Assembly: GCF_009914755.1 (NCBI RefSeq)
Contig: NC_060940.1
Direction: 5' to 3' (one strand)
DNA: 64,000 bases
From: the human T2T-CHM13v2.0 reference genome, Homo sapiens
This document shows, in pieces, positions 1-64,000 of the stretch (positions are counted from its first letter, which is position 1; the number at the start of each line of letters is the position of its first letter). The position numbers were made by a program, and so were the translations under genes. The notes below the pieces were generated by a model, which saw only the letters and a program-made list of their open reading frames with translations, was not told where the DNA came from and searched no databases.

Positions 1-312
1 TTTTTCTTGATATATTAAATTTGAAACTTCAAAGTCTCCATTAGGTTAAAATAAAATGTTTCGGTGTGTCTGATAATAGTTTTAAATTTGAATGCTGTCC
101 TTTACTTGCCATGTAAATGTATTTTGTCAGCAAAACAAAGCATTAAGGAAAAATATTATCAGTCAAACAATTTAATTACAGTGGAAATTCACAAGTAGAA
201 AACTAGTGTGGATTATACAGGAATTAAGAAGTTGCTGACTCACTTCTTATTCTTTGAAATTGTGTTAGTGGTTGATGACTATCATGGCAAATAAAGATTA
301 ATTAAAAAAATA

Positions 313-775
313 ATAACCACCCATCTAGTCTCCGTTCCGTGGGTTCAATTGTTTTGATTTTTAGGTCCCACAAATAAATGAGAACACATAATGTTTGTCT
401 TTCTGTGCCTGGCTTATTTCACTTAACATAATGATCTCCAGTTCCATCCATGTTGTTGCAAGAGGCTGGGAAGGGTAGTGGAGTTTGGGGAGAAGTAGGA
501 GATTGTTAATGGGTACAAAATACAGTTAGAATGAATAAGACCTACTATAGGATAGCACAAGAGGGTAACTATAGTCATTAATAATTGTACATTTTAAAAT
601 AACTAAAATAGTTTAAATGGATTGTTTGTAAAATGAAGGATAAATGCTTTAGAAGATGAATACCCCATTCTTCATGGTGTGATTATTTCACTTTGCATGC
701 CTGTTTCAAAATATCTTATATACCCACATATACACCTACCATGTATCCATACAAATTAAAAATTGAAAAAATGTA
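313..775 (+). mobile_element. L1MA-type 3' end with inverted 5' portion (313-460 antisense, 461-775 sense)
   Basis: Both halves resemble recalled L1MA 3' consensus and are contiguous on it. Confidence 0.8.
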
Positions 776-1522
776 ATATATGTATTCATACTCGATAAAC
801 TTATTTATTCCACTTGGATAGAGAAACATTTAGAATGTCATTAGACCACAGACAATAATGGTTAATATTATATTTATTATTTAAATAATTATAAACCAGC
901 CTTATATAAATGTTAGAAAAAAATCAATATAGATGAAACATCCTTTTATGAGGCAAAGAATAAAATCAAACTGTGAAATATTTTTGATATTAAGCCATCA
1001 AGACTTACTAAAATCCTTGTGTATGTGGTTCCTTTATGTATAGGAAAATACAATAATTAATTAGATAAACAGTTGGTAATTTTATTCCAAGCCAAGAGAA
1101 CCCATTTTCCAAATAGTTAGCTTTATAAATACAAAGATATTTCATCATTATTAATGTATCTTTTCTTATACATAGTACATGTTTTCATCTTTTATGTTCT
1201 TAATTTTGCAATTCAAAATACTAAGTTCCCATCTGTAAGTTATATATAGTTTAATATTGCTGGCTGGCATGTTTAGGATTCTGGAGCCAATGTTTATATT
1301 TTTCAAATCTAGATCAAGTTAATATCCTTGCACATTATTATAATACTAGTGACTTCCTGGGAATGCTATGTAAATAAAAAATTCTTTGTATGAATTTCAG
1401 TTTGTAATTTAGATCAAACTAATAATGACTGCAGTCATTATTCCCTCCTTTAATACAGAAAATAATCATATGCCTCTTTCTTTTATTTTTTAAATGAAGT
1501 TATCTATGATCCTGAATTCTGA

Positions 1523-1735
<213 letters not shown>

Positions 1736-2403
1736 TAAGGGCAATCTCACTTCATTTTGACCTGCTTTCAAACTTTGGCATCAGATTAAAATTTATGTAT
1801 AAGATGAACAATTATTCTTTCCTCTTCCCCATTCTTATCTGTTCCACAGGAAATGGATTATATTTACATTAGAAATAAGAAAAAATGCACCCTTTGTTTA
1901 AATGTCATATTTTAAATGACAAAATTTGGAAGACTTGGCCATGTTATGTATGGCCATGTATGTACACATGCTACCAGTTCGCCAAAGATAATGTTGATGC
2001 TGCTATAATTTTAGACAAGTATAGATGTATTAAAAATATGTCATTAAACTCAATATATTAAGGCACTTGAACAGTAAAATTGATCATCAGGTACCAATAA
2101 ATTTGAGACTATGTAGTCAGTTATCAAACTGGCATTTGCTACCCTGACAGCAGAATATTTTCCAAGGCAGGGGAATTCAGCTGGTTGCACTTCTCCTAAT
2201 GTGCCTTTTTAACAACCCATTACCATCTTCTCTGGAGGGAAAATGAAAATGAACTTCTCTAGAGAAGCTTGGGGTTGTGGTATTGATCAAGGTATAAGGA
2301 TGATCAAAGAGTTTCAACAAGAGCATCAGTACAGGACATGACAAGGCAGGACTTGAGAGTTAATTGTGGAGGACAAATAACCTTAAAAATAATATATATT
2401 TTT

Positions 2404-2969
<566 letters not shown>

Positions 2970-4221
2970 AAAAATAATAATTAATAGTAATAATTGAAAC
3001 CTGTGGTTAGGCATGAGCAACTATAGCTAAGTCATCTTGCCAGTCATGCTTTAATATCAAGGCTGTTAATTTTAATTATTGAGTTTAATGGAATGCCATA
3101 ACCATTACAGATTAAACAATTTTTAAAACAGTGTGACCAAATTAGCCTCTACCCTGTAGTAATGTTCAATATGTATTTTGAATAAATACATAAATTATGA
3201 GCATCAAAAGTAACTTTTTACTTTTATAAGACATTTTGTCAACAAAAAGACTCTTCTATTTATATCCAATGGACCACTCAGTAATATTTGTCAATCCTAT
3301 TTTGAACACTAATAAATACTTCATTATGTCTAGAAAACAGTAATAATAACCATATTCAGCAATAAGAGTGGCAGGACATAATTTCCTCCCCACAAATACT
3401 CATTTATTTGTTTAAAACAATTTGCAGAGAAAACAATTCTTTGTATAATGAAAGATGATATGAAAAGAGAGAATTTAGACGTTAAACCTCAACTGGCTAG
3501 ATTTGGGGATTGAATGACTTTTGGGTCCATTTGTTGTGAACTTGTCCATAGTTACAACCTTAACAGCTCTGGAACCTAAAACCTGATTTAGGAGAGGGCA
3601 CGCAGAGAGGCTTCCTGGGCCTGGCTTCTCAATAGGAGACTTGCTTACAGAGCAGGGACTCCCCAACCCCTGATGGGGAGCAGCCATCAGGGAAACTGTC
3701 AGGGAGAGGCTCAGTCACGCACACTCTGAGTGGTGGTGCATGTTGATTATCTCAGATTGCTGAACATTCATTTGGTACAAGTATATCTACCCTTCGTCCT
3801 GTGTGGACATGTTCTGGAGCTGCCATGTCACACAAGGACTCCCGGTTGCCTACTTTCTGAAGGTACATACTTTCTGTAAAATAGAGGACCATCAGCACAT
3901 TTGGAGAACACATCACTTTAGTGCCATACCTTAAAAATGCTTTTCAGAAATAGTTAGCAAATTATGGATAGATCTTGACTATACATGTTTCTTTTTAAAA
4001 GATGCTTTAGGCTAACAGTAATCCTAACAATCTTAAAAATATAGCAAAAATCAAAGTAACATTTGCATACTTTTTAAATTTCCAAGCGTATCTGTAAGCC
4101 TGTTGTCTTATACTCAGAAGAAGATGTATATTTAGTTTGGTCTTATATACTATACCTACTGACATGGCATCCCAAGATGGATGGCATCCCAAGAATTAAA
4201 TGGAGCCTTAAAAAAAAAATC

Positions 4222-4420
4222 TGTGTACCAGGCCTTATGCTAAGCACTTAAGATGAATGAGCATTTAAATCAAGCCTCACAAAATCTCTTAGAACCTGTT
4301 CTTCATAGTGTTTGTTTCCTATAAGTATGGAAACAGATGCACAGAGAGAATAAGTTGGCTAAAATGACATGGCTAAGAAAAGGCAGAGCCCAGCCTCTAA
4401 CCCCAGCACTCTGGATCCAG
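4222..4420 (-). mobile_element. MIR
   Basis: Degenerate MIR core (ggaaacagatgcacagagag...gacatggct). Confidence 0.65.
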
Positions 4421-4550
4421 GGAAGTCTCCCTGAAATGTTTGCCTGCCATGCCATGCAGCCCCTCTGGGTGCAAGTTAACATTTGGGGTGGTTAGTATTT
4501 AATCCATGCGTAATAAATGTATCATTTGATGGTTCAATAAACTATAATTA

Positions 4551-4931
<381 letters not shown>

Positions 4932-5004
4932 TTAAAATAATGCAGGTTTTTAAAAAAAAACTGTAATACTTTAAGTTGGCTCAAACCTACAGATAAAGGT
5001 GTAA

Positions 5005-5345
5005 ATACAAATACACACACATGCTCACATTCATACCACATGGCTATTCACACACACTCTACACACATGCACCAATGTGGCCTTTGCACACTGTTTCTCT
5101 CATGTGGACACATTCATATGCTCATTCACATAGTCCAAAGCTCCTTACACTTTCACACACCATCCTCACACACGTTTACACAACTCACATATTAATCCTT
5201 ACTCATGCACACTCACACACAACCATCCTTTTACACTTCTACACTCATAAGTCCTTCCCAGACTTCTTATATTCACATCTTCCTTACACAGAGTCACTCC
5301 CTACGCAAACACACACAAACACACACATACACACACACACACACT
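5005..5345. repeat. Degenerate (CA)n low-complexity tract
   Basis: CA-rich throughout, near-pure (CA)n at about 5308-5344. Confidence 0.85.
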
Positions 5346-6720
5346 CTTAGAAGTCCTCCCCTTGTCCTCTGTGGATATGCAGTGGGGTGGCCCTCAGTCC
5401 AGGGACTTCGGAGAGGGGTGGCGAAGGGGTGAGTACAGAACTGAAAAGGCAGCTGCTATCCAAGTCCTCACATCTGGGGCTGAAATGTGAGTGGGGCTGG
5501 GGCAGGAGTGATGGCTACTAAGACAACAATTCTTACAAAGTTGCTTGGACGTAAAACACTTATTAAAGGAAATTGTTTAGTATATCATTTGGTATCAAAG
5601 CACACTGGGGCTGCAGAGACCCCTGACAGGAACTAAGAGGCTGTTGAGTGACAACGTCAACCTTGTGACCTTAGCAAGCACAGCACCCACCTCCTGGCTT
5701 CCTTGCCTCCAGCCTCTGCACCTCCGTCACCTGTCCTTCCAATCCACCCCTACTATCCAGCCCTCAGGCTCTGGCCTCCAGCCTCCATGGCACCGTCCTC
5801 CATCCAGGCCCGTTGTTTTCCTCCTCCTTTCTGGTGGAGTTTCTACCTGCCTACCTTCCCTCCCCTCTTCTCCATGGAGCCCCAAGCCTGCCCTTTGTTC
5901 CTTATACTCACATACAGGGTTTATTCCAGTTGATTTGAAGATCGTGGTGTTATTCCGCCTCCTGTAATACTGAAGGCATGGCCCTTTTGGAGGCGAGGGC
6001 TAGGGATATGAGGAGGTTGATTCTTGTCAATATCAAAGTTTTGCGGAAGAATGTAAGATTTGAATTGTGGTGGTGACCATTATCCTAGCGCTCATTGGCA
6101 CTTAAGTTTATTTCCCTAAATGTGATAATGTTGTATAGAGTTTACTTCAATATTAATTCCAGCAAATCTTTACATTGTATGAAAGTTTTTGAAATTTACA
6201 TTGTAATGGACAGGGAATCATGAGAAATCAAAATCTTACTATCACTTTAGGTTTGGGTATGTTGATGTAAGCATTTGTTCAAGTTCACAAGCAATGGAAA
6301 GGATGGCAATGTCCAAGGAAAAGCTTTCGTGGCTAGAGAAAATGGGTTAATCAATTGTCTTATCTTGTATTGGAGTGAGTAGGGAGGAGAAAAGTGTAAA
6401 ATACAATGGTTTAGAACATTTGGTGAGAATGAGTACTATAGAACCTAAATTGCCATAGGTTACTAGTAGTAAACATTATGATAATATAATGACTTTAAAT
6501 AAAATTCACAATTTAATCTTTCACATTTGAATTAAAAATAGGAAAAATCTAGTCTAACAAGAATCAAGAAAAATTGACTCAGTTGGTCTTTTTGAAGCAG
6601 ATCAAATAGAAATAACATATGTATCACAACCATTTAAGAGTCATTCTTTTGGATTTTAGGCAAAGCCACTTATGTTGAACTCTTTTTAAAACATGGTTTG
6701 AGGTTTGCTATAGAATAGCC

Positions 6721-7190
6721 TTTGGTTTTCCATTCCTGCATTAGTTTGCTAAGGAAGTGGCCTCCAGCTCCATCTATGTTCCTGCAAAGGACGTGATGTC
6801 ATTCTTTTTTATGGCTGCATAGTATTCCATGGTGTATAGGTACCACATTTTCTTTATTTGGTTTATCATTGATGGGCATTTTAGGTTGATTCCATCTCTT
6901 TGCCATTGTGAATACTAATGCAATGAATACGACATGTTCTTACTTATAAGTGGGAGCTAAATGATGAGAACTCATAGACACAAAAAGGGGAACAACACTT
7001 ACTGGGACTTATTGGAGGTTGGAGGGTGGGAGGAGGGAGAGGATCAGGAAAAATAACTAATGGGTACTAAGCTTTATACCTGGGTGATGAAACAATCTGT
7101 ACAACAAACCCTCATGACACAAGTTTACCTGGTAACAAACCTGCTCATAAGTTACCCCTGAACTTAAAATAAGAGTTAAAAAATAAAAAG
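6721..7190 (+). mobile_element. Old L1PA (about L1PA15/16) 3' end with inverted 5' portion (6721-6930 antisense)
   Basis: Sense 3' UTR ends cttaaaataagagttaaaaaataaaa; antisense part is the directly upstream consensus segment. Confidence 0.85.
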
Positions 7191-7725
7191 ACATAAGTAT
7201 ACTCCGTGAGGGGGGCAGAGGGGGGAAGCCTTCTCTGAATAATGTCCTTTCTGGTTTGATTACCAACTAGAATTTTTATTGTTTTAATATTTTTAAATCT
7301 CCCTGTTTTTACACATTGTCATTGATTTGAAATGCTTAAAATTAAATAAATCCTGACACATTTTTAATGAATTCCTGTGAATCTATAAAAAAGCTAAATA
7401 TGTATAAACTTAATGGATATGAAGAGATGCCCATTATTAATTTTTGGTTTCTTAAAAAGCAGATTGTAAAGTAGCATTTCTTTATGATTATATTTATGGA
7501 TATACACACATATCTATATGTTTGTAGTGGTCATTCATACACAGTGAGATTGTCAGTGACATTTCTTTTTTATTTTTTCCTGGATTGTTTAATTTCTCTA
7601 CAGTGAACATCTCTTTTTTTATAATCAGGAAAAATACATAATATTGTTTTTAGTTAAAATTGGAAAAAATTCTATAAGCAAAATGTAAAGTTTCCATCCT
7701 TTGTTTTAATAAAGGAGATGGCAGA

Positions 7726-7997
<272 letters not shown>

Positions 7998-8264
7998 AAT
8001 AAAGGAGATTGCAGAAACCCTATTATGTATATATTCTTGGCAGGTTTTGTAGGTTTTTTTTGTTTGTTTTTAATCTGGGATGAATGAGGGCACTTAAAAC
8101 CTTTGTCTCTTGGTGTGTTTCATTCTGAATCCTAACAGGTATCAATAATTTGATCATGGCTATTTGATCAAGTTCCCAAGCTGTTGGTGCATGGTGCTCT
8201 GCCTGTCTCAGTAACTGTTTGCTGCACCTGTAAGCCAAAAGATAGACCTAACACTTTGATTTTA

Positions 8265-8650
8265 TAAGGGGCTTAGCTACAAATAACTTAATAAGTGTTT
8301 ATTTCCTTACAACTGGCTAACAGTGAGATGAGGCCATCTGTGTTTGCTTCTTGGTGCTTAAAGAAGTTAGGCTCCTACCTCCCCAGAGACTGGGAGACAG
8401 GGGCTGTATCTTTCTTAATGCTTACATTTCAAAGGGGTGACTCCCAGGTCCTTGAAAGACATACCTGGGTTGTAAAAGTGGCAAGTGGCTGGGAGAAGAT
8501 TTACATCTGAAGGGGACAAAGAAAGAATTGATCACTGAAAGTTTTCTAAAGTAAACGCTCTAAGATAAGGCAGGTCAAGGGCCTGTAGTCCGCAAGAAAC
8601 CTATCTAAATTGTGGTTAAGGAGAGGGGAATGTTAGTACCATTTTAGTCC
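8265..8650 (-). mobile_element. MER31-like ERV1 LTR, partial
   Basis: aagttttctaaagtaaacgctctaag...cctatctaaa matches the reverse of the recalled MER31 5' end. Confidence 0.65.
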
Positions 8651-9206
8651 TTATAATAAGGAAAAAAAATCCATAATATCTTTTTCAGATAAAATTGGAA
8701 AAATTTTGTAAGCAAAACGGGAAGTTCTCATCCTTAGTTTTAATAAAGGAGACAGTAGAAACCCCATCACAAATATGTTCTTGCAGGTTTTGTAGTTTAT
8801 TTAGTCGTTAATCTGTAATGAATGAGGGCATTTAAAGTCTTGATCTCAGTGTATCTTTCATTCTAAATCCTAAAAGGCATCAAAAATCTGATTAGGGCTA
8901 TTTGAGTCAATAACAAAACTTTCCAAACTTTTTCGTCTATGGTGCCCTATGTGTCTCAGTAATTTTGACTGTGCTGCTAACCCAAAAGACTTTCGTAACA
9001 CTAGCAATGTATCCCTAACCTTAAAAAGTGGTTTAGGTCCAAAAAACTTAACAATGCCATAACAACTTAGGAGCCTTTTGAAAAAAATAATATACATGAT
9101 TTGGAAAAAATTATTTTTAATTAAACACAGTTACTTAGTATTTGGACATGTGTACCTGTTGAACACGGCACCGTTTCTCAAGACTTGAAACCAGATCAGA
9201 CTCCAG

Positions 9207-9381
9207 AGCCAGGCGTGGTGGCACAAGCCTGTAATCCCAGCTACTCCAGAGGCTAAGGCAGGAGAATACAGGAGGCAGAACCCCTGCTTGAACCCAGGAG
9301 GCGGAGGTTGCAGTGAGCTGAGATTGTGCCACTGCACACCAACTGGGGCAACAGAGTGAGCAGCTGTCTCAAAAAAAAAAA
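9207..9381 (+). mobile_element. Alu right monomer (5'-truncated AluS)
   Basis: Right arm plus poly-A; TSD agactccag. Confidence 0.9.
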
Positions 9382-10094
9382 TGAGACTCCAGTAGCCTCA
9401 TATTTTTGTTCAATATTGATTTCACATGGTACTTGCTTTTTAAAAAATCAGTTACTAAAACTCTGCTCCCCAAAGATAGGATGTGATTAAAGGGAATATA
9501 TAATGATCTAATGTTGAAACTAAACTACCTCAAGCTAGTTAGTCACACGGTGTTTGATAGATGTTGAGTATGACAGATATTTCTCTTGAAGACTTAAATT
9601 ATCCTGGGAGTCCCTATGAGTTCTGTTTTGCACCTTAGAGCACCCCAACACACTGCTTGAAATTTGTGAGCCTATACTGTGTATTCTCCTACATTCCTAG
9701 AAGTATACCTCAAGTGAAGAAAGGTATTCCTCTGTCTTCCTTTTTTCTTTTCTTCTTTTATCTGTATTCCTTCTTTCAGTGTTCAAACAATGTAGCAATT
9801 CAATGTGATAAAATGTTATTTCATGTATGCTGTTGATATTTCTGCCAACATATTGAATTCGTGTTATGTCACTGAGGGAAAATGAAGGGCTCTGATATAG
9901 TGGGACATGTTGAAAATTAAGCAGTCACAACTATCTGAGAATTGGCTGAAATCTGATGAATTTATTGATCTAAGGTTTAGTTCTGTGATTAAAGTGATTA
10001 ACAACAGACTGAAGCATCATTAGTCATTATGTTATAGTTGACATCTGTCTTTCTCATGACCAAGTATAAATGGTCAATACTTTAAGATATCTAA

Positions 10095-10403
<309 letters not shown>

Positions 10404-10696
10404 TAATATGAAACAAACTTGGCAAAGGGAAAATACATATAGAAGATGAAAGGTAGCTAAGGGTTGAAAACTAAGAAAATGCAGAACGTGAATTTTGTTA
10501 TCTTGTTCTGTTACTCAAATTGGGCCAGCATTTTGACACTAAACTTTCTAGAAGGCGCAGTACAAGTGGAAACATGCTCAGTTACCAAATTCTTACTATT
10601 CATACAATTAAACAAAGAGATTCTCAGAAACAGCCCTGGTTGGAGTGGGTTGGGGTGGTTTGTGGTATGAAGATTCAGATATCCAGTAGAGACTAG

Positions 10697-11056
10697 ATGC
10701 CATAGTCTGTTTGGATAGCTGTAACATAATGCCATAGCCTAGGTGACTTACAAACTGCAGAAATGTATTTCTCACCATTCTGGAGGCTGAGAAGTTCAAG
10801 ATCAAGATGCCAGCAGATTAGGTGAGGGTGTGCTTCCTGGTTCATAGACTTCCATCTTCTCACTGTGTCCTCACATGGTGAAAGGGGTGAGGGATTTCTC
10901 TGGGAAATCTTTTACAAGGGCACTAAATCCCACTCATGAGGGCTTCACTCTCATGGCCTAATCACTTCACTAAGGCCCCACCTCCCAATACCACCATATT
11001 GGGGACTAGGTTTCAACATACACGTTTTGAGGGGACACAAACCTTCAGTCTATTGC
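10697..11056 (-). mobile_element. MLT1A0-like MaLR LTR
   Basis: ttctggaggctgagaagttcaagatcaag...gggacacaaaccttcagtc. Confidence 0.85.
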
Positions 11057-11174
11057 GCTAGATAATTCTTATGTTATCTTGCAACCCTATTTAATGAGGG
11101 TGATAAGGAAAAGGGTGGTAGATAATGATTAAATTATGGTGGTAGATAAATAGTTAATTTTATTCAATACTTTC

Positions 11175-11370
11175 TAAATGTCAGCTACTGATCTAGTATT
11201 TTCTATGTCCTAACTCGTTTAATTCTGATGCTCACCCTAGTAGGTGAATACTATTATATGCAACTTACTTATAAAGAAATAGATATTAATCTATTTGTTC
11301 AAGGCTACTTAAAATAGTTGAGGCAGAGTGAGGATGTGAACATGTGACAACATCTTCTAGAGCCTGGGAT
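11175..11370 (-). mobile_element. MIR, degenerate
   Basis: Weak match to MIR core. Confidence 0.5.
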
Positions 11371-13556
11371 AACAACCAATATCCCTTTTTCCTGTATTAC
11401 AAATCATGAATTTGTTTTTCTGATGAAATGGATTGCATGTGTTGTAAGGCCCATGTTATTTCATTGTCCAGTTGTTCTGGCGCACAAATGGGAAGACCAA
11501 AATGCCCATTTCCCCCCCATTTTTTCCGATTATTACTGACATTTCTGAGCAACTGAACTCTTAGTATTACCTCCTATATCCTTGATTTAAGGTAAGAGTA
11601 TAAGGTACAAAGCCATCAGTCTCACCACCCTTGGTCTATTACACTATACACTGCATTGTGCTCCTGCCAGTGTTTGGAATCCTGGGCTCCCAGCTCTGGG
11701 GGCCTGCACAGAGGACCCTCAGAAGCCCTGATTCGGTGCTGGGGAAGACATCATCAAGAGAATCTCTCAGCTCTACCACTGTTGTTGGAGTCATTTCTGG
11801 GCATGAATTGTGTATACTGAGGTGCCTCATAAGATTTTTATGAAGAATATTGGCTGGTAATAAAGCCACACCACACCTGTACTTGCATGCCACGTTATTT
11901 GACCCAGGACACCCAGCTAGTGGAAGGACAGTATATTTTAATTTTTTACATCCTCCATTATCCCCATGTAGTAACTAACTCAAAACAGAAAGCTATTCAG
12001 TGTTTTCATTGACTATTCATTTTAATTGTTATCAGTGACTGAATCTAAATATAAACCAAACAACTCTGAAGACAAAAATTAGATAATAAATAAAGTTACT
12101 TTCATCTGTGACCCACAATTTGATACAATAATTGAGTTTCATTTATTAGGTTCTTGAAAAGACAGCTGTAATAGAACTGAAGGGTTTTTGCCCATAACTA
12201 TTCCGAGAAATGAAGCCAGAATGACAGTCTTGGTTATAGTGGAGGGCAGGAGATGGAGTTTGTTAAAAAGCCTTATTAGGAAATAATCATTAAACAGTCA
12301 TGTTTTAAAAAGTCAAGCCATACACATAAATCAACAGTCTGTTATAAAAAGTCAAGCCATACACATAAATCAGAAGTCCTTCCGAGTATTCTCATCCAAT
12401 CCTTTTCCACAACCAGTCCCACCACAAAGTTATGATATTCTGCCAAGCTCTTTCAAGGACTTTATGAACATATGCATATGTACATAGAAATGTATAAACT
12501 AGTCATTTTTACGTACTCTCTTCAGTGCACAAAATGCAAATGTGACTGGAAAATGAACCATGCCTATATCTCTATCAGCATGATATATTATAGGAACAAA
12601 ATAAAACTGTCACACTGTGGAGAAGTGCGGAAGTAAATTTACATGATTACTTGAAATTTTGGTAACATTGAACAAATTAGCCATAGTATTTCACGTTGTT
12701 TAAACACTCATTAACATAATTTTCAAAAGTAAAATAGATTCAGGGACAAATATTCAGGGGATTATTTCTCATTTCACAGAATAAAATGCTTAACAGAAGT
12801 TATCAGTATATTTGGCCAAGTGTTCAATGAGAGGTGTGCATTATACACAAGTGTATTAATATGAAACCTTGTACATGGCAAATTTAGGATTACATAATTA
12901 AAAACATCCAAACATCCGATTATGGATCTAAACACACTGAAACCACTTGAAGGCATAGTTCATACAAGTATGTCTTCTGCTTTGAATTTTAATTATCTTG
13001 AGTTCTCATTATGGAGCATTGGTGGGAGTTTCTTTTGTAAATTACTTAAAATTATTGATGAGCTTTGTGAATCCCATTTGTTTTATGAAAAAAATATTTT
13101 ATAGTTAATTTTCTGTGAGAATATAGTTGTAACATGATTTAAAGTGTTTCTGTTGTATAATTATTGGCTAACAGCAGATTTTTTAAGGAAGTTACACTGT
13201 TGTGCTTCAGACCTTAGGTTATTACAAGGTGCTACTAGGATTTCCAAAATGTGTGCCACAAGATAAGTTATGACATTATACTTATAAGGCTCCAACATTT
13301 AAACACCTACCTTCTCTTTCCTTGTTCTTCATAATGTCAAAGTAGCTAAATTTTGATTTTGACCAAGTAATTTCATTTTCCTTTAGTGATTAAAAAAAGT
13401 CATAAAATCAACTTCTTTTTTTGCTATCAAATCACTTTCATCCATATTAATTTTAAAAAAGAATGAGTTTTGTTTTAAAGTAAGTTTTGCCTTTTCTCCT
13501 GGTCAGTAATGTACATTTTAAATTTCAAGATTTGCGGTATTTCATGTCCAAATTAA

Positions 13557-13778
<222 letters not shown>

Positions 13779-14109
13779 TAAATAGGCAAAATTAAAATGA
13801 AATAAGCAGAATGTTGACGTAATTTGCAACTTGATTAAAATATGTATTGTTCCTTAGAAAAACTGAACATAAATCTTAAAAAAATAATTAAATGGTAATG
13901 ATTTTAAATGTCTTTTTTAATGCATGTGGCATCTGTGTAAAACATCTAATAATAAATGTTTCCAATTATGTCCCCAAACAAAAAGGATAGACTATTTATG
14001 AGAGAAGATTGATACATGTAAAAGCTTTGAAGAATATTTACTTTTTAAATGTATGTAAACATAAAGTTTACGTCTTCTTGTATTCTTACATAAATTTACA
14101 TAGAAATTA

Positions 14110-15450
<1,341 letters not shown>

Positions 15451-15845
15451 CTGTGCTGTCCAACATGGTAGCCACTAGCAAGTGCCTATTTGAATTCTAA
15501 TTTAATTAAAATTAATTACAAAACAAAATGACTGCATTTTAAAAATTTAAACTTAAATTTAAAAATTTAACTAAAATAGGATTAAATAACAGCCGGGTGC
15601 AGTGGCTCACACCTGTAATCCCAGCACTTTGGGAAGCCAGGGCGGGGGCATAATTTGAGCCCAGGAGTTCGAGACCAGGCTGGGCAACATAGTGAGACCC
15701 CATCTCTATTTTTCTTTTTTTAAGTTTACTTTGTCAGTCTCCCTGGCTGCATTTTAACTGCTTAATAGCCTCCCGGGGCTAGTATGGAGTGTATCATTGT
15801 AGATGTAGAACCTTGTCATTTGCTGAAAGTTACAATGAACAGTGT
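15451..15845 (+). mobile_element. MER33-like hAT element split by a FLAM_C monomer (15591-15710)
   Basis: Starts ctgtgctgtccaacatggtagccactagc and resumes after the Alu left monomer. Confidence 0.7.
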
Positions 15846-15899
15846 TAGAAGTCAATATTTTATGGAGCAAAACCAAAGGAAAAGGGCAAAATTATTATA

Positions 15900-16700
15900 C
15901 ATTGAGGCAGAGGGTGTTGCAAGGGGAGATTTGGTAATTAAAATTGAAGAACATATCTTTCGGGCAGAGGAAACAGAAAGTACCAAGTTCTGAGACAGAT
16001 GATCTTACTTACCAGGTGTGTTCAGAAAACAGCAACAAACCTAGGATAGCGGGAGTATGGTGAGTAAGTGGGGCGTAGGAAGAGAGGAGAGAGGCAAGTT
16101 GGGTGGGGAGGGGAAGAGTATGGGCTTCATGACAATGTTGTAAGACCTTTGGTTTTTTACTCTGAAATGAGATGAGAAGACACTGAGGAGTTTATTTTTT
16201 TATTTTTTTTTAATTTTTATTATACTTTAGTTTTAAGAAACGGTGGGATGCAATCTGACTTCCTTTAGTTGGATTGCAACTGCTCCTGGGTTAGGGAATG
16301 CTTCTTCAGGAGCATGGGTGGAAAGGAGTGATGAGACTATGCATATTGTACTTTATAAGATACAATTTCAGTATCTTAATTGTATTGGGAGACCATTTCA
16401 AGTAATGCAAAAATCCAGGACTGATTGTACAAGATAATAGCACTGTAGATGGAGGAAAGGTGTTAGATTTTTCTCTTTGCATAGCTATGAGGTGTGAGAA
16501 AACAAAAAGCCAAAAATAACGACACAGTTTTTGCCCTGAGTAATTGAGTGTTTGAATTGTCATTATTTAAGATGTGATCAGAAAAGGTTTAAGGTGAAAG
16601 ATCATAAGCTCTGTTTTACACATTTTTTTTTTTTTTTTTTTTAGTTTGAGATGTCTGTTTTTCCATGTTCAAACAAGATTCTGAGGAGGCATTTGAATAT
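15900..16700 (-). mobile_element. L2 fragment
   Basis: Purine-rich L2 antisense motifs such as ttttactctgaaatgagatgagaagacactg. Confidence 0.65.
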
Positions 16701-17418
16701 GGGAGCAACCGCTTCTTTATACTAATGAATGTTTAGTTCTAAAAACTGCAGGTGGTGGCAAACTCTGTGCCAACACATATTTTGGCAGAAATTGCTATAA
16801 ATTTGTATCTTCAAAGGTTTTTCATTTAACACAACTTGGTAGCTTCTATCTGTCTCACAACCATTGAGGACATTGCCTCATACACCAAAACAGCCCAAAC
16901 AAATGGTGTTCCTGCATATGTGTCTTCTCAATGAAGCTCTCCCGCCTGTACAGTACAAATGCCCAGACAGCACTGCAGGTGCTTCTCATCCAGTGCAACC
17001 ACTGAGTTGGGCCAATGGAAATAATATCATCATGGATCTTCCCAAATGATTCTTATGTGTACTTAGGTTTGGGAATCACTGTTTTAGACTTCATGGTTCT
17101 CAAACTTCAGTATGCACTGGCAACTCTGGTATGCGAGAATTAAACATAACAAATGTGAGAGGACTTTACAGAGAAAAAAAGAGAGAAGACTTTACAAGTC
17201 TAAGATATGAATTCCAGTGCCAAAATGTTTTATTATTTTTTTTCCATTAGGTTGGATTGTGAGTGAGATTTATGTAACAATCCACCACTGCAAACCTGTA
17301 AATTCTATGTTCCCATAAATGCATCCGGATCTATACACATACACATGTTATAGGAAGTTTCATTCTGAAATTAGACAGCGATAGGTTGATAAATATCTCT
17401 AGTCTTTGAAGTTTTAAG

Positions 17419-17420
<2 letters not shown>

Positions 17421-17477
<57 letters not shown>
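17421..17477. repeat. (CA)n microsatellite, about 28 units
   Basis: Pure CA run. Confidence 0.98.
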
Positions 17478-17478
<1 letters not shown>

Positions 17479-18117
17479 CCATTCTCATTGTTTGCAGTCG
17501 TTATGTTCCGTAAAGTAACCAAGAACACTGGATTGGAAAACACTGAACAAATTACTCCTGGGGGAATCACAGTACAATTAGTTTCTTGCAAGCCTCTGGT
17601 CACAACGGTCTCATTCACCAATCAATACATAATCTTGTTTTATGTGTGTTTCAGGTTAAAGACACCTTATTTAATACATACTGTTGATTCATTAACATTG
17701 AGCTCATGGCCAAGAGCACTGTAGCTCACGCCTGAGCAAAGCTTATCTAACATACGTGTTTTCTTTCTAGGGCTCAGTGCGTGCAACCTTCTGTGCTTAG
17801 GAGCACTCGACAACATTTCTGGGAGTAGGGGGCGTTTTAAACAGCAAAATCACCAATGAGTAGCACAAAAATGCAAAAAAATGTGGCACTTAATAGACTA
17901 CAAATGAGACATTTGTTCATAGTATGAGAGCTGAAACAGGAAAACAATGTTTCCTTGTTCAGCTCTAACGGGGTATGTGAATGTCAGGCAGGCCAAATTT
18001 TTGCAGCTCTGTTTGTGTTCACAAATGACTGTGAAAGCATTGGGGTTACAAATAAATTTTAGCAAGTAGGCAAATTCACAAGTAATGAGAATCTGTGTGT
18101 GATGAATATCGACTATA
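17478..18117 (-). mobile_element. MER82 (TcMar-Tigger) DNA transposon, near full length
   Basis: Ends ggggttacaaataaattttagcaagtaggcaaattcac...gaatatcgact, the reverse of the recalled MER82 5' end; about 640 bp. Confidence 0.8.
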
Positions 18118-19308
18118 TATCTTATGTTTATTATGGGCAATAATTTAGTAATTTATAGGCCATATGTATTTTTTATTAACTAAATGATAATGAAATTATC
18201 AATTTTATTTTATTGAATATATTATTTAAATTAAATCAACATTTACTTTTTTATATTACATAGCAAATTAATGTACATTATTATAGAAGATATATCTTTG
18301 ATAAATTATTTGGGGAAAAAATTGTAGTTAAGACTAAACAATTCTAAGAGACCTGAAGAGTGTGTATGTGTGTGTGGGGAAAGAGAGAGAGAGAACAAAT
18401 TCCATGTTTTAGGAGCTTAGATTTTGAAATGAGGTCAGATGGGTCATAGATCCCAAAGAGGAGAGAAATGAAAAAAAAAAAAAAAAAAAAAAAGACTGGA
18501 GTCACTGGAAGTATGCAGAGATTAAAGGTGCTTCATTCAGCAAGATTAAAAGTATTGATGGAAAAGAGGACATTCAGAAAATTTAAAGCCACGTGGATAG
18601 CAAGATGTTCAGAAACACAGATACCCAGAGACAGCTAAATGTCTCCAGTAGCTCTGGAATATTGGAACATATTCAAACAAAAGTGACAACCCAGAGTATT
18701 GCAACCCAGTGAGAAATACGTGTTACTACTTGAAACTTTCCTTATTGATCTAGTTTTGCAAATGAGGAAGCCAAGAATGGGGGAGGTTAAGTGTAGGAGG
18801 TATAGCTTGAAACTCTCCTTATTGATCTGGTTTTGCAAATAAGGAAACCAAGGCTCAGGGAGGTTAAGTGTAGCAGGGTGAAAATATTGGTAGGAATAGA
18901 TCAAGCACTGGTCTCTTTTCTCACAGCCTGAAAGTTTTTCCACTAGGAAGAGTTACCTTCTATCAATGTTTCATTGCTTGCAGCCAATAGCATATCTTCT
19001 AGTTATATAGATCAGGTATAATGACTGCTGAAAATAAGACAAAATGCTGAATCACCAACATGCAAATATGTGTCTTATTAAAAAATCCAGTTTTTAGTCT
19101 AGAACTAGTGTCAAGTGATTCCACATGTATTAAAATACCTCTAAGCATTATAAGCTAAAATCTACAAAAAAAATCTCTATTTTGAATGGATAATTTCTTA
19201 AACGATGTTAAAAGCTGAAATTTCTTTGTAAACAGTTTTCCAAACATAGTTTCAAAATAATTAGTTAGAGTAAGGTGAATCCCAGGGGCTGTCCGTATTG
19301 CTTTTTCT

Positions 19309-19612
<304 letters not shown>

Positions 19613-21444
19613 TCTTCATTGCTTTTTCTATAATGAAATTGTTTTATGTTCAAGAAGTTTCTTGTTATCAAATATTGCACTGTAAGGATGATTGTTCCAG
19701 AGGGGAGAAATTGATGAGTGCCAGAACAGAGACTTTCAAGTTTTTCTAAAAGTGAAAACTCTATGGGTTAAACTCACCCCTTCTCATGGTCCCATTACTG
19801 AGACTCCTGGGTTTAGTTTCCCTGACTCAGTAAGTTTAGAACACAAGGTCTGGGTCTCTGCATTACTAACAAGTACCCCAGGTGATTCTGAGATAGGAGC
19901 TCCTGAGACCATTTCAGGAGAAAGCTGGAGAGCATAAGACTTACAATAGCATAATTATTTTTACTTTAGAGATTTCAATAATAAAGGCCTTCTTAACAGC
20001 TATGAGGGTTAATACATAACTGTCCATTATTCAAATGCAGTCTTATTTACATCAAGCTTTGCTCCAGAAGGCTGGCTCTCTCCCCTCCTGTCTCCTCTGC
20101 TTTCCTTAAGACAGCACTTCCTACCTGCTCTTAGGGTCTTTATCACATCTATCACCTTCAGCTATTCAGCGTGAAGCAACACAAGCTTTGCAAGTGTATT
20201 GCTTAAACAGCATGTTTTCACTTTGCACTGTTATCACACTAAAAAATAGCAGCCAGCCTAAGGTAAATCCAGTTGTTAATTACTCAGTTGCTTTATTTAC
20301 AAATATTGAAATCTCTTCAGGGGGAGACGTGAGTAGACCCAAACTACCATTCAATGGAGATTTTCTGCCTATTTCAGCCATCTCTTATTCATTTCCCTGT
20401 CTCCTTACCCTACCACTCTTTTTGCATTTAGTAAAAGATAATTGGTAATAAAGTAAAATCATGATTCTCATACAGATATGAAAATAAAAGTTTAAAAGTT
20501 TTAAAGATTTTTAAAATGCATTATTAATGAAGAAATTGGAAAGATATTACAACCAGTTCGAAGGAGAATCCAAAGAAAAGATGTATCTACACATTAGGAA
20601 CACAGAAACAAATGTGCATACGGAGGCAACACTGGATTCATCCATGGTGGAGGAGGGAAGTCACTAGAACCTCAACCAGGTAGCAGTTGCTTGTCTACAG
20701 ACAAGACAAGAATTATTTGTTGTAAGGAAACAGTGCCTGTATTTCTAGACAAAGACAAAAAAAAAAGTCTGGCAACCTACGTTAAAGGATGATTAAATGC
20801 ATCTTGGAAGTTAGAGATAGAGAATTGCTCTGAAGAGATTTAAAGGCTTATCTCCCCCAGATGCATTTGCTTATTTTCTAAGAGTAATAAAAACCTAAGG
20901 ACTGTACCTTCTCTCCTCTAAAGAAAATTTGTGACATTCCAGAGCCAAAGTCTCTCTATCACTGTATGGAGGGAAGGAGGAGAGAGTGTGCCAGGCACCC
21001 TCTGTAAGCCCAAGCCTCATAATTTTGTGAACCTCCTCTCGTGGTGCAAGTCCAGCAGGCACAGCTCTATCTAGCACTCACTGCATGTGCAGGTGGGAAA
21101 TTGAGGTATGAGAGATTGATGCTGATTAGATTCTCTATGAGCGAATGGTCCCTGATTCAGAGGTCCTCTGTGTCTGTTAGTATAGATTAGACAGGTAGGT
21201 AGGTAGTAGATAGATCATAAACAGATAGATATTATCTGTGTATTGGCAAGATAACTCCTTAACTTGCAAGTGGGATAACATCTCAGGGCCCATCACAGTT
21301 TCAGATTTAACATTATTTAGCAATTCTATTAGTTATCTACAATGTATAGAATTATATAACAGCTCAAAGCAACGAACATGTCAGAGCCACCGCAGCATCT
21401 GAATCAGATAACCTAGGAGGTTGTGCTCTAATCTAGACAATGTG

Positions 21445-21650
21445 TTGTTTTTATTCATTCGTTTGTTTATTCCCTCATTTCTTCAACAAATGTCTTCTGC
21501 GTTTTCTATCAAGCCTTGTGCTGTGTGCTGGAGATACGATTGTTACCAGATCACAAACTATTGCTATTCTCATAGAGCTTACAGACTGGTAGGAAAGACC
21601 AGTAAAGTCAACCACAAAGTATTGAATTACAAATTGTGATGAAGTGCATG
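21445..21650 (-). mobile_element. L2 3' end
   Basis: cattcttcaacaaat...ctcatagagcttacagactggtagg. Confidence 0.65.
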
Positions 21651-23883
21651 TCTTTTACCACTCTTATTCCTAAATAGGTGTTTGTAGAAACTTCGGATCA
21701 CTCAATCATGTCTGAAAGAACAGTAAAGAGGCTCTAATTTGAGACTTTTCAGAGATTTCCAGATTAATGAAGCACATGAGGTTTGGAACCTGGCTTTTAA
21801 GGCACCTATCTCCGTTGCTCAAAATCTATTGTGACAATTTCATTGTGTCTGTTCTGCCCTGGAAATCTAGATGGCCTGATAAGTGTGGCGTCTGTTTAAC
21901 ATCATACCTTGTAGTGCTTTTTATTAGAGAATAAAATCACTTACAGGGACTATCATAATATTGAAATATTTTAGAATTTCAAAAGGAAACGTTGTTATGA
22001 GCTACTCTTTAATGGTTGCCATGCACTATGGCCTTGAATCTCTTGCAACACCTTTAAATACCTTTAGAATCAGGTGTTAATTGTGACCCAGTGGATGCTA
22101 AACTACAGGGAAGTCTCACTCAGTGTGATCCAGAAGGGAAAGAGACAAAGGCTTCAAGCAGGTATATTGTCCGCCTTGCTTGGTAGCTAGCTTCTTCTTG
22201 CATGCCATTGATTTACCGCAAGAAAAGGTGAATAGTTTTTTTGAACAAAAGAAACAGAGTCCAACAGTGGCTAGGCTGTCAGGTTTGTCTAGTTAATAAT
22301 AACCTTAAACTTCCGATAGCCAAGGTTGAGTTGGCTGAAATTACAGAATTTCAGACCTCGTTCTGCCAATTTAATTTCCAAATTTGGAAATGGAGGCTCA
22401 GATTTTACCTGACTTTCCTAAGGGCACAAGATCCATGCCAGATCTGCAACTCAGATCTCTTAATTGACTTCGACATTATACTGCTGGCCACCCGTAATTT
22501 CATTGGCTGGTAGATTAAGTTCTGTTTGAGAGCATTCTACTGTTGAAGGGTGAACTGAAATGCAAGGGGGAAATACAAAAATAACAGCTATTGTTTCGCA
22601 GAAAAATAATAATCCACACATGGAAGGCAATAATTCTGTGAAGTTGGTCCAGCCTCATTTAGCCTGCCTCTCTAATCCAAACTCTGATGACTGGGAAAGG
22701 AATGGGAATGAAATTTTCAAAGTATACCTCCTTATTTGGATTGTTGATCCATGTGAATGTCTTAGCTAAAAAGAGAGGGGAAAGTTTTGCCTACTATTAC
22801 TATTTTTCTCCAATTTGGGATATTCCTCTGTATTACAGAAGAGTTATGTGACTTAACAGCACATATGTAGTAGAGTTCTGACAACTTTCACTCTGTTTTC
22901 TTGTCTACTAAATCAGAGGCTTTTTGATTTATCTGTTCTTGTGTCTGCATATATCACAGAAAATATAGTATAAAGTCTGTTGCTGGTAAAGTTGAAGGGC
23001 AGATATCACATGCCTATCATCTGTTACAAACATTGTGAGATTTTTATTTCATCTAAGAAATTTTGATAATCAGTATGATGGAAATGTTTACAGACATTCA
23101 GGCACCAATAGTGATAACTCTAGTAGATACTCAAAGATATTTTACTTTTGTGTTAGTTGAGATGCTGTGTCAGATGCATTCAATTCAAAAGAGTAACTTC
23201 CTATTGAACTGCCTAACTGTCCAGATCACATGATATCAAAATGAGTATTTCAAATTTAATTTTAAAAAGATGCACACTCATAATTAAATGTTGATTAAGG
23301 AGAGGTATATAGAGGGCTACAAAATTTTGACTTTATTTTTGCTGATACCATGAATAGTTGTTAAGAGTAGAAAAGGGGCTGCTTACATTATGTAATATAA
23401 ATTATTTCTTGAATTCTAATATACATTTTTTTAAATATTGTGATATCATTGGATTTTGGGTGTGTTGATGAATAATGTTTTGTAGTTATAATAGGCAACA
23501 TTTTTCCTTTCTTGCAGAGAAATAAAATAATGATGCATCTTTAAAAAGATGGAATATCGATTTCAATGAAATAAAATACATCACAAAAATAATCAGATTT
23601 CTTAATATTTTTCATCATAAATATTGTGTGGCTAAATTATATGAAAATGTTAAATAAAATTACTGTAAATGCATGGCAATAGTATATATTTTAGGAAAAA
23701 TAATCACTTACCATAACTTAAAAATTCCGAGAATCCATTTGTGTTGATTCTACCTCTCAGGGAAGTTTGATGACTAGAAACATTTGACTCAGATAAAAGG
23801 TGATTTTGATTTTCTTTATTTATTTTAACTTTTGCAGACTAGTGATGGTCTCCTCTCTTTCTCCCCCCATTTCTGCATACAAG

Positions 23884-24081
23884 AAACTGCATGGACCATC
23901 ATACAGCACAACGGCTCTGACTTAACAAGAGTCAGAAATACTAATCCAGAGAACCCATATGCTGGGTTTTTCGAGTATGTGGCCAGCATGGAGCAACTTC
24001 AGGCCACTATTAACCGTGCAGAGCACTGTGAACAGGAGTTTACTTATTACTGCAAGAAGTCACGGCTGGTCAATAAGCAAG
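23884..24081 (+). CDS. CNTNAP4: CNTNAP4 coding exon (~exon 13), fibrinogen-like domain
   Basis: pyrimidine tract then catacaAG|AAACT; CAAG|GTAAGT donor; 198 nt, phase 1-1; ETAWTIIQHNGSDLTRV...AEHCEQEFTYYCKKSRLVNKQ. Confidence 0.94.
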
Positions 24082-25469
24082 GTAAGTAAACCGTGGTGTC
24101 TGTCTTGTTGCACACATCACATCATGCACTTACTCAACTAGCTCCTGAGAATTTTAAGTCTGCAAAGTGGTGGTGTCTAGCCACTGAGGGTATATGATCT
24201 CACATACTTAGTAAACATGTCACAGTCTGGAAGTCACAAAGATGCTTCTGCCTGAAGAAAAGAACAAGGTCAATTTACACTGAGCTTTATTCAAAGCCTT
24301 GATTGCTTTTAAAGTCTCTTCCTGGCATTAATTGGATAACTGTACAGCAAAGGCCTCCTTCTGATACTCAGTGAATGCACAGTGTTTATCCCTGATAAAG
24401 GGCAAGTGACACGTAAGGTTTATTTTATCATGGAAAACAGCTAATAAAAATACGACTTAGTTTTCTGAAAGCGATTATTCTACGTGCCTCTTTCTCATGG
24501 ATTGTTGACAGCCTCTGGGTATAATGGAAAATTAGAAAAGGCTGCCAGAGACACAGTTGATTCACTAGTTCAAGGAGGAATCAGAAAACCATCTCGACTC
24601 TTTATTTGATTCTGCTGTGAATAACCAGTCTGCTCCTGAGTTCTGGTTTTGGTCTTTCTTTAGGGCATCTCATTATGTCAGAGCCTCTGTTTCTACCACA
24701 TCTGCCTTACAGTAAGCCTTCATGAGCTAATTCTTGAAGTCACTGCAAGAGCTTTCCAGCTGGCCTCCTAGCTTGTCATCTCTTCACATCTTCTAACCAT
24801 CCAATGCAAAATCCAAAATATTAGTCTCTATGAAGAAAATTAACCTTTAAGAAATGCTGCCCCCACTTTTAAGAAACACAGTTCTATTTAAGAAGCTCTA
24901 CCGCCTTTCTGTTGTTTGTCTGTCCAACACAGCCTCTTCTGCTGGATCCTGGAATTGCGTATTCTGTGTCCACCCTGCCTATACAACCCTCGTGCCACCC
25001 TCAAACACGTATTTTCTAGCAGTGGCATTGAGGTGTATTTTTCTTTACATATTAGATAAAATTCTAAGACGTCTGTACAATAACGCTACTTCTTTCATGT
25101 TCACTCCTGCTTGTCCTAAGAAGGGCTGGAGTTTCAGAGAGAATGACAAAAATTTAAAAAGAAATTTGTTTCGTATAGAAATAGCATATGTCATAAAGAT
25201 CATGCAAAAACGCTGAACTGTCGTTCTGACATTTGAACCCTGCATTTCCGATTAAGTCTCTCTCTATTTATTCTCCACCCACTAAAAATCAGATTATTTT
25301 CTCCCCTGTGACTGACTGCCCCCTTGCCCTTCTTCTCCTCTTTCTCCTCCTCGTTTTCCTTTTTTAGAATGTTTTCATTTGGCCTCTACCCCTCCAATCC
25401 CATCTTTCTGGAACCCACACCAAACTTACCTCCTCCTGGAACCTCAATTCTGTGTGCAAATGAGGATCA

Positions 25470-25700
25470 GACAGTTGTAGTGCAAACAGCATAGGATTTA
25501 CAGCTGGAGGTGTGGGTGTGTTTCTCATTGGCTAGGTGCATCTAGAACATAGATAGATGAAACCTTGATTCATGAAATGGACGAATGGTTAATGAATCTC
25601 AGTCTTTGTTTTCTTTTCTCCAAAATGGGGCCAATGATACCAGCCTCACAGGGTTGCAGTGATGATTGGGTGGCATAGCACGTACAAAGTGCATGGCATG
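25470..25700 (+). mobile_element. MIR
   Basis: caaaatggggccaatgataccagcctcacagggttgc core. Confidence 0.65.
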
Positions 25701-25932
25701 AGCCCCCCTCATTTCCAGCTCTCCAGGGCATTGTGGCCATCGTGAACATACACTGTTTAGTTTGTAATGGGTTGTTCATTGTTGGTGAATATTCATCTTA
25801 GAATAAAAAAACAGATAAGCAAATCTGGAAGGGTATTCTAAGAAGAAGAATGGTAATTATGGAAGAGTAAATGAATGCTGTGGAACAAAATGAACTCAGG
25901 TCATTTATGTGGAAAAGAGAGATAAAAGAAGG

Positions 25933-26620
25933 TCATGCAGTATATGTCTTTCAGTGTTCGGCTTATTCTGTTTAGTATAATGCCCTTCATGTTCATCCAT
26001 GTTGTCACAAATGGCAGGACTTCCTTCTATTTAAGGCTGAATGATATCCCATTGTGTGTGTGTGTGTGTCACATTTTCTTTATCCATTCATCAATGGACA
26101 CTTAGGTTTTTCCGTATCTTGGCTATTGTGAATAAAGCTGCAATGAACATGGGAGTGAAAACATCTCTTCAAGATACTGAAGGATATTATGCTGAGTGAA
26201 ATAAGTCAGAAACAGAAAGACAAATACTTCATGATCCCACTTATATATGGAATCTAAAAAAGTTTAACTCATAGAAACAGAGTAAAAGAGTGATTTCTAG
26301 GGAAGGGGACTGGTGTGGAGATGTTGGTCAAAGGGTACAAATTTGCAGTTGTAAGATGAATATATTCTGGAGACATGGTATACAGAATGATTACTATAGT
26401 TAACAACAATGTATTGTATACTTGAAATCTGCTAAGAGAGTCGATTTTGGTATTCTCACCATAAAAATATAAAGTAGCTATGTTAAGTGGTGGGTATGTT
26501 AATTAGTGTGATTGTGGTAATCATTTCACAGTGTATATCAAAACATTGCTTTGCACACCTTAAATGTGTACAATTTTTATTTGTCAATTTTACTGCGAAG
26601 CTGAAAAATAAAATGTAAGA
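25933..26620 (+). mobile_element. L1MA9/L1MB-type 3' end with inverted 5' portion (25933-26180 antisense)
   Basis: Antisense then sense segments of the same L1M 3' region; A-rich end. Confidence 0.8.
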
Positions 26621-26734
26621 AAATACAAAAGAAGGATGGTTATCAAAGTTGACAAAGAAGTCAAGCTGTAACAGAACCAGAAAGCAAAATCCCTGAGAGA
26701 GTGTTGAGCAAACACCACACAGAGTAAAAGGGCT

Positions 26735-27089
26735 TGATATGGTTTGGCTGTGTCCCCACCCAAATCTCACCTTGAATTGTAATAATCCTCACGTGTCAAG
26801 GGCGGGGCCAGATGGAGATAATTGAATCATGGGGGCAGTTTCCTCCATACTGTTCTCATGGCAGTGAATAAGTCTCATGAGATCTTATGGTTTTATAAAT
26901 GAGAGTTCCTCTGTACAAGCTATCTTGCTTGCCACCATGTAAGATGTGGCTTTGCCCTTCCTTGCCTTCTGCCATGATTTTGAGGCCTCCCCAGCCATGT
27001 GGAACTATGAGTCCATCAAACCTCTTTTCTTTATAAATTACCCAGTCTCAGGTATGTCTTTGTTAGCAGCATGAAGGCAGACTAATACA
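26735..27089 (+). mobile_element. THE1B MaLR solo LTR, full length
   Basis: TGATATGGTTTGGCTGTGTCCCCACCC...GACTAATACA; 355 bp; 5-bp TSD gggct/gggat. Confidence 0.93.
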
Positions 27090-29073
27090 GGGATTGACAC
27101 AGAATGTGAAGGAATCCCCACCTTTAAGGCCAGTTGTGCTTGCACACTTTTTTTTTTTTTTAATGCTTCCCTGGTCTTTCAGGCTCAATAACCAGTTTTA
27201 GAAAGTCAACTCCAGAAAGGCATGGAAGAGGGGATCTAGAAAGGCATGGAACATGACTAAATACAGAAGTTTTTCTCAGATTGGTGACCTCATGATTCGT
27301 GTGGAATAGATTTGAAGTGGAGAGAGTTAAAAGAGACAGAACAATTGGATTCTGAGGTCACAATAAGAAATATAATGGGGTAGAACAGGAAGTTGTTTTC
27401 AGACAAGCTATATTTGGAGTTTCAGATCTTGGTGATTTAGTGTCAAGTGATAATGATGCCATATGTGAATGAATAAAGTGAAATGTGTATGAAAATATGT
27501 TTTCTGCTGCTGAGGATCTGTGACTCAGCACACAGGAAGGGTGATCAATGGGAATGCTCAAGTCATTTAGGAAAGTAATTATGGGAGGTGGAATGTTCTA
27601 CCATATCCACGGGTATTTTTTACCTTTAATTTTTATTTCTCAGGGTTTTAAAAATTCATTCCTTTACTTATTTAAATTCCTTAGTATTTTTTTTAAAGTC
27701 TTGGATTGAACCACAGTCTATACCTTAAAAAACATTCAGTGATTTCTATTTTATAGGGAAGACATGAAATTTAGATGTGGGAATATGGCTCAGTATTTAA
27801 GAATAACTATTTTTCTTTTTAATCTATGAAAACTTAATGTTTTAAGCAGTATATTGAAATATATTTATTAAGTATTTCAAGCAATTTTCACCTTCTGGTG
27901 AAGGGCTAATCATGTAATTAAAAAAAGACGAAGATTCTTCATATTAATGCATTTATGCATAACACAGCTTCTAATAACTCTTTGCTGGTTTTTTGTTTTT
28001 GTTTTGACGTGGCCAGACTGGCATGTATAGTAACCCTGGGAGAGAGCTTGTCAGCATTAGCATGGGGCTATCTAATAGTAAGTTAAAATGAGCATTGGCA
28101 TTTATAAGCAAGGGAGAAATTAGTAAAAATCCCAGATTCTCAGTAGGGCTAATGGTGACAACTTGAAGGTTTGAAAGTCGACAGAAAAATGGTCAAGCAC
28201 CTTTGAGAAACTGACTGATTCTATGTTGCTTACATTCTTCTCATGCCCTGATTCTCAGATGACTACAATTTTTCCTCCATACTTTTTTTTTTTCCATGAT
28301 AGATTGGCTACATGCTTCACGTCCTTCTCTGAAAATCCTTTCCTAGATGTTCTGTCTGTTCCTTGCTCTAGTTACTTGGCATCGTGTTTAGTCTTAACTC
28401 TGAGAAGGAGCTGGTAGCTGAACATTTATCGTAGGAAGAGATGCATTTGGCTGAGGGAAACTTCCATTGAGTGTAATATTCGCTTCCAGCATGAAGATTT
28501 TTCAGTGTTATTTCTGTAGTCTTCAAATAAATAGCCAAGCCATTAAATGGAAGATAAAATATATACTTCCAAATAAATCTTAAATCATGACAAGGGAGTG
28601 CCAAATCATGCCTAACGTTTTTTAACAGCTAGGATATTTTTAGAGAATAAATTTATTGAGATAAATCAGGGACTTTACATAACATTCCATAATGCTTTAA
28701 TGGGCATTTCATGATTTCAAATCAATTTTGCTTTGGTATGTTAATTACTATGATTTATATTTTGATGCTAACTTGTTTCAAAATTATTTTTAAAGAAATT
28801 GCATATGTGAGCTGCTCTCAATTCATTTTTTACTATCATGCCTAAATTAAATAGGAACTGCTGGTTTCTTTTCTACCCAAAAACAAATGTATTGGTCATT
28901 TAAGCCTAAATAATAACTTTTTTATAAAAAAAGTGTTCTTAAGGAAATGCCAGCAATCATACTGTTTTGCATATCCTTAAATCCAATCAATCTTTCTCCT
29001 TTTCTCCTTTTATTCTTTTTAATGATTTTGGAAGAAAAGGAATTATATTGGGAGAGAAGGTGGTGGAACATAA

Positions 29074-29265
<192 letters not shown>

Positions 29266-31706
29266 TGATTTCCATATGATTTCTTTATGCAAGAAAAAGT
29301 TCATTTAAAAAAATTAATCACTCAAAGTATGTATAGCTAGCCAGATACTGAACAAGTTAGTGCAATGAAGTAATTAAATAAAGGTTTGTTTTAATGAAAC
29401 GTGGTGTAGTCAATATAATCGTTAGTATTAAGTCAATGCCTTTTTGAGTTATTTTCTGTAATGGACCATAAGTCATGTATATTTTAATTTTATAATCAAA
29501 CAGAGACACCTGTTATATGGGGAATTAATTATTATTCCTTTTAAAACTATATATAAGTAGATATTCTATTATCTTAAAAATATGTTTACAGCCAAAGCAC
29601 ATTTCTTCAATAGTCTACCTATAAAAGCTTTAAAATTATCAACTTAGAATTTACTACAATTATTTTAACATGCAATTGTTTTATATTTTTAAAAAGACAA
29701 ATCATACCACAAAGAACTAATGTTCTGTGGATTATATTTTGAAAAAATAGATCTGTAACATTTTAGGAATTTTAAAATCAAATTTAAAATATTCCTCTAA
29801 GCAGAGAAGAATCTTATGCATGTGTTCTTTGTCTGAAAAGTTTAAAAAAGACATTGATAGTATTTGAGACTAGAGTTGGCATGTATACTGCTCTTATTTA
29901 TTATTTGTAAAGTGAAAATATTTTAAATGTTTATATTTACATTTCAGCATAACGTATATGTTACATTGCTAAGCAACTAGACCTGTACAGAAGGCTTATT
30001 TTTAACAAATATTCATAGTCAATCTGGATGTAATATGAGTGATTTTGTTACACAATGCATACTGATTACAGTGATAAATCTGTTAATGTAGGTCATAATT
30101 TGAATTAGATAATATTTCATTTAGTTAGGAAACATCAACTAAATCCCATCACATCAACTAAACATCATTTAGTTGGGAAACTAATATTTCATTTAGTTGG
30201 GAAACATCAAGATTATGTTATATCATACATCAAGATTATATCATACAACAGATTATGTTATATCATAAACATCAAGATTATGTTGTGTGTGTGTGTGTGT
30301 GTGTGCGTGTATTTCTTTTAGAATTGCACTTACTTTTAGTGTTACATGTTTGGTATGAAGAATATTGTCTCTCTTACTTAAACTCTCATTTTTCAAATTT
30401 CTACTCCCTTTGGAAGGCACCCTTTTCTTATCACTACTTTCACAAAAAAATACCTACACAGTAATACTGTATTTTAAAATGTTCATAAAATGCTAGTAGT
30501 AATGCTTAGCAACAATAAAAATTACCTAATCATCAATAACTCTCCAATGCCTCCATAACATATTGCTAATTAAAAATGACTTTTAAAAATAAGATTATAA
30601 AACTTCTTGTATTAAATTCCGCTAATGGTGAAGTAACTTGCATAGAGCTAACCCTTCTCAGATAATTGTTGTAAATCCAGGAAAAAAATGTTAGAAAAAC
30701 AACTACTTGAAATAAGCAGAAAGTAACCAAATGTTGGCAGAAACTGCCCATGTGTTTACAGCAAAGACAATATCCCAGATATAGAGATAGGATTGAAAAT
30801 TAAGCAAAATTCACACAGGCTCCACCTAATGAACTATCAAACCAAACAATGGCAATTTATTGTGATAAGGCTGTGATTTAACTGCCTATGAAAACAAAAA
30901 TGAAATCTTTAAAGAATAACAAAAGATTCTGGAATCTTTACAATGTATCCATGATATCCAGCATGTTATAACATTTACTGAATATTCAAAAAAGAGTACA
31001 TTTTCATCTAAAGTCAAGAAATTAAGAGCAGTTATTACAAACCAACCTTGGGGTACTGATGTTTGAATTGGCAGAAAGAAACTTTACAGCAACTATTATA
31101 AAAATATTTGAAGACTTAAAGGTAAAAATAATCACAATGTGTAAACAAAGGGTATTTTAAGTAGATAAGTGAGAACTGTAATATGGAACCAAAGGTAAAT
31201 TTTAGAATAGAAAAGAGCATCTGAAATAACAAATTCTAATAGAAATTCTTCAGGCTAAAGAGAAATAATGGATGAAAACTCAGATCTTCAGGAAGAAGTG
31301 AAAAGCACTGGAAATTGCAAATATGTTGGTAAATATAAAAGCCAGTGTTTAAATTATTTTCTTAATTAAAAAATTAAATTCACTGTTTACTTTTATTATA
31401 AAGTTTATAACATATGGATTTACAATATATTACAGCAATAGATAAAAGAATATGTGTGTGGAGGGGAGCAGCGTTAAATGAATTATGTCTTAGCAAGCTT
31501 CTGACATTTCACATTGTTAAAAAACATAATGTCTAAATAGACTGTGATAAATTAAGAATTTACTTTGTAATCTGTAAAGCAAACATTGAAATACAATAAA
31601 TATAGCTAAAATGTGAATAAAGAAAATAAAATGAAATACAAAAAATATGGAATAAACCAAGAGGAGGCAGCAAAGGAAAATGGAAGTACAAGAAATCATA
31701 TGGGGG

Positions 31707-32079
31707 GCAGCCATAAAAAAGGATGAGTTCATGTCCTTTGTGGAGACATGGATGAAGCTGGAAACCATCATTCTCAGCAAAATAACACAGAAACAGAAAA
31801 CCAAACACTGCATGTTCTCACTCATAAGGGGGAGTTGAACAATGAGAACATAAGGACATGGGGGGGAACATCACACACTGGGTCCTGTTGGGGAGTGGGG
31901 GGATAGGGGAGGGATAGCATTAGGAAAAATACCTAATGTAGATGATGGGTTGATGGGTGCAGCAAACTACCATGGCCCGTGTATACCTGAGTAACAAACC
32001 TGCATGTTCTGCACATGTATCCTAGAACTTAAAGTATAATAAAATAAAATAAAATGCTACAACATTTCAAAAAATAAAA
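31707..32079 (+). mobile_element. L1PA (about PA7-8) 3' end, 5'-truncated, inside an older L1M remnant
   Basis: Ends gaacttaaagtataataaaa; 17-bp TSD aagaaatcatatggggg. Confidence 0.92.
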
Positions 32080-32306
32080 AAGAAATCATATGGGGGAAAC
32101 AAAAGAAATAGCAAAATGGTAGACCTCAAACTGCAGTATCAATCATTACACTAAATGTTAATGTATTAACCAATTCCAGTAAAAAGGTAGAAAATTGTCC
32201 ATTGAATTAAAAAATCTCCAACTGTGTTCTATTTTTAACATATGCTATATTTTATATTCTCTATTACATATTTTCTACAAGAGACATTTAAATGTCATTA
32301 TGTTTT

Positions 32307-32612
32307 GGCCAGGCCCAGTGGCTCACACCTGTAATCCCCGCACTTCGGGAGGCTGAGGCAAGTGGATCACTTGAGGCCAGGAGTTCAAGACCAGCCTGGC
32401 CAACATGGCAAAACCCTGACTCTACCAAAAAATACAAAAGTTAGCTGGGTGTGGTGGTACACATCTGTAATCTCAGCTACTTGGGAGGCTGAGGCACAAG
32501 AATGGATTTAACCCAGAAAGAGGAGGTTGCATTGAGCCAAAACTGTGCTACTGCACTCCAGCCTGGGAGACAGAGTGAGACCCTGTCTCAAAATAATAAT
32601 AATAGTAAATAA
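32307..32612 (+). mobile_element. Alu (old S/J type)
   Basis: Full dimer; TSD aaatgtcatt(a/c)tgtttt. Confidence 0.93.
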
Positions 32613-32726
32613 ATCAAATGTCATTCTGTTTTTATGTGCTCCGATGAGTGACTGGATCCATACTCTTTTGTAGGTGCAAATTTAGTTCAGAACATCTTGG
32701 TTTTGCAATGCAATAAGGACTATTAA

Positions 32727-32942
<216 letters not shown>

Positions 32943-33025
32943 TAAAGTACCATCACTTAAGCATCACGTTTCTATCATATAATAACTAATCAGACTTCTA
33001 TTGTGAACATTTTTTTTGTTTGTTT

Positions 33026-33737
33026 CCACATACATGAGGTGCCTTTAGTAGTCAAATTCATAGACAGAAAGTAGAATGGTGGTTTCCAGGGACTGGGGAC
33101 AGGAAAGAATGGGAAGTTACAGTTTAATGAGTACAGAGATTTGGGAGATGAAAAGATGAGTTTTAGTGATGGTTACACAACAGTGTGAATGGACATAATG
33201 CAGTTGAACTGTAAGTACACTTAAATGGTAAAAATTTCAAATTTTATGTATCTTTTACCACAATTTTTTTTTTTTTTTTTTTGAGACAGAGTCTCGCTCT
33301 GTTGCTCAGGCTGGAGTGCAGTGGCGCGATGTTGGCTCACTGCAAGCTCTGCCTCCTGGATTCACGCCATTCTCCTGCCTCAGCCTCCTGCACAATTTTT
33401 TTAATTAAAAAAACTCTTTAACTATCTGAAGGCTACTATCATGACCCTTGGAATAATCTTCAGAGTAGACACATTTATTTCCTTCAACCATTCTTCATGT
33501 GACATGATTAAAGTCCATTCATACCTCCAGTCACTCACCTCTGAATGTTCTCCAGCCACTATACCCCTGTTTGAGACTGTAGACCTCAATATGACACTGA
33601 CCAGTTAAGAATGGAAAAGGCCTATCACTGCCCTCAATATGGCTACTAGATTTGGTAATTCAGCCAGACTTCCTACTAATTTATTACAACGCTGTTTATT
33701 TCTATAGAGCTAATTTTCTAGATAAAACTCCAAGTTC
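33026..33737. other. Putative SVA 3'-transduced segment: L1MB 3' end (33026-33263), truncated antisense AluY (33264-33390, TSD cacaatttttt), L3/CR1-like remnant (about 33480-33670)
   Basis: Lies between the SVA poly(A) and a second short poly(A), inside one TSD tattgtgaacattttt. Confidence 0.8.
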
Positions 33738-34471
33738 TTTTTTATTTATTTATTTATTTATTTATTTTAGTATTTATTGATCATTCTTGGGTGTTTCTCG
33801 GAGAGGGGGATTTGGCAGGGTCATAGGACAATAGTGGAGGGAAGGTCAGCAGATAAACATGTGAACAAAGGTCTCTGGTTTTCCTAGGCAGAGGGCCCTG
33901 CTGCCTTCCGCAGTGTTTGTGTCCCTGGGTACTTGAGATTAGGGAGTGGTGATGACTCTTAACGAGTATGCTGCCTTCAAGCATCTGTTTAACAAAGCAC
34001 ATCTTGCACCGCCCTTAATCCATTTAACCCTTAGTGGACACAGCACATGTTTCAGAGAGCACGGGGTTGGGGGTAAGGTTATAGATTAATAGCATCCCAA
34101 GGCAGAAGAATTTTTCTTAGTACAGAACAAAATGGAGTCTCCTATGTCTACTTCTTTCTACACAGACACAGTAACAATCTGATCTCTCTTTCTTTTCCCC
34201 ACATTTCCCCCTTTTCTATTCGACAAAACCGCCATCGTCATCATGGCCCGTTCTCAATGAGCTGTTGGGTACACCTCCCTGACGGGGTGGCGGCGGGGCA
34301 GAGGGGCTCCGCACTTCCCAGACGGGGCGGCTGGGCAGAGGTGCCCCCCACCTCCCAGACGGGGTGGCAGCTGGGCGGGGGCTGCCCCCCACCTCCCTCC
34401 CGGACGGGGCGGCTGGCCTGGCAGGGGCTGCCCCCACCTTCCGGACGGGGCGGCTGGCCGGGCGGGGGCTG
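33738..34471 (-). mobile_element. SVA (B/C-like), 5'-truncated within the VNTR
   Basis: Antisense poly(A) at 33738-33768, AATAAA at 33773-33778, SINE-R (gatcattcttgggtgtttctc...), GC-rich VNTR at about 34270-34471; older-subfamily variants ggttatagatta and aatggagtctcctatg. Confidence 0.96.
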
Positions 34472-34812
34472 TATTGTGAACATTTTTAAGTACGGTCTGA
34501 AATACTCTTTCAGTCAGTCAACAAATAAGTACTCCTATGAGGTACAAAGCTATGATGGCAAACTTTGTTAAGGTTCTAAGAGAAAGAAACCACTGGGCAT
34601 CTCAACTTGATTAGTTCATGAGTACATTCCAGCATTCCTGAATTTCTAATTGCTGTTACCCACATAGGAAAGCCTCAGTGCTAAACACAGTTATTAATAA
34701 TTCATGTGAATTTCCTACTGTTAGGCCTGGGATGAAATTAGAATGTCAATGGAATCATGTCATTTTAACCCCAAATATATTTCACCTGTAAATCTCTTTT
34801 TTTTTTCCAGTT

Positions 34813-34845
34813 TGTGTGTGTGTGTGTGTGTGTGTGTCTGTGTGC
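34813..34845. repeat. (TG)n microsatellite
   Basis: TG run. Confidence 0.95.
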
Positions 34846-35699
34846 ATTTACTTTAAACCAGTGGTGCATGCTGTTTTGCATATGCAATGCATTAACACCT
34901 TAAACCAGAATTTTAAAGTTCAAATATAGTTCCACTATATTTATGTTCCATATATACATATATATGTTTTATATATATATATTTTCTTTGATCAGGGAAT
35001 GAAATGAGCATATGTATTCATTTATAGATTGTTAACCTCTCTGAAAATAGTTAGATTAGCGACTAGTGCATTAAATATGTATGCTTTTAGTACTTCCAGA
35101 ACTTAAAATGGAAATAGATGAAATATTTGTTTACATTAACACCACGCCTTAAAATAAAATTTTATGCTAGGGGCACAACAGAATAAGAGGGAATCTGATA
35201 ATTCAGTGGATTTATGGAGACACAGAGCAGAAGTTGCTTAGTTAAAAAGCAAAGATGATACTGGCCTTAAAAATTATATATACATTGTAAATACTGTTTA
35301 CCATTATACTCACCATCTCTGATATGTATCACCTCTACTTCCTGTTCTACCAGTGAGCCTTACACAATCCCATGAAGATGATATAGGATATTTCATGGGA
35401 AGAAAAATTATGTGCAAAGAGATGAGGTTGTAAACTTCGGATGCATCCAGGAGAGTGTAACGATTTTTCATGGCTGTAGAGAAGTTGTTTTATACATCAC
35501 GTGTACCTTTCACTTCTTGCTCTGATCTTAACCCTGCAGGGACCCAGGCTGGCTTCCTCTGCCTTCCTTATTTCATTAGCCAAAACCCCTGCCTATTTGT
35601 ATGTTTTAAGTGAGGTCCCTACCAACTCTCTCCCTTAGACTTTCTTTCTCCCAGACTTCCTGTCATCATTTTAAGCACACAACATCATTCCACTTAGAG

Positions 35700-35915
35700 C
35701 AGTGATTCTCCATCCAAGGCAATCTTGCCCTGCAGTGGACATTTGGCAGTGTTCGGAGACATTGTTGGTTATCACATTGTTGGGGAGTGGGATGCTACTG
35801 GCATGTAGTGGGAGAGGTCAGGTTTGCTGCTAAACATCCTACAATGCATGAGACGGCTCTCCACAGAGAAGAATTATCTGGCCCCAAATGTCAGTAGTAC
35901 TGAGGCTGAGAAACT
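35700..35915 (+). mobile_element. MER20 hAT element
   Basis: ggacatttggcagtgttcggagacatt...tgctactggcat...aattatctggccccaaatgtcagtag. Confidence 0.88.
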
Positions 35916-35982
35916 AGAGCTTTGAACTACTGTGACCATGGGAATACAGAGGGGAGCTACTACATTAGCACTAAGAATTTAC

Positions 35983-36310
<328 letters not shown>

Positions 36311-37490
36311 CTAATTAATCTCTGACTTATTAATTAAACAGTAATCAAGTGATTGGTCTTCTTGCCTCCTGTACCTATTTTTAGCGTTGAGGTTCATCGT
36401 CACGTGAGGTTATTTTCTGCATGAAGGACTAAGGACTAAGGACTATTTTCTGCATGAAGCGTTCTTTATTTTCTCAGTTGGATGAGCAGTGGCTTCAGAA
36501 CAGCGAATACTCCTTTTTTCCATATGGGAAATCTGTACCACTTAAGTTACAACGCCATAGGTACTTTTTTTTTTTTTTTTTCATTTCCAAGTGAGGCTCA
36601 CTGGACAGATATAGGACTAACAGATAGAGGATCATGCACGGTAGGCCTTATAAGCAGAGAAAAGCTGCATGGACATTACTTTGAAGGCATCAGGACTACA
36701 CATTGAATAATTTAAGACTGAGAAATAACTTAATTCTCATGATTCAGTTGAAAGCCTGATGATCAGTTATAAATCTAAAGATCAGTCAAGTGACCTCTGA
36801 TGTAAGACAAGGAAAAGATGAGAGCTTGAACTAGGCAATGATTGGCATGGAGCTTTAAAAGGGGGATCAACTACGAGGTAAATTCGATATGATTTAGATG
36901 TAAGATTGAGAGTTAAAGCCTTGGGGATGATCTCCAGCTTTCTGATTTGAATAAAGCCATTAGTGTCATTCATTGAGACAGGAGATTAACACTTTTTTTT
37001 TTTAACAGAAAAAAAAGTGAGAATGAAAAAAGTAGTATTTTCATTTTCTCACACAAACGAGAGATATTGAAAAATGTAGATCAGCCATGTTTTTCTAGGA
37101 AAGAAGGTGAAGTTGTGGGAAAGCAGGACAAATAAAACATGACTGTTGGACCTACTAGTACCGGTTATGAGGTTACCCCAATTTATTTATGTTGTCTTTT
37201 TTCAAAGCTTTCTTTTCGTTTTGTTTTCAATTTCATTTTACTGCTGCTATTATTGTTGATATCAGAAATCAACTAGCAAACTAGGAAATAAGAGAACTTC
37301 CTCCATGGCATAAAGGACATCTGTGAAAATCTGATAGCTAATGTCATACTTTGAATAGTCAAGGATATAACTGCTTTCCCTTTAAGTTCAGGATAAAGGC
37401 AAGAATGTCTGCTCTCACTACTCCTATTCAATCTATTACTCATGGTCCTAGCACATGTAATAAGTCAAGGAGAGGAATTCAAGGCATTTA

Positions 37491-37589
37491 TTAAGTTGCA
37501 GCAAAAGTTAATCAACCTGATTTTAATGGCAAATCAGGTTGCCATTAAAAGAAGTGGCAAAAACTGCAATTACTTTTGCACCAACCTTA
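37491..37589. mobile_element. MADE1 (Hsmar1 MITE), internally rearranged
   Basis: Right TIR ggcaaaaactgcaattacttttgcaccaacct; degenerate left TIR ttaagttgcagcaaaagt. Confidence 0.85.
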
Positions 37590-37721
37590 AGTGAGAATGA
37601 ATGAAATAAAATGTCTGTTTACAGGTAACATGACTTTCTAGGTAGAAAATCTCAAATTATATTTTTAAAAAGTGAGTTTAGCAAAGTCACAGGATTCAAG
37701 GTCAATATTCAAAAGTGAATT

Positions 37722-38017
37722 ATATATTTTTTATTATTATACTTTAAGTTCTAGGGTACATGTGCACAATGTGCAGGTTTGTTACATACGTATACATGTG
37801 CCATGTTGGTGTGCTGCACCCATTAACTCGTCATTTACATTAGGTATATCTCCTAATGCTATCCCTCCCCCTTCCCCCCACCCCACAACAGGCCCCGGTG
37901 TGTGATGTTCCCCTTCCTGTGTCCAAGTGTTCTGATTGTTTAATTCCCACCTATGAGTGAGAACATGTGATGTTTGGTTTTTTGTCTTTGCGATAGTTTG
38001 CTGAGAATGATGGTTTC
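37722..38017 (-). mobile_element. Young L1PA (about PA3-5) 3' end
   Basis: ttattatactttaagttctagggtacatgtgcaca; TSD caaaagt(g/a)aatt. Confidence 0.92.
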
Positions 38018-39946
38018 CAAAAGTAAATTGTATTTCTATATGCTAATGATAAAAAATTATAAATGATATTTTAAAAGTACCATTTTTATACTAGCACCAA
38101 CAACATAAAATATTTTGGTGTAAATATAACAAATTATTAAGAAAAAATTAAGAAAATTATATTTAAAAATTTATGAATTAAAAGATTTGATAAGATGTCA
38201 ATTTTTCCCAAATTTATATATAGACTGAAAACTATCCCAATTAAAATCCAGCAATCTCTTTTTTGGGAGGGGAGTAGAAATTGGAAAGCTTATCTTTAAA
38301 TGTATATTGAAATGCAAAGAAAGTAGAATAGCAAAAATGTTTTGAAAAATATAAACAAAGTTTGAGATACACTACTAGATTATAAGACTTACTGTAAAAC
38401 TAACAGATATTCAAGGAAGTGTGATATTGACATTACAATAGACAAATACATGAATGGAATAGAATAGAGAGCCCAAAAATAGACCCATGTATACATGGTT
38501 GCTTGACTTTTTACAAAGCTACCAGGGGAACTCAATGATGAAAGGATAGAATTTTTCAAGAAACAGATCTGGAACAATTCGAATCCAATTGAAAAAGAAA
38601 AGCAGAATGAAAAAAAAAAGAGTGTCAATTCATACTTCAAAGCAGATACAAAAATTAACTCAAGATTAATCATAAACTTAAATCTAAAACCACAAACTAT
38701 AACACTGCTCTAAGAAAATACAAGGGAAAATCTTAGTGGCCTTGGGTTGGGCATAGATTTCTTAGATACAACACTAAAAGTACAATTCATAGAATAAAAA
38801 TAATAATAAATTGGGTTTCACTAAAAAGCTTCTGCCTTTAAAATGACACTGTCGAGAAATTGAAAAGAAAAGCTACAGACTGGGTGAAAATCTTTGCAAA
38901 ATACATGTTTTATAGAGGCTAATACCCAGAATATAAAAGTAACTCTCTCGTGGTGCAATAATATTTGAAAAATCAATTTACAAATGGGCAAAAGATTTGC
39001 ACATACACATCACAGAAAAAATATGGATTTAAATAAACACAGTAAAGATCCTTAGCATCATTAGTTATTAGGAGAATGCAAACTCGTACCACAATGTGAT
39101 ACCAATATGTAACTGTTAACATTTAACAAATAATAATAACAAAAAAACCCCAAAATATAACAAGTGCTAGTAAGGATTTAGAGCAACTAGAACTCTGGTA
39201 CATTGCACTACAGATGCAAAATGGTACATACTGCTTTGGAAAAGAATTTGGTTTCTTATAATGTTAAACCCACATTTACCATATGACCCAGCAATCCCCA
39301 TCTTAGGATTTTATCCAAGAAAAGAGGAAAATCTATATGCATATAGTCAGTTTTTTGTTATTATTATTGGCTTTATTCCATAGTCCCCTAAAAATGAAAA
39401 CCACTCAAATGTTTATCAACTAGTGAAAGGATACACGTTCCATTTTACTGTGGTGTACCCACAATACACAGTGGAATACTACTAAACAATTAAAAAATAG
39501 ACTATTGATAACGTGCAACAACATAGATGAATCTCAACTGCATTACTCTAAGTGAAAGAAGCCAGACTAAAAAGCCTACATGCTTTGAATGATTCAATTT
39601 CTAAGATATTCTGGAAAAGTCAAAACCATAGGAACAGAAAAAGGATCTCTGCTGCAAGAACTTTGAGGTGAGAGGAATTTTACACAGGGGTACAAGAAAA
39701 CTTTGTCAGGTGAACAAAATGTTCCATATCTTGAGGGTGGTGGTGTTTTTATGGTTTCAGGTCCTTTTCAACTTCTAGAGCTACACACAAAAACAGGCTG
39801 AGTTGTACTCTATATAAATTACCATAACATTAATATATTTTAATAAGTAATAAATGATGTCTTATTCAACACATCTGACTGAAAAACAAAACAAAAACGT
39901 TAATAACAGTTTGCATAGCTATACTTGCTTAATTTTAAGAATTGGA

Positions 39947-40105
39947 GGCTGAGTGCAGTGGCTCAAACCTATAATCCCAGGGCTATAGGAGGTCAAGGTG
40001 GGAGGATTGCTTGAGACTGGGAGCTCGAGGCTGCAGTGAGCTATGATTGCACCACTGCACTACAGCCTGAGCAGCAGAGTGAGACCTTGTCTCTTACAAA
40101 ACAAA
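39947..40105 (+). mobile_element. FRAM/AluJ monomer
   Basis: gaggctgcagtgagctatgattgcaccactgcac. Confidence 0.85.
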
Positions 40106-40539
40106 ATTGGGTCATCAAAACAAACAGAGAAACAACCGACCACTAGAAGTAAATTCATGGAACAGTAAAGATTTCAGTAATATGGATATTCTCCAATTCT
40201 CCAGCACATTTCTGGAATCGTGCTGAATATGTTTCTAACTTATATTGACTTTAGAAACTTTAGAAAAAGAGTCAAAGGAAAGAATCAAGGGGAAACATCT
40301 GGGTTTATCAGTTAGTAGAAAAGTCATGAGTAGGAGGAGTCACCTATATATTTCCTACGTAATCAGCCTGCCAAGAGCAGTGGGAACGTATTTATTTTTG
40401 AGGAACCATCCAAAGTCTTTTAGACCAACAGTTCCTCCACTTTAGCATGTATAAAAATTACTTGGAGAGCTTGTTGTAGCACAGATTTCCACTCCTTATC
40501 CCAGAGACTGTGATTCAGGGGGTGTGGGGGTAGGAGAAT

Positions 40540-40962
40540 CTTTCCTTATCTCCCTCCCTCCCTTCCTCCCTTCCTCATTTCCTTCTTTCCTTCTTTCCTC
40601 CCTTCCTCCCTTCCTTCCTCCCTTCCCTTCCCTTCCCTTCTTCCCTCCCCTTCCGCTTCTCTTCCGTTCCTTTTTTTTTTTTTTTTTTTTTTTTGACAGA
40701 ATTGCCCTCTGTTGCCCCGGCTGGAATGCAGTTGGCTCATTGCAAACTCCGCCTCCTGGGTTCAAGTGATTCTCCTGCCTCAGCCTCCCAAGTAGCTCGG
40801 ATTACAGGCGTGTGCCACCAGGACCAGTTAATTTTTGTGTTTTTAGTAGAGACAGGGTTTCATCATGTTGGCCAGGCTGGTGTCGAACCCCAGACCTCAA
40901 ATGATCTGCCCACCTCGGCCTCCCACAGTGCTAGGACTACAGGCATGAGCCACCCCACCTGC
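40540..40962 (-). mobile_element. AluS with long (CTTC)n/poly-T tail, inserted in a MER5A-like element (about 40428-41020)
   Basis: Antisense Alu at 40694-40962 preceded by about 150 nt of pyrimidines; MER5A-like halves on both sides. Confidence 0.88.
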
Positions 40963-41249
40963 CTGGGTATGAGAATTGCTAACAGGCTTCCACATGCTGC
41001 TGCCGGTCCATGGACCACTCCATGTAGTGCTGCCCCCAGCCAGTGAGGTTCACAGGCTGGTACTGGTCTGCACATTCTTTGCTACCATTCTGTGAGGAGG
41101 CTAGTACAAAAATATAGAGTATTTCAGAATGACTTCTGCCATTTGGACAGAGTAATTTATGTCTGTTGGACATAATAGTAATAAAAAATGGACTGGAGAT
41201 AGTATTTTGTATACCTTTGCTTTTCCCATTCATTTTTCTAGCAATTTAC

Positions 41250-41766
41250 ATTTTTAATTTTTAATTTTAAAAATGTAAAATTTTCGTGGGTACATAATAG
41301 ATGTATATATTTATGGGATACATGAGACATTTTGTCACAGGCATGCAATGTGTAATAATCACATCATGGAAAATTGGGTATTCACCCCTTTAAGCATTTA
41401 TCCTTTGTGTTACAAATAATCTAATTATACTATTTTTGTTATTTTAAAATGTACAATTACATTATTATTGACTGTAGTCACCATGTTTTGTCGTCAAATA
41501 CAAGGTCTTATTCTTTCTAACTATTTTTCTGTACCCATTAACCATCCCCACCTCCTACTGGCCTCCCATTCTCTTTGCCAGCCTCTGGTAATCATCCTTC
41601 TACTCTTTGTCTCCATGAGTTAAATTGTTTTCATTTTTAGACCTCACAAATAAATTAAAACTTGCAATGTTTGTCTTTCTGTACCTGGCTTATTTCACTT
41701 TACATAATGACCTCCAGTTCCATCCATATTGTTGCAAATGATGGATTCTCATTTTATATGGCTGAA
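41250..41766 (-). mobile_element. L1MA 3' end
   Basis: gtgggtacataatagatgtatatatttatggg...ccagttccatccatattgttgcaaatga. Confidence 0.88.
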
Positions 41767-42914
41767 ATAAAAAGAGGAAAAAAAAGCACATTTTTCTATA
41801 TAGGTAGTTTAAGACTCACAGCTCTAGGTCAAAGGTTGGGTATGAAGTGGACCAATGGTGCTGACATAGGGCCTGCCCAAGTGTTCTAACTGTAGTTGCA
41901 GTATGTTCAGAACCAGAAACAGAGTTTCAGAGTAGAAGCCTAGGCATTCATACACAGGGTTAAACCTACTTTCTTGACACACAGCAAGAAGAAGTCTACA
42001 GAGACTTTGTGCTACTTCAGTGAATCTTGCAACACAAAGGGAGTTCCTGGACCACGATGGCATCTGGCTCTACGTCCTTGTCACTCACTCTCCCTTATCT
42101 GCAAAATCTCCCTAATTCTTTTACCAAACCCTTTCACACTCAGATTAAAACTCTTCCACCATGATTTCTAGATGACCTAGTCATTCTGCGTTCTCAAAAC
42201 ATGTTTAGCATATTACAAAGATATCTTTCTCATACTGGCTTTTAATTATTTTTGAGCCCCTCAAGAGCAGGGTACATTCCTCATTTATTCTTGTGTTCCT
42301 GATAACTAATGTATTACCTATTGCACAAAAGATAATCAATGAATAACAGTTCATGAAATAAAGAGAATGATTTAATATATGCATGTAAAGAAACCTACAG
42401 CTTATGAATTATTAGTAAGAGACATGAATACATTTTTGGTTCTATAAGCAATTAAGTAAATATATACTTTTACTAAAAGGAGTTTAGACTCTATTGAGTT
42501 ATTGATTCTGATATAAAAATCACATAGTAGAAGAATGTCTAGTTCCATCTAAGCCATTTCTCATCAATATGCCTGAAGTTGTAATAGTGAAAGTACTTTC
42601 AAATAAGAATATAATTTTAGTTAATATTAATTTTTTTTAACTTTTCACTCAATACAGTGCCTTTATTAAACTGAAATGATTGCCCCTTCTTGGAAAATAG
42701 ATTATTTTATGGTCTATTTTGCTTTTTTTTTTTGTTCACTTTTTTATTACCAACCAATAATTTATATGCAAGAAACTTGATCAATGTGAGGGAACAAAAA
42801 TTGTTTTTAGTACTTTCAAAAGGTTTTCACTTTGGAACCCTGATAGTTGTCAGGACCATGGTATCCTTTTGGGGGAATTTTATACATATGCATACCTTTA
42901 GTTAATTGTCTTAA

Positions 42915-43244
<330 letters not shown>

Positions 43245-43378
43245 AAAATCATAACTTTTTAAAGCTATATAGAAATACCAAAAAAGCAAGTAAAAAAGAC
43301 ACCAAGAATCACATAACTCAGAAATAATGATTAATATCAATTGAATATCATTCCAAATGTTGGTAGATATCTCTAGTG

Positions 43379-43596
43379 CAGGGCTTCCCAGTCTCACCAC
43401 TTTTGACATGTGGGCTGGATAATTCCTCATGGTGGTTGAGGACCGTCCTGTGCATTGTTGGAGCTAAGCAGTATCCCTGGTTCCTACCCAAGAGATGCCA
43501 GTAGCATCCTTCCTCCAAATGTGACGACCAAAAATGTCTCCAAACATTGCCAAATGTCCCCTGGGTAAAGAATTGCCCTAGGTGGAGAATCACCAC
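43379..43596 (-). mobile_element. MER20
   Basis: aaaaatgtctccaaacattgccaaatgtcccctggg. Confidence 0.88.
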
Positions 43597-44147
43597 TTTA
43601 GACAAAATAATTTTAAAAAGAGGTTGAGAAATGAATTTATAAAACTTTATTCATTAAAATTGAGAAAGAAAACACCAAATTTAAGCCAAGATGGCTCATG
43701 AAATTTATATATCTAACGAAGTATATTCAACGTAAGTGATCCCGCTAAACTTACAAAAAAAGATTATGCGCGTTTTAAAAGATTGTAGAGTCACTACATT
43801 TTATATTAAATGTATTTTTAAATTATAAGCAGCATTTATCTACTGTGAGAAATGGAAAAGCTAGCACTCATTTCTTCTTTCCCCTTCTTTATCTCCCCCT
43901 TCCCAGTTTTTGCTAGTTATGCTATTATTTGTATATTGTTACTTTTAAAGGCTAACCACTAGTTCTATTCTCCAATGCTTTTTATTTTGATTAATTTCTT
44001 TTTGTCAGTTAGTTGATATTTTACCTTTTTTTTTGTCTTTAGAAAGATTCTTGAGGGTTGCATTTTTTTGATTTTGTATGTGCTTGAGAATATTTGTTGC
44101 CTTAGGATTCTAAAACTCTGATGCTTTAACTTTATATTGTCTATTGG

Positions 44148-44750
44148 GAACAGCTTAATTGACATATAATTCACAGCCTATAATTCACCCTTTTAAAAGT
44201 GTACAGTTCAATCAATTTTAGTATATTTAATCATTTTAATGTACTATACAGATTTGAGCAACCATCACCATAATCATTTTGAGGACATTTTTATCACCCC
44301 CAAAGTAGACCTGCTCCCATTTTCCAGACACTGTCCATTTCACGCACTCCCCATCCCAGCCCTAAGCAACCAGTAACCTGCTTTTTTTTTTCTACAGACT
44401 TGCATATTCTGAATATTTCATATAGATAAAAATACAAGATATGTGATCTCTTGTGACTGACTACTTTTACTTAGCATCATATTGTCAAGGAGGTTCATCA
44501 GTGTTGTAGAATACATCAACGCTTCATTCTTTTTTATGACCAAATAATACTCCATTCTGTGGCTATACCACATTTTGTTTAATCACTCATCAGTTCATGG
44601 ACATTTGGGCTGGATCCACTTTTTGGATATTATGATAAGGCTTCTGTGGACATCCATGTATGCTTTTTTTTTTGTGGACAAAGGCTTTATTTCTCTTCGG
44701 TATGTACCTAGGAGTAGAATTTCCCTACATTTAACCTCTTTAGGAACTGG
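44148..44750 (-). mobile_element. L1MB/ME 3' region
   Basis: cagcttaattgacatataattcac...gtacctaggagtagaatt. Confidence 0.8.
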
Positions 44751-45974
44751 CGTAATTTTTATGTGGCATGCTGTGTAACCTTCAGTAGTTTGCATATATG
44801 ATCCCATACTTGTCTGTGCTGAGGAATGCAGTTGTCTCGTCTTCTACTGCTTTTCTAAATGTCTTTTTAGTTGACTGTATTTCATTATGAATATAGGTTT
44901 TGTTTTTGAAAAATTTTCTCAACAGGGCTCTTGTATGCTTTATTTTCAGAATTCTTTCAGACTTGAAAGTGTCTGCCTATTGCCTTAACACTTCAGAAGT
45001 AAACTAGACTGGATAAATTTTCTTTCTCTCAGGAATCTATGGACAGATTTCCTTTATTTTATGCCATTGAGTACTGTGAAGGACTCTGAGGCCATACTGG
45101 TTTTTTTCACCTTGTATGTGACTTGCTTTTTCTGTCTGAATACTCGAAGGAACAATTATCCTTAAAGGTCACTAATTTAACAAGAATGTACCTGAATGTT
45201 GTTCATTTGGTATTACTTTTTCTGGAAATAGAAGTGATGTGATAAAAGGTATATACACATTTTATAAGTTGTTAAAATTTTTGCAAATGTGGTCTGAATT
45301 TCTGCTCTCAGTCTCTCTATCTGAGCAAGGCAGTATTTTTAACTCTTTGGCGTTTGAATTTTTCAACCCATTTTATCACATGTATTTCTTTTCAGGTAAT
45401 TCATTACATTGAAATTTTATGTTTAATCAAAGCACCCTGAAGCCTTCATAGTTAGAAAAGATTGCTGTAAGTTTCTCGTTCCAAAAAATTCTTGAGTCAC
45501 TGGAGTTAGTTTCTTCATTTTGTCTGCATCGACTAGTACAGCTGTCTGAGAAATCACAGCTGCCCAGAGTGCATTAAATAATCAAAGGTGCATGTAGGCA
45601 ATAAATAACTTTGCAGAAGTGAGACTCTTCAACTGGAAAAAGATATTGACTAGTGATTTGGTTAATTTCTCTTTCATTTGACAGAGTTCTCTTCCATTTG
45701 GCAGACTACATATAAACCGTTAAAAAAAGTGAGGATCAATTCCATTTCAACACATAATAAAATAATGTAACTTTGTTAGCTCCACTATGCTTGATAATTC
45801 TCTATTATAACATTTTTATTTTAACTTTTATATTTTACTTTATCTTATTGGGTTTATCTTTTTCAATTTCACTTTTGTATGCCCTCTTTCTCTTCCTCTT
45901 TTTCTTCTTCCTCCTCTTCTCTTGTCTCTGTTTTTCCACTTTTCTTCCCTCTTTCCACTTGTGGGAAAGAGCAA

Positions 45975-46030
45975 AAGAGCAATGAACAAAATAGATAAAA
46001 ATATCGGTATTCTTGGAGCTTATATTTTCT

Positions 46031-46064
<34 letters not shown>

Positions 46065-47600
46065 ATAATCAATTGAAATATGTGGTACAGTAGAAGCTGG
46101 TAAGAGCTATGAGGAAAATAAAGTTGAGGCAGGAGTGGGGTAATTTTAAATAGGATGGTCATTTAAAGCTCAGGAAGAAGGTGGCATTTGAATAAAGATT
46201 TGAAGAAAACAGGAATGCAAGGCACATGTCTACCTTTGGAAGAGTACTCTACACAGAGGGAAAGGCCAGATAAACCACACAGAAATGGGGTGTAGATGGT
46301 ATACTCATGGAACAGCCATATGGTCCAAGTGTTTGGAGCAGAGTGGGCAAGAAAGAGAGTGGTAGAAGTCAGAGAGAAACCTGGTGGTCAGATCAGGAAA
46401 GATTTTGAAAATCCATTTTCAATCTGAATGAAATTGGAGAACATTAGAGACTTTTGAGAAGACGAGTGATATGATCTAACTCAGGTTTTAGTGAGATTAA
46501 ATAGGGAAAGCTCAAAGCAAGGAAACCATTTAGGGGACCATATCACCAACCCAGCTGAGAAATTATGGTAGCTTGAGCCATGGGTGCAATGATGAGAGTT
46601 GTGGTGTGGGTAGAGTTGAAAGGAAAACCAGTAAAATTTCCTGATGAATTGTTGTAGTTTGCAAAAGGAAAAGTCAAAAATAACACCAAGGTGTTTGATC
46701 TAATCAATTAGAGGGAAAGAACTGGCATTAATTGAAATGGGGGAGATTGCTGCTGGGGTCAGAGTTGTAGAGAAATATAAAGAGCCCAGTTTTAGGACAT
46801 ATTAAGGTTGAGATGTCATTAAACATTCAGGAAGAGATGTGGAGTTGTCAGTTTTCAGCATGTTTAAAGCCACAAGATGGAACAGCAGGAGTTATTTTGG
46901 ATGAAGAAATAACAACAGGGCTTTGGGGCAATTAAGTATGGATAAATTGACGAGGTGAAGAGGAAGCAAGAAAGAAGACTGAGAATATATCACCTATGAG
47001 AAAAGAAGAGTGTGGGTATCCTGGACTCCAAGTGAAGAACGTGTTTCAAGGAGGAGAGAGCAATCAACTGTGTTAAATGTTGTTAGCTTAAGTAAGATAA
47101 AACTGAGAACTGATAATGGCTTTAGCAACATGGATGTTATAGCGACCTTGGTGATGGTTTGTTTTGTCAAGTGTTTGGGGATAAAAGCCTCAGATAGATT
47201 CAAGGAATAGTGGGAGGAAAAAATGTGGGAAAATGTAATGGTAAATGGGGGAGAAAGTATGATCACGAGAGTGGGGTTTCTGAGATGAGAGAATTAATAG
47301 CATGTCTGTGTTAGTAAGAGAGATCCAGTAAATAAATCCCTGCATTGTGGACGGTTAATTCATTCTGACAGGAGAAAATGGAGAACACAGGTGATGTTGC
47401 AGGAAGGTGAACAGGTGTGGTGGTGGGTGCTTAGAGGAGGTCACTTCTGTCTTCTGCTCTTTTCTTAGAGATTACTAGAAAAGTTAAAGAATGAGAAATG
47501 AGATGTATTATTGGGGAGAGGAAGTGTGAAGTAATCCTCTAAGAGCATGGGACAGTGAAGGCATGAAGGAAATATAGTGTGATCGCAGAGGAGCATTGAG
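45975..47600 (-). mobile_element. Long L2 remnant with (GA)n at 46033-46061
   Basis: ttttaggacatattaaggttgagatg, gtttcaaggaggagagagcaatcaactgtg, tttagcaacatgga motifs. Confidence 0.8.
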
Positions 47601-49465
47601 TGTGCACACTTGGCATCATATTACAGCACGTGTACTTACCTGTAGTGTTCTTTAAAACCCGATGTTTATACACAGTCCCACATAAGGATTTGTAACTAAG
47701 TTCTGTATGCAGGTATCAGGCAATAAGTATATTATGAATAATTTACTAGTTTTTATTTTCAATTATTTTAGTCTAATACTTTAATTAATATTTAAATGTA
47801 TTTTCTATACATGGAAAAATATTCAACATGCCAGATTACAAATGGGCTGTAACAGACCAGTGTATAGATGTGCCTACTTAAAAACAGTAATGTGTATGCT
47901 GTAAAGACTATAAGTGTGCAAATGCAGGAAGTTATTAAGAACCCTTCTACTTACTGTTAATTGCCGAGTTAAAATAATTTTTTAAAAGACAGTAATCTGA
48001 ATATCAAGTGACTTTTGACTTTAACCGTGTAAATAAAGGAATCGCACTTTTGTTAGTAAATGGCCAATAAAAAGCTCAAAATTCTGATTGGGCACTTAAT
48101 TATTTTGTGTTGCTGAAATCAGAATCACTCTATCTCATGTTTTTTGAATAAATGAATTTGGTCCTCTTCTCTGATAAATAACTGGACTCAAATTTTATTG
48201 CATGATCATGTGTGTTCATGGAGGACATCAATCTTGGATTGACCAGATTTACCTTGAATTTATAATATGTTCTCCTTTTATATTAAATGATCGTCATTTG
48301 CTAATTCAGAATAGGTTACTTCAAATAGAATAAGGATGTTACGCTTGGGAGGCTCTCTCGTCTGATGCCCAACTCCACACCTCTTTGTTGTCACTCTGAC
48401 CTTCGTAGGAATGACTGAGGGATGATGCAGTGGCAAACTTAGATAAGTGTTACTTATCTCATTTACTATTTTATATATTCTCTTACATCCAGACTAAAAA
48501 TAATTGGATGTTGCTCCAAAATTCTGTTCTTCCAGTTTCTTCTAAAATAAAATTATATGTGTGTATGTCTTTGAATAATTAAATACACAAGTCTATTTCT
48601 TTGCTATTAATATCAAAACAGTTTTGTGCAAAACTAGTATAAGACTAATGAAAAGAAATATCTTCTTCAGTGATAGTTTGTAAGATCTTTTGATTATAAA
48701 AACAAGTTCTGCTCTGCCTTCATAAAAGGAATTTTCACTTTCCATTTGCCACATCTATCTTACTGTATGTGCATGTGTGGGGGTGGTTAGGGGGTGTTTA
48801 TGGAAACATCTATGAACAGCTTTGTTCTCTTTTATATTGCTCTGCAAACCACAAGCTATAATTATCTCCAGCCAGATTTTATTTTCTTCATTTTTATTTT
48901 GCTTATATTGATTCCTATTGAGGTTAATAAATAGTTGAAAACAATAATAGATGTGCTAAAAAGAGGAACCAGTGAATTATGAAACCAATACATAGGTTAT
49001 TGTGTTCTGATAATATAACATATAATTTAATCTTAGAATTTTATTTCTGTTAAAATCTATATTTTTCAGCTTATTTAAAAATAATTCATGTGTTTAGAAG
49101 ATGCACTGATTACTAAAATATTCTTCACATCAGCATTTCAACATTTAAAGCATTTTTACTTTTAAGAAAAGGCTTGTTGGAATTTTATATGCATATAAAA
49201 TTTCCTGTAGGGCTAGGAAATCTAAAAATCTAAACATTTTTTAGACTTGACATCGAAAGCACAATCCGTAAAAGGCTAAATTGATAAATGAGACTTTATC
49301 AAAATGAAATTTTACTTTGTGAAAGCTTGCATGAAGAGGAAGAAAAGTCAGGCTACAGACTGGTCAAAAAACAGTTGCAAACCACCTATCTGAGAAAGGA
49401 CTAGTATATAGAATATATGAAGAATCCTCAAAAGTTGACAGTTAAAAACACAATTAAAATATGGG

Positions 49466-49846
49466 TGTTACGTACTAAATTGTTTTCCCAAAATTTATGT
49501 TGAAGCCCTAACCCCAATGTGACTATATTTGAAGATAGGGCCTTTAAGGAGATCATTAAGGTAAATGAGGTGGTAAGGGTGGTGCCCTAATTCAATAGGA
49601 CCAGTGTCCTTATAAGAAAGAGACACCAGAGACCCCACTCTCTGTGCTGACTCAGAGGAAAGACCATGTAAGGTCACAGGATGAAGGCAGTCATCTGCAA
49701 GCCAGGAAGAGAGGTCTCACAAGAAACCAATCCTACCAGCACCTTGATCTTTGACTTTTAGCCTCCAGCACTGTGAGAAATAAATGTGTTTTTTAAGCCA
49801 CCTGACCTGTGAGATTTTGTTATGGCAGCCTGGGCAGACTAACACA
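49466..49846 (+). mobile_element. MLT1A/B MaLR solo LTR
   Basis: TG...CA ends with exact 5-bp TSD atggg. Confidence 0.9.
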
Positions 49847-50120
49847 ATGGGCAAAAGACGTGGAAGGAGGTTCAACCAAAGAAGGTATACAGATGGCAAG
49901 AAAGCACATGAAATGATACCCAGCATCATCAACTGCTAGGCAAATGCATATTACATCCTCAATGAGGCACCACTTTACACCTCTCAAAAGGACTAAGATT
50001 TAAAAAAAAAATAGTGCCAACACAAAATACTGGTCAGTATATTGAGAAATTGGATCACTCATACACTGCTGGTAGGAATGTCAAATAGCAAAACCACACT
50101 AGAAAACCGTTTAGTAGTTT

Positions 50121-50721
50121 CTTTTTGTTAATTTTCTATTTTACTTTAAGTTCTGGGATACATGTGCAGAATGTGCAGATTTGTCACATAGGTGTGTATG
50201 TGCCACAGGCGTTGGCTGCACCTATCAACCCGTCATCTAGGTTTTAAGCCCCGCATCCATTAGGTATTTGTCTTAATGCTGTCCCTCCCCTTGCCCCCCA
50301 ACCCCCAACAGGCCCCATTGTGTGATGTTCCCCTCTCTGTGTCCATGTATTCTCATTATTTAACTCCCACTTACAAGTGATAACATGTGGTGTTTGGTTT
50401 TCTGTTTCTGTGTTAGTGTGCTGAGACTAATGGTTTCCAGATTCATCCACGTCCCTGCAAAGGACATTAACTCATTCTTTTTCAAGGCTGCATAGTATTC
50501 TGTGGTGTAGATGCGCCACATTTTCTTCACCCAGTCTATCATTGATGGGCATTTGGGTGGGTTCCAAGTCTTTGCTATTGTAAATAGTGCTGCAATAAAC
50601 ATACATGTGCAAATGATTTATAATTCTTTGGGTGTATGCCCAGTAATGGCATTGCTGGGTCAAATGGTATTTCTGGTTCTAGATCCTTGAGGAATCACCA
50701 CACTGTCTTCCACAATGGTTT
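50121..50721 (-). mobile_element. L1PA (about PA7-8) 3' end
   Basis: actttaagttctgggatacatgtgcagaa...gatccttgaggaatcaccacactgtc. Confidence 0.92.
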
Positions 50722-50968
50722 GCAACTCTCATACAATCCAGTGATTGTACTCTTGGGCATTTTCCCCAGGGAACTGGCAACTTATGTTCACAAAATATTT
50801 GTATACAGATGTTGACAAAAGCTTTATTGGTAATAGCTGAAAGCTACGTAGGTGTCCTTCTGCAGGTAGATGGTTAAATAAATTTTAATATATCCATACC
50901 ATGGAATACTACTCAGCAGTAGAAAGAGATGAACTATTGATACAGAAAACAATATGAGTAAATCTTCA

Positions 50969-51269
<301 letters not shown>

Positions 51270-52319
51270 TGAGTAATTCTGATTTTTTTTAAAAGTAAGC
51301 CAGTCTCAAAAGACTGCATATTTTATGCTTTTATTTGAGAGCATTCTTGAAATGACAAAATTATAGAAATGAGGAACTAATTAGTTGTGCCAGGAGGTTA
51401 AAGAAGGGGTAAGGAGGGAGGAAAGCGGTTTTAGCTGTGCGCGGGAAGGATGAAGAATACTGTGGCAATAGAAATGTTCTGCCTCTTAGCGTCAGTGTCA
51501 CTATCCTGGTTTTGACATCCTGCTATTGTTTTGTAAGGTATGATCATGGGGGAAACTAGATAAAGGGTGCATGGAATCTTTCTGTGTTATTTCTTACACC
51601 TGCGTAAGAATCTACAAACATTTGGAAATAAACATTTTAATTAAATCCGTATTTCTGGCTTATTTCTTTATGATTATTAAGCATTCAGAAAGACTCATTT
51701 GAATAGTGAATGATTCCTTGCTTCGGCATTTCTAAATTTCATTTTATTTTGCTTTTAAGAAAGGTAGTGTTAGCATGTTATATGCATTTTGATTTTAAAA
51801 GTACAATGTATTACCTTGAAAAACAATGTGTTTTTTAAATACTGTTCTTTTATAAACAGCTTTATTGATATCAAATTCATATATTGCACAATTCAGTAAT
51901 ATAAAGTGTGCTATTGAATGGCTTTTAGTATATCTACATTGTGTAACAATGACCACACCAATTTTAGAACATGGTCATTACCCTGAGAAGAAACCTTACC
52001 CCTCTGAGCCGCTGCTCTCCCTCGATCGCTCCATCTCCCTAACCCTGGGAAACCACAAATCTACTTTGTCTCCATAAGCCTGTTTTTTTTTAAAAAAGGA
52101 ATTCTATAAATGTTTAGCAAAATAAATTATTTTTAAAAGTACTTATAGTCCTAGCATAGTACTAAGTTAATTTTCCTAAATTGACTTCATTTTTAACTTT
52201 CTATATGAAATTCAATACTTAGTACATCTTCCTCTTTTACGTGAATGACTATATGGATTTATTCTTTTATATAATTTCCTTTATTCTGGTAAGATAAAAG
52301 GTAGGGTTTCTAGAAAATT

Positions 52320-52628
52320 ATTATTTTATTTATTTATTATTTTTTGATGCAGAGTCTCATTCTGTCATCCAGGCTGGAATGCAGATGCGTAATCTGGGCT
52401 GACTGCAACCTCAGCCTCCCAGGCTCAAGTGATTCTCCTGCCTCAGCCTCCTAAGTAGTGGGGGTTACAGGCATCTGCCACAATGCCTGGCTAATTTTTG
52501 CATTTTTAGTAGAGACAGGGTTTCACCATGTTGGTCAGACTGGTCTCGAACTCCTGACCTCAAGTGATCTGCCCACCTCAGCCCCCAAAAGTGCTGGGAT
52601 TACAGGCATGAGCCACCGTGCCTGGCCT
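52320..52628 (-). mobile_element. AluS
   Basis: Antisense dimer; TSD ta(g/a)aaaattatt. Confidence 0.92.
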
Positions 52629-52724
52629 AAAAAATTATTCTAAAATCTCTAGTACCCTATATTGAATTGAATTGACAATGATGTAGTTTAGAGAATTTTA
52701 TTTTTACTTTTTTATGATTGTTAT

Positions 52725-53090
52725 TTAAATTTTTTTCTAGATACATAATACTTATGCATATTTATGGGGTACGTGTGATATTTTGTTACATGCATAGAAT
52801 GTGCATGCATAGAATGTGTAATGATCCAGTCAGGGGACTTAGGATATCCATCACCTTGAGCATTTATCATTTCTGGGAGTTGGGAACATTTGAGTCCTTT
52901 CTCCTAGCTATTTTGAAATACAAACGACAATGTTCTTAACTGTAGTCACCCCAGTCTGCTATTGAACATGAAGCTTATTCCTTCTATCTAACTGGAATTT
53001 TGTATTCATTGCCCAATCTCTCTTCCTCTTTTCCCCCTCCGCCATTTCCTGCCTCTGGTTACTATCATTCTCCTCTCCCCCTCCATGAGA
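52725..53090 (-). mobile_element. L1MA 3' end
   Basis: tatttatggggtacgtgtgatattttgttacatgcatagaatgtg. Confidence 0.85.
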
Positions 53091-55293
53091 TTAGGGAATT
53101 TTAAACCACCTAATCCATAGAATGCTGTCCTCAAAAGCCTGCAGCTCCTGCTGCTGCCTGCCTGCTGAGCTCTGTTTCCTCCCTCTCTTTGCCCTTCCTT
53201 TCTCTGAGGTGGCCCAGATTCTGGTGGGTGTCTCTTAGCACAGCGGGTAAAGGGCTGGGATACCACATGCCATTAACATTATTTGATCATGGAAATATTG
53301 GCCTTTGCTTTCTTTATAATTGTTTTGAATTAGCAGCAATTTCTTAACCCAATAAAACTTCCTTACCTCATTTTCTACCTTTTGTGAACGTATAAAATAA
53401 GGTCTCCTAACTAAATGAAATAGACATTATTATGTATATGAGAGTGCTGAATATGCCTAAAGTAATAAATTGGTTTCATTGCTTTAAAGGCATTCATGTA
53501 CAGATAGCAGCAATTCAAAGAATTGTTCATCTGGTTCAAGCACTTCCTTGAAGCCTTCTATATGATGCTTTATTGAGTTAGTTATGATATAATATGAAAA
53601 AAATAAATGTTATGTCATAATATTACCTAATTTAAACCTTTAAGTAATTATGAATGTTCCTCTTTCTAATCAGACAAAATAAGATTTAATAACATTCCAT
53701 AATGTGAAGCTTATTTTTATGTTAATGTATAACATTTAAACAAAAAGGCATCTAATTCCTTCTGAAAACAGATCAGCTAAGAACTTCTAAGAATGCAAAT
53801 GTGTTGTTATCCCTGACTTGATATTTTACATTTTCTTGCATTTATTTTGTCCTAGAGATCCAAAGGTCTAGTACAGGAATAGCTGTAAAAGGGACAAAAG
53901 GAATAGGCTTGATGTGACTCTGATAATATATGGTTTCATTTGACTCTGGGAGGAAAAACTTCAAAGTAGATTATTAGTTGAATAAATTCAGCTCTAAAAT
54001 TGTCCACACACAAGCTGAGAATTGACTTTTGAATCAGATCCACCAGAAAAACAAACAAAAATAGAAGCATTATTCGGTCTAGAATTTATACAAAGTAAAT
54101 TAAAATTTAAGAAACACGTATAAGCAAAGTCAAGTTTGTGATTTTTAACTCTGTATCTTGGTATCTGTTCTCTGCTAACATAACAAACTGTTGTTTTGAA
54201 ATTGCTGTTTTCCAACATCAGAGGATCAACACATCTTTCTTCCAGGAAGGTAATTTAGATAGAATTTTATCCATGTAGGTAATGTGTGTAGAGGCAGTTG
54301 CTTAAAACTAAAGATGTATATTCGTATTTGATGTGCAGAGAACTTGCTAGTGGCAGCAGACAATACAGAGTTTGTTTCTCTGATTTTACTCCTCATCAAC
54401 CACCTGTATCCAGTCGGATTTCACTCCTGTCAGCTCATGCTGTTGCATTTATATTTGATTTTCCATAGTTTTTGCTATATATGGTTCATAATATTTTTTC
54501 GAAAGAAAAGTTGTAGATATGAAAAAAGGAGTGAGAAATTAAAGATAAGTGGTATTTGGGCAGCAATTATAATTAACTTTATAGTCTACATTTTTTTCAG
54601 ATCTCTTAATTTATATCCCAACCTTTTCAACATTTTCTGCCCATTTTGAACATTTGTAAACATTTTGAGAACACTTTTAATTTGCTGTCATCTACTTCAT
54701 TCTTATTGGCAAAGTAAGAGATAATTTTGAATAAAAAGAGCATTTTCATGAGAATGTCAGCTTGGACAGAGTAAGTTGCATGTTGGTTTGTAATTAGACA
54801 AGACTATTTAGAATGCCGGTCTCAGTTTAGAAAATCACAAGGCCCATTAAAGAAAACAGTTTATGTAACTCTGTGAAGTGTGTGTGTTAGAAGTGTTAGA
54901 ACAAAAAATACTGTGAGCTTCTCTTGGGTTTTTGTTTAAAGCAGGTAAGTGTTTTAATTTTGAAGTTATAAAAGATTGCCTATTTATCAATGTTTGGCAG
55001 ATCGTATAATATCACTTTGGTGGAGGATATACTATTGAGGCTGAGGATATTTGTTCCGTATAAAATATAACATTTAGACCATTTCTGTAATGATCATTCT
55101 TACTCTCTATTGGAAAAAATCCAGGATTTCAATTCCTGTAAAATCTCTTATGATATACTCATATCTTGTATACTACATAGTTGACAGAAAAAAAGAGCAG
55201 ATTTGTATAAATAACATTTTAAATAGCAAAAGTGCTAAAAATAGAACATGTAATTGTCATTCATTTTATTTCATGAATTTGTTTTCTTTCTGA

Positions 55294-55563
<270 letters not shown>

Positions 55564-56143
55564 TAAACTACTCATGTGTCTACTTTATCATCTGATTCTT
55601 TTCATTGCGCCCCTTTGAAAAACTCAATAATATTAACTTATCCTGTTTGTAAGAAAATAATTTGATACTTAACATGTGATAATTTGGGGAAATAACTGGT
55701 AGTTTCTTGTACCAATTTAAATGCAGTTTTAATTTCAGTTAATTAAAACTAAAACACAATTTTTTAGTTAATTACAAATTACTTAATCAACCACTCATTT
55801 TGATATACTTCTAAGCTGCTCTTATCTTAATATCAAATGTGTATAGCATGCCTTAAAAATTATGTAAACTTTGAGTTACTGTAACAGTTATTTTTACGTA
55901 CAATGCCAGTTGCTATTTAGTTTCCTTGCCTTGGATAAATAGCTTTACTTTTTATCGATAGGAAAAATTAGCTCTGAGGAGGACTATCTTAGAATACCAT
56001 TTTTTTTCAAAAACATGAATGTATTTAACTGTCTCATTTCACATCAGAAGACCTAGCTCTGTGTCAGTGTCATGAGTTTCAAACAATAGCATTGAAACCA
56101 TCTATGTTCGTTATCTTTCTGTTCAGCGATTGTTACGCTGTAG

Positions 56144-56455
<312 letters not shown>

Positions 56456-56729
56456 TAAGCAATCATTTTATTGTATGATATGTGTTCAGAAATGGCCCAA
56501 GATAAAATAATACCAACTATAGAAACAAGGATAATAACAACAAGCAATAATAACAAATCACCATGGATTCACAAACTGTGTCCAAATGCTTCATTTCTTC
56601 TGCATAACCAGCCTGTGAAATGGGTGTTATCCGTATTTTACAGATGAGATAGCTGAGCTTCCAGGGTTGACTTGCCTACAGAAATTCATCTCATAAATGA
56701 GATTCAGATTTGTGTTTAACTAATTCCTA

Positions 56730-56959
56730 TTTGCCTGCCTGCCTGCCTGCCTGCCGCCCTCCTTTCTTTCTCTCTCTCTCTTTCTTTTCTTTATTTCCTT
56801 CCTTCCTTCCTTCCTTCCTTCCTTCCTTCCTTCCTTCCTTCCTTCTTTCTTTCTTTCTTTTCTCTCTTTCTCTCTTTCCTTCTTTCTCTCTTTCTCTCCT
56901 TTTCTTTTCTTTTCTTTTCTTTTCTTTTCTTTTCTTTTCTTTTCTTTTCTTTTCTTTCT
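56730..56959. repeat. Compound (GCCT)n/(TTCC)n/(TTTTC)n polypyrimidine tract (expanded Alu tail)
   Basis: Seen directly; abuts an antisense Alu. Confidence 0.95.
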
Positions 56960-57242
56960 TGACAGAGTCTCGCTCTGTCACCCAGGCTGGAGTGCAATAG
57001 TGCGATCTCGGCTCACTGCAACCTCCGCCCCCAGGGTTCTAGCAATTCTCCTACCTCAGCCTCCTGAGTAGCTGGGATTACAGGTACCTACCACTACGCC
57101 TGGCTAATTTGTTTGTATTTTTAGTAGAAATGGGGTTTTGCCATGTTGGCCAGGCTGGTCTTGAACTCCTGACCTCAGGTGATCCACCTGCCTCAGCCTC
57201 CCAGAGTACTAGGAAGACAGGTGTGAGCCACTGCACCCAGCC
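56960..57242 (-). mobile_element. AluSx-like
   Basis: Antisense dimer. Confidence 0.93.
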
Positions 57243-57831
57243 TTACCTGCTTTCTTAATATTACAGGTTACATGATTGGTTTCAGCTTATTTATTTATTA
57301 TCTTATTGTTTTATTATGATACCAGGAATGTTTATCTCTGTTCTCAGAATTGTTGAGGAAGCCTTCTTTGATGAGGAAATCATCCAGCCGATGCCAAACA
57401 TTGAACACTCCCCCGGCCCCCCCGCCCCACCAACCATCACATCAAAAACAGGCCAATAGCAAAAAGAAAAGAAAACAAAACAGATACCCAGTGTGTATAG
57501 AATTCATGTTTGACAGTTTCACCAGTTCCTCTGCTATTTTCCCTCATTTTGCCCATTTTTTTTTCTGATATTTTCTGGTCACCTTCTTAATATTTATATC
57601 AGAATGTTGTTCCTTTATTTCCTAAATCCATTCATGTGGCATTTATAGGTTTGATAGTGGAATCCTTCTGGATGTGTTTGTTTTACTTTGAATCTTTGCT
57701 AATTCGTTTGTAGAAGTTATGGACCATGAATTATCTCTTACTTGATCACTTCTCATATAGTTTAACATAAATGAAGACATAAAACACTATAAAGCAGAAT
57801 AAATGATAAGTTATTAGAAATTGTACTTCAA

Positions 57832-58121
57832 GGCCAGGCATGATGTAGTCCTAGCACTTTTGGAGACCAAGGTAGGAAGATTGCTTGGGGCCAGGAGTTT
57901 GAGACCAGCCTGGGAAACACAGCAAGATCCATCTCTACAAAAAGTAAAAAATTAAAAAAATTAGGCAGGCATGGTGGCACTCGCCTGTAATCCCAGCGTT
58001 CGAGAAGCTGAGGTGGGAGGATGGTTGAACCCAGTAATTGGAGGCTGTGGTGAACTATGATCACGCTACTGCACTCCATCCTGGGTGACAGAGGGAGCCC
58101 CTGTCTCAACAACAACAACAA
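57832..58121 (+). mobile_element. AluJ
   Basis: Diverged dimer with (AAC)n tail. Confidence 0.9.
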
Positions 58122-59584
58122 AGAAATTATTTTTCAAGAATTCTCAAGAGTTACACTTTTGAAGAAATTTGATCAGATCCCCATTACACCTTTTATTTCT
58201 TAAGAGTCTGATCTTATTAACCCTCTCTCACTGGAAAGGATGAAGCATATTTTTAACATATTTGAGGAAGACATTTTTGGGATTTCCAATATATTTGTGT
58301 AATTACTGTTTTGATAATTTATTATTTCCTTTACTCAAATATTTAATGAATAGCTTCTATGAGTAAGGCACTATAATAGACAATCTAATCATGATCTTGT
58401 GACCACTTGATTGACTTACTTAAGGGTATGAAAATAATAAAGAATGTATGAGAAGAAATATATAACTTTTAATAACACGCTAGAAGCTCAGTCAGGAAAT
58501 TGACAAAGCTATTTCTTGAATTACAAAAAAATGAGAGATGGCCACAACAAAAGGTATGGCAATTTAAAATCTGTCAGTAGCTTGGAAATAGCCTTACTAT
58601 TCTTGGAAATTGAGAGGCTGAAATAGTCCTCAAATTTTTCAGTGAAATATGCTGCAGTTTGCCTGTGGATGACCTTTCATTCTTGGTATGAATTTCAGCT
58701 TCATGAGATGGAGTGACTGTGTGTTGTGCCGTGTAGGAATCTTGGCCTTAACTTGATTTCAGACAGAAATGAAGCACTAGTATGTCATCAGAAAACTGCT
58801 TTAAAACAGACTTGAGTCTTTTAACATCGATCATGTGATACAATTTTAATAAGGATCTGAAAGATTTTGTCTTCATGGAGGCAATTGGTTAGACCTTTGA
58901 CCTCACTGTATGTGTTGAAATGTAAGGATGGGTGTTATTCCAATGTTGTATAAAAAATAACTGTTGATTATATTTAAGTCAAGTCACTGAAAATAAAAAA
59001 GGTGAGGCAACATAAAGATTTGTGAAAAAAGGTGACATATACTGTTAATAAAAATCTGTTTATGCATTTTCCTCCTTCCTGCTCACAGACAACTATGAGC
59101 AAGCTGACATGATTTAGTGTGGTGATACTAAGGGAAGGGCTCATAAAAAAGAAAAAAAAAACACTTGTAGTCTTGGGTAGAGAAAATTACTGGCTGTCAA
59201 AACACCACATGTGGGGCTTGGGTTTATCTTCACCTCCACCAGAGTGAACTAGTCTGTTAGGAAAGGGCTTCAATCAAGCTGATAAAACAGTGCTTGCAAG
59301 ACAAAATATTCATTTATCAATTTACAACATTACTATCACACAAATCAGAATTTAAGAAAAATTGTAACTGGAGATATTTTTTTTTTCCCTGTAGGCAGAC
59401 TCAGTGAAAGACACATTATAATTGAAAAGTTTATACTGAATTAGAGTATGGTGAGTGAAAAACTAATTTAAAAAATCAGTAGTAATTAGAGCTAATTTAA
59501 TAAAACACCTACTAGGACCAAAGAGTTCTGTGTCTTCCTGAGAGTATATTTCAGTGGAAGAGAAGAGACAAGCAATTAAAAAAA

Positions 59585-60196
59585 TCTGTCTATCCATCTA
59601 TCTAGAAAAAAATCTATATATAGAGAGAAAAAATGTATATAATATAGAGAAAAAATATATATATAACTATATATAGTTTTTATAGTTTATAGTTACATAG
59701 TTATATATTTCAGTGGAAGAGACAAGAGACAGCCAATAAAAAAGAACTATTTGTATATATAAAAAATTTTATATAACTATATATAGTTTTATAGTTTATA
59801 TGTAGTTTATAACTACATATAAACTATAAAATTATATATAGTTATATAATTTATATATAAACATATTATAAACTAATATATATAAACTATTATATACAAT
59901 ATATATAAACTATATATTGTATATAATATAGCTTATATTATATATAAACAGTATAAGCTATATAGTTAAACTAGTTAAACTAGTTTATAGTTAAGCTAAA
60001 CTATATAGTTTATATATAACTATATATAATTACATATATAACTATATATAAACTATGTAACTATAGTTTTTGTATATAGTTTATACATATATAAAATATA
60101 TAGTTTATTTACATATAGTTCATATATGGTTATATATCATCATATGTATGTATCCGTACATGTATGCATGCATGTGTGTGCTCATATATATATACA
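59585..60196. repeat. AT-rich quasi-palindromic low-complexity array within an L2 remnant
   Basis: Repeated AACTATATA/TATAGTT units. Confidence 0.9.
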
Positions 60197-60849
60197 TTTT
60201 CAGGTAGTGATAAATACCATAAAGTAAAAAGGGTAGCATGGAATCAGGCAGTGATTTGTGTTGGGGACTTCTATGTCAAGTAGGGTGGTCAGTGCAGTCT
60301 TCTCTGGAGTCCTCTCTAGCGACATTAGCAGAGTCCTCCTAATTTGAGCAGAGGCCAGATGAAACAGAAGAGAAAACCCTGTGAACATCTGAAGGAAGAG
60401 AATTCCAGGCCATGGCTCAAAGTGGTGGGAATAAGCTTTAGGGATTCAAGGAACAAGGAAAAAAACAATGTGGCTGGAAAGAATCAGATTTAGGGAAAGT
60501 ATGATGGGAAACAAGATTGAGGTATATATCGGACCTTGTAGGGCCATGGCGAGGACTATGGATTTTACTCTAAGGAGTCAGAGGAGTGACATAATTTTCA
60601 TTTTTCAAGCTCTCTCTTACTACCCAGAAGGGTATGGATGGAGGAAATGGAGGGCAGGCAGGCTATCACAGTGGTCCCTCTGAGAGATGATGGTGCTGCA
60701 GGCTAAAGTAGACATGTTGAAATTTAGATGCACCCAACTTGCTAATGAATTGGTCATTGATGTTAGTGTTTTACCACTTATCTATGATAATATGCTTGGG
60801 GATGAAATGCTTCTTTGTAGTTCTTTGGTTTTCTCACATTATTTGCCAG

Positions 60850-61157
60850 TTTTTGTTTTTGTTTATTTATTTTTGAGACAGAGTCTCACTATGTCACTCA
60901 AACTGGAGTGCAGAGGTGTGCTCACTGCTAACTGCATCCTTGATCTCCTGGGCTCAAGGGATTCTCCCATCTCAGCCTCCCAAGTAGCTGGCACCACAGG
61001 TACATGCCACCACGCTTGGCTAATTTTTGTATTTTTTATAGAAACAGGGTTTTGATATGTTGCCTAGGCTGGTCTCAAACTCCTGGGCTCAAGGGCTCCA
61101 CCCCCCTCAGCCTCCCAAAGTGCTGGGATTACAGGTGTGAGGCACCGCACCAGCCTA
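60850..61157 (-). mobile_element. AluJ
   Basis: Antisense diverged dimer. Confidence 0.9.
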
Positions 61158-62448
61158 GCTTTGAATTTCACTTGGAGTTAGCTTTTCTTGTTTTCTCCCT
61201 TCATCTTAATTTATAGCAGTGATTAAAGCTGTTTCCTGGCTCCACAATCCAAATTATATACCACAAGCCATAAGCTTGCCAGGCTGCAAAGAGTCTCTGG
61301 TCCTTCTTCACAGGCCAGAGAAAATATTTAATCTTCTTCCTCTCCTTTAATGAGACGCACCTGCTCTGTAATCACCTTCTCAGCAGTAAATTGGGCTTCT
61401 TTGTTTATAGATTTTGTTCCAGCACATGTCATATGTAGAAGGACCCTTCTCCCATTCCCTCGAATATTAATACCCTGAAATATGTTAGGGTTAAGTCTTG
61501 CTCTATTCTCAGAGCTGGTGACTCCGTGGGTGACTGGTAATCTCTACTTCAATCCAATATAATTGATTTTCTGGTTACAGTTTTAAAGGGTAATTTAATT
61601 CCCCTTACTTGCAAGTTCAAGAATTTAATTTGTGGTTCATCTGTCCATCTTAAAGATAATTATAGCTAATCAGCATTTTCGGTGTGCATATCGACTATCC
61701 TTTGTATCTGGATATGGGGCAAATGAATGAGGTAAACGTGATTCTGAAAAGTAAGTACAGTTTTCAGCATGACTTTATTCTTCTAATAAGAATGTTTTAA
61801 ATACAGAGACTGATGGTAATAATAATAATGTTTAAACAAGTTTAGAGATTAAACATACAACAGGAGGACTATAGTTAATAAAATTGTATGGTATTTGAGA
61901 TTTTTGTTAAATATAGTAGATTTGTCACAAAAAAGTAACTATGTCAGATTATAGATTTGTTCATTTGCTTTATTACAGTAACCTTTTTACTACCTCTGTG
62001 TTTCCTGTAACATCATGTTGTAAACCTCAAATATACACAATAAAATTTATCTTAAAAATGAATAAATTACATGGAAACACTGTTTTTATAATATAGGACA
62101 AGACTGAAAGACTGTTAGTGTTACTCATTCTAAGATAGATGATGTTATTTTTCCAGCATTAAGTAGTTTTGTTAAAAATGTACCTTCTTCTTGGTAAACA
62201 AATTTGGTAGAACCCTATTGTGGAATATTTCAAATAACAAAGTTATTTTAAAATATAAATATGAAATGTTAGAAATTTCAATAACATGGAAATATATTAA
62301 TTTGAGATACTGTGCTTAACACTTTACCTGCAAATAAAATGTGTGGATATTTGGATATATAATTTGGATTTAAATTATATTCTCCATCTTACTAACTGGG
62401 TCTATGTTGGTAATATTTATTAGCATTAAGTTTTTTGAGATTAACATT

Positions 62449-62754
<306 letters not shown>

Positions 62755-64000
62755 TAGCATTGTTGGTAATCTCTCAGAAGTGGCTGTTGCAATGAGACCA
62801 CGTGAAAGAATCCAGTGTATTTACTCCATTGCTTCTTCACCCTCTCTGCTAAAAGCCGGTCATAAAGTGTGTTCACATCTCAGAGTGAAACTGTGAGGAA
62901 AGATTAATGCTTTACTTTCTGAGAAAAATCAGTAAAAATAAATAGAAAGCACTTTTAAAAAATGTGATCCAGTTGGGCAGCAGTTATATATGACAATTGA
63001 AATAGGAATAAGGAAATGATAAATGGAGTTTCAGAGATGCAGCTAGCATTAGCCTACATCACCCGAGCAATACAGATCAGAAGGCTTTTGAGCAATCCCT
63101 GACGTTTCAAATATTAGAACAATTAACTTCAACTAATCTAAACTGTAGGATGTCATGCAAAGTAAAGGAAGAATAAAATAATGCACAAAACCCTTGTATG
63201 ACTAAGTGATAAGAATTAACATCAGCGTAATGTGATAGATTAGACACAATGAGCAGCAACGCAATGAACATCTCCTCCTCTCCTCCAGATAATTCCAGCC
63301 ATCACATCACATTGCTTTTTATAATAAAATGGATTCGCCTTCTCTTTGTAGCCTGTCTTTCTCCATTTTTGTTCTTAGTTGTGACATTGGGTCTTTACTA
63401 TCCTTTTCATGTTCTTTCACTTTGTCCTTTGTGTGTGTGTGTGTGATTTATGCCTATCTTAAAGAGTCCTATTCAGAACTGCCTCTTATTGTCTTCTAAA
63501 AAATGTTTTAGGACCTAATGCTAATCAGTGTATTGAACACGTGTCCTTGACTTGCTAACACTGAGGACTTAGCATCCAGTCACTGCTGTTATCGTAGACT
63601 CACAAACATTGTCCAGCCACAGAAATGATGGAGAGAAAAGAATCAATCATTTTTAAAGCTGAAATGTGACAGTGGTCATTTTCTATTTTGGTTTGTAAAC
63701 TCAGCATTTTCGTAGAAGCTTCTTAAATTAGCCTTGAATTGATTTTTATTCAACCAGCTCCGCAATTTTTGTTTCCAGTCTCAATTCTTTTACTGACAGG
63801 TTTTCAAACGGGGCTAAATTTATTTCAGTACTTTGTGACTCTCACCTGGAGGAGAAGTAAGGACCCCTGACATAGTCAGAAGTAACTTGCTTTGCATTTG
63901 AATTGCATGGAATCTATAAATATTTATCGACTTTTTAGAGTGAACAATTTCTAAAAACCACATGCAAAGGTTGATGTTGAACTCTAAACATATTGAAGCT

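What the first reader, a model, noticed from the sequence alone, without database searches (positions are those of the whole stretch)
32999..34487. SVA-mediated 3' transduction of about 710 bp of foreign DNA, 120 nt downstream of CNTNAP4 exon ~15
Seen: no TSD flanks the SVA alone, because the sequence next to its poly(A) (aactccaagttc) does not recur at its 5' end. An exact 16-mer, TATTGTGAACATTTTT, occurs at 32999-33014 and again at 34472-34487. The second copy ends in TTTTT/AA, the canonical L1 endonuclease site. Read on the minus strand the insert is: partial VNTR, SINE-R, AATAAA, poly(A), about 710 nt of unrelated sequence (L3-like remnant, truncated AluY, L1MB end), variant signal ACTAAA (33044-33049), then 18 nt later a short A tail (33015-33025) and the TSD. 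The L1MB fragment stops abruptly at that tail. Established: SVAs read through their weak poly(A) signal and mobilise 3' flanks. Inference: 33015-34471 is one retrotransposition event, and 33026-33737 is a tag identifying the source SVA elsewhere in the genome. Repeat annotation would show it as four unrelated repeats.
Basis: partly seen in the sequence, partly recalled or inferred. Interest (0 to 1): 0.85.

Follow-up and report, generated by a model that had tools for sequence, protein, structure and literature searches.

The report
SVA insertion carrying chr5 flank
A truncated SVA retrotransposon in a CNTNAP4 intron dragged 712 bases of chromosome 5 DNA with it when it inserted, an ordinary and well-known kind of event, although the parent SVA is no longer at the chromosome 5 site in this genome.

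Summary
The exact 16-mer TATTGTGAACATTTTT occurs only at 32999-33014 and 34472-34487. It encloses a 1,457-bp insert. On the minus strand this reads: partial VNTR, SINE-R, AATAAA, A-rich tail, 712 nt of non-SVA DNA, ACTAAA, short A-rich tail.

The 712 nt has one other full-length copy in this genome, at G000:C5:57016424-57017137 (97%). Chr5 is the parental context. Its L1 continues across the point where the window copy is cut off (7 of 7 L1 copies on chr5, 0 of 7 in the window).

No SVA lies within 10 kb. Instead chr5 reads TTTTTT/AAAA exactly at the junction, which looks like the unfilled target site of a source SVA.

Best reading: one L1-mediated retrotransposition of a read-through SVA transcript whose source copy was never fixed or was lost. 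An RT template-switch chimera is the main rival.

Tag divergence of 2.4% suggests an age of several million years. No ape genome could be searched, so empty sites remain untested.

This is a routine example of a known mechanism, and interest is low.

The parts
32999..33014 (.). Target-site duplication, left copy (TATTGTGAACATTTTT)
   Evidence: Exact 16-mer. There are only two copies in the window (family D4).
33015..33025 (-). Terminal A-rich tail remnant of the whole insert (AAACAAACAAA on the minus strand). Its inner limit is uncertain by about 6 nt.
   Evidence: Read. The chr5 copy has GGTTATTGATT here, so there is no clear homology. BLAST stretched the match back to 33020.
33026..33737 (-). 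712-nt tag copied from chromosome 5 (3' transduced sequence in the sense of the SVA)
   Evidence: It matches G000:C5:57016424-57017137 at 97% over 1-712. There are 17 substitutions and 2 indels. The alignment ends are shown.
33044..33049 (-). ACTAAA hexamer, the only poly(A)-signal-like hexamer within 35 nt of the tag's 3' end
   Evidence: Hexamer scan. The hexamer is also present in the chr5 copy.
33026..33262 (+). Old L1 3'-end fragment. It resumes at 33391-33417 after the nested Alu and is cut off at 33026.
   Evidence: Matches at 73-75% to many loci. On chr5 the L1 homology spans the boundary in 7 of 7 L1 loci; in the window it spans in 0 of 7. The name L1 is recalled from the look of the sequence.
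33263..33390 (-). 5'-truncated Alu with its T19 tail, nested in the L1 end
   Evidence: Matches at 94-96% to many loci over query 239-365. T run at 33264-33282. Flanking 12-nt direct repeats CACAATTTTTTT at 33259-33270 and 33391-33402 (D8). The Alu is present in both the chr16 and chr5 copies.
33418..33737 (-). Single-copy part of the tag
   Evidence: Only 2 genomic matches: itself and chr5.
33738..33772 (-). Internal A-rich tail of the SVA ((AAAT)n-like). The first T6 and the A are shared with chr5.
   Evidence: TRF reports period 4 at 33741-33778.
33773..33778 (-). SVA poly(A) signal AATAAA
   Evidence: Hexamer scan.
33771..34260 (-). SINE-R module of the SVA
   Evidence: In each of two searches, 40 of 40 listed hits matched over essentially the full length (1-490, a few 3-490 or 1-488): 98-99% with this copy as query, 96-98% with locus L022. 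29 of 29 fetched copies adjoin VNTR-like DNA.
34261..34471 (-). Partial VNTR. The SVA is 5'-truncated here, directly against the right TSD.
   Evidence: TRF array at 34272-34471, period 37-41, about 4.5-4.9 copies. Repeat families D1-D3.
34472..34487 (.). Target-site duplication, right copy, followed by AA (TTTTT/AA)

Best explanation
One L1-driven, target-primed reverse transcription event put a single RNA into this CNTNAP4 intron, antisense to the gene. The RNA consisted of the 3' part of an SVA followed by 712 nt of its downstream genomic flank.

Proposed steps (inferred unless marked shown):
1. The RNA came from an SVA that once sat on chromosome 5, at the TTTTTT/AAAA site between G000:C5:57016417 and 57016418, sense on the C5 + strand.
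2. Transcription ran through the SVA's own AATAAA and its genomic A-rich tail.
3. It also passed several further AATAAA/ATTAAA hexamers.
4. The RNA was cleaved and polyadenylated about 18 nt after an ACTAAA, inside an antisense L1.
5. L1 endonuclease nicked chr16 at TTTTT/AA. Reverse transcription began on the new poly(A) tail and stopped inside the VNTR (5' truncation).
6. A 16-bp target-site duplication was formed.

Shown: the single insertion with its TSD, and the chr5 origin of the tag. Inferred: that an SVA once sat at the chr5 site. None is there in this assembly, so it must have been a polymorphic copy that was later lost or never fixed.
For: 1. An exact 16-bp repeat encloses the SVA and tag together, and none encloses the SVA alone. 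The chance of such a repeat is about 4e-6 over 2 kb.

2. The reconstructed target ends in TTTTT/AA. The T-rich tail lies on the side expected for a minus-strand insert.

3. The tag has exactly one other full-length copy, on C5, at 97%. Homology starts at 33026 and ends within the T6A at 33738-33744, which means exactly between the two tails.

4. Chr5 is the parent:
- L1 homology crosses the boundary in 7 of 7 L1 copies compared on chr5, and in 0 of 7 in the window.
- The chr5 copy is not followed by an A run. In the sense orientation it reads AATCAATAACCGTTGTCCTTTCGTG, a GU-rich stretch 11-24 nt past the cleavage point.

5. At the SVA-side junction chr5 reads TTTTTT/AAAA. TTTTAA occurs at 0.0012-0.002 per position. 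The 10-mer T6A4 occurs at 0.00006-0.0002 per position. An L1 endonuclease site at exactly this spot is expected for an unfilled SVA insertion site and not otherwise.

6. The SVA part belongs to a large family: 40 of 40 listed hits were full length at 98-99%, and 29 of 29 fetched copies adjoin a VNTR.

7. Literature:
- Read-through 3' transduction by SVA is well documented.
Against: - No SVA lies at or within 10 kb of the chr5 origin in this assembly. The source element itself is therefore unobserved.
- No sibling insertion sharing the tag was found. The single-copy part has only 2 genomic copies. Of 41 hits to an 18-mer of the junction (up to 1 mismatch), 10 were fetched. The 8 that are neither this locus nor chr5 show no SVA. 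The other 31 hits were not inspected. The hit count equals that of the reversed-pattern control.
- The transcript would have had to ignore AATAAA at 33700 and 33685, possibly 33479, and ATTAAA at 33405 and 33128, then use a weak ACTAAA.
- The terminal tail is only 11 nt and contains two C.
- The SINE-R differs from the commonest state of 30 related copies at only 2 of 492 columns. The tag has at least 8 window-lineage changes in 712 nt. This is a mild mismatch in apparent age (Fisher p 0.05-0.21).
- No outgroup genome could be searched, so neither empty site is confirmed.
Confidence: 0.78

Rival explanations
1. Template-switch chimera. During one target-primed reverse transcription event, L1 reverse transcriptase first copied a polyadenylated chr5 transcript of about 712 nt to its 5' end. 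It then jumped onto the poly(A) tail of a separate SVA RNA. No SVA ever sat on chr5.
For: - This model gives the same layout: TSD, tail, chr5 sequence, SVA tail, SVA, TSD.
- It directly explains why the chr5 origin has no SVA.
Against: - It needs an unspliced transcript made of antisense L1, an Alu fragment and unique DNA.
- That transcript must start exactly at a TTTTTT/AAAA endonuclease-type site on chr5. This is a coincidence of roughly 0.001-0.02, given the motif frequencies and a few nt of junction ambiguity.
- No extra bases are seen at the junction.
- Read-through transduction is far commonest in the cited surveys.
Confidence: 0.12
2. The source SVA was fixed on chr5 and later removed precisely, for example by recombination between its target-site duplications. 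This would restore a site that looks empty.
For: The chr5 site is seamless and shows the single-copy target. That is what a precise TSD-to-TSD deletion would leave. Such deletions are known from the literature but are rare (recalled, not read here).
Against: - On sequence alone this cannot be told from a never-fixed insertion.
- Precise removal is much rarer than loss of a polymorphic allele by drift.
- No SVA remnant was found in 10 kb.
Confidence: 0.05
3. Two unrelated events. The 712 nt was already in the intron and an SVA landed next to it. The 16-mer repeat would then be coincidence.
For: The L1 fragment is on the + strand, so a 5' truncation at 33026 could look natural by itself.
Against: - The SVA alone has no TSD.
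- The exact 16-mer has a chance of about 4e-6.
- The 712 nt is a 97% copy of chr5, and its limits coincide to the base with the SVA tail and with the terminal tail.
- Both chr16 flanks are single-copy in the genome.
Confidence: 0.02

Closest known systems
SVA-mediated 3' transduction (read-through of the SVA poly(A) signal). Catalogued genome-wide by Xing et al. 2006 (recalled; not held). Catalogued for CHM13 in the Hoyt et al. preprint 10.1101/2021.07.12.451456 (55 highest-confidence SVA 3' events; passages read).
   Same: - The SVA's own signal and tail are followed by unique flanking DNA, a second signal and a second tail.
- One TSD encloses everything.
- The insertion site is an L1 endonuclease site.
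- The event is interchromosomal.
- The tag length of 712 nt is within the reported range (9 bp to 4 kb; PMC12593883).
   Different: - No parent SVA is present at the origin in this assembly.
- Catalogues that require a parent element may therefore not list this event.
- Their tables could not be read here: bioRxiv supplements are closed and the PNAS paper is not held.
Transductions whose origin lacks an SVA (PMC12593883: the 16% of transduction-carrying polymorphic SVAs not traced to a source element)
   Same: The origin is inferred from the tag alone. The authors' own explanation is a source that was lost or is at low frequency.
   Different: - Those are young, polymorphic human insertions.
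- This one is old, judged by 2.4% tag divergence.
- A source still segregating in humans is therefore unlikely.
L1 3' transduction
   Same: The mechanism and hallmarks are the same, and the same L1 machinery acts.
   Different: The mobilised element is a non-autonomous SVA copied in trans, and it is 5'-truncated in its VNTR.
L1 RT template-switch chimeras (the SVA-processed pseudogene case in PMC12593883; U6-L1 type chimeras recalled)
   Same: Two RNA-derived pieces lie within one TSD, joined at a poly(A) tail.
   Different: - Here the 3' piece is not a known RNA gene or spliced mRNA.
- Its 5' limit falls on an endonuclease-type site in the parent locus.

Membership tests
SVA retrotransposon (copy of) | Contiguous VNTR, SINE-R, AATAAA and A-rich tail that are homologous to other genomic copies | tested here: met
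   - SINE-R query of 490 nt: 40 of 40 listed hits were full length at 98-99%.
- 29 of 29 fetched copies have VNTR-like DNA adjoining.
- TRF array with period 37-41.
- AATAAA at 33778-33773.
- The module names are recalled, and agree with the descriptions in PMC10681720 and PMC12593883.
SVA retrotransposon (copy of) | 5' (CCCTCT)n hexamer and Alu-like modules. These are features of full-length copies only. | tested here: not met
   - The copy begins inside the VNTR, directly against the right TSD, so it is 5'-truncated.
- Truncated copies are ordinary members: 199 of 218 truncated polymorphic SVAs are 5'-truncated (PMC12593883).
L1-mediated (TPRT) insertion | Target-site duplication, a terminal A tail, and a TTTT/A-type nick site | tested here: met
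   16-bp exact TSD, an 11-nt A-rich tail, and TTTTT/AA at the reconstructed target.
3' transduction | Non-element DNA lies between the element's own tail and a second terminal tail, inside one TSD, with no TSD around the element alone | tested here: met
3' transduction | The extra DNA maps to one other locus, where it is not followed by a poly(A) run | tested here: met
   One other full-length copy at 97%. Chr5 continues as L1 sequence, not as an A run.
3' transduction | An element of the same family lies immediately upstream of the origin. This is confirmatory: surveys still call events transductions without it. | tested here: not met
   - No SVA match in C5:57011000-57020999.
- The junction is seamless and reads TTTTTT/AAAA.
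- This lowers the claim that read-through is shown, and it leaves template switching open.
3' transduction | A poly(A) signal 10-35 nt upstream of the tag's 3' end | tested here: inconclusive
   Only the weak variant ACTAAA is present, with its last base 18 nt before the tail. That ACTAAA can serve as a signal is recalled, not tested.
3' transduction | An empty orthologous site in outgroup species that lacks the element and the tag together | not testable with these tools
   No primate genomes are held. Both chr16 flanks are single-copy in this genome, so there is no paralogous empty site either.

The most novel reading that the evidence does not exclude
No SVA ever sat on chromosome 5. The insert would then be a chimera made when L1 reverse transcriptase switched templates. 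It would have moved from a polyadenylated, unannotated chr5 transcript onto an SVA RNA within one integration event. That would make this an old, fixed example of SVA 'transduction' by template switching rather than by read-through.
Probability: 0.12. Interest if true: 0.35.

Novelty: new member of a known kind. Interest (0 to 1): 0.2.

Why it matters
It matters little beyond annotation.
- Four apparently unrelated repeat fragments plus an SVA in this intron are in fact one insertion of 1,457 bp.
- The tag records that an active SVA, or at least a retrotransposed transcript, once came from G000:C5:57016417/57016418. No SVA survives there.
- Such tags are the only way to trace extinct source elements.
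- The insert lies 122 nt downstream of a CNTNAP4 coding exon and places an antisense Alu and SVA in the pre-mRNA. The gene table supplied with the finding lists no exon inside it, and nothing here shows any effect on splicing.

Tried and rejected
- **Sibling search.** I looked for other insertions carrying the same tag.
  - The single-copy 320 nt has only 2 genomic copies.
  - An 18-mer across the SVA-side junction gave 3 exact hits: this locus, chr5, and one on C2.
  - The C2 hit is a 21-nt chance match with no SVA.
  - Hits with 1 mismatch (19 forward, 22 reverse in total) were as frequent as for the reversed control (17, 13).
  - Only 10 of the 41 hits were fetched.
- **Paralogous empty site on chr16.** Both flanks are unique in the genome, so this led nowhere.
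- **Papers.**
  - Xing 2006 and the PMC copy of Hoyt 2022 are not held.
  - The Hoyt preprint text was read, but its Table S13 is closed.
  - The search 'SVA' + 'CNTNAP4' gave 16 papers, and no title or abstract among the 15 listed concerns this insertion. I opened only one passage (PMC3123540), which is about an ERV promoter.
  - I therefore cannot say whether this event is already catalogued.
- **APOBEC-type editing of the first-strand cDNA.**
  - The window has T where chr5 has C at 9 sites, against 1 site the other way (binomial p 0.02).
  - After polarising with outgroup repeat copies, only 5 C>T against 1 G>A can be put on the window lineage, and 4 of the 5 are at CpG (p 0.22).
  - At least one of the nine sites (33072) is a chr5 change.
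  - I rejected the idea as unsupported.
- **Dating conflict between the tag and the SINE-R.** It is not significant.
- **SVA subfamily.** It was not assigned, because no reference subfamily sequences are available here.

Full report
**1. The observation.**
- The + strand of 32700-34800 was read.
- The 16-mer TATTGTGAACATTTTT lies at 32999-33014 and 34472-34487.
- These are the only two matches in the 64-kb window, even with two mismatches allowed.
- With none allowed, 0 of 100 dinucleotide-preserving shuffles produced a match.
- From the window's base composition, the chance of this 16-mer at a given place is 2.2e-9, or about 4e-6 over a 2-kb neighbourhood.
- The bases just outside the two copies differ, so the repeat is exactly 16 nt.
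- The second copy is followed by AA. The reconstructed target therefore reads …CTTC TATTGTGAACATTTTT/AAGTACGG…, an L1-endonuclease-type TTTTT/AA site.

**2. Anatomy between the repeats, read on the minus strand.**
- A G+C-rich tandem array, period 37-41, at 34272-34471. It abuts the right repeat.
- About 490 nt (33771-34260) that match other genomic loci over essentially their full length. All 40 of 40 listed hits did so in each of two searches: 98-99% with this copy as query, and 96-98% with locus L022 as query.
- 29 of 29 such copies that I fetched have VNTR-like DNA on the same side.
- AATAAA at 33778-33773.
- A degenerate (AAAT)n tail down to 33738.
- 712 nt of other DNA (33737-33026).
- ACTAAA at 33049-33044, and 18 nt later AAACAAACAAA (33025-33015).
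- Calling the modules VNTR and SINE-R of an SVA rests on my recall of the family's layout. It agrees with the descriptions in PMC10681720 and PMC12593883.
- The SVA is 5'-truncated within its VNTR.
- The bases next to the SVA's own tail do not recur at its 5' end, so the SVA alone has no target-site duplication.

**3. Where the 712 nt comes from.**
- A search of the window's own assembly found one other full-length copy, G000:C5:57016424-57017137 on the opposite strand, at 97%.
- All other listed hits cover only the Alu-like part (94-96%) or the L1-like part (73-75%).
- The 320-nt single-copy part (33418-33737) has just two copies in the genome: this one and chr5.
- A base-by-base alignment shows homology beginning at 33026 and ending in the T6A at 33738-33744. 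Those are exactly the two tails.
- The copies differ by 17 substitutions and two indels of 2 and 4 nt.

**4. Which copy is the parent.**
- I compared both loci with seven other copies of the same L1 3' region.
- On chr5 the L1 homology crosses the boundary in 7 of 7, in one case for more than 1 kb.
- In the window it starts at the boundary in all seven and crosses in none.
- Chr5 is therefore the original context, and the chr16 copy was cut out of it.
- The nested, truncated Alu with its 12-nt flanking repeats (D8) is in both copies, so it predates the transfer.
- In the sense orientation, the chr5 sequence past the cut is not an A run. It contains a GU-rich stretch 11-24 nt downstream, which fits a cleavage and polyadenylation site.

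**5. The failed prediction.**
- BLAST of window 32500-35000 against C5:57011000-57020999 gave the tag match and Alu-type matches only. Nothing matched from the SINE-R or VNTR.
- At the junction chr5 reads …AACTCCAAGTTCTTTTTT/AAAACGTTTT… with nothing inserted.
- That is a perfect L1 endonuclease site, in the orientation needed for an SVA whose sense strand reads into the tag.
- TTTTAA occurs at 0.0012-0.002 per position in these sequences. The 10-mer T6A4 occurs at 0.00006-0.0002.
- I read the chr5 site as the unfilled allele of the source insertion. The source SVA was a polymorphic copy that produced this offspring and was then lost, or never fixed, in the lineage leading to this genome.
- PMC12593883 (passages) reports the same situation for 16% of transduction-carrying polymorphic SVAs and gives the same explanation.
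- The same paper also reports one template-switch case. That is the main rival here (about 0.12). It would explain the missing SVA, but it needs an unannotated transcript that starts exactly on an endonuclease-type site.
- Precise deletion of a once-fixed source is a further minor rival (about 0.05).

**6. Weak points.**
- In the SVA sense, the transcript passed AATAAA at 33700 and 33685, possibly 33479 (where chr5 has GATAAA), and ATTAAA at 33405 and 33128. It then ended after a weak ACTAAA.
- The terminal tail is short and impure. Its inner edge is uncertain by about 6 nt, because chr5 reads TTGATT where the window reads TTGTTT.
- No sibling insertions were found.
- Both chr16 flanks are single-copy, and no primate genomes are held. 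Neither empty site could be confirmed by comparison.

**7. Age.**
- Overall divergence is 17 substitutions in 706 aligned sites, or 2.4% (95% CI 1.4-3.9%).
- Nine of the substitutions are not CpG-linked, giving 1.3% (0.6-2.5%).
- Outgroup repeat copies place at least 8 changes on the chr16 lineage and at least 5 on chr5. Four are unpolarised.
- Against recalled human-ape divergences, the insertion dates to somewhere around the human-chimpanzee to human-gorilla splits. This is my inference.
- The SINE-R differs from the commonest state of 30 related copies at only 2 of 492 columns, the fewest of all 30.
- When another copy was used as the query, the window's copy was its best non-self hit.
- This looks younger than the tag, but the difference is not significant (p 0.05-0.21).
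- An excess of window-T over chr5-C differences (9 to 1) suggested cDNA editing. It did not survive polarisation.

**8. Verdict.**
- The insert is a single retrotransposition of an SVA 3' part plus a 712-nt piece of chromosome 5.
- The mechanism is most likely ordinary SVA 3' transduction (0.78), with the source element no longer present.
- This is a well-known kind of event. The Hoyt et al. preprint counts 55 highest-confidence SVA 3' transductions in this very assembly.
- I could not read the tables that might list this one, and my one literature search for it found nothing relevant.
- Interest is low.

Noticed in passing
window 33771-34260: This SVA's SINE-R is the least diverged of the 30 related copies compared, differing at 2 of 492 columns against 4-11 for the others. 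It is also the best non-self hit when another copy (L022) is the query. The tag it carries is 2.4% diverged from its parent. The contrast is not statistically significant and remains unexplained.
   Followed up: partly
window 33026-33737 versus L011 (C5:57016424-57017137): Among the 17 substitutions, the window has T where chr5 has C at 9 sites, against 1 site the other way, and 6 of the 9 follow a C. This could hint at cytidine deamination of the first-strand cDNA. However, 4 are at CpG, one is a chr5 change, and 4 cannot be polarised.
   Followed up: partly
window 33259-33402: A 5'-truncated Alu with a T19 tail sits in the end of an older L1, flanked by a 12-nt direct repeat CACAATTTTTTT. 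The same nested insertion is present at the chr5 parent locus, so it predates the transfer.
   Followed up: yes
window 33474-33479: The window copy has AATAAA on the minus strand where the chr5 parent has GATAAA. The direction of the change is unknown. If it happened on chr16, the hexamer was not present in the source transcript.
   Followed up: no
L047 (G000:C23:47549735-47550224) and L048 (G000:C23:47427523-47428012): Two SVA copies about 122 kb apart on C23 have identical sequence beside their tails in the 45 nt shown. They are probably one SVA copied by a segmental duplication rather than two insertions.
   Followed up: no
L015-L053 (SVA copies): Most of the related SVA copies end, in the sense orientation, with CTAAAAAAATTAAAAAAAAAA-like tails. 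The shared AATT interruption suggests a common source lineage with a patterned tail. The window's copy has (AAAT)n instead.
   Followed up: no
window 32929-32960: A small 15-nt tandem duplication (2.1 copies) lies in the intron between the exon and the insertion site.
   Followed up: no
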